Assembly: GCA_965208125.1 (NCBI GenBank)
Contig: OZ242320.1
Span: forward strand, 5,408,001 to 5,472,000
DNA from: Candidatus Latescibacterota bacterium
GTDB lineage: Bacteria; Latescibacterota; UBA2968
Reading direction: 5' to 3'
DNA length: 64,000 nucleotides
Shown here piece by piece: positions 1 to 64,000 of the stretch; position 1 is the first letter of the stretch; each line of letters opens with the position of its first letter. A program made the translations under genes and the position numbers. Below the pieces are notes generated by a model, which was given only the letters and a program-made list of their open reading frames with translations, ran no database searches and was not told the origin of the DNA.

Positions 1-322
1 CCTGCACCATTTCCTCGGCCTCTGGCCCGGTCAGTGACATCGGCTTTTCAATCAGCAGGTGCTTCTTCGCCGCCGCCACCTTGAGCGCATCCGCATAATG
101 CGCCGCCGAATGCGTCGCGATCAAAACCAACTCGATATCCCAACCGAGAAAATCATCGAGATCACCGGTCGCACGCAGCCCCTCGGCAACCGCCTCTTCC
201 CTTCTGGATTCCGTAATATCGCACACCCCCACCACATCGTACAACCCCGTCTCTCGCATCGTTCTCAGATGACCGCCAGCCACCCGTCCAAACCCAATAA
301 TACCCGCCTTGATCTTTTCCAT
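1..322 (-). CDS. Gfo/Idh/MocA family oxidoreductase (N-terminal part; runs off window)
   Basis: Manual translation from ATG at 322: MEKIKAGIIGFGRVAGGHL...VLIATHSAAHYADALKVAAAKKHLLIEKPM. Rossmann GxGxxA plus EKP motif. Confidence 0.85.
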   Translation of the reverse strand, partial: MEKIKAGIIGFGRVAGGHLRTMRETGLYDVVGVCDITESRREEAVAEGLRATGDLDDFLGWDIELVLIATHSAAHYADALKVAAAKKHLLIEKPMSLTGPEAEEMVQ

Positions 323-411
323 TTATTCTTCCTCATCGTCTCCGTATTCTTCACCGCGATAAGCCGCGCGCAACTCAGCGATATTGGTCGCCTTCACAAC
401 GCGCGCATGAA
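303..411. repeat. Direct repeat copy A (3' end of rraA-like gene + start MEKIKAG)
   Basis: 109 bp aligning ungapped to 1534-1642 with 8 mismatches (manual alignment). Confidence 0.95.
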
Positions 412-425
412 CTGTCTCGTTGTAT

Positions 426-1553
426 TCATTCGGTCCCGATCCACGCGGAACCGTAGTCGTTATCAAGCTCGCGATACATGCTGTGAGCATGATCTATGGT
501 GCCTTCGCCGTTTTGAACCGCGTATTCGATTACCATGGACGGGCTGGTCACGCGGAAATACGCGGCGCCCAGGACACCCTGCCGCCCCCACCATCCAAAG
601 TATGTGTCCTCGATCTCGGCCACCACGGTTTTCATTTTTTCAGCATAGTCGTCATTGTTCATGAAACCCAAACGGGCCTCGATCACATCCAGGAGTAACG
701 TTCTCTGCATAGCTGTAAGTTCGCTTCCCTTAATGCCTTCCGGCGCAACTGTTGCACCATACTTTCCTGGCCCCAGCAAGAGGTCGATGGGCTGCTCTGC
801 ACGAACGGCTTGTCCTTTCTGTTCGTCCGTAAGGCTATCCATGAACGCTTGCGCTGCCGCAGTTTCCCTCTGCGTAATGAAGATATCGTCACCGTCAAGG
901 CGCAAGTGCAGCGGTTGGCCGCCAGTCAGCATCGGTGAAAAGGAAACGTTCGGTCCGAATACTGTGGCGTTTAATGCGAGATGGTGCCCGCCGAACTGGA
1001 ACATCCAGGGCTCTGTACTTGACGGTTCACCGAGAAATGCAGCGTAAAAGTACTCACTGCCGTATTTCATGACGCCGAACAGGTCTCCTGAGATCAGTAA
1101 GTCTGCTGCGGCCAGTTGATAAGTGATATTTTTCACACCGTCTTCACTCAAGAGTTCACCAAGGAGCTTATCGAGATTCGCCCGCTGTATTGCAGAGAGA
1201 ACACCGAGCTTTACACCACCACGCGGAACCATACCCTCAGGAAAGTTGGACCAATTTGAACGCTGTGCGTTATCGGTAAACCGATATGTCGCCGCTTGTC
1301 TCTGGTTGTCGTCCAGTGAGTCCAGAAAGAGCCTTGCAGCCGCCACGATGGCCACGGTCTTCTCGTCGGCAGCAGGCAGGTCGTGAGCGTGCTTGAGATT
1401 GATCTCTACTGGTAAAGGAACCGCTCTAAAAAAGATCCGAGCTACAATATCGGGGTGAAAAAACAGATAGACGAAAACTGCGGCAATGACAATCACTGCA
1501 CCGAGAAGGTAGATCAACACGCGTTTCATGGATCCCGCCTTGATCTTTTCCAT
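426..1553 (-). CDS. DUF3500 domain protein with N-terminal membrane anchor
   Basis: Motifs R.NW...P, FGGHHLALNAT, IEY, HAHSMYR..NDYG. The native start is probably MKRVLIY at 1529, with MEKIKAG supplied by the repeat. Confidence 0.8.
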   Translation of the reverse strand: MEKIKAGSMKRVLIYLLGAVIVIAAVFVYLFFHPDIVARIFFRAVPLPVEINLKHAHDLPAADEKTVAIVAAARLFLDSLDDNQRQAATYRFTDNAQRSNWSNFPEGMVPRGGVKLGVLSAIQRANLDKLLGELLSEDGVKNITYQLAAADLLISGDLFGVMKYGSEYFYAAFLGEPSSTEPWMFQFGGHHLALNATVFGPNVSFSPMLTGGQPLHLRLDGDDIFITQRETAAAQAFMDSLTDEQKGQAVRAEQPIDLLLGPGKYGATVAPEGIKGSELTAMQRTLLLDVIEARLGFMNNDDYAEKMKTVVAEIEDTYFGWWGRQGVLGAAYFRVTSPSMVIEYAVQNGEGTIDHAHSMYRELDNDYGSAWIGTE

Positions 1554-1642
1554 TTATTTTTCTTCATCATCTCCGTATTCTTCACCGCGATAAGCCGCGC
1601 GCAACTCGGCGATATTGGTCGCCTTCTTAACGCGCTCTTGAA
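1534..1642. repeat. Direct repeat copy B
   Basis: Matches 303-411 (offset 1231). Confidence 0.95.
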
Positions 1643-2279
1643 GCGCCTCTTCTCCTGCGATCAATTCCTTCACATTCGCCAGCACCTCCGCCATCCGATC
1701 TGCGGGAAACTTAACCGCGCCATTTTCATCCATGTGAATAATCTCACCAGGCGCAACATCCATGCCGCAAATCGACACCGGCACATTCACCGCCTGCACA
1801 GCCTGATCGCCATGGCCCGGCGATATACCCGTCAACAAATACTGAAACTCCATCGGACGGATTTCATCGATATCCCTCGACGGTCCATTTGACACACATC
1901 CCACGCACCCCAGCGCTTTCATCGTCGTCGTCATATTGCCGCCCGCAAGCCCCACCTTACCCGCAATCTCCGGCGGAAACTTCTGCTCCAGCGCCAGTAT
2001 CGTCGGCTTTGGCGACGCATCCAGCGCCTCGGACACATCCATAAACGACAACCGACTAAACCCCGCATCCGGTAACCCAAAAGTACACGTCACAGCATAC
2101 CCGCACCGCGCGCCGAGTTCTGGATACATACACTTAATCGTCTGATCCGTGTACCAATTCTCAACCCACGGATTATAAAGCCCCAAACACAACGGATTAC
2201 TCGGATACGTCGCCACCACATTTGTAATAGACGGGGTATCGAAATTCTCCAACTCCTTCAAAATCTCCTGCTCTGTCAT
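1554..2279 (-). CDS. RraA/HMG-aldolase family protein
   Basis: DTPSITN, GYAVT, G..M....KALG..G.V.NG..RD..E, V.PGEIIH.DENG motifs. Confidence 0.85.
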   Translation of the reverse strand: MTEQEILKELENFDTPSITNVVATYPSNPLCLGLYNPWVENWYTDQTIKCMYPELGARCGYAVTCTFGLPDAGFSRLSFMDVSEALDASPKPTILALEQKFPPEIAGKVGLAGGNMTTTMKALGCVGCVSNGPSRDIDEIRPMEFQYLLTGISPGHGDQAVQAVNVPVSICGMDVAPGEIIHMDENGAVKFPADRMAEVLANVKELIAGEEALQERVKKATNIAELRAAYRGEEYGDDEEK

Positions 2280-2380
2280 GGTAATCTCCTTAAAAGTTGA
2301 TCGCTACTTGTTAGCCTTTTACTCTATTTTTATCGGTGTTTATCTGCGTTCATCTGCGTTCATGCTCGAATTACTCGCCT

Positions 2381-3397
2381 TCATTCTGCGGATTGATCTT
2401 CATCCTTCTCACTTCCCCAACCTGTCACCACATGTTCCTGATCCCAATCCTGGATCAACGGCTCCAGATCATCCCAAAACGCCTCGGGAATTTCAATACT
2501 GCCAGCTTCGGCATTTTGAATCGTCTCCGCTTTGTTTCGCCCCCCGCAAATCGCCGTTGCAATCAACGGATGCCTCGTACACCACAAAGTGCTTGCAGCG
2601 AGGCAGCCACCAGTGGAATGCCATAATCGTCGCAAAGTGCTTTTATCTTCCCAACGCGGGCCAAAACAGCCTGACTAAAATTGCGATTCACATAAGAATG
2701 TCCGGGCAAGGGACCCGTCGCCAATAAACCGCGCTCCAGAGGCGTAGCAAGCGCAATACCCACATTGTGTTTTTCAGCACCGGGAAAAATGAAAGTGTCC
2801 GCCGTGCGATGAAGGAGAAGAACTCAACAAACTCCAGGCATCGGGAACCACCGAAGCATCAAACTCGCCCGTATCAATGTAGGGACCATTCGAATCGGGA
2901 TCATTCGCCGCAATACCGACAAAACGCACCACACCCTCATCCTGCAATTTTCGCAACGCCCCAAGCGCCCCATCTTTTGCCATCACCTGCTGCATGGGAA
3001 AATCCATCGGATCGTGAATATACAATACATCAAACGCATCCAGCCCCAACCGCTCCTGGCTGTCTTCCACCTGCAGCATCACCCCGTCGAAAGAGAAATC
3101 GTATTCATTTCCCGATCTTCCCACCTTTGTCGTCACCGTACACTTTTCAGCCAGATCGGGGCGTTCGCGCAACGCGCGCCCAATAATTTTCTCGCTCACG
3201 GTATTCCCGTAAAGTGGCGCCGTATCGACCAGCGTACATCCCGCCTCAATAGCAGCCACCACATTCTCTACGCCCACATCTTCATCGACACCCGGCAAAA
3301 AATGACCATCTGCCCCCATCACACGAGCGAGAAATGCCGTGCCAAAACTGACGATTGGAACTTCCAACCCCGTTCTGCCCAATATCTTACTCTGCAT
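2381..3397 (-). pseudogene. Aldo/keto reductase, interrupted by two frameshifts
   Basis: The N-terminal ORF has DTAPLYG, TKVG and SQERLGLD...YIHDP. AKR-like sequence continues in a second frame (..RTADTFIFPGAEKHNVGIALATPLERGLL..ASLQ) and then in the first frame again (WCTRHPLIATAICG). Confidence 0.85.
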
Positions 3398-3427
3398 TGC
3401 AAATTTCCTCCTGAAAAAACCCCTCGC

Positions 3428-3456
3428 ATAATAGACGACAGAACCCCGCGTGTCAA
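3428..3456 (-). promoter_or_regulatory. sigma70-like promoter for the AKR/rraA operon
   Basis: TTGACA-N17-TATTAT on the minus strand. Confidence 0.6.
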
Positions 3457-3460
3457 TGCG

Positions 3461-3497
3461 AAAAAATCCCCTGCTCTATGTGGTAAGAGCAGGGGAT
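3461..3497 (-). terminator. Intrinsic terminator after the PhyH gene
   Basis: ATCCCCTGCTCT/AGAGCAGGGGAT stem followed by a T-run on the minus strand. Confidence 0.8.
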
Positions 3498-3522
3498 CGG
3501 AATCAATCGACGAAACAAATCT

Positions 3523-4269
3523 CTAAACCGCCATCGCCTCTTCTTTCAGATGCGTCAGCCCTTCAAACTCGCGCCAGATATCGGCCATAGCATCCGTGCT
3601 ATTTTCTCTCGAGTTGACGTGTCGGGGTCTGAAAATCACGGCATAACGGATATCGGGCGAATGATTTGGTCCTCCATTGTGATACATCTGGTGATGGCAG
3701 ATCACGGCATCGCCCGCTTCGCCCATAAACTGAATCGGACCATGCGGCAAATCAATATCGGGAATCCGGCGATTGGCCTTTGCCGTCTCTACATAATTGG
3801 GATCCTTTTGAAACGCCGCCTCATAAGCGCGATGAGACCCGGGCCAAAAACAGAAATTGCCCATAAATGGTCGCGGAACATCGTGAACCAGAATCACCAC
3901 CAGCAGCGTCATACCGCGACTCAGCAACCCATCCTTCAACTTTCCACCCAAATCCAGATGCCCTCGCGTCAGCGGGCGCTCCTCTGCATCGGGAAAATTG
4001 AGCTTCACATTGCCTCCCTGCGGCGGAATCAACTGCCCCTCTCCCACAACTGACTCGCACAGACCCCAAAGCGGCGATTTATTAAACAAATCTGTAATCA
4101 CCGGCTCATTGCTCAACCCCGGATTTCGCCCCTGTGCCATCACACGATAACGCATATGCCGATTAATAGCCTTGCGCGCCTGATCGGCCATCAACTTTGG
4201 TACAGCACCTCGCACAAGCACATATCCCTCTTCGAAAAACTGCTGCTTTTGAGCTTTGGTCATCTGCAT
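3523..4269 (-). CDS. Phytanoyl-CoA dioxygenase (PhyH) family protein
   Basis: FFEEGY, H-x-D (GHLD), WPGSH, GD..I.H....H.G..N.S...R. Confidence 0.85.
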   Translation of the reverse strand: MQMTKAQKQQFFEEGYVLVRGAVPKLMADQARKAINRHMRYRVMAQGRNPGLSNEPVITDLFNKSPLWGLCESVVGEGQLIPPQGGNVKLNFPDAEERPLTRGHLDLGGKLKDGLLSRGMTLLVVILVHDVPRPFMGNFCFWPGSHRAYEAAFQKDPNYVETAKANRRIPDIDLPHGPIQFMGEAGDAVICHHQMYHNGGPNHSPDIRYAVIFRPRHVNSRENSTDAMADIWREFEGLTHLKEEAMAV

Positions 4270-4278
4270 GGCAACCTC

Positions 4279-5247
4279 CTATTCATAATCCAGCACAACC
4301 TTAATCGCCTCATCGCGATGATCGATAAACAATTCAAAACCCTTTTGCACTTCTGTAAACGGCAAATGGTGTGTAATAATCGGCGAGACATCAATGCGTC
4401 CCTGTGCGATCATATCCATAGCCAGGGGATAATCATTCAGCGAATCTGGCCCCACAGAACCGACCAGCGTCACATTCTTACTGAAAAAAGCGCGATAATT
4501 AAACGCATACACATCGTCATCGGGTACGCCAAACGCCAGCACCGTACCCAGACGCTTGGTTAAATTCAGACACAAATTGACCGTATCCTGATTGTGCCCC
4601 ACAATTTCCACCGTCAGGTCGGCCATGCGCCCATCCGTAATATTTCTCACAACAGCCACCACATCTTCCCTATCGGGATTCACCACATGGGTTGCCCGCA
4701 TCTTTTTGGCCGCCTCAAGACGAAAATCGACCGTATCCACAGCCACAACGGTCTTCGCCCCCAAATTGCTCAACAAATGCGTCATCAACAAACCCATTGG
4801 CCCCTGCCCCACCACCACAGCATCCTGATTGAGAATATTACCCAACTTGCGACACGCCCAAATCACCGTCCCGAGAGGCTGTGACATCAACAACTCATCG
4901 AGCGGTTTATAATCTGCGAGATGCACCCCCACTCTTTCGCTCGAAATATAATACTCAGCCAACCCACCAATACCCGCCGTGGGCCGCGCCTGCACAAAAT
5001 CCCCGGGTTGAAACCGATCCGACGACGACGCAACCACCGTCCCAATACACTCGTGAATTGAAGTCCCAATATTCATCGGATACACTGCGTCCGGCTGTTT
5101 CAATACAAACTTTGGCGAATCCGACCCACAAATCGCGGTCATATGCGCCTTAACCTTTATCGATCCCTTTGGAAAATCCTCAATATTCGGCTCATCGGCC
5201 TCAAACATCTCAATCTGCCGATGAGCGACAACGTGGGCTGCTTTCAC
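4279..5247 (-). CDS. Zinc-dependent (MDR) dehydrogenase
   Basis: ICGSD, HE..G, GQGPMG, ITHHLP motifs. Probable GTG start at 5247 after GGAGG (the ORF track extends to 5343). Confidence 0.85.
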   Translation of the reverse strand: MKAAHVVAHRQIEMFEADEPNIEDFPKGSIKVKAHMTAICGSDSPKFVLKQPDAVYPMNIGTSIHECIGTVVASSSDRFQPGDFVQARPTAGIGGLAEYYISSERVGVHLADYKPLDELLMSQPLGTVIWACRKLGNILNQDAVVVGQGPMGLLMTHLLSNLGAKTVVAVDTVDFRLEAAKKMRATHVVNPDREDVVAVVRNITDGRMADLTVEIVGHNQDTVNLCLNLTKRLGTVLAFGVPDDDVYAFNYRAFFSKNVTLVGSVGPDSLNDYPLAMDMIAQGRIDVSPIITHHLPFTEVQKGFELFIDHRDEAIKVVLDYE

Positions 5248-5265
5248 CAATGCCTCCTTCCAAAA

Positions 5266-5350
5266 GAAGTAAGAAGTGTGAAGTAAGAAGACCCCGCCCA
5301 ACCGCCCAAAGGCTGGTGCTCCATCGCACACTTCCTCCTTCACACTTCCC
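5266..5350. repeat. Heptamer-periodic imperfect inverted repeat
   Basis: gaagtaa-gaagtgt-gaagtaa-gaag (5266-5290) faces cacacttc-ctccttc-acacttc (5327-5348). Confidence 0.7.
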
Positions 5351-7110
5351 TAATCCGCCGCCTCAATCCGCGGAGCCTCCAACTCACTGCGCTTTCCCAA
5401 CCATATAAACACACCGCCAACGCCCAGCACAAAACCGCCCACAAACAAAATCCCCAGACGTCCGATCAGTGGATTGGGCAACAAAACGAGCGTACAAATC
5501 ACCCCACCAATAACCGCAGCAAAACTACCGATAATTTTGAGCTGGCGCAAATCATTTGGTATGCCGATCTCTTTCTCAAAATCAACCGGTGTCAGCATGC
5601 GATCAAAAAAGTCCTGCGCCTGCCTCCTATAAACTTCCGGCGTGCGATTCCAGAACGGCATTGTCACCAAATAAACCACTATCCCCACGGTGAGATTGAC
5701 AAACACCTTCTGCTGAAATGACCAGGTCTCGCCAAAGAGCTCCGCGCTAAAAAACCCAATTGCCGATGGAATCAACGTCACACACACCGTCACAATCGCC
5801 GCCCAACTCGGCGATGTGCGAATAAACAGCCCCATCAACGCAGGCACAGCCATCGGCAATGCCAACAACGCGCCGATATTCAACATATGTTCAAACACCC
5901 CTCTGCCCTCTGTATTTGCAAAATACGTGGCAATACTCACAATACACACTCCAAACACCGCTGAAAACACCTGTCCCAACCGCATCAGGCTCTTGCCCTT
6001 AACAGACGCTCTCCCAAACAACCGGCACAGCGTCGGATAAATATCATTCGTAAAAATCGCCGCATTGCGATTCAACCCCGAATCCATCGAACTCATGGTC
6101 GCCGCAAACATCGCCACCACCATCAGCCCCGTCATACCCAGCGGCAACACATTCAAACTCGCAATCGCATACGCAGCTTCCGCAGCCTTGGGAATATCGA
6201 CCGCCATCACCTCCGCGTGAAACAAAAGCCGCGCAGTCATCGGCGGAATAAACCAGATAAAAGCGCCCGCGGTCATCAGCACAAAGCCCAGCCACGCAGC
6301 TTTCTGCGCCTCGCGTCCATCCTTCACCAGAAAATACCGCTGTGCCGACGTAAGCGTATTGTAGCCAATCACATTCTTCAGCAACATCGCTATAGCCCAC
6401 GCATACGTATAAGCCCGCAACGGAAACTGGTCAGGTGCGTTAAACACACCATAAGCCGACGACAACCCCATATTCTGAATGCCCTGAAACAAAGCACCCA
6501 CGCCGCCGAGCTTTACCAGACATAACACCCCCACCAAAATAGTAATGGGAATGAGGATAAGCGTCTGCAGAAAATCCGTAGCCGTCACCGCCCAGCTACC
6601 CCCAATCAGCGAATAGATCAAAACCACCGCGCCCACCACCACGATCACCTGCTCAATTTTATATCCAAACACCGCCGAACAGAAAATCGCCAACCCCAGA
6701 AGATGCAGCGACGAATACAGGGTTTGCATCACAAAAGACATCCACGCGTAAAATTGTTGTGTCGAAATACCAAAGCGCAGGCGGATAACCTCGGGACCCG
6801 TAATCGCCCTGATCTGTCGAAACCATTTGGCGAGAAACAAACCGTTAATCGCAAAACCCACTGAATTGGCCAGATAAATCACCAGCACACTCCAGCCCGC
6901 TTCATAAGCCGCACCCGCTGCACCCGAAAAAGTCCACGCACTAAACGCCGTCATAAACGCACTCGACCCCACCAGCCACCAGGTGCCCTTACAACCGTTT
7001 CGAAAATAATCACTCACATTTTCATTAAAACGGCGAAACACCATCCCCACCCCAACCAGCACGGCCAAATAACATCCAATCACAACGTATTCAACCGATG
7101 TTTCACTCAT
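5350..7110 (-). CDS. Sodium:solute symporter family protein
   Basis: Multi-TM protein with DYF..G....WW..G.S..., TDFLQ, QRY and AATMSSMDS motifs. Confidence 0.9.
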   Translation of the reverse strand: MSETSVEYVVIGCYLAVLVGVGMVFRRFNENVSDYFRNGCKGTWWLVGSSAFMTAFSAWTFSGAAGAAYEAGWSVLVIYLANSVGFAINGLFLAKWFRQIRAITGPEVIRLRFGISTQQFYAWMSFVMQTLYSSLHLLGLAIFCSAVFGYKIEQVIVVVGAVVLIYSLIGGSWAVTATDFLQTLILIPITILVGVLCLVKLGGVGALFQGIQNMGLSSAYGVFNAPDQFPLRAYTYAWAIAMLLKNVIGYNTLTSAQRYFLVKDGREAQKAAWLGFVLMTAGAFIWFIPPMTARLLFHAEVMAVDIPKAAEAAYAIASLNVLPLGMTGLMVVAMFAATMSSMDSGLNRNAAIFTNDIYPTLCRLFGRASVKGKSLMRLGQVFSAVFGVCIVSIATYFANTEGRGVFEHMLNIGALLALPMAVPALMGLFIRTSPSWAAIVTVCVTLIPSAIGFFSAELFGETWSFQQKVFVNLTVGIVVYLVTMPFWNRTPEVYRRQAQDFFDRMLTPVDFEKEIGIPNDLRQLKIIGSFAAVIGGVICTLVLLPNPLIGRLGILFVGGFVLGVGGVFIWLGKRSELEAPRIEAAD

Positions 7111-7131
7111 AGAGAAATTCCCCGGTTACCA

Positions 7132-9108
7132 TCACCAGTGATGCACAAGATGCCCTTGCCCAAAGAAAAACAACACATCCACAATAAAAATCAGCCCAAT
7201 ACCCAGAACATAACCGAGCATCAGCCCCATAAACAAAGGCAGGGACTGGCGATAAAGTCCAATACCGCCAATCTTCAACAAAACGGACTTAACCGTCCAC
7301 GCCACAAAAACCGTAAACACCTGCCGCTGCAAAATACCCGTTGTAAACACCGTCAACCCAATAGGACTCAACGGCCACCGCAAAAACCGGTAGCGCAAAA
7401 AACTACATAAAACGGTGAGACCCGCGCCAATACCAAAAAACATCAGCCTGTCCAGACTGATGCCAAAGGGATTTTGCAATTTCATCACCACATTGCTAAA
7501 AATCACCACATTCCCGGAATTAAACGTATAAACATTAAAATTGTACGCACCGTACATATACCCCAGATACAGCGTGAACACCGCCGAAATAACCATCGAC
7601 ACCACCAGGGCGCACATCGTTGTCCAGAATAGCGACCGGGTCTTGAGCTTGAGCCTCGCCCCCATCTGCGCGATATGTGCCAGCGTAGAAGCGCCAAAAG
7701 TATTGCCCAGGCCAAACGTCGAATAAGACAGCGCCAGAGACGCGGCACTATTGGTATCCATCTGCCGAATACCAATCGTATAAAAAGTGAAACTCTGCGG
7801 CGTAATGGGCATCCGCGCATAAGCCAAACCCGACTCGGCCACAAACCGCGTCACACCCACCGTCATCAAAATCAGCGCAAAAAGAAAAACGCCAGCCACA
7901 AGCGCGGACATACCCGAATGCCACAACCAGAAAAACAAAAACGCCGCTCCCACAATAATACCCCACACCGCTGCCCGATAAGACAACAGTTCATTCGAAT
8001 CATCCACAGCATCATCGCCGCGCATTGCCTTGCGCCACACATCTCGCAAATGCGCGCGCGCCATCCACATACTCAACGCCGTAAATGCAAAAAAAGCCCC
8101 CATCGCCTGCCAGCCCATCGCAGCGCCGCCGCGGGAGCCCCAGATATCGGATGCGCCAATAGAATATCCCAAACGGTCAAAAACACCGGTTTGCACAATA
8201 CCCAGCGCGTAGAAAAACCACAAACTGAACAACACATCGAGATTCGTAAAAAAGGCGAACCCCAGAACAAAAAAATTAAACTTGATCGGAATAGCGGGAA
8301 ACCCGCGCCCAATTGGCAACGCCCATCTATCCATCAACGGAATAGGTGGAAATGTGTGCCAGAAATAACCCACGATATTCCACACCACCACAACCACGGG
8401 AATGGTCACACCAGCCCAAAACAAACGAGAATACAGAAGCCTGTATTTTCCTGCCTCAACCTCTTCCAACATCGTCAGCGGTGCTTCAGCCAGGGGAAAA
8501 GGCAGACGTTCTCGATCCACCCACTGCCGCCGCAACACAGCCATCAGCGCCACGCTCACCAGCGCCAGTGCAATGAGAAAAACACCCCACCACACAAGCG
8601 GCGTCATCCACGCATCCCAGGGAATATCAACGCCAGGAGGCTTGCCCTCAAAAAAATACGTCATCTGATTGGCGTGATTGGGCGGCGCAGCCCACTTAGG
8701 CAACCCATCCAACAAATAATCGCCCCACTGATTCTCGGGTGAGGCGTAATAATAAGGCGCGGCAATGCCCCCAATGAACAAACCCATAAAATTCGCCGCA
8801 GGCACAGCCCCTGCAATCCACCCCATCGAAAAAACCACCACCATCTCACCCCGCGACAGCGCCCACTGCGGCTTTACCCGCGCCATCAGAACATTCAACG
8901 GCCACGCCAGCACCGTGAAAACCACCATAGTCGCCATCGGCAAATGGGCAAAAACCATACGCGACGAATGCACGATATAGGCCGAATAAGCAGGCAACAA
9001 ATTCACCAGAAACGTCACCGCAATCCCCACGCAAAAAGCGCGTGTGGTCACGCTCAGGTGTTTGCTCGCCGGGTGCAAATCCCGACCCATCGCTTTCAAC
9101 TCGGCCAT
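7132..9108 (-). CDS. DUF6785-type polytopic membrane protein (putative transporter)
   Basis: 658-aa hydrophobic protein with RRQW...ERL.FPL, S.WFF, R.VAE.G, WPL.P.G and K...LK.GG...YR...P.F.GL..G motifs. Confidence 0.7.
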   Translation of the reverse strand: MAELKAMGRDLHPASKHLSVTTRAFCVGIAVTFLVNLLPAYSAYIVHSSRMVFAHLPMATMVVFTVLAWPLNVLMARVKPQWALSRGEMVVVFSMGWIAGAVPAANFMGLFIGGIAAPYYYASPENQWGDYLLDGLPKWAAPPNHANQMTYFFEGKPPGVDIPWDAWMTPLVWWGVFLIALALVSVALMAVLRRQWVDRERLPFPLAEAPLTMLEEVEAGKYRLLYSRLFWAGVTIPVVVVVWNIVGYFWHTFPPIPLMDRWALPIGRGFPAIPIKFNFFVLGFAFFTNLDVLFSLWFFYALGIVQTGVFDRLGYSIGASDIWGSRGGAAMGWQAMGAFFAFTALSMWMARAHLRDVWRKAMRGDDAVDDSNELLSYRAAVWGIIVGAAFLFFWLWHSGMSALVAGVFLFALILMTVGVTRFVAESGLAYARMPITPQSFTFYTIGIRQMDTNSAASLALSYSTFGLGNTFGASTLAHIAQMGARLKLKTRSLFWTTMCALVVSMVISAVFTLYLGYMYGAYNFNVYTFNSGNVVIFSNVVMKLQNPFGISLDRLMFFGIGAGLTVLCSFLRYRFLRWPLSPIGLTVFTTGILQRQVFTVFVAWTVKSVLLKIGGIGLYRQSLPLFMGLMLGYVLGIGLIFIVDVLFFFGQGHLVHHW

Positions 9109-9156
9109 CGCAATCTCTCAAAAAAGTAGGGGAAATTTTCCGCGCAATGTACCTCA

Positions 9157-9197
9157 AAAAGAAAGTGTGTGCAAGGCATCCATCCCCTGCACACACC
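9157..9197 (-). terminator. Intrinsic terminator/attenuator after the porV-like gene
   Basis: GTGTGTGCA...TGCACACAC stem followed by TTTCTTTTT on the minus strand. Confidence 0.7.
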
Positions 9198-9200
9198 AAG

Positions 9201-9283
9201 ATTAGCGTTCAGCTCTTAGCTCTCCGCATATCTGGGATTGGAGGCTGGGTGGGCTGATCGCTGACTGCTAACCGCTAATCGCT
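9201..9283. repeat. Heptamer-periodic imperfect inverted repeat
   Basis: attagcgttcagctcttagc faces gctgatc-gctgact-gctaacc-gctaatc-gct. Confidence 0.7.
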
Positions 9284-9285
9284 AT

Positions 9286-10248
9286 TTAAAACGACCCACT
9301 AACAGCAATCCGCAGCGGCGCATCGAAATACACGCCGCCATCGCTATACGACAGATCCACGCGGATATCTCGCCCGCCAAAATCGTACTTTAGGCCAACG
9401 CCCAGGCTGTAATCTTCCACGTCGTAGTTGACCTTATACCCACCGCGTAATGCGAGCATATTGGAAATCCACAACTCACCGCCAAAATTCCATCGCTGAC
9501 CGTAATCAGTTGCCATAATGGTCTCGCCCGCGAGTGTCAAATACGTCGGATCGCCCTGTTCGCCATAGACCTCACCTGCCAGCCCAAAATTGAAATTGAT
9601 CGGCGGTGAATACTGCTCGGTTTCCACAGTAATATCGGCACCCACATTGCGCGCGGCAGCGGCAATACGCAAACTGCGATAGCCCGTATATGCCGAAATG
9701 CCCAGATCAAACTGAAATGTACTCGTCGTTTTGAGCACCAGATCTTCCTGAACCCACCGCGCCTGCACACCCCAGGACACTTTATCGGTCATCTGACGCG
9801 CAAACATAAACCCAATGGCTGTATCGCCGCCCTGGATCATGCGCCCGGTACCTGTGGCCTGAAAAATCGTCGTTTCCTCCACCTCTTCGGGCACAAAACT
9901 CACAATTGAAACGCCAAACGTATTGCCGCCCCATTTGTAAGCCAATGCCCCCGAATACAATCCCGAATTGACCAGCCAGCGCGTGTAGGACAGCGCGTAC
10001 TCGCCGTCCGAAACAAATCCCAGCGCACCGGGATTGTAAAAAGACGCATCAATACCGCCGTTCATCGCGACAAAGGCTTCGCCCATAGCCACGGCACGGG
10101 GCGATGCACCGATTTTGAGAAATGCCAGCGACGACTGCCCCTTCACCGGCAAAATCGTACCGTATTCGCCAAAATCCGACTGGGCAAAGGCCGGTCCTGT
10201 CATCAGCCCGACCACCAGCATCAGCACCAGCAATATTCGTTTGTTCAT
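9286..10248 (-). CDS. PorV/PorQ family (UPF0164) outer-membrane beta-barrel
   Basis: Signal peptide, FLKIGASPRAVAMGEAF, FYNPGAL, LRGGY motifs, C-terminal F. Confidence 0.85.
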   Translation of the reverse strand: MNKRILLVLMLVVGLMTGPAFAQSDFGEYGTILPVKGQSSLAFLKIGASPRAVAMGEAFVAMNGGIDASFYNPGALGFVSDGEYALSYTRWLVNSGLYSGALAYKWGGNTFGVSIVSFVPEEVEETTIFQATGTGRMIQGGDTAIGFMFARQMTDKVSWGVQARWVQEDLVLKTTSTFQFDLGISAYTGYRSLRIAAAARNVGADITVETEQYSPPINFNFGLAGEVYGEQGDPTYLTLAGETIMATDYGQRWNFGGELWISNMLALRGGYKVNYDVEDYSLGVGLKYDFGGRDIRVDLSYSDGGVYFDAPLRIAVSGSF

Positions 10249-10259
10249 GTTGGGCTTCC

Positions 10260-12635
10260 TTATCTCAAAATGTAAAACGTCCCCGTCACCGTTTGCCCCA
10301 TACTTTCGGGCGTCAGTGATTCAACGACGTAAAAATAAATCCCACTGGCCACATCAGGCGAAGTCACATTGCGTTCAATTTGGAACCACGATGCTTCGCC
10401 TGAACTGGCATCGTCGTGCAGGATTTCACCCACAATATCGCCCGCCACATTGTAGATCAACACGCGGCTTTTGGGGGGCAATCCCAGAAAGCGGATCTTT
10501 TTTGAACTCTGATAATTATAAGCCGCTTCCGACAAACTGAATGGATTGGGCACCACGCGCACGCGCTTCTCCGGCCAGGACGGTGCCAGCCCCGGCTGAA
10601 ACGGACTGAGATCCAGATTCACGCGCTGCTCGGGGGCAGAATATCCACCTTCGAGTCCAGCCTGTAAATGCCCCTGCACTTCTTCGGGCAAATCGCCCAT
10701 ACTCGACATGCCATTGCTCCATGAACTGCGCGGTTTGGCGAAAGCCCGCACATTGTAAAAGTATCGGAACCCGGCAACTGCCGTATTATCGCGCCACACG
10801 TATTGACCGCCCGAATAGTCCCAGGTACTTCCGCTTGTGCCTGCAGTGACTGTACCGACGTGTTCCCAGGGACCAAATTCCTGATAAGCGGATCGGAACA
10901 CGCGATATCCCACCACATCGGCATCGCCAAAATCTGGATGCACCGACGACTCAGCGGCATCGTTCCACGTCAATGTAATCTCGGCATCCTGATTCACCCC
11001 AGGCGCAAACTTCACATCAGGTGGATAATCGGGCAGATCGTACATATTGTCGTACGCGAATTGCGCGGCCTTCAAATGCGCCACAAGAGCAGCTTCTCCC
11101 TCGCTCAACCGCGCCAATCGTTCTTCTACGGGCAGTGGAATGTCTTTCATACAAAATGCCTGCACATCCACTGCATAAGCCGACTGACCCTCTCGGGATA
11201 TCGCCTGCGCGCCTGTCCCGGCGACATAAGCCACCACGATCTTGGCCTTCTCTCCCACAGCCAGATTATACGGCCCAAAAGTGAGTGCATTGGCCATCGC
11301 GTTGACGGTGGTTGGATTGGCATCAGTTGTCCCCGAAAAAGTTGTGTAAATACCCTGCTCGGAATCGCTCTGCAAATTCGGCAAATCCGTCCTCAACCCC
11401 CAGAAATCGCGCGTTTCCCACCACTTTGACGTCCTGGGTTGTTCGCCTACAGGATTGACGTATTTGCCCTGATCACTGGCATTGAACACATGCGATGGCC
11501 CACTATCGCGATAGGCCAATGGTGCAACGCCCACGTATTGCGGCGATCTCATTTGCCCGTCGAATACACCGCCCGGCAGTCTTTTGGCATTGCCGTGTAC
11601 GCTTTCAATATAAACGGGCTGCCCGGTGTCCTCTTCAGCACGCTGGATACTGTCTCCATCCCATTGATAGTTCATCTTCAGATCGACATATTCAGCAGGT
11701 CCGTCGTAATTCGGCGCACCCGTATAGCGATAGTTATCGTCTTGCGGCTCATAAGATCCGGGCATGCCAGAGCCGATGCTGTTCCAATTGCCCTCGCCCG
11801 ACATGCTCACCGTAAAACCCTGAACAAATGCAAAATACGCACCGGTCAGGTTGTGTCCAGCACCGCCGTTCACATCGGCCACGCCATCGCCATCGGAATC
11901 ACCCGTGTTCTCAAATTCCACTTCCAAAATAAAGAAATCGTCAAACCCCTGATAACTCCAGGCCATGGCTTTCCGTGTGATCGTAACACCGTGTTTGGTC
12001 GTCCACCTGCTAAAAACAATATCTTCTGCGCGGTCATCCTTATCGGCGTCCATGTACTGTCCCCACCGATGATTGAGGACCTCATAGGGCACGCCCGTCC
12101 TCGGCGCGTCGGTTTGCAATGCAGCACCGGGATACCAGTTGGGCATAATTGCTCCCGCACCCAAGCCATGAGGCGGCACATCAACTTGATATCCCCAATT
12201 GGCTTCGGGACTGTTGGCGATATCGTAATACATCGGCGCAATATCTGCCGAAGGCGTCCACGGTCCCGAATACGATACCCCGTATTCGCCACCGACATTG
12301 GTCAACACCCATATACCTTCTCCCGCCGACAAATTCTGTGCCTCATTTTTTTGTTCGGCCCAGCTAAAACCGTTCTTTTTGCCGAAATACTCAATGTAGT
12401 CCGCGCCGGCCATATTGAGCATAAGGCCATTGCCCATGCCCGGATACGTCAAGCGGGGCGCGCCGCGAGAACTCCGGTCATCCCAGACACCGCCCTGAGT
12501 ACCCTCATTGCGGAACCCGGTCCAGAGTTGTCCTCGGGTGAGTTGCCTCATATTCTGCGTGTCCAGAGCATAGGTACCAAATGCCCATCCAAAAACTATC
12601 AGAATCAGGACAGCAGCTTGAAATTTCCTGTTCAT
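10260..12635 (-). CDS. Secreted protein with FN3-like domain and T9SS-type C-terminal sorting-like domain
   Basis: Signal peptide. FN3-like (ITLTW...GYRVFRS...Y.Y.V.A). C-terminus VRVVPNPF...IYNVAG...SGIYFYVV. Start 12635 after GGAGGA. Confidence 0.75.
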   Translation of the reverse strand: MNRKFQAAVLILIVFGWAFGTYALDTQNMRQLTRGQLWTGFRNEGTQGGVWDDRSSRGAPRLTYPGMGNGLMLNMAGADYIEYFGKKNGFSWAEQKNEAQNLSAGEGIWVLTNVGGEYGVSYSGPWTPSADIAPMYYDIANSPEANWGYQVDVPPHGLGAGAIMPNWYPGAALQTDAPRTGVPYEVLNHRWGQYMDADKDDRAEDIVFSRWTTKHGVTITRKAMAWSYQGFDDFFILEVEFENTGDSDGDGVADVNGGAGHNLTGAYFAFVQGFTVSMSGEGNWNSIGSGMPGSYEPQDDNYRYTGAPNYDGPAEYVDLKMNYQWDGDSIQRAEEDTGQPVYIESVHGNAKRLPGGVFDGQMRSPQYVGVAPLAYRDSGPSHVFNASDQGKYVNPVGEQPRTSKWWETRDFWGLRTDLPNLQSDSEQGIYTTFSGTTDANPTTVNAMANALTFGPYNLAVGEKAKIVVAYVAGTGAQAISREGQSAYAVDVQAFCMKDIPLPVEERLARLSEGEAALVAHLKAAQFAYDNMYDLPDYPPDVKFAPGVNQDAEITLTWNDAAESSVHPDFGDADVVGYRVFRSAYQEFGPWEHVGTVTAGTSGSTWDYSGGQYVWRDNTAVAGFRYFYNVRAFAKPRSSWSNGMSSMGDLPEEVQGHLQAGLEGGYSAPEQRVNLDLSPFQPGLAPSWPEKRVRVVPNPFSLSEAAYNYQSSKKIRFLGLPPKSRVLIYNVAGDIVGEILHDDASSGEASWFQIERNVTSPDVASGIYFYVVESLTPESMGQTVTGTFYILR

Positions 12636-12653
12636 ATCACTATCCTCCAATTC

Positions 12654-15600
12654 TCAAAATTGAATTTCCAGACCGATTTCCACTTCGCGCGGATGGTAAC
12701 TGTAGCGCGTGGCTTCATTCGGATCGCCATAGAGCAAATACTCGGTATCATCTGGCGGGGGTAGCCGCTGCCCGTACTGTATATACGTGAAATCCGAATT
12801 TCGGCTCTCAGTGCTCTTTTCATTGAACAAGTTGCTCACCTCCACAAATAGCGAGGGGCGCACGTTGCCAATGGCTCGAAAATCTTTGGCCGCGTGCAGA
12901 TCCGTCTTCATCGCCGTTGCTCCCGTGCGAAATTCCCGCGGGCCAATGGGTGGTACATACTCAAACGGCTTGCCACTGAAAATGCGATAGATCATGCTCA
13001 CGCGCAGACCACCAAATGGATTAATTGTGCCCATTTTGGGACCATAACCCATCGGCGTGGCATAATACAACTGAAGCGACAACTGATTCCTGCGTTGTCC
13101 ACCGGTAGGCTCTGCCGAAAAGACCTGCCCGTTTGAGGCGGTCCATATCCCGTTCTCATTGGTTTTAATAGGTGGCTGCCAGGGACCTGCACCCGGCCCT
13201 GGTGACCCGGCCTGCTCGGTCCACGCCACGATATTTGCCTCAGCTTTCGCGCTAATATCAGCCACTTGCTCAGATGTGAGTGGCACGGGCCTTTCCGAAC
13301 CATCGGATTGCACTTCCCAATCGGTCCAGTAGTGTCCGCCCGCAATAAAATCGGCATCGGGAAGCACATACCAGTTCGCAGAATGTTTTCCGTAGTGAAC
13401 GCCGCCCGGGTCGCGCACCCATTCGGCGTTGTAGGACAAATTGAACTGGAAATTGTTGCTAAACGTCTTTTTTAGCGACAATTCGATCCCGCGCGCCGTT
13501 TGCCATCTGGTATTGCGTATGGCGTTGACCTGTGAAGACTGGCCTTTGAGGGGATCTACCCAATAGGAAATGTTGTTTCTGGCGTACAACCCCTCGTCGC
13601 GTCGATAGTGTGCCGTAATACTCGCCGTATAATCGGCCACAAAGTTCCAGTCCAATCCCATTTCCATACTCGTCGTGCGCTGGGGTTTCATGCCATCGGA
13701 CGGCTGTCGCGCCGTGGTATGCACTTCCATAGCGTTCCACTTTTCGGTCTCATCAATCATGCCATTGCCATTGAGGTCATTGTCTGGTGCCTCGCTTGAA
13801 AACTGCCTGCGATGGGTTTCGAGAAGCACGGGAAAGACATTTGCTCGACCGATAAAATAGTGCGCCGCCAGGCGGTCTGTAATCGGATGCGACAGCCCCA
13901 CGCGAGGACTCAATGCCGTCATCGTTGGTTTCGAACTATCGAGGTGATCCATTTCATACCGCGCCCGCGTAAACGTGCTGTACATCGGTGATTTGCCCAG
14001 CGCTTCTCCCATTGAGCCATTGCGCCCAAAATTGTAATAATCCCAGCGCAAACCCAAGTTAGCCACCAGACCCCCGTACTCGATCTTGTCCTGCACGTAC
14101 AGGTTCAGCGTCCACGGCTTCACATTTTTGCCCAGTTCAAAACCATCTGCCACAAACTCGAGAAAGCGACTCTTGGTATTGGCAAAATCCTCCCGCGTGC
14201 GGTGATACGACCGCTGTGTGATCACCAATCCCGTCTGAATCAAGTGCGACCGATTGACCTGACTCACGAAATCGTATTTGATACCGTATTTTATATCTTC
14301 CTCTTCGGTGTATTCGCGCAACAGCGTCGGCAAAAAGAAATAGCCCGCCTTATCTTTGCGTTCCGCTTCGGTGGCATCCGGCACATCGAACGCATCGCGA
14401 TCGTATTTGTTGTAGAAAAATCTCAGATCGTAATACGTATTTTTGCCCAACGTATGTGTCAATGTCAATATCTGGAGTTGCCGGGACAATGTGTAAGTAC
14501 CCGAAGCTGAAAAATCCTCGGGCAAGAAAATATTTTGCACACTGTCGCGCCTCGATCCCTGAAACCGATCTGACCGTTGATACACCCCCAGTGCTTTAAC
14601 CTTGATATCTGCACCGGGCCGATACGTCAACGTAGCTTGCACGCGCGGCGGCTCGTCCAACACTTGCTCAGGCGCCGGAAAAATGGCCGGACTTTGAGAA
14701 TAACTCACACTGGCAAAATACGAAAAATCGCGTGTAATCGGTCCGCCCAGTGAGCCTTCCAAGCGGTGTCCGCGCTTGTCCGTATAATCGATGCGTTCGT
14801 GCGCCATACGCTCGACATCATCAGATGTCCCCATGATGCGATCTGGTCCCGGATCAATATATGTTTCATTCACCCAATCGGGATTGTCCCACTGCACATT
14901 GTCTTCAAATCTGGGGCTTTCATAAACATCTCTGCCCCAGTGCTTTTTGCCCGCAGGTGTGAACTTATACTCCACCTGACCAGAGAAATCGCCCCGACCT
15001 TCTTTTGTCACCAGGCTCACAATACCCGCACCCGCATTGCCAAATTCTGCATTCATACCACCAGTTAGCACACTCAATTCCTGAATAGCCGTGGTATTCA
15101 CACCAGTGAGCAGGCTCCGATCGACCTCAATCCCATCGATATAATAGCCCACCTGTGTACCCGCTTGCACCTGCGTTGTACTTCCGCGAATGCTATTGCT
15201 ACCATCCAGTGCCATACCCGGCTGCAATGCGATCAATTGCGATGTCGATCTCACCTGCGGCACAGCCTGAATATCTGCCGAAGAAACCACGTATTTGCTC
15301 GTGGTTTTATCCGGCTCCACAGGCGGACGCTCCGCAACAACAACTAATTCGGCCAATTCGAGACTGGCTTCTTTCAGTGCAAAATCCACCGTGGATGTAT
15401 AATCCACAATCACCTGCACGGCTTCCTTCTTTTCCGTGCCATAGCCCACCATCGTCGCTGTAAGGGTGTACATGCCGGGATCTACAGCCAGAATTAAATA
15501 GCGGCCCTCGGCATCGGTAGTAGCTCCTTTGCGGGTTCCTTCGAGTGCCACATTCGCGCCCGGCAAGGACTCACCTGTAGCGGCATCTGTGATGACACCC

Positions 15601-15680
15601 GTGATTTTACCCGCTGTTGTCGCCATGGCCGATGTACCCATCAGCAACAACAAAATAAAACCCAATATTAACCGCTTCAT
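12654..15680 (-). CDS. TonB-dependent receptor with carboxypeptidase-regulatory-like N-domain
   Basis: GKITGVITDAATGESLPGANV, plug IRG...YYIDG...GGMNAEFG, QDKIE..NLGLRWDY, SPRVGLSHP, terminal F. Confidence 0.9.
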   Translation of the reverse strand: MKRLILGFILLLLMGTSAMATTAGKITGVITDAATGESLPGANVALEGTRKGATTDAEGRYLILAVDPGMYTLTATMVGYGTEKKEAVQVIVDYTSTVDFALKEASLELAELVVVAERPPVEPDKTTSKYVVSSADIQAVPQVRSTSQLIALQPGMALDGSNSIRGSTTQVQAGTQVGYYIDGIEVDRSLLTGVNTTAIQELSVLTGGMNAEFGNAGAGIVSLVTKEGRGDFSGQVEYKFTPAGKKHWGRDVYESPRFEDNVQWDNPDWVNETYIDPGPDRIMGTSDDVERMAHERIDYTDKRGHRLEGSLGGPITRDFSYFASVSYSQSPAIFPAPEQVLDEPPRVQATLTYRPGADIKVKALGVYQRSDRFQGSRRDSVQNIFLPEDFSASGTYTLSRQLQILTLTHTLGKNTYYDLRFFYNKYDRDAFDVPDATEAERKDKAGYFFLPTLLREYTEEEDIKYGIKYDFVSQVNRSHLIQTGLVITQRSYHRTREDFANTKSRFLEFVADGFELGKNVKPWTLNLYVQDKIEYGGLVANLGLRWDYYNFGRNGSMGEALGKSPMYSTFTRARYEMDHLDSSKPTMTALSPRVGLSHPITDRLAAHYFIGRANVFPVLLETHRRQFSSEAPDNDLNGNGMIDETEKWNAMEVHTTARQPSDGMKPQRTTSMEMGLDWNFVADYTASITAHYRRDEGLYARNNISYWVDPLKGQSSQVNAIRNTRWQTARGIELSLKKTFSNNFQFNLSYNAEWVRDPGGVHYGKHSANWYVLPDADFIAGGHYWTDWEVQSDGSERPVPLTSEQVADISAKAEANIVAWTEQAGSPGPGAGPWQPPIKTNENGIWTASNGQVFSAEPTGGQRRNQLSLQLYYATPMGYGPKMGTINPFGGLRVSMIYRIFSGKPFEYVPPIGPREFRTGATAMKTDLHAAKDFRAIGNVRPSLFVEVSNLFNEKSTESRNSDFTYIQYGQRLPPPDDTEYLLYGDPNEATRYSYHPREVEIGLEIQF

Positions 15681-15701
15681 AATCCTCTCCTCGTTTGAGA
15701 T

Positions 15702-16394
15702 CTACCAGTACAATTTGAACGCCGTCCTGAAATCGAACATCGCAATGGGAAATACCCCGGGCAGATCCCACGCCTCCATCGGCCGCAAATCACCCAGAAT
15801 CATGTGATAACGCCCGCGAATATCCAGCCCGAATCGCCCCTGCACCACCGTCATGCCCAACCCCAAATTCGCACCCAAAGCCGTATGTTCATCCTCTCGA
15901 TCATCCAGCATCAGATCCTGATTCAAAGGCTCTTCTTTTTGTGCCGGATAAATCAGACCAGTAATCCGATCCTGATAATCGTAGAACCCCGCCCCCACAG
16001 CGATATAGGGCAAAAGCTGCAAATCGCTACCGGACTTTCGGGGATTCAGATACGCCAGCGCATTGATCAAAAAGCTGTTGAGGTTAAACCGAGAATTGGC
16101 ATCTGGACTCAAATATTTTTGCTTGTCAATGGGCCATGTAAATGCCAGACCTTCGATCTTTCCGTCATCCATTGTCATGTGATGGTATTCAAACTCCATC
16201 GTAGCGCGCGAACTGATCTGATAATCCAGCACCGCACCATAAACCTGAGAAGCCGAATACCGATCGTGAAACCCCAGCACGGGCACGCTGCGATTAAAAA
16301 ACACGCCAGCGCCGTATCGAGCCTCCTGGGCAGAAACCGGCACCGCGATCAACAATGCCAGCAGCCACACCTTCAACATCAAATATCTATTCAT
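15702..16394 (-). CDS. Outer-membrane beta-barrel protein (OmpA-like/porin family)
   Basis: Signal peptide, alternating beta-strands, PYIAVGAG, terminal W. Start 16394 after AGGAGG. Confidence 0.7.
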   Translation of the reverse strand: MNRYLMLKVWLLALLIAVPVSAQEARYGAGVFFNRSVPVLGFHDRYSASQVYGAVLDYQISSRATMEFEYHHMTMDDGKIEGLAFTWPIDKQKYLSPDANSRFNLNSFLINALAYLNPRKSGSDLQLLPYIAVGAGFYDYQDRITGLIYPAQKEEPLNQDLMLDDREDEHTALGANLGLGMTVVQGRFGLDIRGRYHMILGDLRPMEAWDLPGVFPIAMFDFRTAFKLYW

Positions 16395-16548
16395 AAATAT
16401 GCCTCCTTTTAACAATCAACGGTTGTATAACATTCCACATCTCATATCATATTGCCTCCTTTCCAGGGAGTACAAGGGGTTCTCTCTATTGAAGTGATGT
16501 ACAACTCCGTAGAAGTTCAATTGTCGATATCTCCCCCTTTCTCAAGTA

Positions 16549-16677
16549 TTGACAAAAAAACATAAAATTGTTAAAGTCTGTCCTTTTTGTCGTCGTATGA
16601 TAGATTTCCGAATCTCCCATACGGCCACCTGGTCGTTAGCCCGATCTCGCCAAAGTTCGAAGGCTAACGGCCTTTTT
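16549..16677 (+). ncRNA. Candidate ~95-nt small RNA with own promoter and terminator
   Basis: TTGACA(16549)-N17-TAAAGT with extended TG. Hairpin cgtatg..catacg, then GGTCGTTAGCC/GGCTAACGGCC stem + T5. Confidence 0.45.
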
Positions 16678-16717
16678 AATTTGACCAAACAGAAATTCCT
16701 AATGTTCCAACCCTTGC

Positions 16718-17488
16718 TCAAACACCCAGCTTTTTGATAAACGCCAGATTCTTCGCGTGATCGGCATTTGGATCGTCGCCCGAAGGCGTCTCCAGAACAA
16801 TATACCCATCGTAACCGATCTCGCGCATCGCCGCATCTACCGAATCAAAATCCACGCGCCCGTCCCCCAATGCCTGTCGGTCCGTATCCTTCGCGTGAAT
16901 CATCCCAACACCCTCACTTCCCAGCTTCAAAATTTCCTCAGCCGGATCCTGTCCGCGCGTCATCGTATTGCCCGTATCGTGATAGACCTTCACCGCAGGA
17001 GACCCCACGCGGTCTAAAATCATCACCAGTTGATCTGCGCTAAATGTCGTCTCCAGATCCAAAATCACGTCGTGTTCTTCCGCAACATCACCCAGTGCTT
17101 TGAACCCATCCACCAGTTGATCCCATGTCGAATCCGGCCACTCATCCATATCTCGCGGAAACATCGGCACCAGAATATGCTGCGTATCAACCGCCGCACA
17201 AGATCCAATCACATGCGTCAAAATCTCAATACCTTCGGCGCGTATTTCCGCTTCGGGCAATGCGGGATGAAATTGTGAAAACACCCCCGGCGACAGTGAA
17301 GAAATCTCAACACCCGCCGCATCTGCCAATCCCTTCAGCTTCTCTGCCCCACCATCCTCCCACAAAATATTCTCCCCATAGTCTCGCCCAACACAAAATT
17401 CCACCCCATCAAATCCAATATCCTTCGCCACTGAAAATACCGCTTCCAGCGGTGCTTTTAACATATTATCTCGAATACCGTATTTCAC
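16718..17488 (-). CDS. Sugar phosphate isomerase/epimerase (xylose isomerase-like TIM barrel)
   Basis: GFDGVE, LE, DTGN, H.KD, LG.G.VDF, GYDG...LE. Confidence 0.9.
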   Translation of the reverse strand: MKYGIRDNMLKAPLEAVFSVAKDIGFDGVEFCVGRDYGENILWEDGGAEKLKGLADAAGVEISSLSPGVFSQFHPALPEAEIRAEGIEILTHVIGSCAAVDTQHILVPMFPRDMDEWPDSTWDQLVDGFKALGDVAEEHDVILDLETTFSADQLVMILDRVGSPAVKVYHDTGNTMTRGQDPAEEILKLGSEGVGMIHAKDTDRQALGDGRVDFDSVDAAMREIGYDGYIVLETPSGDDPNADHAKNLAFIKKLGV

Positions 17489-17500
17489 AACAGATCTCCT

Positions 17501-18604
17501 TTATCGTGTAATATCTAATTGCGGCAACACCGCACACAACATCTTCGCAAAGGCTTGCCGCTCGGCGGATGGCCCCACGGTCACGCGAATGCAGCGGTCG
17601 AGCGGAGCCACGCCCGGCATCCGCACGAAGACCCCGTGCTGCAAAAGCATCTGCATCAGCCGCCGCGCTCGCGCGCCACTACCCACGTCGAGGGCCACAA
17701 AATTAGTCGCCGAAGGCACCGTTTGCAGCCCCAATTCCGCCGCCAGCACCGCGTATTCCCGTCGGCCTTCCTCTACTTGCCGTACCACCGAGCGCACGAA
17801 CGCATCGTCGCCCAGCGAAGCAAGTGCCCCGGCCTGGGCGATGCGATTGACGCCAAAGTGATTGCGCACCTTGTCGAGCGCGACCACCACATCGCGGTGT
17901 GCCAGCGCGTAGCCGACCCTGGCCCCAGCCATGCCGTGCGCCTTGGAAAACGTCCGCAACCGCACCACCTGTGCCCGTTCCACTTCCAGCGGCAACAGGG
18001 CATCCTCCGGCGCGAAGTCGATATACGCCTCGTCGAGCAGCAACACACAATCCGGCGGCAACCCCGCGATAAAATCCCGCAACTCGTCGGCTCGCTGATA
18101 GGTGCCCATGGGGTTGTCGGGATTGGCCACGTAGATCAGCTTGGGGCGCACTTTCTGCGCCTTGTCCAACAGGGCCGGCAAGTCCTCCCGATCTGCGCGA
18201 TAGGGCACCTTGTGCAACACCGCCCCGTGCCCCTCGACGTGGTAGTTAAACGTGGGATAGGCCCCCAGCGACGTCACCACCGCGTCGCCCGGGTCGGCAA
18301 AAAGGCGCACCAAAAGCCCCAACAGCTCGTCAATCCCCGCACCCAAGACGACCTCTTCCCGCGCCACCCCGTGCCGCACCGCCAACGCCGAGCGCAGATC
18401 GTATCCCTCTGGATCGTTGTACCAATGCACTTGCTCCACCGCCTCTACCATGGCCTGCCGCGCCCGCGGCGAGATACCAAAATTGCTCTCGTTAGCCCCA
18501 ACTCGCAGGGCGAGCGGCTGCCCTTGCTCCCGCTCCAATGCCTCGGGCGGCACAAAGGGAACGGTCGCTGGCAGGGCGCGGACGATGTGCGTAAACGGCA
18601 ACAC
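17501..18604 (-). CDS. PLP-dependent aminotransferase class I/II (HisC-like)
   Basis: GANE..FG, NPDNP.G, LDEAY, RTFSKAHGMAGARVGY, RVTVG. Confidence 0.9.
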   Translation of the reverse strand: MLPFTHIVRALPATVPFVPPEALEREQGQPLALRVGANESNFGISPRARQAMVEAVEQVHWYNDPEGYDLRSALAVRHGVAREEVVLGAGIDELLGLLVRLFADPGDAVVTSLGAYPTFNYHVEGHGAVLHKVPYRADREDLPALLDKAQKVRPKLIYVANPDNPMGTYQRADELRDFIAGLPPDCVLLLDEAYIDFAPEDALLPLEVERAQVVRLRTFSKAHGMAGARVGYALAHRDVVVALDKVRNHFGVNRIAQAGALASLGDDAFVRSVVRQVEEGRREYAVLAAELGLQTVPSATNFVALDVGSGARARRLMQMLLQHGVFVRMPGVAPLDRCIRVTVGPSAERQAFAKMLCAVLPQLDITR

Positions 18605-18607
18605 GGG

Positions 18608-19426
18608 TTAAGACCACACGTAGATTTCGTCGTCGTCTTCGGCATAGCCAATGAAGACGGCGAGCACCACCCGCGGATCGTCCCCCTGCACAGCAGGGAC
18701 CTCGTGGATGCAGCGCGTATTGAAGAAATACAAATCGCCCGGCTCGAGCGCGACCTCGCAGTGCGCCACGCCATGCGCGGCCGCATATTCGTGAAAACGG
18801 CCCTCAGCGATATACGGCTGTATCTCCTCGGTCCACAGACAGCGATGCAACACAGCCTGTACCCCAGGCCCTGCGGAATCCGCGTTCTGTACGCACAGCA
18901 CACCGGCAAATTGGTGGGTAAAGCGCGCCACCTCGTAGTTGAACCGCTTTTCGCGCAGAACGACGTGGTCGATGTGCGGACTATAGGCGTGGGTCTCGTA
19001 GTGGATGCGAAAGATGGCCGGGCCGTACAAGCGCCCGTCGCGCTCGCGCGCCGTCTTAACCTCCTTATTGGAAGCCAACGCCCGCAAGTGCCGATAGAGC
19101 AGTTGCACCGGGTCGAGCAAACCCGCAAAAAGGGTAGCAAAAAGCGCGTGCGTCTCCTCCGCATCTGCCAAGAACGCCTCTTGGTCGCCACCCAAGTTGC
19201 CGAGGCTGGTGCCAATGTCGATGCGCGTGCGCTCGTCGCCCGCAGCGCGCAGCAACCCGCACTCGGCAAAGCGTTCCATCAGCCGCTGACAATCGGCTGG
19301 CGTACAAACCTGAGGCAACAGAATCGCCGGTATCTCCGCCCGAGCCAAGGCGCCGAGCGGATCGGCGCACGCGTCCGGCCCCACGGGCCGCCAAGCGGCT
19401 CTTGTGTGACCCTGTGAATACTTCAA
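18608..19426 (-). CDS. Fe(II)/2-oxoglutarate-dependent oxygenase-like protein
   Basis: PHID (HxD), GDLYFFN...IHEV, R. Start uncertain (TTG near 19426 after AAAGGA). Confidence 0.7.
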   Translation of the reverse strand: MKYSQGHTRAAWRPVGPDACADPLGALARAEIPAILLPQVCTPADCQRLMERFAECGLLRAAGDERTRIDIGTSLGNLGGDQEAFLADAEETHALFATLFAGLLDPVQLLYRHLRALASNKEVKTARERDGRLYGPAIFRIHYETHAYSPHIDHVVLREKRFNYEVARFTHQFAGVLCVQNADSAGPGVQAVLHRCLWTEEIQPYIAEGRFHEYAAAHGVAHCEVALEPGDLYFFNTRCIHEVPAVQGDDPRVVLAVFIGYAEDDDEIYVWS

Positions 19427-19455
19427 TGCGGATCCTTTTAGCCTTTGCAGATGCC

Positions 19456-20829
19456 CTACGCCCAATTCTTCGGCCAGGCAAAATGCTCGTTAATATTTTC
19501 CACGTATTTCATCGGCTCATTGGGTTCAATATTAAACAGCGCGTCCAGCACCTCCAACCCGTGCTCGTAAGACTTTGTCTCCTTACTTTCGAGCACGCCA
19601 AATAGCATCATCGATTTATCACCCGACAAAACCGCCTCAAGCGTACGCTCCATATTGAGCCAATCAGGGTAAATGCACTCCAGCATAATTTTCTTAGGCA
19701 ACGGCGGCACGCGCAAAGGCTGAATGCCCTTCTTATTCACAATCGCAGGCACTTCCACTGCCACATCGTCGGGAATATCCGGTAAAACGCCGTGATTGGG
19801 GACATTCACCTGAAACTGACCTTCCACATTGTTCACCAGCCCATTCATAATCGGAATATGCTGCTCGTGCGTCATCTGATCGCCAAAAAGATCAACCGGC
19901 CGAATTTTCTCATCATAAGCCGCCGCCTTCATCTGCCCGTATTTTTCTGCCTTGCCCGCCAGCACTGCATCGCGTCCCGCTGGCGTGTCTTTACCGCCAT
20001 TGGGGTCGTACCAGTATTTCCGCGCATCCAGATCCGTGTGATACCACCAACCGCCTCGGCGGGGCGTATCGCCAATAGGCATCAAACCATACATCTTGTA
20101 TTGATGAATCGACGCGCGCGACATCTGCGTGGGAATCGCCTTGCCCTCTCGGGCCGACCGCTCCCAATACGCCTCGCTCTCCTCCGCAATCCACTGATCC
20201 AACTTCGGATACATATCCTCATTCTCAAAGATAAAATCCGTCATCCAAATATTGTGATTCAACCCTGGTGCCTGCCACGTCACCTCATCCGGATCCAATC
20301 CCAATGTGCGCGCCACACCCGCGTACCCGTAATGCCCGTGACACAACCCGCACACCTTGACCTCCGTCTCCCGCGTCATCAATGTAGTTCCGTCAAATAC
20401 CGGATTACCCGCCAGTAAAACCCACGCATCGGGACACAGCTTTTCCATATCTCTCGCCACATCCAGCATCAGTTGCAAATTGTAATACTCGGGCATCCCG
20501 GTCTTATCGTAAAAATACCCGAGCTTCGCCGTCATCTTGCGTCGCCGCTGCATAAAATACTCATTATGCGTCACCGTTGCCGTATTGATCACAAAATCGG
20601 CGTCCTTCAACGCGGCCTCCCGGCTCGTCGTCTTCTCAAACGTCATATCCGCGCTCAAATCCTCGGCATACCGCCGCCCGAGTTCGTAAATCACATCGAG
20701 CACTTCCTCGTTGATATCCATAAAACAAACGTGGCTGCCATTCAATTCCTTTGTCAGACACAAATCCTTCACCAACCCGAGCGAAAACACCACGCTACCC
20801 GCACCAAAAATCGTCACCTTATTTGCCAT
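19456..20829 (-). CDS. Family 4 glycoside hydrolase (alpha-glucosidase/galactosidase)
   Basis: GAGSVVF, ADFVIN, NP, GLCHG, GLNH, NVPN.G, VEVP. Confidence 0.92.
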   Translation of the reverse strand: MANKVTIFGAGSVVFSLGLVKDLCLTKELNGSHVCFMDINEEVLDVIYELGRRYAEDLSADMTFEKTTSREAALKDADFVINTATVTHNEYFMQRRRKMTAKLGYFYDKTGMPEYYNLQLMLDVARDMEKLCPDAWVLLAGNPVFDGTTLMTRETEVKVCGLCHGHYGYAGVARTLGLDPDEVTWQAPGLNHNIWMTDFIFENEDMYPKLDQWIAEESEAYWERSAREGKAIPTQMSRASIHQYKMYGLMPIGDTPRRGGWWYHTDLDARKYWYDPNGGKDTPAGRDAVLAGKAEKYGQMKAAAYDEKIRPVDLFGDQMTHEQHIPIMNGLVNNVEGQFQVNVPNHGVLPDIPDDVAVEVPAIVNKKGIQPLRVPPLPKKIMLECIYPDWLNMERTLEAVLSGDKSMMLFGVLESKETKSYEHGLEVLDALFNIEPNEPMKYVENINEHFAWPKNWA

Positions 20830-20919
20830 TACGCGCTCCCCATAAAAACGTGAAAGACAACACTCTCGAACAATTTACGACATCCTATCCTCCCCCGCCA
20901 GTGCTTTCCCCGTATATAC

Positions 20920-21708
20920 TCAACGATTCAGGCGCCTTTTCCACTCATCGCCATCAAATTGCGGGTGATACACTTCGCTGAAAAACCGACGGTGTTCTGG
21001 CGAAAGTGAATTGAGCATCTCTTCTGTAAACCCGGGTTTGTGATGGCGCACATTGATGTGATTATAAGCATAAAACAGAGCCATCCGCGGCTCGTCCTGT
21101 GTCCAAACACAAGACGTATGGCGCACAGCCTCAGAAAAAACCAGCAGAGAACCCGGCGGACAGCCATAAGTATCCCACACTCCTGAATCGGGATCGTCGA
21201 ACAAAGGTAGCTTTTTCCTGTAATTGGACTTATGGCTCCCCGGAATAAACGCCGTCCCCCCTTTGCCCTTCTCCACGCCATTTAATTCCCAAACCACCCT
21301 CGTCATCCCGGAATAAATCCGCCCATCGTGGTACTGATAGCTATAATTGGGATTCACGGACTTACCTCCGGCATGCGGCGTCCATCCCCTGTGATTATCT
21401 CCCTTAAAGCGATAAGACACAAACGCACCTTCCAGGCGGATCTTCTCGGTCTCATCGTCAATAACCGTATGCAACACCCGCATAATCGCCGGATGATCAA
21501 TTAATACCGACGCTGGACCACCTGGCAAACAACGCGCCTCGGGTGGCAGAGAATCTCTATCGGTACGCAATTTCTCACACTGTTCCACAATCGGCGCAAT
21601 CTCATCCTCGCTCAAAACAGCCGGAAAGAGAATATACCCCTTCAGGTCAAACATCACGGTCTCTTTCTCCGTCAAAGTCGGCGTCCACTCTTTAGTCGAA
21701 ATACCCAT
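20920..21708 (-). CDS. PhyH family dioxygenase
   Basis: FDLKGY, H.GG, GGTAFIPGSHK, F.E...H. Start MGISTKE at 21708. Confidence 0.8.
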   Translation of the reverse strand: MGISTKEWTPTLTEKETVMFDLKGYILFPAVLSEDEIAPIVEQCEKLRTDRDSLPPEARCLPGGPASVLIDHPAIMRVLHTVIDDETEKIRLEGAFVSYRFKGDNHRGWTPHAGGKSVNPNYSYQYHDGRIYSGMTRVVWELNGVEKGKGGTAFIPGSHKSNYRKKLPLFDDPDSGVWDTYGCPPGSLLVFSEAVRHTSCVWTQDEPRMALFYAYNHINVRHHKPGFTEEMLNSLSPEHRRFFSEVYHPQFDGDEWKRRLNR

Positions 21709-21724
21709 CGCAAAATCTCCCGTT

Positions 21725-23032
21725 TTAATTCCTCTCCACCCACCACATATCCCGATGCGCTTCAGCCAACACCTTGAGTTCTTGCGCCACATCGGGATAC
21801 TCGTCAATCACATTGGTCGTCTCGTAGGGATCGTTTTCCATATCAAAAAGCGACAACTCAATATGCGCGATCTCGTAGCGCCCAGGCTCTCCGTCATTGC
21901 CCGCTTCCACAAGCGTGCGATAATCGTGTGGCAAATGCAACTTCCACTTGCCATCTCCACTGACCACCCCATCGAAAGTTCGCCCGGTTGAAACCGGATA
22001 ATACACATGCGAATTCGTCGCATCTGGCTGGCACGTCACAATATCCCAAACATCGACGCCATCAATCGTATAATCCGGCAAATCCGCTCCCGCCAACTTT
22101 GCAAACGTCGGCAAAAAATCCACCGAACAAAATGCCTGATGCGATACCTCACCTGCGGGAATGCCATTGGGATAATGCATCACACACGCCGAACGCGTAC
22201 CCCCGTCAAAACCCGTCCCCTTTGCCTCGCGATAAGGCGTCTTCCCCGCGTGATTGCCATAAGAAATCCAGGGACCATTATCCGACGTAAAAACCACAAC
22301 CGTATCATCTGCCACGCCCGCTTTTTCAAGCGCATTCATAATCTCACCCACACACCAATCTATCTCCATCATCACATCGGCATACAAACCTTCACCCGAC
22401 TTTCCGTCGAACTTATTGCTACAAAACAGCGGCACATGCGGCATATTGTGGGGCACATACAGGAAAAACGGTTCATCGGCGTGACGCCCGATAAAATCGA
22501 CCGCATGCTCAGTGTACCAGGTCGTCAGCATCTTCTGCTGCTCTGGCGACACATCGTCAATAACAATCTCGCCATTTTTCCAGAACTGCAATCCAAACTT
22601 ATCAAAATTCCTGCTCTGAGGATGGTACTTCCACATATCGTTGGAATACATCAAACCCGACGACTCATCAAATCCCCGAGCGGGCGGGCGCGTATTCTCG
22701 TGATCGCCAATATGCCACTTGCCAAACACCCCTGTTGCATATCCCACTGGTTTAAGAACCTCTGCAATCGTGGCAAAACTCGGGTCCAAACCCCGCGCCC
22801 GGGGCGGAATCGCGCCATAAAGCTTATGCCTGCCCGGATAACACCCCGTCAACAACGAAGCTCGCGACGCCGAGCAAATCGCCTGGGGCACGTAAAACTG
22901 GTGATAACAACACCCGCCTGCAGCCAATTTCTCCACATTGGGCGTCGGATACGCCGTCTCTCCGAATGGCCGAAAATCCGCCCATCCGGAATCATCTAAA
23001 AAAATCACCACAAAATTTGGTCTTCGGTTCAA
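21725..23032 (-). CDS. Sulfatase (arylsulfatase A-like, Cys-type)
   Basis: RPNF...DD.GW.D, CSASRASLLTG, GKWH, SDNGPW, DP.E..N. Probable TTG start at 23032 after AGGAGGA. Confidence 0.92.
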   Translation of the reverse strand: MNRRPNFVVIFLDDSGWADFRPFGETAYPTPNVEKLAAGGCCYHQFYVPQAICSASRASLLTGCYPGRHKLYGAIPPRARGLDPSFATIAEVLKPVGYATGVFGKWHIGDHENTRPPARGFDESSGLMYSNDMWKYHPQSRNFDKFGLQFWKNGEIVIDDVSPEQQKMLTTWYTEHAVDFIGRHADEPFFLYVPHNMPHVPLFCSNKFDGKSGEGLYADVMMEIDWCVGEIMNALEKAGVADDTVVVFTSDNGPWISYGNHAGKTPYREAKGTGFDGGTRSACVMHYPNGIPAGEVSHQAFCSVDFLPTFAKLAGADLPDYTIDGVDVWDIVTCQPDATNSHVYYPVSTGRTFDGVVSGDGKWKLHLPHDYRTLVEAGNDGEPGRYEIAHIELSLFDMENDPYETTNVIDEYPDVAQELKVLAEAHRDMWWVERN

Positions 23033-23101
23033 GATAAAATCCTCCTTAAAAACTGTTTGCAGCATGCATTGTTCTTGACGACAACGCCCTACTACCCGAT
23101 T

Positions 23102-23131
23102 ATTATAGAACGAACCTGCTTTATCAGTCAA
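23102..23131 (-). promoter_or_regulatory. sigma70-like promoter for the sulfatase operon
   Basis: TTGACT-N18-TATAAT on the minus strand. Confidence 0.55.
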
Positions 23132-23148
23132 TCTCTATGGAGCTTTCA

Positions 23149-24051
23149 ATGGCAGCCATCTCCGAAGAAGCCACCTCTCACGTAACCGAAGACGACGTGG
23201 CTTTTTACCGCGAAAACGGATACCTCGTAATCCCCGATGCGCTCACCCCCGAAGAAGTCGAAATCCTGCGAGACGAAACCACAGCTCTGTGCCGAGGGGA
23301 GCGCGGCGACATAGGCAATTTACCAGCCATCTCGTCCGACGACACCGACGACGACGTGATCAAGCGCATCCTGTGTATCCACCACGTACACAGAATCTCG
23401 CCCACTATGTACGACGCGCTATCCCATCCCGTAATGGTTGATGGCCTCACCAGCGTCATCGGACCCAATGTCAAATGCATGCAATCCATGCTCTTCATCA
23501 AAAGCGCGGGCAAACCCGGACAAGCATGGCATCAGGACGAAATCTACATCCCCACCCGCGACCAGTCACTCACGGGTGGCTGGTTTGCTCTGGACGATGC
23601 CACGACTGAAAACGGCTGCTTATGGGTCATTCCCGGCTCGCATAAACGCGGCATATTGTGGCCCCAACACGTACAGCACGACAAGCGCTTTGACTGTGCC
23701 CATGAAACCTTCCGATTTCCCTACACAGATGACGACGCCATCCCCGTCGAAGTCAAAACAGGCGCGCTCGTCTTCTTTCACGGCTACTTACTCCACCGCT
23801 CGTTCCCCAACCGCGCCAAATCCGGCTTCCGTCGCGTACTCGTCAACCACTACATGAGCGCGGAATCCCTCCTCCCCTGGCGCAATTTGAAACCCGGCGA
23901 ACGCATGGCAACCGCAGACATGCGGGAAATCATCATGATCGCAGGCGAAGATCCCTATGCGTATAAAGGCACCAAAATAACGGGACAACCGCATGTGCGC
24001 ACGGCTGGCGATGGCGGATGCGGTGACGGCAGGCAAGACGTGCGATCCTGA
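23149..24051 (+). CDS. PhyH family dioxygenase
   Basis: FYRENGY, WHQD, W.ALDDA..ENGCL..IPGSH, LLHRS..N. Confidence 0.92.
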   Translation: MAAISEEATSHVTEDDVAFYRENGYLVIPDALTPEEVEILRDETTALCRGERGDIGNLPAISSDDTDDDVIKRILCIHHVHRISPTMYDALSHPVMVDGLTSVIGPNVKCMQSMLFIKSAGKPGQAWHQDEIYIPTRDQSLTGGWFALDDATTENGCLWVIPGSHKRGILWPQHVQHDKRFDCAHETFRFPYTDDDAIPVEVKTGALVFFHGYLLHRSFPNRAKSGFRRVLVNHYMSAESLLPWRNLKPGERMATADMREIIMIAGEDPYAYKGTKITGQPHVRTAGDGGCGDGRQDVRS

Positions 24052-24056
24052 AACTC

Positions 24057-25472
24057 TCACTGGTACTGATCGCCCGGCGCGGACAAGTACGTTTTCGCAA
24101 TCTCTGGGTCGGTCTCTGTATCCTCAATCAATTCCAAAAGCGCCCTGTGCAACCGCCTTGCTTCTTCGGAATGTTCGGCAATCACATTATTTTTCTGACC
24201 GGGATCTTCCGGCATATAAAACAACTCATCCACGCGACGCTCGGGCATATTGCGACAATCGTAGCGCTCAGTGCGAATCGGTTTGGGCCCCTTGTATTTT
24301 AAATCTTTATTGGGCCAATACACCAGTGTCCATGTACCATCGGTTATTGTCGCAGGCACAGTACCCCAGCTATCATTCAAATTGCGTCCGCTAATTGCAA
24401 AATCCCGATGCTTCACCGTCTTACCCGACAAAACATCGGCAAATGCTGTCCCCTGCACACCATCGGGCACATCCAAACCCGCCAGTTCGCAAAGCGTGGG
24501 AAACACATCCACAGGCTGCACCAGACTATCCACCTGCTTGCCCGCCATCGCCCCATCCGGATGATACACCACAAACGGGATATGAATCATCGGATCGTAA
24601 AGCTGCCCCCAATCTCCCCAGGGCTTGCCCTGCAATCCGTGGTCGCCAAAATAGTGCCCGTGATCTGCCATCAGCAAAAAAACCGTATTCTCCTTTAAAC
24701 CCAGCACATCTATCGTATCCCACAACATCCCCAACCACCGATCCGTCATCGTCACCTCAGCCGCGTACAGTGCACGCACGTGATTGAGTTCCTCATCCGT
24801 CATATAATTGCTGAACCCATAACACGGATAAATAAGCTCATCGCCTTCATAACCCGGATCGTACATATCCACATAATACTGCGGCGGATCCCACGGCTCG
24901 TGCGGATCCCATGAATCAATCCACAGAAAAAACCCATCCTTCACATAATTCCGCTCCAGCCAGTGCATCGCCTCGGTAAACACGCGAGGCCCCAGATAAT
25001 CCGATTCAAACAAACGTCCGCGCTGATTCGCCAGATAGCGCATCACCCCGGATTTTACTTTATCCTCACTGGCGGGCCATTTGATCTCCTCCAATGCATC
25101 GCTAATCCACGGCTCTCCCCCCTGCCCGCGAATCCAGGAAATTGACCCAAATCCGCGATCCAGAAAATTGCCCTGGGTCATAAACATCGGCGTATCAAAA
25201 ACCAGCCCCGTTGTGTATCCTGCGCGGCGAAAACGCTCGGCCATCGTGGGCAAATTCTGCTCCATTTTATCCCATGTATTAAACGGATGTCCCCAACGTC
25301 CCGTAAACAAATCGCGTCGGCACGGCAGAGTTGGGAACGATCCCGAATACGCCTTTGAAAACACCAGCGACTCACGCGCAATGCGATCCATATTTGGCGT
25401 CCTTGCCCGGTCGCCATAAGCACCCACATGATCTGCCCGCAACGAATCCAGCATCACACAAATAACGTTCAC
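24057..25472 (-). CDS. Sulfatase-like hydrolase with Thr at the FGly position
   Basis: DSLRADH, TLPCRRDLFTG, DPHEPW, DHG, HIP, ELF....DP....N. GTG start at 25472. Confidence 0.85.
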   Translation of the reverse strand: MNVICVMLDSLRADHVGAYGDRARTPNMDRIARESLVFSKAYSGSFPTLPCRRDLFTGRWGHPFNTWDKMEQNLPTMAERFRRAGYTTGLVFDTPMFMTQGNFLDRGFGSISWIRGQGGEPWISDALEEIKWPASEDKVKSGVMRYLANQRGRLFESDYLGPRVFTEAMHWLERNYVKDGFFLWIDSWDPHEPWDPPQYYVDMYDPGYEGDELIYPCYGFSNYMTDEELNHVRALYAAEVTMTDRWLGMLWDTIDVLGLKENTVFLLMADHGHYFGDHGLQGKPWGDWGQLYDPMIHIPFVVYHPDGAMAGKQVDSLVQPVDVFPTLCELAGLDVPDGVQGTAFADVLSGKTVKHRDFAISGRNLNDSWGTVPATITDGTWTLVYWPNKDLKYKGPKPIRTERYDCRNMPERRVDELFYMPEDPGQKNNVIAEHSEEARRLHRALLELIEDTETDPEIAKTYLSAPGDQYQ

Positions 25473-25488
25473 AGTTTCCTCCTCATCT

Positions 25489-26472
25489 TTAAAGACGCCC
25501 AACGCCTCGCAACACAGCCTCTTGAACCAGCAACTCGTGTTCATAAGATCGATCTGGCACGCGCTCACCCCGAATAGCCGGTAAAAACGCCTCCAATTCC
25601 AGATCGTACAGATCCTGCCGCGATTGCTGCGCCACATCGACAAATTGGACACCCGCTTCATATCCATCGCGCGCCTCGTCCAAACACAGGCGGATTTTCT
25701 CCGCAGGCTCCATCGGCTCCATAATCGCGCTGCCCTTTGTGCCATACACCTCAAACCGCCGCGCATTGGGCCGCGGCTCCAGTGCCGCAATATCGACAAT
25801 GGCTATCGCCCGCTCAAATTCAAAAATACCCACCCCATTATCCGTAAACCCCTCAACCTCGCGCATATCGTCGCGCAAAAACGGCGTCACGCGCTCGGGC
25901 CTTCCCAAAAGATGGACAATCTGATCGAGCTGATGCCCACACAAATCGAAAAACACCCCACCCTGATGCACTACAACCCTTTCTTTTTGCGCCTTACCCA
26001 AAAACGTGGACATATGCGCCCGAACCGCAAACACATCGCCCAAAAAGCCCGAATGCACCCACTCTGCAATCTTGCAATACCCATCGTGATACCGAAACAT
26101 GTATCCCATCTGAATCAACAAATCTCCCTCCCGTGCCCGTGCGATAATCCGCTGCCACTGATCCCAATTCTCACCAGCGGGCTTGTCGTACCACACGTGC
26201 TTCCCCGCCCGAATAATGGCCTCTGTCTGATCCAGACTCTCGACATTTGCACCCTCTGATGCAACAGCCACAATCTCATCATCGTCCAGCATCTCCGCTT
26301 CCGATTCAAACCAATAAACGCCTTCGTAACCGCCCGATTGTGCCATCTCCTCGCGGCGTCTTTCATCGGGTTCAAACACACCGACCACCTCCACCCCTGC
26401 ATTGGTTTGCATCGACCGCAATTTCCCGGCTGCGTGACCGTGTTTTGTACCGTATTGCGCCATTTTAATCAT
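25489..26472 (-). CDS. Gfo/Idh/MocA family oxidoreductase
   Basis: AGKHVWYDKP, GYMFRY, GG...DL..H..D, YGTKG. Confidence 0.88.
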   Translation of the reverse strand: MIKMAQYGTKHGHAAGKLRSMQTNAGVEVVGVFEPDERRREEMAQSGGYEGVYWFESEAEMLDDDEIVAVASEGANVESLDQTEAIIRAGKHVWYDKPAGENWDQWQRIIARAREGDLLIQMGYMFRYHDGYCKIAEWVHSGFLGDVFAVRAHMSTFLGKAQKERVVVHQGGVFFDLCGHQLDQIVHLLGRPERVTPFLRDDMREVEGFTDNGVGIFEFERAIAIVDIAALEPRPNARRFEVYGTKGSAIMEPMEPAEKIRLCLDEARDGYEAGVQFVDVAQQSRQDLYDLELEAFLPAIRGERVPDRSYEHELLVQEAVLRGVGRL

Positions 26473-26483
26473 TGCTCACCCTC

Positions 26484-27320
26484 CTAAATATCAACAAACT
26501 CGCGTTGTGCCCGTTCTTGTTCCGCCACATCCAGAATGTGTCGAATCAGCAAACTCTCCAGACGCGGAATATTCGCCTTACCACTTTCAAAAAGGTCCAT
26601 AATCGCCCCGGTAGAACGCGGAAAAATAACCGCCCGATCCACCTCCATATACCGCGTCTCTTCCGTCGTCGTCACAACAGCAGCCTGCGGCGTCCTGTGT
26701 TTTTCATTCATGTTGATCACCGCCGTTCGGTTGCCCGTAAAATCGATCAAAATCTGATTGTACTTTCCCTTACTCCGGCGCATCAGTCGTTTTACCCCCG
26801 TACCCATACAACTCACCACAATTTCTGTCGGATGAATACCATACTCGTCAAAAGACCGCCCACTCTGCCAGACAACCAGATGTTTCACTTTGCGACGGCC
26901 CACTTCCCGCACAAAATCCTGCACATTGCTATACCGCAGAGCAGACGAAGTCTGTATCGGAACGCGGTACTTATCTGCAAGCGCGAATATCTGTTGCGCC
27001 GTATCGAGATCGGGCGCAAAAGTCTTATCCACATAAGTAGCTTTGCCAAACGGAAAAATCGCCTCACACATATCCAGATGACGCTCCGGAGTCCTCGGCG
27101 CCAGAATGAGATAATAATCAACCGCATCGTTCAGAGCCTGCACATCCGGGAAATAAGGCACCCCATTTTCCTCTGCCCATGCGAGACTCGATTTCTGGCG
27201 AATACCCGTACAACCCGTCACCTCAAATCCCCGGTCCTTCAAATCATTCCTGAACGCACTCAAATACACATTTGCGTGAAAATTATTCAGATCGAGATCG
27301 TAAAAGCCCACGCGTTTCAA
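26484..27320 (-). CDS. Gfo/Idh/MocA-like oxidoreductase
   Basis: DL.NFHA, H......GK..YVDK, SSALRY, YGIH. Confidence 0.7.
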   Translation of the reverse strand: MKRVGFYDLDLNNFHANVYLSAFRNDLKDRGFEVTGCTGIRQKSSLAWAEENGVPYFPDVQALNDAVDYYLILAPRTPERHLDMCEAIFPFGKATYVDKTFAPDLDTAQQIFALADKYRVPIQTSSALRYSNVQDFVREVGRRKVKHLVVWQSGRSFDEYGIHPTEIVVSCMGTGVKRLMRRSKGKYNQILIDFTGNRTAVINMNEKHRTPQAAVVTTTEETRYMEVDRAVIFPRSTGAIMDLFESGKANIPRLESLLIRHILDVAEQERAQREFVDI

Positions 27321-27354
27321 GTAGCGACCTCCTTTCAAAATAGGGGTCAATAGA

Positions 27355-28860
27355 TTACCTCAAACCCAGCCGTTCATACTGTTCCGGGGGCGCATCACAT
27401 GCTTCCATCCCCCGAATCAACAGATCCACCATCCGTTTTTCAACCTCTGGATCCTCCAGTGGCTTTTCCTGTTTTGGATCCTGTTCCAAATCGTATAACA
27501 AGGTCCCAAAATCATGGATTCTCAATAATCTGGGACTAAACCCCTTGCTATCCACACCAGTGTGAATCTTCAGCACCTCACACCCCTTGGTAAAACTGAG
27601 CGGTTCGGAAAGCGCCATCTTGCCCACCAATTCCTCTGGGGCAAAATGAGATCGGATATGGGTTGGCATCAACGTATATTCAAACAAAGGCTGATTTTCC
27701 CGATCTGCCGATGCCCGCATATACACATACCGCCCATCCGTCACATTGCCCTGATGTCCGTGCATCCCAAAAACCGCTGCCTCCCGCACCGCCGTATCGT
27801 TATCCACCGCATCGCCAAGTGGTTTGCCAAGCATATCCACTGTCGGCTCCAAACCAAAAAAGTCCAGCAACGTCGGTCCCAGATCAATCGACGGCTGCAC
27901 CAACGCCTTCCGCCGTTCCCCTTGCTTACCGCATCGCGGATCCCAGATAAAAAACGGTGTATGGGCCACTTCCTCATAAAAAGGCATCCACATCTTTGCC
28001 CAGCAATCGTGCTCACTCAGCAAAAACCCGTGATCGGTCCACACCACCAGCAACGTATCTTCCCACATCTCCAATTCATCCATCAAATCCAGCACATCGC
28101 CCAGCTTGGCATCGCACATCGCCAGCAACGAAGCATATTCAAACCGCATATGCTCAATTTGCTCCCGCGTCTCTTTCACCGGTTCATAGCTCGGCCAATC
28201 GTGCAATGGGCCATCGTAATTTTGATAATGTTCGGCGTAGAGATCCTTAAACTTACGCTGGGAGAAAAACGGCTCGTGGGGATCAAATGTTTCAATCTGC
28301 AAAAACCAATTGTCTTCCGTATAATTCCGCCGAATAAAATCAATCCCCGCCTCAAATGTCCTGGACTGAGGCTGATCTTCTTCTCGCCGCATAAACTGTC
28401 GATTGATCAAATCCTGCCGGGACAGGTGATCCTCACCCGAATTTCGCCCATACGTATTTTCCGTAGAAGGATCTGCCACCTGCCCCTTCCACAGATCCCC
28501 TTCCTGCCCCCTGAAAAACTGCCAAGTGCTATACTGGGTGTGATACGTACACCCGCCATCTTCCCAATAATGCTGATGATCGCTCACCAGGTGGCTCGAA
28601 ATACCATGCTCCTGTAACATGCGAGGCACCGAATCGTCAAACGGCTCCAGCGGACCCCACGAACGATGCAAAAAATTGGGCCGCCCCGTATGAAAATCTC
28701 GCCTGGCTGGCATACACGGCATCGAGCACACATAAGATCTGTCAAACGTCACCGCGCGCTCTGCCAACCGTTTAAAATTTGGCGTATGCGTCCAGTCACA
28801 CCCATAGGGCGACAACAGATGTCGATTTAGTGAATCAAACATCACCACAACTGCTTTCAT
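27355..28860 (-). CDS. Sulfatase (Cys-type)
   Basis: MKAVVVMFDSLNR, CMPARRDFHTG, FDPHEPF, TDHG. ATG 28860 after AGGAGGAG. Confidence 0.92.
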   Translation of the reverse strand: MKAVVVMFDSLNRHLLSPYGCDWTHTPNFKRLAERAVTFDRSYVCSMPCMPARRDFHTGRPNFLHRSWGPLEPFDDSVPRMLQEHGISSHLVSDHQHYWEDGGCTYHTQYSTWQFFRGQEGDLWKGQVADPSTENTYGRNSGEDHLSRQDLINRQFMRREEDQPQSRTFEAGIDFIRRNYTEDNWFLQIETFDPHEPFFSQRKFKDLYAEHYQNYDGPLHDWPSYEPVKETREQIEHMRFEYASLLAMCDAKLGDVLDLMDELEMWEDTLLVVWTDHGFLLSEHDCWAKMWMPFYEEVAHTPFFIWDPRCGKQGERRKALVQPSIDLGPTLLDFFGLEPTVDMLGKPLGDAVDNDTAVREAAVFGMHGHQGNVTDGRYVYMRASADRENQPLFEYTLMPTHIRSHFAPEELVGKMALSEPLSFTKGCEVLKIHTGVDSKGFSPRLLRIHDFGTLLYDLEQDPKQEKPLEDPEVEKRMVDLLIRGMEACDAPPEQYERLGLR

Positions 28861-28876
28861 ATCTCCTCCTGTTTGA

Positions 28877-29299
28877 TCAAATCCCCACTTCCAAACGATG
28901 GGTTGTATCCACAACCGGATCATCTCCCTCAATAAATCGCGCCATAGTATTGTGTGTCGCCGGTCGAGTTTTGAAATCCGCAATCCACGGCTGCCTGAAA
29001 TAAGCCTACTTTTCACGGGGCAAATTTTCCAGCACCACTGGCGGAATATTCAACCGATGCCAGTGCGTCGCCAAATGCGAATACGCGTGCAAAACATCGA
29101 TCACCTTCGGATGATCGATCAACACACTCGCCGGTCCACCTGGCACGGCGCGATGTTCAGGAGGCAAAGATTCGGGATTGTGCTTAATCCGATCAATCTG
29201 ATCTACAATCGCCGCCACTTCACCTTTCGATAAAATCGCTGGTCGAACCATAAACCCCGTCAAATCAAATCTAAATCTCTCCTCTTCGGTCAAACCCAT
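28877..29299 (-). pseudogene. PhyH paralogue remnant (internal deletion + in-frame TAG)
   Basis: The N-terminus matches 20920-21708 (PGGPASVLIDHP) and then jumps to C-terminal-like AYSH. TAG at 29006; the frame continues to TGA at 28877. Confidence 0.8.
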
Positions 29300-29349
29300 A
29301 GCGGAATCCTCCAATATCTCTGAGCGTACACTCCCTTCCAACGCTCTTT

Positions 29350-29423
29350 AGAATATAACGCCATCCACGCTAAGTCAAACGAGATAACTCTGCCTTGACT
29401 TCCCAATTCTAAATCCCTAACAT
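29350..29423. promoter_or_regulatory. Divergent sigma70-like promoters
   Basis: Minus: TTGACT-N17-TATTCT (29378-29350). Plus: TTGACT-N17-TAACAT (29395-29423). Confidence 0.55.
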
Positions 29424-29460
29424 GCAATTGCTTTTGATCCATCATAGTGAGAGACAACAA

Positions 29461-30513
29461 ATGGATAAACAAATTCCAAAGCGCGGGCTGTTGCAGCGCC
29501 TGAACGAAAGCGGTGTAATATGCGCCGAAGGGTATGTGTTTGAACTCGAACGCAGGGGATATCTCCAGGCAGGAGCTTATGTACCCGAAGTCGTCTTAGA
29601 ACACCCCGAAGCAGTCGCCGCTTTACACCGCGAATTTCTGCGGGCAGGCTCAGATGTTATCGAAGCCCTCACGTATTATGCCCACCGCGAAAAATTGCGT
29701 CTAATAGGCAAAGAAGAACTGCTCGAACCCCTTCAAAAAAATGCCTTATCAATCGCTCACGACATAGCGCGCGAAGCCACTGGAGAGCCACCCCTGGTCG
29801 CAGGTAATATTTGCAACACAAATATCTGGCATCCCGATGACAAAGCATCCGACGCGCTTGTTCGCGGCATGTTCGAAGAACAAATTAACTGGGCAGCCGA
29901 AGCAAATGTCGATTTTATAATCGCCGAAACCTTCTCCTTTTTTGGCGAAGCGCGAATCGCCCTCAAAGCCATCAAAGAAACTGGCCTGCCAGCCGTCGTC
30001 ACCCTCACCCCGCACAAGGAAGACGACCTCAGAGACGGGATCCCCCTCGAAGTCGCGGCCAGACAATTAGAGCAAGATGGTGCGACCGTCGTCGGTATTA
30101 ACTGCGCGCGAGGTCCTCAGACCATGATGCCCGCTGTCAAACGCATTCGACAGGCAGTTTCGTGCCATGTTGCAGCATTACCTGTCCCCTACCGCACCAC
30201 TGCTAATCATCCCACCATGCAGTCTCTCCGCGACCCGCGCTTGCCCGAAGACCGCCCCTTTCCCACCGCGCTTGATCCCTTTACCTGCAATCGATATGAA
30301 ATGGCAGAATTTGCCAGAGAGGCATACAACGCGGATATCCGCTACCTCGGCGTCTGCTGCGGTGGCGCGCCTCATCATGTTCGCGCCATAGCAGAAGCAC
30401 TCGGACGCACGCCAGAAGCCAGTCGCTATTCGCCAGACATGTCCAGGCACTATGCCTTCGGCACCCACAAAAGCCTGAAAAAATACAATCTGGACAACGC
30501 AAAAAATCTCTAA
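29461..30513 (+). CDS. Homocysteine S-methyltransferase family (BHMT-like)
   Basis: GY.FELERRGY, H.EF..AGSDV, GINC..GP, G.CCG Zn-ligand motifs. Confidence 0.9.
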   Translation: MDKQIPKRGLLQRLNESGVICAEGYVFELERRGYLQAGAYVPEVVLEHPEAVAALHREFLRAGSDVIEALTYYAHREKLRLIGKEELLEPLQKNALSIAHDIAREATGEPPLVAGNICNTNIWHPDDKASDALVRGMFEEQINWAAEANVDFIIAETFSFFGEARIALKAIKETGLPAVVTLTPHKEDDLRDGIPLEVAARQLEQDGATVVGINCARGPQTMMPAVKRIRQAVSCHVAALPVPYRTTANHPTMQSLRDPRLPEDRPFPTALDPFTCNRYEMAEFAREAYNADIRYLGVCCGGAPHHVRAIAEALGRTPEASRYSPDMSRHYAFGTHKSLKKYNLDNAKNL

Positions 30514-30522
30514 TACAAGACC

Positions 30523-31695
30523 ATGAAAACAGATTACGAATACATCGTCCTCGGTTGTGGGGGCATCGGCAGTGCAACAGCGTATTGGCTCTCGCGCCGA
30601 AAAAGCAAAGACGTCCTGGGCATAGAACAATTTGAACACGGTCATCACCACGGCGGCTCTCAGGATCACTCGCGCATCATCCGCCTGACCTATTACTACC
30701 CCCAATATATCCGCCTGGCACCAGCCTCGTACACCGCCTGGCATACGCTCGAAGAAGAATCCGGCGTCCAGATGGTCTTCAAAACGGGCAGCATCCAATT
30801 TTCACCAGTCGATCATCCCTACCGATATGAAATCGACAAATACACGGGCGCAATGGATGAAATAGGCGTTCCCTACGACCGCGTTGACACCGATGAAATC
30901 GCGAAACGCTTTCCGCAATTCCATCTAAAATACGAAGTCGATGGCATCTACCAGGCCGATACCGGATTGGTAGATGCAAGTCGGGGAAATGCCACCCATG
31001 TAGCCATGGCGCGTTATCGCGGTGCCACCATGTTGGACAACTGTGAAGCCACGCACATTCGCCCGACCAACACCGGCGTCACAATCGAAACCAAACAGGG
31101 CAACTTCTCATGCCGCAAACTCATCGTCACAGCAGGTGCCTGGACAGATCGCCTGCTCGCCAGCGTGAACGTGAATCTTTCTCTCACCGTAACCCAGGAA
31201 CAAGTCACATACTATGCCACGCCAAACCTGCCGGACTTTGCCATTGGGAAATTCCCCATATTCATCTCTCATGCCGACGAATCCATCTACGGATTCCCCA
31301 TCTATGGCGAAGTCGCCACCAAAGTCGGCATTGACGCATCCGGTCCTGCAGTAACAACCGATACGCGCACCTATCAATCCGACGCCGAACGCGAACGTTA
31401 CCAGGAAGCCTGGCTCAAAGAAAACATCCCCGGATTTCTCGGCCCAAAGCTCTATACCAAAACCTGTCTTTACACAATGCCCAAAGACCGCCATTTCGTA
31501 ATCGATACACTCCCCGAGCATCCCCAGATCATCGTCTGCGTAGGCGCCGGGCACGCGTACAAATTCTCTGGTATCCTGGGCAAAATCCTCAGCGAACTCG
31601 CCATTGATGGGCACACGGATTATCCAATAGAACCATTCGCACTACAACGCGACGCCATCACCGACCCCAATTTTAAACCCGTCTTCCGAATGTGA
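30523..31695 (+). CDS. solA: N-methyl-amino-acid oxidase (SolA/monomeric sarcosine oxidase family)
   Basis: G.GGIG, H..G.S....RIIR, AGAW, CLYT...D..F..D, GH.YKF....G. Confidence 0.8.
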   Translation: MKTDYEYIVLGCGGIGSATAYWLSRRKSKDVLGIEQFEHGHHHGGSQDHSRIIRLTYYYPQYIRLAPASYTAWHTLEEESGVQMVFKTGSIQFSPVDHPYRYEIDKYTGAMDEIGVPYDRVDTDEIAKRFPQFHLKYEVDGIYQADTGLVDASRGNATHVAMARYRGATMLDNCEATHIRPTNTGVTIETKQGNFSCRKLIVTAGAWTDRLLASVNVNLSLTVTQEQVTYYATPNLPDFAIGKFPIFISHADESIYGFPIYGEVATKVGIDASGPAVTTDTRTYQSDAERERYQEAWLKENIPGFLGPKLYTKTCLYTMPKDRHFVIDTLPEHPQIIVCVGAGHAYKFSGILGKILSELAIDGHTDYPIEPFALQRDAITDPNFKPVFRM

Positions 31696-31696
31696 T

Positions 31697-32425
31697 ATGC
31701 CTGATATCCTGCGTCTAAACATGTGGAGTGGTCCCCGCAATGTCTCAACCGCCCTCATGTACTCATTCGCACAGCGGTCAGACACCCGCGTAATTGACGA
31801 ACCTCTCTACGGCCACTATCTGCGCGTGTCTGCTGCCACACACCCTGGCGCAAACGAAGTCATGGCAGCAATGGAATGCAATGGCGAAACCGTCATTCGC
31901 GATATCATTCTCGGCCCCTGTGATCGCCCCGTGCTCTTTATGAAACAGATGGCTCATCACCTCGTCGAAATCAGCCGCGACTTTTTCGTACACACCCACA
32001 ATGTCCTGCTCACGCGCGACCCCATTGACATGCTGCCCTCGCTCGTCAACCAACTCAAAATCCCTACCCTGCGCGACACGGGCTACAAAATGCAAGCCCA
32101 GCTTCTGCGCGAGTTTCACGCCACAGGTCAAAAATACCCCGTACTCGATTCTCGTGAACTCCTCAAAAATCCACGGCATGTCCTCACAAAACTCTGCGAC
32201 GCCCTGAACATACCCTTTGCCCCCGCAATGCTCACCTGGAAAGCCGGACCTCGCCCCGAAGACGGAATATGGGCAAAACACTGGTATCACAACGTCCACA
32301 AATCCACCGGTTTTCAACCCTATCGTCCCAAAACCGAACCCTTTCCCGATCATTTGCGCCCGCTCCTCAAAAAATGCCAACCCTATTACGACCAGCTTTA
32401 TGCTCATGCCATCAAAGCTGAGTAA
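31697..32425 (+). CDS. Sulfotransferase-like P-loop protein (BCAT-like-associated)
   Basis: MWSGPRNVSTALMYSFAQR, DEP.Y, KQM..H, W..GP...DG.WA.HWY..V..STGF. Confidence 0.8.
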   Translation: MPDILRLNMWSGPRNVSTALMYSFAQRSDTRVIDEPLYGHYLRVSAATHPGANEVMAAMECNGETVIRDIILGPCDRPVLFMKQMAHHLVEISRDFFVHTHNVLLTRDPIDMLPSLVNQLKIPTLRDTGYKMQAQLLREFHATGQKYPVLDSRELLKNPRHVLTKLCDALNIPFAPAMLTWKAGPRPEDGIWAKHWYHNVHKSTGFQPYRPKTEPFPDHLRPLLKKCQPYYDQLYAHAIKAE

Positions 32426-32435
32426 CGGAGTACCC

Positions 32436-33338
32436 GTGTCTATCCAATTACCCGACCCTCGAAACGAAAACATCCTCATCCACGTCGGCGGTGAACTGCT
32501 CCCGCGCGAAGACGCCAAAATATCCGTCTTTGACAGCGCGGTCCAGGGCGGCGATGCCGTATGGGAGGGCCTGCGTGTTTACAACGGCAAAATCTTCCAA
32601 CTCGACGCGCACCTCGACCGCCTCTTCGACTCTGCCAAAGCCATGGCCTTTGCGGATATCCCCTCTCGTGAAACGATCAAAACCGCCATCTTTGAAACCC
32701 TCAAAGCCAACAACATGCGCGATGAAGTGCATATCCGACTCACACTCACGCGCGGGAAAAAAACCTCATCGGGCATGAGTCCGCACTTTAATCAATACGG
32801 CTCCTGCCTCATTGTGCTACCTGAATGGAAACCCCCTGTTTATTCCTCAGAAGGCATCCGCCTGATCACCGCCTCTGTTCGCCGCAATCCGCCCATGTGC
32901 ATCGACTCCAAAATCCATCACAACAATCTGATTAACAACATCCTCGCCAAAATCGAAGCCAATGTCGCAGGCGTTGATGACGCGATCATGCTCGACATCT
33001 TCGGCTATGTTTCCGAAACCAATGCTACCAATATCTTCATCATCAAAAAAGGGGCACTTATCACGCCCCATGCGGATTCCTGCCTCCCCGGCATTACAAG
33101 AGGTATTGTAATCGATCTCGCGCGCGACCTGGGCATCGAAGTTACCGAACGCAACCTATCGCTTACCGAAGTCTATACCGCAGACGAGGGCTTCACCACG
33201 GGTACCATGGGCGAACTCTCACCCATTCTCGAAGTAGATGGCCGCACCATCGGCAACGGCAAACCCGGTCCCATCACCAATCACCTGCGCGAACAATACG
33301 CCCAACACACTGCCGAACACGGCGAGCCCATTCCTTAG
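32436..33338 (+). CDS. Aminotransferase class IV (BCAT-like)
   Basis: GD.VWEGLR, HLDRL, E....N.F, LPGITR, ADE.F.TGT. GTG start after GGAG. Confidence 0.92.
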   Translation: MSIQLPDPRNENILIHVGGELLPREDAKISVFDSAVQGGDAVWEGLRVYNGKIFQLDAHLDRLFDSAKAMAFADIPSRETIKTAIFETLKANNMRDEVHIRLTLTRGKKTSSGMSPHFNQYGSCLIVLPEWKPPVYSSEGIRLITASVRRNPPMCIDSKIHHNNLINNILAKIEANVAGVDDAIMLDIFGYVSETNATNIFIIKKGALITPHADSCLPGITRGIVIDLARDLGIEVTERNLSLTEVYTADEGFTTGTMGELSPILEVDGRTIGNGKPGPITNHLREQYAQHTAEHGEPIP

Positions 33339-33349
33339 TCCTCAGACCC

Positions 33350-33390
33350 AAAAATAAAAAACCGACGCACAAACGTCGGCTTTTATTTTT
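33350..33390. terminator. Bidirectional terminator hairpin (repeat family copy 1)
   Basis: AAAAATAAAAACCGACG-cacaaa-CGTCGGCTTTTATTTTT between convergent genes. Confidence 0.85.
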
Positions 33391-33406
33391 CTCCTCGACA
33401 GCAACC

Positions 33407-34228
33407 TCAACCATGGAAAACCTGCACCTGATCGGACGCTTTTTCCGACACAGTCGCGGGGTCGAGCGCGCCTTCTCCAAAGAGTCGAGGAAAAGTCTGC
33501 CCAGTCTTCAAGGAACGTGTTCGCGCATCCATATAAGTAGCGCTAAAAGCCCTCCGGGGCGATGGGGTCGAATTGAGAGCCGAACGGTGGAGCAAAAAAT
33601 TGTGCAGCAAAACAGCCTCCCCTGCCTCGGTCTCCAGATCGATCACATCCTCGGGCCTGGCGTACCTGGCCTGATCCTCTTCAGAAGTATAGTGCCGCTC
33701 ATTGAGAATACCCAGATTATTGCTACCCGGCACAATCTGCATACAGCCGCTGGCAACAGTGGCAGCGTCCAGCCCCGTCCACACCGTGATAATCGGATTG
33801 GTATCAATCCCCCAACCCACGCCGATATCCTGATGCCAGGGCAAAATCGTACCACTCTCAGCGGGTTTGTTCATAAACATAGAGCGAAAAACCGAAACAT
33901 TTTCGCCGATATAGCGACGGGTAATCTGACGGATAAGGGGATGCTGCATATAGGTGAGAAAAAGGGGATCCTGTTCCAGATCATCAATACGTCGATAATG
34001 GAGCGTCGGCTCCTGATTCCCCAGGATGCGATCCATTCTGACATCCGGCGTTTTGGGATTGAGTTGAAAGCGCATATTTTCGTAGCGGACATGCCCCAGC
34101 ATAATATCGTCAATGCGCTGCTGCAGTGCAGCGAGTTCTCCAGGCGACAAGAGATGCCCCAGGCGCAGATATCCTTCAGCCATAAATTGTTCGTGGTGCG
34201 AGTCGTCAAACGAAGTGAGAGGATGCAC
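33407..34228 (-). CDS. PhyH family dioxygenase
   Basis: EGY, WHQD, W..LD.A....GC...PGS, LLHRS..N. GTG start after AGGAGG. Confidence 0.9.
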   Translation of the reverse strand: MHPLTSFDDSHHEQFMAEGYLRLGHLLSPGELAALQQRIDDIMLGHVRYENMRFQLNPKTPDVRMDRILGNQEPTLHYRRIDDLEQDPLFLTYMQHPLIRQITRRYIGENVSVFRSMFMNKPAESGTILPWHQDIGVGWGIDTNPIITVWTGLDAATVASGCMQIVPGSNNLGILNERHYTSEEDQARYARPEDVIDLETEAGEAVLLHNFLLHRSALNSTPSPRRAFSATYMDARTRSLKTGQTFPRLFGEGALDPATVSEKASDQVQVFHG

Positions 34229-34339
34229 GGTGTGACCTCCTCGAAAATTGAACAACATTTGTGTGGATTGACTTCCAAACTATCACCGGGACTCGCCAGA
34301 AGCAACTGAAAAACGCCCACTTCCGCGAAACGACCATGC

Positions 34340-34368
34340 TTGACAGATAATAAATCCCTATATATGAT
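34340..34368 (+). promoter_or_regulatory. sigma70-like promoter
   Basis: TTGACA-N17-TATGAT upstream of 34412. Confidence 0.7.
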
Positions 34369-34411
34369 GCCTGATACAGCAAATCGCCAAACACCAGAAA
34401 GGTAGAAAGCC

Positions 34412-35788
34412 ATGAGCAATGTACGAGAATTTGGAGCCAGAGGGGATGGGATCTCAGACGATACCAAAGCGATTGAGGACGCGCTGGCAAAAGGAGATGG
34501 AACCCTACAATTTCCAAAAGGCGACTATCTCATTACGCACTCCATCAACGTAAACTTAGCCGACAGCGGACGGGTAAGCATAGATGGATCGGGAGGCGCG
34601 GCAAAAATCCTCATGAGGGGCGCAGGACCGGCCTTTCACATCATGGGAACACATGTGCGCTCCGCCGATCCTAAAACTTTTGAACCTCGCGTTTGGACCC
34701 ATGAAAGAATGCCCACAATATCGAATCTGGAGATTGAAGGCAAACACCCCGAAGCAGATGGCTTCTTGCTAACAGGCACCATGCAGGCGACCTTTGAAGG
34801 CGTACTCTTGCGGAAGCTAAACCACGCCATCCACATACGCGACCGCGCCCGAAATGTCCTTATCTCCCACTGTCATATGCATGACAACCGCGGCGCAGGC
34901 ATCTTCCTCGATCATGTAGATCTACATCAAATCATCGTAACCGGTTCCCACATAAGCTATTGCAAACGCGGAGGCATCAAAATCATCGGCTCGCAAATCC
35001 GCAACTTGCAAATCACTGGCAACGACATCGAATACAACTTCGACGCAAATGCGGACCGATCCGCAGACATCTGGATCGACACCAGCGACGGATCCGCCTC
35101 AGTCCGCGAGGGCACCATATCGGGCAACACCATCCAAGCAAAATCTTCGCCTGGCGGCGCGAATATATTGATGATCGGCCACTCTCCCCAGGCGAATAAC
35201 AAAGTAGGCATGTTCACCATCGCGGGCAATTTGATCGGCACACAGGAAAACAACATCCACCTCATCGCAGTTAGGGGAATCGCCATCACGGGAAATGCGA
35301 TCTACAACGGATTCAACCAAAACCTGCTGGTGGAACACGCGCAAAATATCGTAGTCGGCAGCAACAGCTTTGACCACAATCCCGATTACGGTCCCTCGCG
35401 CTGCACTGGCATCCAATTTATAAACAGTACAGACAGTATCCTGAGCGGATCAACGCTTCAGGAGTTCAAAGGTTTTCAGGATGAAGACGACGATCGTCAG
35501 GGCCTGTTGGAAATCATCCGTTGCGCCCGACTCACCGTAAACGGCTGCCAGATACTGGACGGCTATCCCAGCGCGATATACGTAACCGACTCCGACGACA
35601 TAAGCGTCACCGGATGTACGCTACTGGAAAGGCGTACAGAAAAAGAAACGGTTTCAATGATTTGCTGGAACGGCACAGGCACAGGCAATTTGTTGAGCAA
35701 CAACCGAATCGGAAACGGCACCGCAGGTGCATTATCCATAGAGGAAACTGCTGGCGTTCAAATCAGCCATAACCGGCTGGACGACTAA
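34412..35788 (+). CDS. Right-handed parallel beta-helix protein (pectate-lyase superfamily)
   Basis: NVREFGA.GDG..DDT.AI..A, FP.G.Y, repeated I.GN.I. Confidence 0.85.
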   Translation: MSNVREFGARGDGISDDTKAIEDALAKGDGTLQFPKGDYLITHSINVNLADSGRVSIDGSGGAAKILMRGAGPAFHIMGTHVRSADPKTFEPRVWTHERMPTISNLEIEGKHPEADGFLLTGTMQATFEGVLLRKLNHAIHIRDRARNVLISHCHMHDNRGAGIFLDHVDLHQIIVTGSHISYCKRGGIKIIGSQIRNLQITGNDIEYNFDANADRSADIWIDTSDGSASVREGTISGNTIQAKSSPGGANILMIGHSPQANNKVGMFTIAGNLIGTQENNIHLIAVRGIAITGNAIYNGFNQNLLVEHAQNIVVGSNSFDHNPDYGPSRCTGIQFINSTDSILSGSTLQEFKGFQDEDDDRQGLLEIIRCARLTVNGCQILDGYPSAIYVTDSDDISVTGCTLLERRTEKETVSMICWNGTGTGNLLSNNRIGNGTAGALSIEETAGVQISHNRLDD

Positions 35789-35798
35789 GGAGGTAAAT

Positions 35799-36923
35799 TT
35801 GTCTTTAAAACCCGACCACTCAAAAGTACCTGGCGTCGTAATTGATCACATACCCGCCAGTACAAAACAATACGTGGGTAGCCCGAGCATCGTCATCATG
35901 CCCAACGGCGATTATGTCACATCCCATGATTTTTTTGGACCGGGCACAAATTACAATCGCATGGCCGTATTTCATTCGCGCGACAAAGGCGAAACCTGGA
36001 CTCAGATATCCGAACTGATCGGCCAGTGGTGGTCCAATCTTTTTTTACACAAAGGCGACCTCTACCTGCTCGGCACGAGTTGTCAATATGGCTATGCCGT
36101 AATTCGGCGATCAACGGACGGAGGTGAAACATGGACCGAGTCAAAAGACAAACACACCGGACAAATCTCTACTGAGGATCGCTATCACTGTGCCCCAATG
36201 CCAGTCGTCGCTCACAATGGATATCTCTGGCGTGCATTTGAATTGGCACATGGTCCGCGAGAAGAGTGGAAAGCACTGGTTCTTTCCGTACCCGAAGATG
36301 CAGATCTGCTTCAAGCTGAGAACTGGCGATTTAGCAAAGCATATCAACACCTCTGGTCAAGTTCACAGTGGATTGAAGGCAATATTGTGATCACGCCTGA
36401 TAATAAACTGATAAACATCTTGCGTTCAAATTTACGAAATGTCTCTCCCGAAGAGATACAGGCGCAAAGCGATAAAGCGGCTATTTTGCATATCTCAGAA
36501 GATGGCAAAACATTGACACACGATTGGGATAGAGACCTGATCGATTTTCCGGGTGGCGGTGTAAAATTCACAATTCGATTTGACGATCAAACACAGTGCT
36601 ATTGGTCGCTGGGATGCAAACAAGCCGATCCGCCGGCAAAACGAAACACACTGGTCCTGACATCGTCTGCAAATTTGCAAACCTGGCGAGTCGAATCCGT
36701 GACCCTGCACCATCCCGATCCAGAGAAACACGCATTTCAATACGTTGACTGGCAATTTGAAGGAACCGATATAGTCGTGGCATCGCGCACAGCCTATGAC
36801 GATGGCCTGGGAGGCGCACACAACGCGCATGATGCGAATTATTTGACATTTCACCGAATTGAAAATTTCAGAGATCGAACAATAGACGCCCCACCCTTAA
36901 ATGAGATTGATCCATCTGATTAA
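35799..36923 (+). CDS. Sialidase-like/BNR-repeat glycoside hydrolase
   Basis: Asp-boxes SRDKGETW and STDGGETW, plus W.EGN and FQYVDW. Confidence 0.75.
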   Translation: MSLKPDHSKVPGVVIDHIPASTKQYVGSPSIVIMPNGDYVTSHDFFGPGTNYNRMAVFHSRDKGETWTQISELIGQWWSNLFLHKGDLYLLGTSCQYGYAVIRRSTDGGETWTESKDKHTGQISTEDRYHCAPMPVVAHNGYLWRAFELAHGPREEWKALVLSVPEDADLLQAENWRFSKAYQHLWSSSQWIEGNIVITPDNKLINILRSNLRNVSPEEIQAQSDKAAILHISEDGKTLTHDWDRDLIDFPGGGVKFTIRFDDQTQCYWSLGCKQADPPAKRNTLVLTSSANLQTWRVESVTLHHPDPEKHAFQYVDWQFEGTDIVVASRTAYDDGLGGAHNAHDANYLTFHRIENFRDRTIDAPPLNEIDPSD

Positions 36924-36947
36924 AGAGCAGGACTCGAGGAGAATATA

Positions 36948-38591
36948 ATGAAAGCAATTCAGAACCTTCAGCCAGACAGGATATTTTACAATGGCAACTT
37001 GATCACCATGGCCGACCGCGGCGGGACTGCGGTCGGCGTATTGAATGGGTCTATATGCGCTGTGGGATCCGATCAGGAAATTATCGGGCTTGCAGGCCCC
37101 GACACCGAGCGCACTGACCTGGCGAAAAAAACTATGCTACCCGGGTTTTACGACACACATGGACACTTCCCGAGCGCGGGCCTCGTGGCTGTTTCCTCTG
37201 TAAATTGCAATTCTCCGCCAATGGGACCCGTAGAAAAAATCGATGATATCGTACAGCTATTGGCAGAGCGGGCCAAAGACGTACCAGAGGACCAGTGGGT
37301 ATTGGGCAGAGGCTACGACGATACCCTGCTGGCAGAAAAACGGCACCCGACCCGAACAGACCTGGATCGAGCTTCGCAGACCCACCCGATATGCATCGTC
37401 CATACCTCGGGCCATTTTGCATCGGCAAATACACGCGCTCTGGAACGCGCCGGAATCCATTCCGATACGCCCAATCCAACGGGCGGCGTGATTCGCAAAG
37501 ACCTCATCACGGGAGAACCGGACGGTGTTTTGGAAGAAACAGCAATGCGCCCGGTGAGAAATTTGATTCCACCATTGAACGAAGCCCAGTGGCTTGAGGG
37601 ATTGGAGATCGCAGTAGAAGAATATGTCCGTGAGGGCGTAACCTCAATAGTAATCGCTGGCTGCAACCGCCGCGACATTGCCCGACTGCAAACCGCTATC
37701 GACAGCGGCAAGCTCCCATTGCGCGTAGTTTGCATGACCGGAAAAAGCAAGCCAGGGCAACCGTCGATTCTGGAGACGAGTGGATTAAAAACGGGTTTTG
37801 GAACGGACCGCTTGCGATTGGGAGCGGTAAAAATGTTTCAGGATGGATCCATCCAGGGCTATACGGGGTATCTGAGCAAACCCTATCACCAGCCATTTAT
37901 GGGCGATACCCAGTATCGCGGCTATCCGATGCGTAGTCGAGAAGCATTGGTAGAGATGGTGGATGAAGCTCATCAAGCCGGTAAACAGATAGCGATACAC
38001 GGCAATGGAGACGCGGCAATCGACGATATTTTATCCGCTTATGAACAGGCGCAACAAAAAACGCCTCGAACAGATACGCGACATCGCATTGAACACTGTC
38101 AAACCGTGAGAGAAGATCAACTCGATAAAATGCAGACACTGGGCGTGACACCTTCTTTTTTTGTTCAGCACACCTATTACTGGGGCGACCGCCACGAAGC
38201 GATTTTCTTAGGACCAGAGCGGGCGCATCGCATCAGCCCATTGAAATCGGCATCCGATCGGGGGATTCGCTATACCATCCACAACGACTCGCCAGTAACC
38301 CCGACAAAATCGCTCTTTTCCGTCTGGTCCGCAGTGAACCGTCTCTCGCGCAGTGGGCAGTGCATGGGCGAAGCACAGCGAATAGGTCTGCAACAGGCAT
38401 TTCGGGCAATCACAATTGACGCCGCCTGGCAAAATTTTGAAGAAGCTACAAAAGGGTCCATTGAAGTAGGCAAGATGGCGGACTTTGTGGTCTTAGAATC
38501 GGATCCATTTGCAGGGGATACCCTGGATGTAAAAGATATTGCAGTGCAGGAAACAATTGTGGGAGGCAAAACAGTATATCGCAAAACGTGA
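36948..38591 (+). CDS. Amidohydrolase (YtcJ-like, Amidohydro_3)
   Basis: PGF.D.HGH, K.F.DGS, H..GD.A, RHRIEH, GS.E.GK.ADFVVL. Confidence 0.92.
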   Translation: MKAIQNLQPDRIFYNGNLITMADRGGTAVGVLNGSICAVGSDQEIIGLAGPDTERTDLAKKTMLPGFYDTHGHFPSAGLVAVSSVNCNSPPMGPVEKIDDIVQLLAERAKDVPEDQWVLGRGYDDTLLAEKRHPTRTDLDRASQTHPICIVHTSGHFASANTRALERAGIHSDTPNPTGGVIRKDLITGEPDGVLEETAMRPVRNLIPPLNEAQWLEGLEIAVEEYVREGVTSIVIAGCNRRDIARLQTAIDSGKLPLRVVCMTGKSKPGQPSILETSGLKTGFGTDRLRLGAVKMFQDGSIQGYTGYLSKPYHQPFMGDTQYRGYPMRSREALVEMVDEAHQAGKQIAIHGNGDAAIDDILSAYEQAQQKTPRTDTRHRIEHCQTVREDQLDKMQTLGVTPSFFVQHTYYWGDRHEAIFLGPERAHRISPLKSASDRGIRYTIHNDSPVTPTKSLFSVWSAVNRLSRSGQCMGEAQRIGLQQAFRAITIDAAWQNFEEATKGSIEVGKMADFVVLESDPFAGDTLDVKDIAVQETIVGGKTVYRKT

Positions 38592-38604
38592 GCACAAGAC
38601 ACGC

Positions 38605-40497
38605 TCAGAACTTACCGCGTCTGGGTTTTTCCCAACGGTCTGCGAACTCAATACGCGGCGGCAGAACCGTAGAAACCACCTTGTCGCCGTGCTTCACCAG
38701 CCCAGTGGTAGAAACCACATAAGCAATGCTGAACTTCTCCTGAGCCTGATTCACACGTATCGTACCAATTTCTGTGTCATCGCTGCCCAGGCTAATTCCT
38801 GTATCCGGATCTATCAACTCTTCCCCTTTTGACTTCACCTTCAGCACATCGCCTGGCGACACAACATCCTTGCCCATGTTGAGCCACACCTTATCGCCTT
38901 CGGCCTTAATCACGCGACCAGAAGCGGGCAGACTACCGATTTGCTTGACCAGTTCATACACGCCCTTGTTGATACCGGCGATCACCGCTTGACCAATAGG
39001 CGTCTTCAAGTATTTGGAAAATACCCCTATTCCGACAGCTCCACCCCCACCAATACCGCCACCGAAGGTCAGGTTAGATTCAGTAATTTTCGATTCAATC
39101 TGCTTCGTAAACAATAATTCGCTCGTCTCGGCATCAATCAGCCGAAAATTCATACCCACACGACCTTCGCTTTTCGTGGTCGCGACAGCACCCAGACCCG
39201 CCGCCTGGGACAACACGCCTACAACGCCGCCGCCTTTCTTGGTTGACACATCTTCTTCATAGTCTGTCACGACGACTTTCATCATATACTGCGCCCCGAG
39301 CACATTCCCAATTTTTGCCGCCGACGGTCTGGCCATGCGACCAGATTCGCCCAAATCCTGCTCCTTGAAAACATCGTCGAGCATCTGACGCTCCACGAGG
39401 CGAAATCGTCCCGTCTGATTGATCACATTGATAACCAGTGCTTCCATTTCGGTCACAGATACCCCCGACTTCGCGGTTATTTCTACCTCATCCTCAACTT
39501 TCCCTCCGCTTTTGTGCTTCAGCACCAACGACCTCGGATCCGCCTTGAGGTCTTCTATCGGCAACACCATAATTCTCGATTGCGGCCCCAAATATTCGCC
39601 CCACTTCAGGTTCACCAGATACTTTGCCTCAATACCATCGATATTTTCAGGCAGTGGGATCTCCGCTTTTTCCCCTACCGTATAGGCCAAATAATCAGAC
39701 TGGCTTCGCGGAAGCCCAGACCCTCCTCCAGGCCCTATGCTCGCTTGCGCGGCAACCACTTGCCCGGATGCACCGCGAATCAACCCAGGGGATATGGCTT
39801 TGATATTCTCCAGCGTAATATTCCCCTGAATTTTGGCATGGTTTGACCCCCTGCTCAAATCGGGGATCATCCCAGCGTTCATTTCATGCATCGGCCAATA
39901 GCCAATCAAGCCATCTTCAGTGCCAGCCAATGCCGTTTTCATCGTCCTTCGTATCTCGCTCTGAGACCGTTGATAATTCCACACCCTGAACTCGGACATC
40001 ATTCCCGCAAACGGCTTGTCTTTCGGCCAGTTCGATTTGCCCAAATAGTAGTTGCCACCATAAGCCTGATTCAATCCCCCTCGATAATCGTCATCATCGT
40101 AAAACGTGCCATCCACATAGATCTTCATACCACCCGTGCCACACACCACAGCAATGTGATGCCAGGTGTTGCCAAGCACAGCATTTTTGGCTGATACACC
40201 GTGCTGTTTCCCTTTATTGTCCCAAATTCTGAAATTGATCTGGGATGACTTTTTATTGTTCTGAACCACAATGGCATTGCCTTCTCTGCCAAAGTCAAAT
40301 ACTCTTGACCACTCGTTGAACTGTTCCCATTTGACCCAAGCTTCAATGGTCGCATTCTCCTCCTGGTCAAAAATGCCAGAAGGTAACTGAACATACGCGC
40401 CGAAGCCGTCAAAACGAATGGCCTGCATCTCTTGTGCATCAGTATGAACCGCACACAGGAATACTAAAACGAGTGCTGTAAAAATTTTATTCAACAT
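38605..40497 (-). CDS. LamG-domain + CsgG/HfaB + FlgT_C-like secreted protein
   Basis: Signal peptide. LamG (TIEAWV, WHHIAV, YVDG, GL.GYW). CsgG (RFRLVER..L.....EQ, RLIDAET). C-terminal V..G...DPDTG..LG. Confidence 0.8.
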   Translation of the reverse strand: MLNKIFTALVLVFLCAVHTDAQEMQAIRFDGFGAYVQLPSGIFDQEENATIEAWVKWEQFNEWSRVFDFGREGNAIVVQNNKKSSQINFRIWDNKGKQHGVSAKNAVLGNTWHHIAVVCGTGGMKIYVDGTFYDDDDYRGGLNQAYGGNYYLGKSNWPKDKPFAGMMSEFRVWNYQRSQSEIRRTMKTALAGTEDGLIGYWPMHEMNAGMIPDLSRGSNHAKIQGNITLENIKAISPGLIRGASGQVVAAQASIGPGGGSGLPRSQSDYLAYTVGEKAEIPLPENIDGIEAKYLVNLKWGEYLGPQSRIMVLPIEDLKADPRSLVLKHKSGGKVEDEVEITAKSGVSVTEMEALVINVINQTGRFRLVERQMLDDVFKEQDLGESGRMARPSAAKIGNVLGAQYMMKVVVTDYEEDVSTKKGGGVVGVLSQAAGLGAVATTKSEGRVGMNFRLIDAETSELLFTKQIESKITESNLTFGGGIGGGGAVGIGVFSKYLKTPIGQAVIAGINKGVYELVKQIGSLPASGRVIKAEGDKVWLNMGKDVVSPGDVLKVKSKGEELIDPDTGISLGSDDTEIGTIRVNQAQEKFSIAYVVSTTGLVKHGDKVVSTVLPPRIEFADRWEKPRRGKF

Positions 40498-40611
40498 ATT
40501 ACCCTCCTGACCTGAAAAATTCATAAAACAGCCGTGAGAACACAAGATACTCATTGCAAGGTTCCTTTAGCAAGTCTTTTCCGCAAACGTTTCAACTTCC
40601 GCCAGCGCATT

Positions 40612-43600
40612 TCAGTGGCTTAGAGTGCGGATGACCCGGCCTTGCTGGTCAACCATGTAAACCGGCCCCTGCAAAGAGCCGCCGCACATCCAGTCATAGG
40701 GAAATGCTACGATCTTAGTGGCTGAAGTCATAGGCAGGGTATATGGATCAGCCTGGCTGACATCGACGACATAGCCCATGTCGGCCAATGCTTGAATCGT
40801 AATCGCGCTCACCCTTCTATCCCTACCGCCCCCCATAATTTCGCCACTTAGTATAGGGGCCCTCCAGTGCGCCCCATCCGGCTCAACCGGAACCTTTGCA
40901 CCCGTGTAGTTCCGTCCGCCCGCCGCGTCAAACGCGGCAATCGCCAATGGGCCATTGAAGTGCAGGTCGTTGGAGGGTCTTTGGACAAAGTTGCTCCACT
41001 GTGTCCCAATTCCCAGCACATGCGCCATTTCATGGAGGGTTAGGGCTATGAGAGGCATCGGGTCGAGAGGTATCGGATCAAGGGGGAAATGGTCGATATA
41101 AGCCGTGCTGGGCTTATCAACCCACCCCCGATCAAATTGTATACATCCGACGACTGGCAGAACAGCCCCAACGTCATTGAACCGAATCATTAATGGACCA
41201 CCCAACGCGGCGGGTTTAAGTTCTTCTTTTACACCCGCCACATAGAACTCCACGACATTTAGGAGTTGGATATTCATATAGATTCGCAGGTCGTCAATAC
41301 GCTCCCCAATACGAGGCACGGCTGTAAGATCGCCGCAATCCAACCGAGAGAGTTGTGAAAATGTATAGTCCGGGATATCTTCTCTAATAATCGACATCCA
41401 TCGGTCGGTAGCATATTGTATCTGTTGCTTTTGAAATTCATTGAAGGGCGTCTTGTCGCGGTCCCTCTCGCTGAGAAAAACCAGATCGATGTCGTAGTCG
41501 CTCTCTGATATCGGATGATCGTAAAGCGTTACAGCATCGCGCCTAAGAGCCGAAAAAGAAGCGTCAATGGAAGAAGGGCTGATGGCGTTACCCCGGATAT
41601 CCATACTTTTCAAGCTACGCAATCCCCCCAAGGGGGAGATATCCGTTAAATTGTTGAGGCCAAGCCATAGATATTCCAAACGGGTCAAGTAGCCCAATTC
41701 AGGGGGAATCGGACCACTTAACTGGTTAGCACTAAGGTCCAGAAGCTTCAAGCTATACAAGTTTCCCAATTCGGATGGGATAGAACCACTGAGCTGGTTA
41801 TAGACAAGCCACAGATATTCCAAACTGGTCAGGTTGCCCAATTCATGTGGAAGTGTGCCACTTAACTGGTTATCGTGGAGGTCCAGCCTTGTCAATTTAG
41901 TCAGATTACCCAATTCGGGGGGGATCGGACCACTGAGCTGGTTAGCCCCAAGGTCCAACCATGTCAAGTTGGTCAGTTTACCTAATTCAGAAGGGATAGA
42001 ACCGCTTAACTGGTTAGCCCCAAGGTCCAGCCATTCTAAGTTGGTCAGTTTACCCAATTCGGGGGGGATAGAACCGCTTAACTGGTTATGGTGGAGTTCC
42101 AACCATACCAAGTTGGTCAGGTTGCCTAATTCGGGCGGGATTGAACCACTGAGTTGCTTGCCTATGCGTAGCGATACCAGTTCGGTCAAGTTGCCCAATT
42201 CGGGCGGGATTGAACCACTAAACGGGATATCGTTGAGGTGCAATGAGGTCACCCGTCCGTTGGCATCCGCCCTTACTCCGGTCCAATCTTTCAGTGGCTT
42301 GTCGGTAAGCCAGTTATTGATGTTCTCCCATTTGTCGCCTTCCATCGCCTCGTACACCGCCACTAGCGCGGCTCTGTCTGTGGCCGCGTCCCCTTCACCG
42401 CAGAAAGGCAGGCCGAGGGCAAAGCTATTATCAGTATCCACATTCCGCATGCCTTCGGGTACGCACCCGCTGAGCTGGTTACCGAAGAGTTCCAAGCGTG
42501 TCAGGTTAGATAGGTTGCCCAACGCTTCGGGGATCGTACCACTTAGCTGGTTAGCGGAGAGGCCCAGGCCTTCTAGTTTGGACAGGTTGCCCAATTCGGG
42601 TGGAATCGGACTACTGAGCTGGTTCTGGCTGAGGTACAGATGTGTCAGGTTAGACAGGTTGCCCAACGCTTCGGGGATCGGCCCCGTAAGCTGGTTCCTG
42701 CGCAAATCCAAATAGGTTAGATCTGTGAGAAGTCCCAGGCTATCGGGAAGAGATCCCGTTAGCTGGTTCTCCGACAAATGCAAGCTATCCACGCGCCCTT
42801 GTGCATTGGTTGAGACGCCATACCACTCGTTAAGGAGGTTGTCGGAAACCCAGTTTGTATTATTCTCCCAGTTCTCCCCATCTGTGGCATTGTACAGTGC
42901 GATGAGTACAAACCGATCATCACTCAGGTCAGTATTGGCTTTATCCGGGTACGCATAGATCTTCGGTGGCGAATCATTCGTCACATAGAATCGGCCATCG
43001 GCATAGGTGATACCACTCGAATTACGGTTGTAGCTAGCCAGATGGAATTCTAAATCCGAAACACGCTTCCCGGAATTATTGTACACATAGACCTTATTAC
43101 TGCTGCGACTAAGCAAATAGAATAGGCCCTTGTGATAGGCGATGCTAACAACATCCTCGGTGCCTTCATCTAACGGGAAGTTTAAATTCCACCGGGATTC
43201 CTCATATTCATAATAACGGACAGAACCGACCCGCTTCGTTTCTATACTGTCATAATTAACCACATAGAATTGGCCGTTGGCATAGGTGATACCAGTCGGA
43301 TCAGGGAATATCGATGAATCCAATTGACGATATAAACGAGGCTTCCCATAGTTCCTGGAATTATCATCAATATCGCACACCCAGATCTTATCCTTTTGAA
43401 GTACATAGAGTTGGTCGTCGTCATAAGTCACATCTCTTATAAGATTGTGGTATTCATATCCTGTCTGTTCCTGATAGACCATATAGAAATCATCACCCAG
43501 ATCGAAGTCATCCTCCTCAACCCAAACAAGAGAATCCTCCTTTATCTTCTTCCAGCGGGACTTATAGACTTTCTGTTCCGCGCCACCACTATCAACATAT

Positions 43601-46380
43601 CCACCAACCACATAGAAGAATCCATAGTCGTCGGCATAGGTGATACCAAACGGAGCCCATTTGATGTTTTGCTCCATCTCGAAAGTTATGGGCGCATCCT
43701 CACTAAGAATCTGCACAGATACGTCGTCCGAGCAATTCTTGTATGTGTCCCACTCCGACTCGCGGCTGACCTTCTCAGCACACGCGCTGTAATAGTACAT
43801 TTCGTTATTCCAAGCCTCTGCTGGTGCAGTCAATTCGATTGACGATACAATTCTGTCACCCTCATTGAGCCTGTCTATTTCAATCGTTTTGACTAGCTCC
43901 GGGTCTGGGACCTGCCACTTTTGCCTATAATCCAGCGAGTAGATTGAACGATAATAGTGTAGCTTGATCGCGTTCGCTTGCGTGTCCCCCCGATTCTCCA
44001 CTTTCACAGACAGGGTGAAGGATTCTCCCGCATCCAATTTGCCCTTACTGACTACAAGCGAGTCCACTTTCACATCTGGAGGGCCGTACTCATAGATATC
44101 ACTACTTTTATAATTAGTCACATAGACGAAGTTGGGGTAGGTGATACCCGTCGGATCATCGTTAGCGTCATCCAGATAGAACTCTGAACTTTTATCACGC
44201 ACTCCCGTAATTGTGTACGCATAGACCTTCTTATCCTCGTTATCAACGATATATAATCGGTTGTCGGCATACGTGATACCCCACGGATCCTGGTTGTCTT
44301 TATCCAGACTGAAGGATTTACCGGAACCACCTGGAGAGAAATCGTACACATAGACCTTCTTATCCTCGTTATCTACCACATAAAATAGGCCTTCGGCATA
44401 GACGATACCACCTGTCGGATCACTGTTTTCTTGATCCAGCCCATAAACTCGGGCCTGCTTCCAGTCTTCCCCAGTCTTCGAATATTGATACATGACCGGA
44501 GAAGGATTCTCAGCACTCCCATCTGCCCCAACCACATATAAGTCCTTGGTATTGGGATGAGAGGTGATACCCAGCGGTTGTTGGATGCGTTTATTTTGCG
44601 GCAGACTGGTCAGATTCTCAACAGCTTCCAGGTCGAAAAGCTCTCTATACTCCCAGAAATTGTTCTTCGTCGCCTCATAGACTTTGCCACCACCCTTCAC
44701 ATCACGATGAAGCACATAGAACACATAGCGTTTGATGTTCTCATCATAAACATGAGTGATACCCATAAAATTAGCTTCAAATGTTGGGGTTTGTGCGAGA
44801 ATTATATCTAACAATGTAAAATCCCATGATTTTTCAAGCGTACTAATTGTTATGCCAAAGAATTTCGCAAAGGGGCCGTGGACAGTCGCCTTTCCATAAA
44901 TCCCCATGCGAATCGCCCAACCAATAGCCTCCGAGTCTCCAATCCTGTCGGTAGTATTAAAGTTTAAGGAGGGACCTAAACTAAAAATGACACCGGCTCC
45001 CCCCGTCTCTGCTACCTCGAAATCTTTTCCCAAATAGATATGGAGTTTCCCAGACATATGGGCGCGGAGTTTTGCATAATCCGTTAGGTCGCCTATCTCA
45101 TGCGTGATCCCTTCCCCCTGCTCATTCACATAATTGTAGGGGTTAAATTCGCCGTCCTCGTATTTTACGCCAATAGTGCTACTCCTATTTATATCAACCT
45201 CCACCTTGACATTTCCTTTTGCACCTATGGAACCCTCCACACCCAAAACGATGGAAGGCTTTATCACAAGAGTCTGCGTGACCTGACTCCCAAACTGCAC
45301 GACGTTCTCTAAAGTCTGGGACAATCGTCCTAGTTTTTCCGTCACATCTATTTCTTTTTTTACCTTTAACTCTCCCCTCGCATTCATATTCGTATTCATC
45401 TCGGCATTGAGATGGATCCCGGCCTCTAACTTGAGATATTGTATATCCCCGTCAGAAATATTGAGATCGAAATCGATAGTGGGGTCAAGGGAGATATTGG
45501 AAACGCTTGCACAAACCTCGTTCTTATCCGTACACACACCCGCGCTACTGCTGCCGCTGGCCAAGGCCAGCTTTGTCGCGGGAAACCTGAAGGTTTGGCG
45601 TATGTGCGCCTCTTCGACAACATCGGTGAGGGTAGCGTCTTCGGTTTCGACAACCACCTCGCCTGTACTCTGGCTCACCACATGCGTCACCTTTTTTAAG
45701 AAATACGGCTCAACCGTATTGACCAGCACTTCGCCCACCTGCACCTGGGGCGCACCCGTCTGAGCCGTAAAGACCATCTGATCACCTGTCGTCTCTTTGT
45801 ACGTAAACGCTGCATCAGCACCACCCACAAACACCGCGGCCTCTGAGATGGTTACAACGTCAACGGCAACCGTATCCGGCCGGCTGGACGCATCCCCATC
45901 ATGGACGACCAGTTCAAAGGTATAATGCCCAGCTTCGCGGGTGCGAAATGTGGGACGGGCAATATTCGCATCGGATAGGGTAATGGATGGCCCTTCTATT
46001 TGTCGCCAGGCAAAGGTCAGTGGTTGACCTTCGGGGTCGCGACTATTTGCTCCGTTTAACGTGACCAGGTCGCCTGTGTCAACGCTCTGGTATTCACCCG
46101 CATGTGCCACGGGAGGGCTACTGGGCACACGTTGCCCAAAGACCCCGACAAATGAGATGAAATCCGCAAAATTCACCTCGCCATTGCCGTCCAAATCGTA
46201 TTTTGCCTCGTACTCATCATCGCCATGACGGGTATTGAACTTCTCTGTAAACAACAAGAAATCATTAAACTCAACCTCGCCATCGCCATTAAAGTCCGCC
46301 TGTGCCGCGGTTAGAGTTTGTGACCACGCCGGTCCCACCAGCGTGAGCATGACAGTCACAGTAAGAAGCAGGCGATACAT
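40612..46380 (-). CDS. 1922-aa mosaic surface protein: EF-hand/dockerin-like, PKD, beta-propeller repeats, CARDB-like, LRR, M8/leishmanolysin-like metallopeptidase
   Basis: DFNGDGEV.F.DF x2; PP.A.AG...SRDPEG..LTF.W.Q; P.GITY...FYV repeats; L..NQLSG.IP.ELG.L repeats; HEMAHVLG...HW...E.M. Confidence 0.85.
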   Translation of the reverse strand: MYRLLLTVTVMLTLVGPAWSQTLTAAQADFNGDGEVEFNDFLLFTEKFNTRHGDDEYEAKYDLDGNGEVNFADFISFVGVFGQRVPSSPPVAHAGEYQSVDTGDLVTLNGANSRDPEGQPLTFAWRQIEGPSITLSDANIARPTFRTREAGHYTFELVVHDGDASSRPDTVAVDVVTISEAAVFVGGADAAFTYKETTGDQMVFTAQTGAPQVQVGEVLVNTVEPYFLKKVTHVVSQSTGEVVVETEDATLTDVVEEAHIRQTFRFPATKLALASGSSSAGVCTDKNEVCASVSNISLDPTIDFDLNISDGDIQYLKLEAGIHLNAEMNTNMNARGELKVKKEIDVTEKLGRLSQTLENVVQFGSQVTQTLVIKPSIVLGVEGSIGAKGNVKVEVDINRSSTIGVKYEDGEFNPYNYVNEQGEGITHEIGDLTDYAKLRAHMSGKLHIYLGKDFEVAETGGAGVIFSLGPSLNFNTTDRIGDSEAIGWAIRMGIYGKATVHGPFAKFFGITISTLEKSWDFTLLDIILAQTPTFEANFMGITHVYDENIKRYVFYVLHRDVKGGGKVYEATKNNFWEYRELFDLEAVENLTSLPQNKRIQQPLGITSHPNTKDLYVVGADGSAENPSPVMYQYSKTGEDWKQARVYGLDQENSDPTGGIVYAEGLFYVVDNEDKKVYVYDFSPGGSGKSFSLDKDNQDPWGITYADNRLYIVDNEDKKVYAYTITGVRDKSSEFYLDDANDDPTGITYPNFVYVTNYKSSDIYEYGPPDVKVDSLVVSKGKLDAGESFTLSVKVENRGDTQANAIKLHYYRSIYSLDYRQKWQVPDPELVKTIEIDRLNEGDRIVSSIELTAPAEAWNNEMYYYSACAEKVSRESEWDTYKNCSDDVSVQILSEDAPITFEMEQNIKWAPFGITYADDYGFFYVVGGYVDSGGAEQKVYKSRWKKIKEDSLVWVEEDDFDLGDDFYMVYQEQTGYEYHNLIRDVTYDDDQLYVLQKDKIWVCDIDDNSRNYGKPRLYRQLDSSIFPDPTGITYANGQFYVVNYDSIETKRVGSVRYYEYEESRWNLNFPLDEGTEDVVSIAYHKGLFYLLSRSSNKVYVYNNSGKRVSDLEFHLASYNRNSSGITYADGRFYVTNDSPPKIYAYPDKANTDLSDDRFVLIALYNATDGENWENNTNWVSDNLLNEWYGVSTNAQGRVDSLHLSENQLTGSLPDSLGLLTDLTYLDLRRNQLTGPIPEALGNLSNLTHLYLSQNQLSSPIPPELGNLSKLEGLGLSANQLSGTIPEALGNLSNLTRLELFGNQLSGCVPEGMRNVDTDNSFALGLPFCGEGDAATDRAALVAVYEAMEGDKWENINNWLTDKPLKDWTGVRADANGRVTSLHLNDIPFSGSIPPELGNLTELVSLRIGKQLSGSIPPELGNLTNLVWLELHHNQLSGSIPPELGKLTNLEWLDLGANQLSGSIPSELGKLTNLTWLDLGANQLSGPIPPELGNLTKLTRLDLHDNQLSGTLPHELGNLTSLEYLWLVYNQLSGSIPSELGNLYSLKLLDLSANQLSGPIPPELGYLTRLEYLWLGLNNLTDISPLGGLRSLKSMDIRGNAISPSSIDASFSALRRDAVTLYDHPISESDYDIDLVFLSERDRDKTPFNEFQKQQIQYATDRWMSIIREDIPDYTFSQLSRLDCGDLTAVPRIGERIDDLRIYMNIQLLNVVEFYVAGVKEELKPAALGGPLMIRFNDVGAVLPVVGCIQFDRGWVDKPSTAYIDHFPLDPIPLDPMPLIALTLHEMAHVLGIGTQWSNFVQRPSNDLHFNGPLAIAAFDAAGGRNYTGAKVPVEPDGAHWRAPILSGEIMGGGRDRRVSAITIQALADMGYVVDVSQADPYTLPMTSATKIVAFPYDWMCGGSLQGPVYMVDQQGRVIRTLSH
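41600..42790 (-). repeat. LRR-coding 72-bp tandem repeats (two blocks)
   Basis: Recurrent cccaattc...accact/accgct..ctggtt units spaced 72 bp apart. Confidence 0.85.
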
Positions 46381-46410
46381 AACAGCCTCCGTGACGAATG
46401 ACCTGAATAG

Positions 46411-46905
46411 TTACCTGAAATTAATGCTATTTCCTGATTTCTGGATTGTCGTGATTAAATCTGTTTGTTCACGCCGACTCAGAGTACCCGTAAATTGTCG
46501 CGATGTCCCCAGCGCGTTAATTGTCACGATATAACCAGACGGCGTTGCGTCAGAATAATGGTCAACTTCGACGCGATAAGAACCATCAGGCGCATTCTCC
46601 CAGAATATATTCTCAGGCCCATAGCCATTTATATCATCTCGATCTAAACTACCACCTGTATCAGAGTGTTGACCCACCAGATGCGCGTATTTGAAGGATC
46701 TGTTACCCAGAGGTCAACATCCGCCGTATTATCCCAGGACAACGATATCTGGAGTATGCCACTGCCAAGCTCTAAAACATCAATGCACGTTTCCAGCGTA
46801 TTGCTGATTTCTCCCCGGTTATCTGCAATATTAACACTCGTACAGAACCGACCGGCAGAAACATTTGTTGGAAGGCCAACAGGTATAGAAAGCGTACCGC
46901 TGGCA
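46411..46905 (-). pseudogene. YfaP/DUF2135-like domain remnant, 5'-truncated and frameshifted
   Basis: LQISLSWDNTADVDLWVTDPS in one frame and GG.LD.DD..G.GPENI in another. Frame switch near 46670. Confidence 0.75.
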
Positions 46906-46964
46906 GATAAATGCCTCTGGCTCGCATGTCTTTGTCAAGTCACGAAATGTGACAGTTTTTTCCT

Positions 46965-47515
46965 TTAGAATTGGAGGCGCATCCCTAACATAGTGCGTGA
47001 TTCTCCGGTGACAGAAGCCCAGCTAACCCATGGGCTAACCTTCAGGCGCGAACTTACAGATGGGATAGGGATACTTTCCCACTGTTCTGTCTTTATAAAA
47101 TAACCTATGGCTCCCCCTATTAAGCCTAACCCTCCGCCCCAAATAATAGTACCTGTAAGAGCTACCGTAAATCCAAAACCAGTAGCCCCCCCCAAGTTAA
47201 GCCGCTAAGGACCCCAAGAGCGGTGCCGGTACCAGCTCCTATCAAAAACCCTGTTTTCATGCGATTCTTTACCCCAAAACTTCGTTCCAGTACCAGAATA
47301 TCGCCAAAAGGAACGGGGCGGAGTCCGCCGCCTGACAGAATAAGGTCGAAACTGTTTTCACTGGTCGATCTAACGGTTCCGGTTATTATGATACCACTTA
47401 TGATTTTCACGCGAAGACGCTCTCCTACGGATTGCCCGAAAATGGGGGCGGGATGATACAAGACCGCCAGGACCAGGACGCTCAAAAGAATGATGAATCG
47501 CTGCAAGTAGTTCAT
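46965..47515 (-). pseudogene. Exported glycine-zipper-like membrane protein split at a G8 tract
   Basis: ORFs 47162-47515 and 46965-47195 overlap at G8 (47186-47193). A G9 tract would join them into one ORF ending in a terminal F. Confidence 0.65.
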
Positions 47516-47867
47516 GATATACCCCTCTAAAAAAGGTGAGAATAGGCAGAAATTTTACCCCTACTTTCAAAAGCAATTTTTCGACCTGCAAAAGCCTGTC
47601 TCCTCAGAGCACGGGCAGGCGTGATAAGTTTTAAGCCTCCTCCTCCTTTCTCGTTACATCCCTCAAATGGAAATCCAACTTGATTTTTTGGTCGTGGCTT
47701 TTTACATTGTGAAACAGAGCGGGTTACGGCTGCCAAACCGTTCCCTTCTCTGTATGTATTTTGCGGCGGGAGGGCCACAGGTCTGCTAACCAATATAGGC
47801 CCTCCGCCGCTCACACAGACGCAATCAATAGACGCCTGCGTTTATTCTTGTTATTAAGTGAGATATA

Positions 47868-47892
47868 GCTTCGACAGACTCACTGTCGAAGC
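47868..47892. repeat. Perfect REP-like palindrome
   Basis: GCTTCGACAG-actca-CTGTCGAAGC. Confidence 0.7.
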
Positions 47893-48166
47893 GGTTTATT
47901 TCCCACCGCCGATCTCCCTTATCAGGCTGAATCTATTCAGGCTTACCCCAAATCTTTCGCGATGTCAAGAGATATTAAAACATCGTGCAATTTAATATTG
48001 ATGTTACGCGATACTCAAGTGCTGATACATACGTTTGTGTCAACTTACAAAAAATTTCTCCTTGTAAAGTCAATTTCTGCACAACCGCGTAACATCAGTT
48101 TAATCTTAAAAAATATGATAATTCCATTTTGGATAAAGTCAAGAATTTTTTACCTATCGGTTAAAT

Positions 48167-48565
48167 ATGTCCATAGCTAAACGCATCGCATTATTACGTG
48201 GGCAAAAAACCCTTACGCAATTTGCAAGAGAACACCAGACAACCCCGCAAAATATCCATCGATATGAAAAAGGGAGAACTCCTTCTGCTAATTTTTTGAC
48301 CTCTCTGGCATCTAAAGGCATCAATATCAACTGGGTATTGACCGGTGAAGGAGCCATTTACGTCAAAAAACAGAAGGTCAGTAGTATCGCTCTCCTGGCG
48401 TCAGAATTGGAGCACTTGCCAGAAGAATTTAGAGAAGCACTGCGGGTAACCGTTCGGGAAGCAGGCCAGCCGCCCCCTCCAGGCCGCAAACTACATCTGA
48501 CTGTTTGGTGTCACAAGGTATTGCGAAAAGCCCAGGATGAAATTGACCGTTTGTTTGGTACGTGA
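48167..48565 (+). CDS. XRE/Cro-CI helix-turn-helix regulator
   Basis: RI..LR...T..QFA.......I.RYE.G..P, I..NW.LTGEG. Confidence 0.85.
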   Translation: MSIAKRIALLRGQKTLTQFAREHQTTPQNIHRYEKGRTPSANFLTSLASKGININWVLTGEGAIYVKKQKVSSIALLASELEHLPEEFREALRVTVREAGQPPPPGRKLHLTVWCHKVLRKAQDEIDRLFGT

Positions 48566-48679
48566 AAGTTGTAATCAAGCATCACACCTGACTTGCCCAC
48601 CCCTCCGATTCTGAATTTTCTCTTTATTTGGAGATCATACAGCCAGAACAGATGCCTGCGGGTATGAGAAGTATCCTGA

Positions 48680-50395
48680 CTAAAAGAGTATATCGAGCAT
48701 CAACCACACATTCAATTGGCGCTCTGTTTTTTTCTTTTCCGCCTCCTGGTGGATATTCCGGCTTGACAATAGGTATGGGATGTGGCCTTTCTCCAACCTC
48801 GTTTTTTTCAAAACCCTACTTGTGTCAGCATTGCCAAATGCAGGTGGTGTGGACTGTGGCTCTCGAAACGCGATCGATTGCATCATCCACACAGGAACGG
48901 CTTTGCCCTTGTGCTTCGCTGGCTCGAACCGCCATTGGGATAGCGCGTCTATCGCGGGCTGGCGAAAGATATTCACGCCTCTCAAAACGCTCACATTACT
49001 CACCGAGCCATCCACATTGACCATGAATTTCAAAAAAACTCTGTTATTGAGACCCGCGTTTTTGGCTATCTCGGGATATACAGGATCAACATCGTGCAGG
49101 ACTTCGGGCATTGTCTCAACCATATAAAAATCGAGAACCTCACTCGCATCAGCAGATATAGACAGTGAATCTACCATAGCCGTCTGAAACATCGCCGCGT
49201 ACTTCTCACCACTATCAGCATGATCAGATGTGGGAGACAAAGGCTGTTGTTCCGGTATGCGCTCGAATTTTTCTATTTTCAGGATTGCCTCCTCTGGAAA
49301 CACAGGTATAACATCATCTACAGGAATGGCCTCTCGCCAAATTGCGGGCTTTTCCCCGAACTCATCCAATTCCATAACCTCAACACTATTCACAGACGCA
49401 GGCGTCGGTTCCCCTTTTGGGACTATTGGGGAAGGGAGCGTATAGGCTTCTCGGATCGAAAAGGGCACAATCGCCAGGCCTATGAAAATGGGAATTGCCA
49501 ACTGCGATTTGGACCGTTTTACATTGCCCTCCTCGAAATTAAGGACATGCTCCAGGCGTTTCTTGAGCGCAGTTCCACGCTTATTGAAATACAGAGCACT
49601 CGGCGCAGGGCGTCTATCGACAAAACCGAATAACAACCGCCCGTATTCAGTAGGCGTCAGATTCGTCTCGCGCAACACGGCCTCGTCACAGCGCAACTCG
49701 CGCAAAAAATTCAGCCTTCGGTTCAGCAGCCAGACCAGCGGATTGATGCAAAACAACGCCATTGCAATCCCCTGAAAAATCAGCACCCAGATATCGCGAT
49801 TATCCCGATGCGCCAACTCGTGTGCAACAACGCCGCGCAACTCCTCAGACGACCAGGACGACCAATGCGATGGCAAATACAATCTCGGTTTTACAATACC
49901 CACCAGAAGCGGAGAACGCAGACTGGCTTTGGCATAAACCTTCACATCCTGAGCCTCGTCCAGCGATTCCACCTCCCTCGCCAGATCAACCGGCACTGCC
50001 ACACTGAGCGCGCGGTGAAACGCCGCATTCTTCCACAACGTCACGCCTGCCCATACCGCAACCGAAACACCCCACAGGCAAAACAGATAAAACACCAGCG
50101 GAAGTGGTGCAACTTGCACAGGTGCAACAACCTCAACCTCAGAAACCACATCGGTATAAACCGGCACAACCGGCACAGCTTTGGATACCGTCAAAAGCTC
50201 TGGCAGCGGAATGGCATAAAAAGGCGGCACAAATACCTTCGCCAATGCCAGCAAATAGAGGACATACCGCAATCGCGTATCCAGCGTCATCCAGCGATCC
50301 ACTACCCACACCAGCAAAATGAACAGCGACACCTCGACAAAATGCACCGCATAGAGCGACCACCACGCCTCGGCCAAACGGATCAATACATCCAT
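48680..50395 (-). CDS. BlaR1/MecR1-type M56 peptidase fused to TonB C-terminal domain (copy 1)
   Basis: SP...G...P.LYLP, HELAH...D, NPLVW, E..CD..V, L..R. TonB_C P.YP..A.....V...F.V..DG.V....W.F.PA. Confidence 0.9.
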   Translation of the reverse strand: MDVLIRLAEAWWSLYAVHFVEVSLFILLVWVVDRWMTLDTRLRYVLYLLALAKVFVPPFYAIPLPELLTVSKAVPVVPVYTDVVSEVEVVAPVQVAPLPLVFYLFCLWGVSVAVWAGVTLWKNAAFHRALSVAVPVDLAREVESLDEAQDVKVYAKASLRSPLLVGIVKPRLYLPSHWSSWSSEELRGVVAHELAHRDNRDIWVLIFQGIAMALFCINPLVWLLNRRLNFLRELRCDEAVLRETNLTPTEYGRLLFGFVDRRPAPSALYFNKRGTALKKRLEHVLNFEEGNVKRSKSQLAIPIFIGLAIVPFSIREAYTLPSPIVPKGEPTPASVNSVEVMELDEFGEKPAIWREAIPVDDVIPVFPEEAILKIEKFERIPEQQPLSPTSDHADSGEKYAAMFQTAMVDSLSISADASEVLDFYMVETMPEVLHDVDPVYPEIAKNAGLNNRVFLKFMVNVDGSVSNVSVLRGVNIFRQPAIDALSQWRFEPAKHKGKAVPVWMMQSIAFREPQSTPPAFGNADTSRVLKKTRLEKGHIPYLLSSRNIHQEAEKKKTERQLNVWLMLDILF

Positions 50396-50823
50396 TACAC
50401 GCCTCCTTCCTGCTTGCCTGCCTGTGCATCGGCAGACAGGCGCAGGTAAGTCTCCCTCGCCTCGATCAGCACGCGCAACTCATCCAACTCCTTCTGCGAA
50501 AGCTCACCTGAATCCACGAGATACGTTGCCAGCGCCCCAAAGGACCCTTCAAACATACGCGACACCAGCGTACGCGTCTCGACTTGCGCCTCATCTTCTC
50601 GCGACAGAGTTGGCGTGTACACATTCACCAGACCGATCTTTTGCCGATTGAGCACACCCTTTTCAAACAGAATATTCATAATCGTCTGCACAGTCGTATA
50701 AGCCTTCTCGCCATTGGGATACAGATAATCGATAACATCGCGCACCGTAACCTGACGGTCGAGATGCCATATGCCATCCATCACTTCCCACTCGGCCTCA
50801 GATAGTCGTTTTTTTGTAGCCAT
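50395..50823 (-). CDS. BlaI/MecI/CopY family repressor (copy 1)
   Basis: LS..EWEVM..IW, AYTTVQT....L..KG.L, F.GS...L...LV. Confidence 0.93.
   Translation of the reverse strand: MATKKRLSEAEWEVMDGIWHLDRQVTVRDVIDYLYPNGEKAYTTVQTIMNILFEKGVLNRQKIGLVNVYTPTLSREDEAQVETRTLVSRMFEGSFGALATYLVDSGELSQKELDELRVLIEARETYLRLSADAQAGKQEGGV
50409..50450. repeat. 42-nt in-frame palindromic insertion in blaI copy 1
   Basis: Absent from copy 2 at the identical flanks gcctcctt|tctccctcgc. Self-complementary cctgcctg...cagacagg. Confidence 0.85.
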
Positions 50824-50852
50824 AAAACACCCCTTGAAAAATTCATGCCAGA

Positions 50853-50896
50853 TACTAATCTTTTAGTAGTATGTCGAATATAGCAGAAAAAGTCAA
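50853..50896 (-). promoter_or_regulatory. Promoter + predicted BlaI operator (copy 1)
   Basis: TTGACT-N17-CATACT. Palindrome TACTAA-tctt-TTAGTA (50853-50868) lies over the -10 edge/start site. Confidence 0.75.
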
Positions 50897-50947
50897 GCGA
50901 AAATCTCATTCCGCCACAGAGTACACCAACTATAAGTGCCGAATATT

Positions 50948-51045
50948 AAAAAGCCGACGTACAAACATCGGCTTTTTCTAATCTATCAAATGTCTAAAAA
51001 TCAAAAGGCGATAGTCAAACTCATAGATGCAGACTCAAAAACCGC
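50948..51045. repeat. Direct repeat copy L (terminator + last 15 codons of the DUF5683-like gene)
   Basis: Matches 52217-52313. The 45-nt coding tail has 5 mismatches (AVFESASMSLTIAF* vs AVFEPAPMSLTIAF*). Confidence 0.9.
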
Positions 51046-51046
51046 T

Positions 51047-51949
51047 TTAAGTAATTATAATACGTCGCGGACCGATTGTCCTGCTCGCTGGTAAAACGGG
51101 CGCAGCCAGAAAAGGTGTGGTGCGATCACTGAGTTCATAAAGCGCCTGAACGCGTTCCTCTGTGGGTGGATGTGTGCGAAGCCAGCGCGGACTGGTCTTA
51201 GCATCGGATGTATAAATAAATCGAAAACGGCGTTGTAAGTGGGAAAAATAACGATTTGCCTGTTCCAATTTAATCAAGGCATTGCCCAAACCACCGGGAT
51301 CGCCAGTGAGCATCGCAGCATCGCGATCAGCGAGAAATTCTCGCGTACGCATCAGGGTTGCATGAAGAAAAATAGCGCCATAAGGTGCGAGGCTAATGAG
51401 CAAGATCAAAGGGATCAGATTTGTACCAATACTTAACCACGCGCCAGAGATGATAAGCAGAAAGACCAGAATGCCAAACAAAGTCGAAAGAAAAGATATG
51501 GCTTGCACAAATAGTCCAGCAGAAAGATTTAACAGGCTATCTCGGTTTTTAAGATGTGCAAATTCGTGTGCGAGAACACCTGCGATCTCACGTTTATCGA
51601 GCAATCTCAGCAACCCGGAACTGAGAGCCACAACGCCATTGCCAATGCCGAGCGCAAAGGCATTGGGCATATCCGAAGGATATATCGCAAGGCTGGGCGT
51701 CGAAATATTTGCTCGCGCGGCAAGGGCTTTTGAAATGTGGTGCAACTCTGGCATTTCCCATTCTGAAATCGGACGTGCGCGATGAAAGGAGAGGATCATC
51801 CGCGCAGATCCACTCACAGAAAACAGGTTGAATATGAGACTACCAGCGATAATAAGTACAACGCCAGTCCAGCCAAAAAGGGAATAAGCCACGAGGGCAA
51901 AAAGCCCCACGATACCTGCGAGTATTGCGAGGGATTGGAAGCGATACAT
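51047..51949 (-). CDS. htpX: HtpX/M48 family zinc metalloprotease
   Basis: PNAFA.G, GLL..L...E..GVLAHE..H.KNRD, RE..AD, THP..EER. Confidence 0.85.
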   Translation of the reverse strand: MYRFQSLAILAGIVGLFALVAYSLFGWTGVVLIIAGSLIFNLFSVSGSARMILSFHRARPISEWEMPELHHISKALAARANISTPSLAIYPSDMPNAFALGIGNGVVALSSGLLRLLDKREIAGVLAHEFAHLKNRDSLLNLSAGLFVQAISFLSTLFGILVFLLIISGAWLSIGTNLIPLILLISLAPYGAIFLHATLMRTREFLADRDAAMLTGDPGGLGNALIKLEQANRYFSHLQRRFRFIYTSDAKTSPRWLRTHPPTEERVQALYELSDRTTPFLAAPVLPASRTIGPRRIIIT

Positions 51950-52216
51950 TTTGATCTCCAGAGGGGTGGTGAATAGTTTGCTCCGGCTTTACCGAAATGA
52001 GAGAGCTAAAAAGGTTACTACCCTCAAATTATGCAAAGATCGTGCCTGAAATACCAATATGAATAAGATACTATTAATAAAAACCTTATGTTTTGAAGTA
52101 TGGAAGAAGATACAGAGGCGAATGCCAATATGACGGATCGAAATGGCAAAGAGTAAAAACGGCAGGACAAAATGTCGAGATTTTTGACTGATATACGCCT
52201 CAAAGTACCGCACACA

Positions 52217-52313
52217 AAAAAGCCGACGCGCAAACGTCGACTTTTTTAATCTAACCACTTTCAAAAAATCAAAAAGCGATAGTCAAACTCATGGGTGCAG
52301 GTTCAAAAACCGC
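52217..52313. repeat. Direct repeat copy R incl. terminator
   Basis: AAAAAGCCGACG-cgcaaa-CGTCGACTTTTTT plus the gene tail. Confidence 0.9.
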
Positions 52314-53030
52314 GCTATCGAACAAATTCAGAATCCAAATCGCACTGAGGACACCGATCAGAATATTCACCCGTTTTTCGCTGGACCTGGCCTCTCGATG
52401 GCGCGCCTCCCACTCGGTATAGCGCGTCCCATCATCATTTGGATATCGCTGATTTACATGGTGATCTATATTCGTCTGGTTGTAGCGATTGCGGGCAATC
52501 CGAAAATTTCGATACTGCAACCCCAGTACGCCAGATGTCGCAATCGCCGCACCGAGAAATGCATATCCCTTTTTCTTGTATCCCCGGTAAAACTGACCCC
52601 ATCCGGGAACAGGCAAAGACCGCATCGCAGCAAACAGGCGTTTGGTCTTCAGGCGGCGTGCCGCCTCCTCATTACGCAACAAAGCCCACCAAAACGTGCC
52701 GGGATTTGCATTTTCAAAATATCCCCGTTCCAATCGGTTATTCAATACAAACGCCTCTCGAAATGCCCAATCAGCATGCAGAGAATCCCCCGCCGCGAAA
52801 TAACAACAGCCGAGATCATAGAACAGACGCGCACGCGAATCTCGATTCATCGGCGTCAGTTTCGGTGAGAGTTGCGCCACACCCGGCACAGCCAACAAAT
52901 ACCCTATTGCACCTTCATAATCGCCCTGTTTGTAGCGGATCTCGGCCTCTCGAACATAAGGCGGAACATCCTCAGCACCTGCAATACCAAAAGCACCGAT
53001 AAGCGCGACAAAAACAAAAAGCCTCATCAT
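52269..53030 (-). CDS. TPR-like + DUF5683-like membrane protein
   Basis: Signal peptide, helical TPR-like N-half, AAMRSL..PGWGQFY, W..N..D...., terminal F. Confidence 0.65.
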   Translation of the reverse strand: MMRLFVFVALIGAFGIAGAEDVPPYVREAEIRYKQGDYEGAIGYLLAVPGVAQLSPKLTPMNRDSRARLFYDLGCCYFAAGDSLHADWAFREAFVLNNRLERGYFENANPGTFWWALLRNEEAARRLKTKRLFAAMRSLPVPGWGQFYRGYKKKGYAFLGAAIATSGVLGLQYRNFRIARNRYNQTNIDHHVNQRYPNDDGTRYTEWEARHREARSSEKRVNILIGVLSAIWILNLFDSAVFEPAPMSLTIAF

Positions 53031-53040
53031 ACTCTCCCGA

Positions 53041-54573
53041 TCAATTTGGATTTTCTTCGGCAAAACGCACTAATGACGCGGGCACGCTCTTAAATAGAAC
53101 AATATGATTTTGTGCATCCCATACATACACATCTTCAAACTCAGAAACAGCCAAACCCGCAGAATGCAAAATTAGATTATCCAAACCATCCCACTGCAAT
53201 ACGGATTGCCCGTCAGCATTAAAAACCATAACCCGATCTCGAGCCAGTACAAATACAGCATTAGGACCGCTGCCAACCCACACAGCAAAAACACCAGTGG
53301 GTAGCACAACCTCTTCCCAAACAGGATGCGAATTCAGGTGGCGCGTATCTGTTCGAAACACCTCTCCCTGTGTCGTCACCATCCAGATATCAGATCCCAA
53401 AACCGAAAGACTTCGGATCGCGCCTTCAATGCCTGTCTCATAAGAGCCAAGTTGGACAATAGTATCTCTATCAAATGCAAACATCCTTAAAATCTGTTCA
53501 ACACCTGTCCAAATTGTACCATCAGATGCAACCGCCATCACAGTAGGTAACTCAGAATCCGCAATGCGCCAGTCCTCGTATTGCCAGGAAATCGCAGAAA
53601 CACCATTCTGAAACGCAGAAAGTTGAACCTCTTTCGTCTCAGATAAGATACCGCTGAGCAGAACAACAGGAGATCCGGCAGAAATCGCAGCAACAGAAAG
53701 AGACCTCAATCGCAACCTTGCGCGGTTGGGCACGGGCAGCACGCGAGGATCACCCACATATCCCCTCTGATTGAGATCGCGCACGGAAATGGCATCGGAT
53801 GTAGCGAGCAACGCTATGGCGGGACTTCCAAAAGTAGCAGGCGTCAAAGCCACAAACACATTCGGTGATTCAACAATATTAAAATCAAGTCTCCGTTTAT
53901 ACGGGTGTAGAGACATATCGCGGCTTTCGAGCACCACATCGCGATCCATTGTATTCCGCAAGCGATACGTATATTTGCGGTTGCCCTCTATGAGCACATC
54001 GGTAAAACTCGCAACTGCGGGATCTTCAGACCGAAAAATTACCTGCGCCGCCGCATCATCTACAGAACGCAACAACTCATAGCGACGGAGAACGCCTGCT
54101 GGCAAATGCCAGTTGACAGTCGCTGTCCCCTTTTCGAGCAAAAAATGAATCGTTTCTAATCGCGCCCCGGGAATTTGCACCTCACCTGCAGGTGCTTCTG
54201 CTGACCGCAACCTGGCGGTTTCCGTACGCAGGATATAATTGTACTTTTCGCCAGCATGGATGGCAGAATCCACTATTGACATCATATCCCACACATCCGC
54301 ACGGCGGTTCGCTTCCCGCAAGGGCGCAGGCAAATTTTGCCATGAAAACGTATGAATACCATCGCGCTCAACGCGCCAGATTTGATAGCGCGCCGCAGGT
54401 TCAATACCCAGATATTCCCACTTGATTATAACGGCATTCTGATCCTGGTCATATCTCAAATCAAGAGGGTACACAATCGGCGAATTGGCCGGGTCATAAA
54501 CGAGATCACGTCGCGTATTACACCCGGCGAACAGCAAAAGACACAAGAAAAAATATGTGAGACTATTTCCCAT
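53041..54573 (-). CDS. Lipoprotein with FN3-like repeats and beta-propeller (copy 1)
   Basis: Lipobox LFAGC, W...Y...R...D......Y.Y.L x2, C-terminal GLAV...VYV.D. Start 54573. Confidence 0.65.
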   Translation of the reverse strand: MGNSLTYFFLCLLLFAGCNTRRDLVYDPANSPIVYPLDLRYDQDQNAVIIKWEYLGIEPAARYQIWRVERDGIHTFSWQNLPAPLREANRRADVWDMMSIVDSAIHAGEKYNYILRTETARLRSAEAPAGEVQIPGARLETIHFLLEKGTATVNWHLPAGVLRRYELLRSVDDAAAQVIFRSEDPAVASFTDVLIEGNRKYTYRLRNTMDRDVVLESRDMSLHPYKRRLDFNIVESPNVFVALTPATFGSPAIALLATSDAISVRDLNQRGYVGDPRVLPVPNRARLRLRSLSVAAISAGSPVVLLSGILSETKEVQLSAFQNGVSAISWQYEDWRIADSELPTVMAVASDGTIWTGVEQILRMFAFDRDTIVQLGSYETGIEGAIRSLSVLGSDIWMVTTQGEVFRTDTRHLNSHPVWEEVVLPTGVFAVWVGSGPNAVFVLARDRVMVFNADGQSVLQWDGLDNLILHSAGLAVSEFEDVYVWDAQNHIVLFKSVPASLVRFAEENPN

Positions 54574-57500
54574 ATCGAAACACAATTTCCTTTGCGACTT
54601 GCATATGTGCATTTAAGTCTTCCACGACAATTTTCACCCGGTTACGCCCCTGTTTGGCCTTTGTCAGATCGACAAACTGATAGATCTGTACGCTCGGCTG
54701 CATATCCACCTGTTCAAACGACATCGACACTTCGGGATTGACCTCCTGCCCAGTCAACAGCATTCGTAAACCCTCTACCTGTTCCAAAGCCGCAATCTGA
54801 ATCGTGACGCGATAGCGCGTCTGTCCAAATGCATCTGTCATCAGATTATAAACTTCAAAATACAACCCCATCTTCTGCCCGGCGAGAAATGCACGGGTGG
54901 GCAAAGGCAATACCCGCAAATTCTTTCGGCGAAAAGAGTCATCCACATCCGTCTCATCAATCTGCGCTGCCAGTATCGGGTCACTAATCTGCAATTCCGA
55001 ATCGCCATAAGGCTCAACCGCAATAACCTGCCGCAACAAACTGACGCGATTGGCACTGGCATTCTCTGCCTTCACCGTCAAATAATAAGTGCCGGGCGGT
55101 ACGGGTAAGGTCAACAAATCGGTCAGCATAGCATTCGAATCAGACAGACTGGCTTTTCGTGCAACTGTTCGACTCGTGCGAAATGTGCGGTTTGCGGCCG
55201 AATCGTACAGCGCAATAGCCAGCGTCAAATCACCTCTGCCAATTTTCTCTACATCCAGCGGAAAACCATAGACCACATCCACCCGCGTCTTGAAATCCGC
55301 CCCTCGCGCATCGGCCACATCGTAATAAAATTCCAACTCGCGCGTTTGCCACCACGGTCGGTATTGCTCTGGCATCTCGCCCACAGCCTGCATATAAACC
55401 GTTTCCGGCGCATTTTCCTGAATCCGCGTTATGGACCGCATCCCCAGCGGCTGGCGCAGCGGAATCGGCGCGAAATTAAAATGTCCCGACCCCATCTCAT
55501 CCGTAAATGTAATCTCCATCCCCCCGCCAACCGTCACATACACCCACGATTCCCAGGGGACGAGACTATTATCTTCCGCAGACGTGACGGGCAAATAACC
55601 ATCGCCCAGAATGTGAGAAATCCCAGATCCTCTCCTCGACATCAGATCAAACGAATCGGCGAACATCGCACGCGAACTCCGCACAGGAAACACTGTGCCC
55701 ACGAGTTCGCCTTCGTGTGGACGCGTGTACAACTGCGCGTACAACTCGTCTTTCACCTGCTGCACTGCAACGCTCATCACCCCGGGCGCGCGACCAGACC
55801 GCGAGCGATAATCTGGCTCGCCATAGCGCAAATACACCTCACCTCGCCGATCATAGGGATACGCAGACCCGGCAAAATATTGCCGCGCCATCCACACGCG
55901 CTGATAGTGTTCTTGCAATCGCTCATTCACTTCCGTAGTCGGGTCCTGATCCTTTTGTAGCCAAAATCGATCAATAAAATTTTGCTTCTCCGCATCGGCA
56001 AGCGCGTTATAGACTGCACGCTGTTCATCTGACAAAATAGGGGTTGGATCGACGTATAACGCCAACGTCATCGCATCAATCCATTTCAGGAACCGATCCC
56101 AATACACCGAAGCGCGCTCGTACTCCCCTGCCCGATAAGCCCATTGTGCCGCAATAGGCAACAAATTGAGTGCCTGGGGATGGCGTTCGATAAATGGCAA
56201 AATCTGTTGTTCTATCGCCTCCTGATCTTCCATACGCAACAACACAGTTCCCAGCTTTGTGACCGCATCCACATCATCCGGCTCCAATGCCAGATAGCGC
56301 GTATAATACGCGGCGGCTGTTGCATTGTGCTGGGGCAAAGCGTAAAAATCATCGCGCGCAAACCAGTCACCCAGCAACTGATATGGCGCGCTATACGACG
56401 AATCAATCGCAATCGCCCGAGACGCCATATCCACACACTGCCCCGTGCCAATATCAAAATACACCGACGCCATCTGGTAATACAAATCTGCGCGCGTCGT
56501 ATCCGCTTCTAGAGCGCGATAAAAATACGTGACAGCGCGCTGCCGCAGGGCTGGGCGTCGCGCATAAACCCGCCCTAACCCCTCATAAGCCAGTATCTCG
56601 CTATCGTCAAAAGATTCGGCCTCCAAAAATGCCTCTTCAGCATCGCTCAAAAGCCCGCGTTCCAGCGCAACCATACCTCGATTCACCCACCCCGGCCCGT
56701 CTTGCGGCTCCGGCTGATTGGCCCAGGCATCCGTTTGGGCACCCGATTTAACTTTTGCCAACCCTGCGACCAGATCCGTGGCAATAGTCTGCGACAAATC
56801 GTCAAATCGATCCTTGCGCCAGACGCGCCGCGCATTGGCACTGCCCGCCCACAAAATACGCCCAGAAGATGTATCAATCAGCCGCAGGGCAACCCCCACG
56901 GCATTGACCGCATTGTCTTTACCAGCAGCCATCAAACTACCGCATAAAACCGCATCTGCCTTATTCACCAACAACATCCGCTCCGCAGTACTCAGGCGTG
57001 CGCCTATTGGCATATCCAATCCATCAAACAACCCATCGCCTAACATACCCTCTCGGAGCAGTCGCTCATACCCTCCTACCAGCGCTTTCTGCGAAGTGCG
57101 CAATGGCGCGAATACCACCTGCAACGGCCATTCATCTGACCGCATCAGCCTCCCATGCCGATTGGCTTCCTGAAATCCGAGTTGCGCCATCAAATTGCCC
57201 AGTGCGATCTCTCCTATATCGCGCTGGGCATAGATCCACTGCCATTTGACATCATCCCGCGCCTTGCCCATCCAAACAGGTTCCCCAGTGTCCAAATCCA
57301 CAAGCCGCACATGCAATGTGCGCGTTCCGGCTTCAGAAACAAATCCGATCAACGCTCGATCCGCACGAGCCGCTGTTTTCAACAACAATAAATCATCGTC
57401 TTTCAACGCCTGTTTTGTCTCCAATATCCTCTTCATCCGACCCCGTGGAATCGTATCAGGCTCCACGAGTTCAAACCAGCGTCCCTGCCAAGCGGGTATA

Positions 57501-57682
57501 TCCCGATGGCGCATCAACTCATCCACCAATCGGTCAGCCATAAAAACCCCGTAATCGGGATCATTCTCCGACAGCAGCGGAAACACCGCCAGACGGGGAA
57601 CCGCTTCGCGCTGCGGCAACACCGCTTCACACTGCACCGCCACAGAAAACACGAGCAATAGAATTGAAAGAGAATATCTCAT
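54563..57682 (-). CDS. GWxTD-domain protein with CsgG-like domains and TPRs (copy 1)
   Basis: FW...D.DPTT..NE...EHY.R...A...F, RG.VY.RYG.PD, WE.W.Y, Ig-like C-terminus (PG.Y.L.V, Y.E.YNL). Confidence 0.8.
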   Translation of the reverse strand: MRYSLSILLLVFSVAVQCEAVLPQREAVPRLAVFPLLSENDPDYGVFMADRLVDELMRHRDIPAWQGRWFELVEPDTIPRGRMKRILETKQALKDDDLLLLKTAARADRALIGFVSEAGTRTLHVRLVDLDTGEPVWMGKARDDVKWQWIYAQRDIGEIALGNLMAQLGFQEANRHGRLMRSDEWPLQVVFAPLRTSQKALVGGYERLLREGMLGDGLFDGLDMPIGARLSTAERMLLVNKADAVLCGSLMAAGKDNAVNAVGVALRLIDTSSGRILWAGSANARRVWRKDRFDDLSQTIATDLVAGLAKVKSGAQTDAWANQPEPQDGPGWVNRGMVALERGLLSDAEEAFLEAESFDDSEILAYEGLGRVYARRPALRQRAVTYFYRALEADTTRADLYYQMASVYFDIGTGQCVDMASRAIAIDSSYSAPYQLLGDWFARDDFYALPQHNATAAAYYTRYLALEPDDVDAVTKLGTVLLRMEDQEAIEQQILPFIERHPQALNLLPIAAQWAYRAGEYERASVYWDRFLKWIDAMTLALYVDPTPILSDEQRAVYNALADAEKQNFIDRFWLQKDQDPTTEVNERLQEHYQRVWMARQYFAGSAYPYDRRGEVYLRYGEPDYRSRSGRAPGVMSVAVQQVKDELYAQLYTRPHEGELVGTVFPVRSSRAMFADSFDLMSRRGSGISHILGDGYLPVTSAEDNSLVPWESWVYVTVGGGMEITFTDEMGSGHFNFAPIPLRQPLGMRSITRIQENAPETVYMQAVGEMPEQYRPWWQTRELEFYYDVADARGADFKTRVDVVYGFPLDVEKIGRGDLTLAIALYDSAANRTFRTSRTVARKASLSDSNAMLTDLLTLPVPPGTYYLTVKAENASANRVSLLRQVIAVEPYGDSELQISDPILAAQIDETDVDDSFRRKNLRVLPLPTRAFLAGQKMGLYFEVYNLMTDAFGQTRYRVTIQIAALEQVEGLRMLLTGQEVNPEVSMSFEQVDMQPSVQIYQFVDLTKAKQGRNRVKIVVEDLNAHMQVAKEIVFRYGK

Positions 57683-57835
57683 TTCTGTAAACTTCCTGTC
57701 TTATCTCAAATGGTAAAAGCCATCACCCAACGAGCGGGTACAGATGCCTGTCCCTATATTGCATTGATGAATTGCTATACTGACGTTGCGCGATGCAGGC
57801 ATAGTTATTCCACATAGCGCGAATACGCATGGCAT

Positions 57836-57874
57836 AAAAAACGGCGGTGGTTCTTATGTCCACTGCCGTTTTTT
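57836..57874. terminator. Intrinsic terminator
   Basis: AAAAAACGGCGGTGG-loop-CCACTGCCGTTTTTT. Confidence 0.85.
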
Positions 57875-57898
57875 AATCATTGCAGCCAAATTTAAAAA

Positions 57899-58396
57899 TC
57901 AAAGTCGGAAATTTAATCCAACAGAGAAAGGTTGCTCAAGAATGCCTTCCGCCTTCGCAATGGGAATTGTCCAGAATGTGTTGAGATTCAGCGCAATCCG
58001 CTTATGCAAAGAAATAAGTGTCCCGATCTTTGGCTGAAAGAAAACACCGGTATTTGCAGGGCGATAAATCGTGCCACCCGAAAGCGTATAATAAAACCCG
58101 AACCGTCCCACAATCTTATGAACATTGCGGATACCCACACCAAGCGTAAACTGACGCCCTCCATCTGATTCCCCTGGAAGTTTGATTATCTGATCGCCAC
58201 ATGCCATTGCAACTTCCAGGCCAATAGATGGTTTCAGCCCCAGCACGCCCAATAACTTTACTCGAGATTGGTAACCATCAGCTGGCGAATTTGCAAATTC
58301 TCCCTCTACACCGACATAGTTGTGCTTCATTTCTTCGGCGGTAAGCGGACCGGACAGAAGCATCAAAAATATCAAGAAAAAAAGTAAAGTTTTCAT
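57899..58396 (-). CDS. Small outer-membrane beta-barrel protein (copy 1)
   Basis: Signal peptide, amphipathic strands, FSVGLNFRL. Near-identical to 62332-62829. Confidence 0.7.
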   Translation of the reverse strand: MKTLLFFLIFLMLLSGPLTAEEMKHNYVGVEGEFANSPADGYQSRVKLLGVLGLKPSIGLEVAMACGDQIIKLPGESDGGRQFTLGVGIRNVHKIVGRFGFYYTLSGGTIYRPANTGVFFQPKIGTLISLHKRIALNLNTFWTIPIAKAEGILEQPFSVGLNFRL

Positions 58397-58555
58397 CCTG
58401 GGTTTCTCCTTTTCAGATTCGGCGATTCGGGTTGTCGGACGGTATTTAGGCTGAGATATATACCAATGAGGATTATTCTTTTTAAACCCAGGTATAAGAG
58501 TTAAGTTGAAAAAAATAGAAATGGCACTTCCTGCACAAAAACGACGGAAGACATC

Positions 58556-60136
58556 TTACTGGCCTGCTCTCAACCTGTAATTGGGAGGCGTCTCCAAAAA
58601 GGTCAGTCTTCCCGTCAAATCGAGTACATAAATGCCATTAATGGTATTATAATCTGCGGCATCAATATCTCCTCCCCACATACCCTGTGAATAGAACTCA
58701 CCAGCAATATTGCCGATAGTCACAACCGATTGACCATTTTGGTCAAAAATGAGCACTTCCTTATTTTCAGCATCTAAAACACAGATTTGTTTGTGAACAT
58801 TCATCGCCAACCCTGTGGGACGACGCGGTTTCTCAAACGCTATCTGCGACCATGTTATACCCTGAGCACTCGCATCCGTCTGTCCGACAACCAGTGCTTC
58901 CTCATCTGGATAAGACATCCATAGCGTATGATTTACAGCCAATAGATCATAGGGTTTTGCCTGCATCTCAGTATCCAGGATCCCTTGCTCTTGATATAGT
59001 TTATCGTAAACCCTAATACGGTTATTTCCAAAAACATAGATATTGCCAGACAATCCCAAAGTGATGAGCGTTTGCTGTGCATCAGTGGATACGCGCCAAG
59101 GCTTGATCGGAAGGTCAATAGGCTCAAGGACTGGTTTTTGATTAACAACCTTATACGCGAATACACTCATTTCTAAAGTCGATGTAGGCGCCTTAATAGC
59201 ACTCAACAGGAATAACGGGCGTGAATGAAAACTTCCAGGCCCATCCGTCGATATGGATGTTATACGATACCCATCAAGCGTCAGTATCAAAGGCTCCTGT
59301 TGCACCCATATATGCCCTGCACCAGAGACAAATCTGGTCAGGCTGAGTTCATTATTATTTCGAATCTTTACCAGAGGCTTACCTGGATAAGTACCGACCA
59401 TATCTGTTGCAATACGGGTTGTTTCTGACATGCCTCTCAATTGCTGAACATCGGTTTCAAGATATATACCAGATAAGAGACCCCGGCTATTCAGGGAAAC
59501 CCCATTCTTCATGACGGTTCTTAGAAGATAGGTATAGAGCGTGTTACCCATTATGTTCTCATCCACAAACGTATTTCGCCCAGATGTTGTCGAGCGAAAT
59601 ATCCGCTCTTCGCCGAGGCTTGATTTTCTTATGACCTCAACAGAGGCAACATCGTTATCTACTTCCCAAATCAGTTCAACAGTGGCCGTTGAATGATTGG
59701 ATAACGCATCGATGAAGTTTGCTCCGGGAATTGAAACATCAACCTCCCTTGAAAATTGCAGACGATTGCCCAAACTGACCACGGCAATCCGATACGTATA
59801 ATTTTCTGCCGAAAGCGGTGACGTATCTTTGAAGGACATGACCTCTGGAGCATTTGCATCCGGCCTCAGCCGCCCTATGATTTCGTAATCTTCGGTTCCA
59901 GACTTTCGCTCAATTTTAATCTCTTCGATATTATCGCGCCGGGATAAACTCCACTCCAAAAGAACCTCTCCGCGCTCCAAAGAAAAAGTAGCGTGAAAGG
60001 TAGAAATCCGAGTGTGATCAACAACTGGCGGAGACTCAGGAGATTCAATCCCTTTGCCTTTCCCACAGCCGATTGTATGCACAAAAAACCACAAGGTTAT
60101 CGCACCAAAGAGGAAGATATGGCTTCTTTTCATCAC
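58556..60136 (-). CDS. Lipoprotein with FN3-like repeats and beta-propeller (copy 2)
   Basis: TIGC lipobox. Same architecture as 53041-54573 (V.IPGA, GN..YTY.LR, V.L.SR). Confidence 0.65.
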   Translation of the reverse strand: MMKRSHIFLFGAITLWFFVHTIGCGKGKGIESPESPPVVDHTRISTFHATFSLERGEVLLEWSLSRRDNIEEIKIERKSGTEDYEIIGRLRPDANAPEVMSFKDTSPLSAENYTYRIAVVSLGNRLQFSREVDVSIPGANFIDALSNHSTATVELIWEVDNDVASVEVIRKSSLGEERIFRSTTSGRNTFVDENIMGNTLYTYLLRTVMKNGVSLNSRGLLSGIYLETDVQQLRGMSETTRIATDMVGTYPGKPLVKIRNNNELSLTRFVSGAGHIWVQQEPLILTLDGYRITSISTDGPGSFHSRPLFLLSAIKAPTSTLEMSVFAYKVVNQKPVLEPIDLPIKPWRVSTDAQQTLITLGLSGNIYVFGNNRIRVYDKLYQEQGILDTEMQAKPYDLLAVNHTLWMSYPDEEALVVGQTDASAQGITWSQIAFEKPRRPTGLAMNVHKQICVLDAENKEVLIFDQNGQSVVTIGNIAGEFYSQGMWGGDIDAADYNTINGIYVLDLTGRLTFLETPPNYRLRAGQ

Positions 60137-61776
60137 CTACCCTCCTGTTTCATTGGCAATCGAAATTTGATCGACTGAGTTATCTTTACGGCTACTGGTT
60201 TGCCATTATGTTCCGCAGGTTTGAACCGAAATTGCGATACCGCGTCTATCGCCGCCTGATGAAATTCCTCAGGCCCTTCCAAAACCTTCACATCGCTCAC
60301 CGAACCATCCACATTGACCATAAACCTCAAAAGCACTTTGGCACTTGGATACACAGGCTCAACAGATTGCAGAAGTTCGGGCTTTGCTTCGACCACGAAA
60401 AATTCGAGGTCTTCATTACTGCCAGCATCAACACGCACAGGCGGCGTGATCTGTTCCCCTCTACGTAATGCAACAAACTCAAACGGCAAAGTCTTCCATA
60501 CAGGCACAACTTTGCCGTTGTGCTCCGCGGGCTTGAACCGGTATTGTGATATCGCATCTGTTGCCGCCTTTTGGAATATCTTCGCCCCTATGCTTCTCAA
60601 AACCTCCACATCGCTCACCGAACCATCTACATTAACCACAAACTTCAAAAGCACTTTACCATTTAGACTCATTTTTTGAGCTATATCGGGATATACTGGC
60701 GAAACAGCATGTATAAGGACAGGCTCAGTGTCAACATGGTAAACTTGCATAACTTCATTACTATCAATATCGCCAAATGCAGGTATTAACTTTTCTTTAG
60801 AAGCAATTTGAGGGGGCTGTGTATATGCTTCCCGAATTGAAAAAGGCACAATCATCAAACCAATGAGAATCGGAATAGCCAACTGCCATTTGGTTCGTTT
60901 CACATTGTCATCCTTGAAATTAAGAACATACTCCAGACGTTTCTTAAGCGCAGTTCCTCGCTCGTTGAAATACAGCGCACTCAGAGCCGGGTGTCTGTCA
61001 ACAAATTCTAACAACAGCCGCCCGTATTCAACAGGCGTCAGATTCGTCTCGCGCAACACGGCCTCATCACAGCGCAACTCGCGCAAAAATGTCAGCCTTC
61101 GGTTCAACAACCAGACCAGCGGATTGATGCAAAACAGTGCCATTGTAATCCCCTGGAAAATCAGCACCCAGATATCGCGATTATCTCGATGCGCCAACTC
61201 GTGTGCAACAACGCCACGCAACTCCTCGGACGACCATGACGACCAATGCGCTGGCAAATACAATTTCGGTTTTACGATACCGACCAGAAGCGGAGAACGC
61301 AGACTGGCTTTGGCATAAACCTTCAGATCCTGCGCCTCACTCAGCGATCTCACCTCCCTCGCCAGATCAACCGGCACTGCCACACTGAGCGCACGATGAA
61401 ACGCCGCATTCTTACACAATGTCACACCTGTCCATACCACAACCGAAACACTCCACAGACAAAACATATAAAACGCCAGCGGGAGCGGTGCGACTTGCGC
61501 GGGTGCAACAACCGCGTCTCCAGAAACCACATCGGCATAAACTGGTCCAACCGGCACAGCTTTGGATACCGTCAAAAACTCGGGCAACGAAATGGCATAA
61601 AAAGGCGGTACAAACACCTTCGCCAATGCCAGCAAATAGAGAACATACCGCAACCGCGTATCCAGCATCATCCAGCGATCCACTGCCCACACCAGCGAAA
61701 TGAACAGTGCCACCTCAACAAAATGCACCGCATAAAGCGGCCACCACGCCTCGGCCAAATAGATCAACAAATCCAT
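60133..61776 (-). CDS. BlaR1-type M56 peptidase fused to two TonB_C domains (copy 2)
   Basis: HELAH, NPLVW, two F.VNVDGSVSDV...F.PA.H.GK.V.V repeats. Confidence 0.9.
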   Translation of the reverse strand: MDLLIYLAEAWWPLYAVHFVEVALFISLVWAVDRWMMLDTRLRYVLYLLALAKVFVPPFYAISLPEFLTVSKAVPVGPVYADVVSGDAVVAPAQVAPLPLAFYMFCLWSVSVVVWTGVTLCKNAAFHRALSVAVPVDLAREVRSLSEAQDLKVYAKASLRSPLLVGIVKPKLYLPAHWSSWSSEELRGVVAHELAHRDNRDIWVLIFQGITMALFCINPLVWLLNRRLTFLRELRCDEAVLRETNLTPVEYGRLLLEFVDRHPALSALYFNERGTALKKRLEYVLNFKDDNVKRTKWQLAIPILIGLMIVPFSIREAYTQPPQIASKEKLIPAFGDIDSNEVMQVYHVDTEPVLIHAVSPVYPDIAQKMSLNGKVLLKFVVNVDGSVSDVEVLRSIGAKIFQKAATDAISQYRFKPAEHNGKVVPVWKTLPFEFVALRRGEQITPPVRVDAGSNEDLEFFVVEAKPELLQSVEPVYPSAKVLLRFMVNVDGSVSDVKVLEGPEEFHQAAIDAVSQFRFKPAEHNGKPVAVKITQSIKFRLPMKQEGR

Positions 61777-62162
61777 TACGCGCCTCCTTTCTCCCTCGCC
61801 TCAATCAGCGCACGCAACTCATCCAATTCCTTCTGCGAAAGCTCACCTGAATCCACGAGATACGTTGCCAGTGCTCCAAAGGATCCTTCAAACATCCGAG
61901 ATACCAGCGTGCGCGTCTCGTCCTGTGCCGCATCTTCTCGCGACAGGGTCGGCGTGTACACATTCACCGGACCGATCTTCTGCCGATTGAGCACACTCTT
62001 TTCAAACAGAATATTCATAATCGTCTGCACAGTCGTATAAGCCTTCTCGCCATTGGGATACAGGTAATCAACCACATCGCGCACCGTGACCTGGCGGTCG
62101 AGATGCCATATGCCATCCATCACTTCCCACTCAGCTTCAGATAGTCGTTTCTTAGCAGCCAT
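61776..62162 (-). CDS. BlaI/MecI/CopY family repressor (copy 2)
   Basis: Near-identical to copy 1, without the 14-aa insert. Confidence 0.93.
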   Translation of the reverse strand: MAAKKRLSEAEWEVMDGIWHLDRQVTVRDVVDYLYPNGEKAYTTVQTIMNILFEKSVLNRQKIGPVNVYTPTLSREDAAQDETRTLVSRMFEGSFGALATYLVDSGELSQKELDELRALIEAREKGGA

Positions 62163-62182
62163 AAGACCCTCCTCGAAAATAT

Positions 62183-62226
62183 TACTAATTATTTAGTATT
62201 ATGACGGATCTATTAGGAGAAGTCAA
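62183..62226 (-). promoter_or_regulatory. Promoter + predicted BlaI operator (copy 2)
   Basis: TTGACT-N17-CATAAT. Palindrome TACTAA-ttat-TTAGTA (62183-62198). Confidence 0.75.
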
Positions 62227-62248
62227 GCAAAAATCTCATTTTATAAAC

Positions 62249-62286
62249 AAAAAAAGAGCGACAGGTCTTTTCGACCCACCGCTCTG
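62249..62286 (-). terminator. Intrinsic terminator after beta-barrel copy 2
   Basis: AGAGCGGTGGGTC-gaaaa-GACCTGTCGCTCT followed by a T-run on the minus strand. Confidence 0.75.
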
Positions 62287-62331
62287 TGGTATGACCAATC
62301 GGCTCATCCCCAAATCGACCACCCTTGAAAA

Positions 62332-62829
62332 TCAAAGTTGGAAATTTAATCCAACAGAGAAAGGTTGCTCGAGGATGCCTTCTGCCTTCGCAACTGGAAT
62401 TGTCCAGAATGTGTTGAGATTCAGGGCAACCCGCTTATGCAAAGAAATAAGCGCCCCGATCTTTGGTTGAAAGAAAACGCCGGAATTGGCAGGTCTATAA
62501 ATCGTACCACCCGAAAGGGTATAATAAAACCTGAACCGTCCCATAATTTTATGAACGTTGCGGATACCCACACCAAGCGTAAACTGACGCCTGCCATCTG
62601 ATTCTCCTGGAAGTTTGATTACCTGATCGCCATAAGCCATTGCAACTTCCAGGCCAATAGATGGTTTCAGCCCCAGCACGCCCAATAACTTTACTCGAGA
62701 TTGGTAGCCATCAGCTGGCGAATTTGCAAATTCTCCCTCTACACCGATATAGTTATGCTTCATCTCTTCAGCAGCAAGTGGACTGGACAGAAACATCAAA
62801 AACATCGAGAAAAAGAGTAACTTTTTCAT
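62332..62829 (-). CDS. Small outer-membrane beta-barrel protein (copy 2)
   Basis: 165 aa, near-identical to 57899-58396. Confidence 0.7.
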   Translation of the reverse strand: MKKLLFFSMFLMFLSSPLAAEEMKHNYIGVEGEFANSPADGYQSRVKLLGVLGLKPSIGLEVAMAYGDQVIKLPGESDGRRQFTLGVGIRNVHKIMGRFRFYYTLSGGTIYRPANSGVFFQPKIGALISLHKRVALNLNTFWTIPVAKAEGILEQPFSVGLNFQL

Positions 62830-62963
62830 CTCTAACTCCTCCTTTTCAGGCTTGGTGATTCGGGTTGTAGGATTATTCTTTTTACACTCATGTATAAGGA
62901 AGAAGTTGCAAAAAATAGAACGGACACTTCATACACTCATCCTGCACGAATGAGAATTCCCCT

Positions 62964-64000
62964 CTAATCAGCAACCACAAAAGAGGCCTCTTTCACAGCC
63001 TTCTCCTCAGATTCTAAATCTGTTATCTCCACGCTCACTGTATGGCGACCCAACCCACACGCTGTCAAATCCAGCGCGACATACGCTGCCTCTGAAGGCC
63101 GCTTGCCCACTTGCTCAAAATCTATTGCGATCTCTTCGTCCTCACCCTTCGTAATCGTCTTGACCAGTTGTGAAACAAGCGCACCCAATGTCATTTTCTC
63201 TTGTGACCGAATTGTATATACCACGCGATATCTGGTCTGACCAAACGCATTGCGTTTCAAATTGTAAATCTCGTAATACACATAAATACTGCGATCTCGC
63301 GGATAGGTCCTGGTGGGCATAGGAATGACCTCGAGATGTCCTTTGCTGAACTTACTTCTTTCTTTCTTCTCATAAATCTGCCAGGCCAGTTCCAGATCGC
63401 TGACCTGAAGTCGCGTCTGCGGATATGCCTCAATCTCCATATCCTGCCGATACCGTCCTTCGCCTATGGAAATCAAATCTCTGATGGACACCTCCATCTT
63501 GTAAGAGCCGGGCGGCACATCAAGACGTATCACATCGGGCACAACTGCGCCTTTGATACCTGTGACATCGCCCGCATTTCTGAAATTTAAGGGTGCGCGG
63601 CTGCGATAGATGCTTCCAGTCTTTGTATTGATCAGCGCGACCGTGCGTTCGACCGAGAGGCGAGTTTCGTCCTCTTGGGCAAAATAATACCCCAGCATGT
63701 GTGGCACACCGAGATAGACTTCACACATCGTATTTTCATCCTCACCGCGAAAATCCGCAGATCCGAAATAAAATTCAGACGGATCCTCGTTTTCCAGCGG
63801 GCGATAATAATCGGGGATGAGTGCGGCAGCCTGTTCGGTTACAGTTCTCGGATTATAGCGATGTAAAATAGCCAACTGTCTCAAGGGAACCATATCGCCG
63901 GGTGGTGCAGGTGCGTAATCGTAGGTACCTATGCCGCGTTCATCGGTAAACGTAATATCGAGCCCAGCGCCAATATCGACGTAAATCCAATTCTCCCACG
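62964..64000 (-). CDS. GWxTD-domain protein, C-terminal part (copy 2; begins outside window)
   Basis: The frame is open to the window edge: WENWIYVDIGAGLDITFTDE..., plus YYEIYNL..NAFGQTRYRV as in copy 1. Confidence 0.8.
   Translation of the reverse strand, partial: WENWIYVDIGAGLDITFTDERGIGTYDYAPAPPGDMVPLRQLAILHRYNPRTVTEQAAALIPDYYRPLENEDPSEFYFGSADFRGEDENTMCEVYLGVPHMLGYYFAQEDETRLSVERTVALINTKTGSIYRSRAPLNFRNAGDVTGIKGAVVPDVIRLDVPPGSYKMEVSIRDLISIGEGRYRQDMEIEAYPQTRLQVSDLELAWQIYEKKERSKFSKGHLEVIPMPTRTYPRDRSIYVYYEIYNLKRNAFGQTRYRVVYTIRSQEKMTLGALVSQLVKTITKGEDEEIAIDFEQVGKRPSEAAYVALDLTACGLGRHTVSVEITDLESEEKAVKEASFVVAD

Follow-up and report, generated by a model that had tools for sequence, protein, structure and literature searches.

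How single genes that carry no mobility gene cross phyla and settle in operons is poorly understood. Templated foreign insertions, with a short flanking duplication and microhomology at each switch, are predicted by FoSTeS/MMBIR, a process known chiefly from rearrangements in eukaryotes and from stress-induced ones in bacteria. For Acinetobacter baylyi, double illegitimate recombination was reportedly described by Huelter and Wackernagel in 2008. Insertion with long target duplication (ILTD), the closest described system, was described for restriction-modification (R-M) genes flanked by repeats of 46-423 bp with no other mobile element (PMC2853133; Furuta, Abe and Kobayashi 2010), with an earlier source in Nobusato et al. 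2000 (Gene 259:99, as reference 37 in PMC2853133). In PMC2853133, ILTDs were identified by flanking repeats >30 bp aligning to one empty-site copy, an insert <20 kb, the absence of a mobile-element gene and a repeat that is not multi-copy, and the cargo was screened for restriction and modification genes. ILTDs have been on record since 2000, chiefly for R-M genes, whose own nucleases confuse the picture, and they still lack an established mechanism. In the SPDIR model, foreign single strands anneal at (extended) microhomologies during replication (bioRxiv 10.1101/2023.11.22.568220), and short-patch illegitimate recombination in A. baylyi was reported by Harms et al. 2016 (as described in bioRxiv 10.1101/2023.11.22.568220).

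Here, a DUF3500 gene lying between two copies of a gene junction was analysed in the genome of a Candidatus Latescibacterota bacterium (GCA_965208125.1, G000 below); the window is the stretch of 64,000 nucleotides at positions 5,408,001 to 5,472,000 of contig OZ242320.1, and all coordinates are those of the window. The insert is an ILTD, a rare but already described way of gaining genes: it combines a 109-nt repeat present in two copies, an empty site in relatives and an insert of ~1.14 kb with no mobile gene, and its cargo is a PF12006 DUF3500 gene only. It resembles the ILTDs of R-M genes in PMC2853133 in being a short unit without a mobile gene, with long direct repeats that align to a single empty-site copy, are unique in the genome and often overlap gene ends. 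It differs from them in that the cargo is a metabolic-type enzyme gene and not a restriction or modification gene, so that no cargo nuclease can be invoked, in that the same cargo leaves the footprint in several phyla, and in that both junctions can be placed. As in SPDIR, foreign DNA without homology appears to have entered, presumably at a replication fork, via microhomologies at both ends that may be extended and contain mismatches; SPDIR patches are 3 to about 100 bp long and replace the target, whereas 1.1 kb entered here and the target was duplicated, not replaced, and therefore the second joint must lie behind the first.

Structure of the locus

A direct repeat of 109 nt (303-411 and 1534-1642) with 8 mismatches and no gaps was found by blastn against the whole genome (E 1e-40), and the repeat search of the window returned the same pair as 303-418 and 1534-1649 (116 nt, 91%), the copies being spaced 1231 nt from start to start. 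The description in an earlier note, made from the sequence without database searches, of a 109-bp gene junction repeated with 8 mismatches around a single DUF3500 gene was thereby confirmed, as was its remark that the repeat is far longer than the target-site duplications of insertion sequences. Only these two copies are present in the 5.75-Mb genome; no third copy was found by whole-genome blastn, in which the next matches were ≤35 nt long with E ≥ 0.037. On the coding (minus) strand, the repeat comprises the last ~29 codons of an RraA-like gene, its TAA stop and the ATG GAA AAG ATC AAG GCG GG of a Gfo/Idh/MocA oxidoreductase gene.

The RraA-like gene (1554-2279, minus strand; 241 aa; PF03737, E 8.2e-21) is intact, with its last ~29 codons inside the upstream copy of the target duplication (1534-1642), and its orthologues are present in 20/20 other genomes of the genus at 90-100% amino acid identity. 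The upstream copy also carries the first 20 nt of the oxidoreductase gene, and a remnant of the oxidoreductase start, MEKIKAG, is read there (1533-1553, minus strand). The incoming DNA (404-1542, minus strand), ~1.14 kb and thus <20 kb, consists of the open reading frame plus 13 nt ahead of the ATG and 22 nt beyond the stop, and the DUF3500 gene (PF12006) is the only gene in it. The native reading of this gene (426-1529, minus strand) gives 367 aa with an N-terminal membrane helix and starts, like its 367-aa relatives, with the ATG at 1529-1527 (MKRV...); the PF12006 match covers profile positions 3-296 of 297 (E 1.1e-67, 229.2 bits against a curated cut-off of 27.2). The gene is intact, with some constraint acting on its sequence. 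The downstream copy (303-411) contains a dead RraA tail of 26 codons and a stop (323-403, minus strand), in which amino-acid-changing substitutions accumulate across the five genomes that carry the insert; this tail still provides the native upstream region for the start of the oxidoreductase gene, the 5' part of which (1-322, minus strand) is intact and extends past the window start (330 aa in the genome). No promoter-like or terminator-like sites were found between the RraA-like, DUF3500 and oxidoreductase genes.

Composition was compared as the earlier note had suggested. The insert, at 52.8% GC, is not atypical of the genome (51.2 ± 3.8% on average), and in tetranucleotide distance it lies at the 81st percentile, with the neighbouring genes at the 85th and 87th.

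Empty and filled sites within the genus

Among the genomes of 21 species of the genus, 16 have an empty site, including the deep-branching G016, G018 and G010, and 5 have a filled site with identical junctions. In 15 of the 16 empty sites, the oxidoreductase ATG follows the RraA stop immediately; in the remaining one (G001), a spacer of ~190 nt lies between them. The check for an empty site in relatives, which the earlier note had proposed, thus supports an insertion between copies of the gene junction, and the outcome it had named as contrary, that all relatives carry DUF3500 here, did not occur. The filled genomes are G000, G015 and G020 (a single contig each) and G003 and G007 (multi-contig, 190-280 contigs). 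An assembly chimera of two strains, the other contrary outcome named, is excluded because these five independent assemblies have the same gene order and the same junctions, and each carries private substitutions.

An open reading frame starting at 1553 (MEKIKAGS+) extends DUF3500 in frame in this genome only. In the four other filled genomes, the remnant is disabled in three ways, by ATG>AAG (G015, G003) and by two different 1-nt deletions (G007, G020), which leave an 8-codon reading frame ending in ATGA, and the DUF3500 gene retains its ATG together with the upstream stretch AAGGCGGGATCC known from other phyla. The earlier note was right in reading the fusion of MEKIKAG to DUF3500 as in frame, and its suggestion that the insert thereby captured the translational coupling of the operon was not supported, the fusion being kept in 1/5 filled genomes only. 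Because it is destroyed in the other four, the fusion is incidental.

Origin of the inserted gene

The DUF3500 gene is foreign, and a search for its relatives gave 614 of them. Metagenome-assembled genomes (MAGs) from five or more further phyla, the majority of sponge origin, hold copies with 78-92% DNA identity, and proteins with 79-96% amino acid identity were found in MAGs labelled Gemmatimonadota, Binatota, Pseudomonadota, Chloroflexota, Thermodesulfobacteriota and other Latescibacterota. The phyla are intermixed in the gene tree, and the only other DUF3500 in the 40 relatives searched is one paralogue with 26-31% identity. By blastn against 72 loci, the match at 36 loci outside the genus starts at q841-870 and ends at q1964-2003, with the ATG at q872 and the end of the stop codon at q1975. 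At these loci, the homologous DNA takes in 2-31 nt ahead of the ATG and 0-28 nt beyond the stop, and in 13 of them the match ends at the identical base, window 404. The rraA/oxidoreductase junction was found by blastn beside the DUF3500 gene at 0/70 loci outside the genus.

The gene occurs with tight ends in about 21 contexts across phyla. The 13 contexts examined all differ, and no shared recombinase was found in them. In some Proteobacteria, the DUF3500 gene lies directly downstream of decayed tyrosine-integrase and serine-recombinase genes; such remnants are absent from the window.

Flanking direct repeats of local target DNA, 46-401 nt long, were found at 8/34 DUF3500 loci (6 of the about 21 contexts), compared with 2/69 control positions, both within an LRR repeat gene. 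In a second context, comparison with empty sites gave a 104-nt duplication of a sulfatase start, the uninterrupted site being present in 9 relatives; in a third, a gene junction of 193-194 nt is duplicated and 9/9 matching relatives are empty. At least three insertions in different lineages were thus checked against empty sites, and both neighbours were preserved each time. No flanking repeat was found at the other 26/34 loci, and long target duplication is therefore not the sole route by which this gene arrives.

Junction microhomology

Both joints can be placed in microhomology because the flanks of the cargo are known from about 36 other loci. The reading was made at the RraA/oxidoreductase event only, with the L079 and L098 events set aside. 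The microhomology is CAAGGCGGG at the left junction and TTCA(T/A)GCG at the right junction. The left one (1534-1542, minus strand) is common to the target (ATC AAG GCG GGT) and to the upstream stretch of the gene elsewhere, for which the consensus before the ATG in other phyla is ..TACAAG(G/A)CGGGATCC ATG; sister-clade copies have A(C/T)AAGGCGGGAT(C/T)C before the ATG, against ATCAAGGCGGGTATT in the target. The 9-nt length of the left microhomology presupposes an inferred donor state, and the copy closest by DNA identity (L064, 92%), which reads CAAGACGGAATCC, would leave CAAG and CGG as the left match. The right one, TTCATGCG (404-411, minus strand), lies where the 3' flank in other phyla reads ..GTTCATGCG and then G, and the target reads ..CTTCAAG(A/C)G and then CGCGTT; the other copies have GTTCATGCGG, against CTTCAAGCGCGCG in the target (G009, G008, G003). 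It contains a mismatch, and its extent varies with the target allele that was hit (AAGCG or AAGAG).

At the start of the downstream copy 8 nt (404-411), and at the end of the upstream copy 9 nt (1534-1542), are also part of the ends that the incoming gene has in other phyla; they are therefore junction microhomology, which leaves a target duplication proper of ~101-109 nt. A sponge-metagenome contig has a loose end at 1542 and then the usual upstream leader, and a contig with a loose end at 404 goes on into the L064/L065 context.

Comparison with mobile elements

No transposase, integrase or phage Pfam family was found among the 22 open reading frames within about 15 kb on either side, in agreement with the earlier note, which had seen neither a transposase nor an integrase. 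No terminal inverted repeats were found: positions 1-4000 contain 5 inverted pairs, none of them at the insert ends. The end points of the insertions vary by event (roughly 13, 30 and 70 nt ahead of the ATG; 22, 110 and 104 nt beyond the stop), and in the search for an att-like core, the duplicated targets of 5 contexts shared only chance 8-9-mers. As for an attC site, the incoming DNA extends just 22 nt past the stop, and this stretch folds no better than shuffled sequences (z +1.23).

An insertion sequence or DNA transposon was rejected on the lack of a transposase and inverted repeats, the variable ends and duplications of 46-401 nt. A site-specific integrative element was rejected as well, since there is no integrase nearby, the junction is absent from the copies elsewhere and no core is shared; integrative elements (attL/attR) resemble the locus in their direct repeats that restore the interrupted gene, as in the 3'-end duplication of a target gene, and differ in needing an integrase and an element-borne att core, neither of which is present here. 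Integron cassettes are likewise single promoterless reading frames with very tight ends that are served by an outside promoter, and differ in that there is no attC and no integrase here and that the target was duplicated on insertion; a cassette was rejected for the missing attC and a 22-nt 3' flank that is too short. An attC-like reading of ATCCAAC..GTTCATG was rejected as too short, with a misfit in the second core, and a 3'-end hairpin, CCGAATGAA..TTCATGCGG, was no better than shuffled sequences and is lost where the stop codon changes.

Proposed mechanism of capture

A one-step, microhomology-mediated insertion of the foreign gene with duplication of its target is considered the rather probable origin of the locus. 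A promoterless foreign DUF3500 gene would have been captured once, in one lineage of the genus, in a single illegitimate-recombination event at the junction of the RraA-like stop and the oxidoreductase start. The incoming left end, CAAGGCGGG, would have been joined at oxidoreductase codons 4-7 and the incoming right end, TTCATGCG, ~105 nt further upstream, within the RraA tail. With the second joint upstream of the first, ~101-109 nt of target would come to stand on both sides; the target being duplicated, the RraA gene remains complete on the upstream side, and on the downstream side the oxidoreductase retains its original start with the region ahead of it. The captured gene would be read with the co-directional string of genes from its own ATG, and the 7-codon oxidoreductase remnant before it would be debris. 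As the mechanism, two template switches of a growing DNA strand are tentatively preferred, with the strand leaving the chromosome at CAAGGCGGG, copying the foreign strand and re-annealing ~105 nt behind its exit point.

A staggered break is the closest alternative to the template switches. In it, two nicks ~105 nt apart on opposite strands would have given long 5' overhangs that were filled in, and the foreign fragment would have been attached to the two resulting blunt ends by microhomology-mediated or Ku/LigD end joining. Both would be expected to leave the same footprint here, namely a target duplication with microhomology at both joints and no recombinase; no sequence feature separates them, and the variable duplications of 46-401 nt elsewhere fit a random spacing of nicks; the break needs two suitably spaced nicks and a free double-stranded foreign fragment, and is regarded as the less likely of the two and on the whole unlikely. 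The earlier note had proposed single-crossover integration of a small circle, here one with DUF3500 and one 109-nt junction copy (Campbell type). Although a single crossover at the 109-nt homology would yield exactly two direct copies around the insert, the 0/70 loci outside the genus with this junction mean that a foreign circle would have had no homology for the crossover; the cassette ends overlap the target by 8-9 nt only, and microhomology at both ends would be left unexplained. As an origin, the circle was accordingly given up as improbable. Its excision through the repeats is possible for the later spread inside the genus, where it could form by recombination between the repeats of a filled genome, and the GAAAAATAA/GAAGAATAA allele pattern of G000 is what a crossover close to the right-hand end of the repeat would give; yet the leanings of the G000 flanks, read from few sites, fit a double crossover in the flanks better, the A/G site concerned is variable throughout the genus, and the contigs of 4 runs, which drop rare forms, contain no circle or empty-site joint.

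The other proposal of the earlier note, duplication followed by replacement, needs two events: a 109-nt tandem duplication, and the later arrival of the foreign gene between the copies or in place of DNA there. Slippage often creates tandem duplications, and the end result would look identical, but a tandem duplication of the junction is present in 0/16 empty-site genomes, the insert would have to strike the exact novel joint, the match of the insert-end bases to the target is not predicted by a later blunt landing, and the same architecture recurs at unrelated sites; this order of events is therefore held to be very improbable. A dedicated mobile element served by a recombinase in trans, either a transposase making long duplications or an integrase with the repeats as att sites, ranks equally low. 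The spread of the gene over about 21 contexts with tight ends, the decayed recombinase genes upstream of it in some Proteobacteria and the existence of transposases that make long variable duplications (IS1634 family) speak for it, against the lack of terminal inverted repeats, the variable end points, duplicated targets without a shared core, and the absence of a recombinase within 15 kb here and in the 13 contexts examined; for an integron-type recombinase, the 3' flank of 22 nt is too short for attC and its fold has z +1.2 against shuffled sequences. A merger of two strains in assembly, with the repeat as a chimeric join, is scarcely credible: short-read unitigs of public sponge metagenomes do break inside both repeat copies, but five independent assemblies agree in gene order, junctions and private substitutions, and the gene is intact and under some constraint.

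Beyond one-step insertion at this locus, ILTD may, rather than being peculiar to R-M genes, offer recombinase-free single genes of any kind a general route into chromosomes in dense symbiont communities, a proposal that is advanced with considerable doubt. If it held, the DUF3500 gene would be a natural tracer of this route, the mechanism would be a double template switch, or a crossed annealing of the single strand that comes in, at the replication fork, and duplications, not deletions, would survive because of selection for intact neighbours. Within this proposal, the present event could, with similar reservation, be the first case with known incoming flanks and both joints in microhomology. 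The empty site, the five filled alleles and the about 36 foreign copies together make both joints readable (8-9 nt of microhomology), and as the footprint also recurs elsewhere, the mechanism is testable.

Spread within the genus

The filled allele has spread recently within the genus, probably by homologous recombination in the flanking genes. The insert of G000 is 97.6-98.7% identical to those of the other four filled genomes, against 92.1-92.9% at rpoB loci, and on the rpoB-locus tree the filled state requires at least 3 changes. The two repeat copies differ by 7-9% and the inserts of different species by 1.3-2.4%, so that a faster decay of the dead copy, an import of other alleles by recombination, or both, are needed. 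In G000, the RraA gene and the opening 300 nt of the oxidoreductase gene lean to the filled genomes on few sites, the scan for imported tracts in G000 giving 14 informative sites, of which only 3 are filled-like. The tree of 2.1 kb upstream disagrees with the rpoB-locus tree, contains two very long branches and is read as a sign of recombination only. The two repeat copies of G000 carry different alleles, ..GAAAAATAA, of local type, upstream and ..GAAGAATAA, shared with the other filled genomes, downstream; this polymorphic A/G site in the repeat varies throughout the genus. After the capture, the filled allele passed between species of the genus, most likely via ordinary homologous recombination in the flanks, and a recombination of one repeat copy with the other can remove it cleanly. 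No empty-site joint and no circle joint was found in the Logan contigs of 4 sponge or related runs, from which rare forms are dropped; these contigs break within both repeat copies and are fragmented, since the samples contain several organisms with the DUF3500 gene.

The DUF3500 protein

The AF2 model of the DUF3500 protein (pLDDT 82) was compared with PDB 9x86 by Foldseek (E 2.6e-16), and 9x86_A was matched by hmmsearch with E 6e-32. By its predicted structure and by profile search, the protein is homologous to the solved ApmL/Amc20 'dehydratase' 9x86 in both sequence and fold. This homology and fungal work on 1,2,3,5-tetrahydroxybenzene (bioRxiv 10.1101/2023.06.06.543907) are leads to its activity, with sugar nucleotides and polyhydroxybenzenes as candidate substrates. 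The findings point to a strong demand for this enzyme among sponge symbionts.

Gene order and direct repeat

Every gene in the first 7 kb of the window is carried by the minus strand, and the source genome (G000) is a single contig of 5.75 Mb in which the window occupies positions 5408001-5472000. In coding order, the RraA-like gene (2279-1554, PF03737) is followed by the DUF3500 gene (ORF 1553-426, PF12006, E 1.1e-67), by a short, dead RraA-tail copy as the third element and by the Gfo/Idh/MocA oxidoreductase gene, which starts at 322, continues past the window edge and encodes 330 aa in the genome. The direct repeat was recovered by a repeat search of the window (303-418 against 1534-1649, 116 nt, 91%) and by blastn against the whole G000 genome (109 nt, 8 mismatches, 0 gaps, E 1e-40), and the 109-bp repeats with 8 mismatches bracketing a single DUF3500 gene, as described in the earlier note, were thereby borne out. 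A third copy was not found in the G000 genome, where the other blastn matches were at most 35 nt with E values of at least 0.037. The repeat contains the final ~29 RraA codons, TAA and then ATGGAAAAGATCAAGGCGGG; the live RraA gene ends in the upstream copy (1534-1642) and the live oxidoreductase gene begins in the downstream copy (303-411).

The Pfam search covered 7 ORFs in the first 7 kb of the window and 15 further ORFs, from the 15 kb upstream of the window and from its 7-16 kb part. Oxidoreductases, PhyH, sulfatase, ThuA, DHDPS, a symporter, a TonB-type receptor and DUFs were found around the insert; no transposase, integrase or phage family was found among these 7 and 15 ORFs, in agreement with the earlier claim that the first two are absent. 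Between the three genes, no promoter-like or terminator-like site was found on the minus strand, and the RraA-like, DUF3500 and oxidoreductase genes are likely co-transcribed. Adjoining the RraA-like gene upstream, an aldo/keto reductase gene (2381-3397, minus strand) is split into three ORF pieces in G000, and in each of the 16 close genus genomes compared it is uninterrupted, at 336-396 aa; the split gene is either a pseudogene or a product of indel errors of a long-read assembly.

Empty and filled sites in the genus

Among the 21 species genomes of the genus in the collection, the oxidoreductase ATG directly follows the RraA stop in 15, which supplied the empty site proposed as a check. In the deep-branching member G001 (locus L021), a spacer of ~190 nt separates the two genes without abutting stop and start; its RraA tail is longer. 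The DUF3500 gene occupies the junction in five genomes (G000, G003, G007, G015 and G020). Both junctions are identical base for base across the five and therefore represent one insertion event. The insert is missing from the deep-branching members G016, G018 and G010, so that the empty junction is the older state. An assembly chimera was rejected, because the filled assemblies, three single-contig and two multi-contig, agree on both junctions.

The tree of the 6.7-kb rpoB locus unites G003, G007, G015 and G020 in a clade that has the empty G011 nested within it, and places G000 in another clade with six empty genomes, so that the filled state requires at least three changes. The insert of G000 is 97.6-98.7% identical to those of the other four filled genomes, against 92.1-92.9% for the rpoB loci, and the filled allele has therefore recently crossed species boundaries. 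The RraA gene of G000 is 96.6-97.7% identical to those of filled genomes and 94.5-96.6% to those of empty ones. Informative sites of G000, few in number (11 left, 3 right), change from its own clade to the filled clade inside rraA and revert more than ~300 nt into the oxidoreductase gene, which would thinly fit acquisition of a 2-3-kb tract by homologous recombination. The empty state of G011 is compatible with a loss of the insert through the repeats and also with the filled allele having been replaced by an empty one. As a separate observation, all 21 genus genomes have a second open frame of ~1030-1100 aa at the position that it takes in G000 (5480704-5481705, ~9 kb past the window end); in each of them it weakly matches three segments of the rpoB family model, with best E values of about 1e-27 to 1e-31, which fall far short of the cut-off.

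The MEKIKAG stretch was earlier read as a captured translational coupling, a reading that did not hold. ATG GAA AAG ATC AAG GCG GGA TCC is in frame with the native ATG (1529) in G000 only; in G015 and G003 the remnant ATG is replaced by AAG, and in G007 and G020 one A is lost each, at different places, yielding an 8-codon ORF ending in ATGA over the native start. With three independent disabling changes in four genomes, the oxidoreductase-start remnant is therefore decaying, and the native DUF3500 start with the preceding AAGGCGGGATCC stretch arrived with the gene. The dead downstream RraA tail has been gathering substitutions that alter its amino acids, namely R>C, G>S and D>N, which occur in different genomes. 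Several of the 8 repeat mismatches in G000 lie at sites variable across the genus, the GTG codon of its downstream copy being the allele that is found in the empty G009 and G012; part of the repeat divergence is therefore imported variation and not age.

Foreign origin of the DUF3500 gene

No other DUF3500 gene was found in the 40 relatives searched except one paralogue (26-31% identical). Scanning of one genome per species gave 72 loci with the gene, and 614 relatives were found among predicted proteins. Copies outside the genus reach 90% amino acid identity, in MAGs labelled Gemmatimonadetes, Binatia, Arenicellales, Alphaproteobacteria, Chloroflexi, Thermodesulfobacteriota and other Latescibacterota. 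Many MAGs with the gene carry sponge-study bin names, and the public runs containing the stretch are mostly sponge metagenomes. The protein tree (50 rows) requires 12 changes of phylum label (minimum 7), with a shallow clade of 35 rows mixing five named phyla; MAG labels may be wrong, though many of the records are closed chromosomes.

Beyond the genus, 36 loci contain DNA matching the window (78-92% identity); the match begins 2-31 nt before the ATG and stops no more than 28 nt after the stop codon, at window position 404 in 13 of them. In all 13 loci examined for neighbours, these differ (nitrilases, a type I restriction enzyme, SDR, GNAT, PfkB, Fic, IlvD and an LRR protein among them), and no recombinase is common to these neighbourhoods. 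The DUF3500 gene is foreign to the genus and travels alone. The composition check proposed earlier (codon or tetranucleotide usage) did not mark the insert, whose GC and tetranucleotide make-up are unremarkable against the genome.

L064 (MAG labelled Gemmatimonadetes) and L065 (Latescibacterota chromosome) share 95% identical DNA over ~4 kb downstream of the gene and none upstream of its start, by either larger-block transfer or a mislabelled bin. The Arenicellales chromosome OY762925.1 has two gene copies (L077 and L097), which are 82% identical to one another; homologous DNA of ~4 kb follows each. In several Proteobacteria-type contexts (L068, L082 and L081, some 100-450 nt before the DUF3500 start), a conserved ~70-nt leader of the gene is readable as serine-recombinase codons (..ELHVGLKGTHYLLRKRT..), and a frameshifted tyrosine-integrase C-terminus (HDLRH .. 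RY) is located farther upstream; protein P0055 is annotated as a fusion of a PF00239 N-terminus with DUF3500. Scraps of former landing sites seem to be carried along by the gene.

Junction sequences

The pre-ATG stretch of the gene in other phyla is ..GAATGTACAAG(G/A)CGGGATCC (consensus of 31 loci), and in the sister clade of the genus's copy it is A(C/T)AAGGCGGGAT(C/T)C. As the left-junction target is ATC AAG GCG GGT ATT and the product ATCAAGGCGGGATCC, both partners share at most 9 nt (CAAGGCGGG, window 1534-1542). The post-stop stretch in other phyla is TGAATCCA.C.AGAC.GTTCATGCGG..; with the right-junction target CTTCAAG(A/C)GCGCGTT (C in G009, G008 and the upstream copy of G003) and the product GTTCATGCGCGCGTT, TTCA(T/A)GCG (window 404-411) is shared and the switch lies inside GCG. 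Sponge-metagenome contigs independently depart from the window sequence at 404 and 1542 into contexts known from other phyla. In the target, the right joint lies ~105 nt upstream of the left joint, hence the target duplication.

Recurrence at other loci

Flanks of 1.3-1.5 kb on each side of the gene were compared at 34 loci, together with 69 control positions within the same loci. Flanking direct repeats of 46-401 nt were found at 8 of the 34 loci, representing 6 of about 21 contexts (as grouped here from shared flanks), and at 2 of the 69 controls, both within an LRR repeat gene. The L079 group has a 104-nt repeat of the sulfatase gene start region and first ~33 codons, L098 a 193-nt repeat (98% identical) of a gene junction and the next gene's first ~37 codons, L083 a 401-nt repeat of the mutS 3' end with stops throughout the upstream copy, L084 an 89-nt repeat, and L100 repeats of 46 and 30 nt. 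For L098, all nine fully matching relatives are empty and align to both insert sides with a 194-nt overlap. In the L079 context, 9 relatives have a single copy of the 104 nt, and in these the sulfatase gene comes directly after the upstream gene; 3 more lack the insert and have another upstream side, and 4 genomes are filled. In two genomes of this context, L166 (G053) and L168 (G060), the upstream repeat copy is 5.4 and 3.7 kb off, respectively, against 1.4 kb, which suggests additional DNA within the duplicated site.

No core common to the duplicated segments was found, and the end points of the incoming DNA vary between insertion events. Where the insertion was checked against empty sites (three contexts), and also at L083, as judged from the duplicated mutS end alone, both neighbouring genes are whole after duplication; a duplication leaving both neighbours whole is the outcome that selection would retain.

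Classification and mechanism

Insertion with long target duplication, for which Nobusato et al. 2000 is reportedly the founding paper, has a footprint that agrees with the one seen here. According to PMC2853133, repeats of 46-423 bp flank such inserts, an empty-site genome has one copy that aligns to them, no other mobile element is present, no mechanism is established, and the cases are restriction-modification genes of Helicobacter, Haemophilus, Neisseria, Campylobacter, Burkholderia and others. Unlike those, the DUF3500 cargo comes without a nuclease; new as well are one cargo recurring across lineages and two joints readable as microhomology.

The DUF3500 gene would have been inserted by a replication-associated double template switch. 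A near rival is a filled-in staggered break to which foreign DNA was joined at microhomology, likewise in one step. Foreign single strands can be incorporated at mismatch-containing microhomologies by SPDIR (a short-patch form of double illegitimate recombination), as stated in bioRxiv 10.1101/2023.11.22.568220. The earlier note was confirmed in its observation and right only in part in its interpretation: the single-crossover (Campbell-type) circle that it proposed cannot be the origin of the insert, because the rraA/oxidoreductase junction is absent from the gene's surroundings at all 70 loci compared outside the genus, but it is a possible vehicle for spread within the genus. The DUF3500 insertion is a clean, well-documented example of a type of gene gain that is known but unexplained, and the insertions together form a natural data set of several events from which the mechanism might be worked out.

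The DUF3500 protein

The spread of the gene suggests strong selection. The protein has a membrane helix at its N-terminus, and its conserved columns include GGHH 181-184, E336, H348 and H350. With the AlphaFold2 model (mean pLDDT 82), the sole significant PDB match was 9x86, 'dehydratase ApmL in amipurimycin biosynthesis' (Foldseek E 2.6e-16, TM 0.82 on target), which is also a sequence homologue (E 6e-32).
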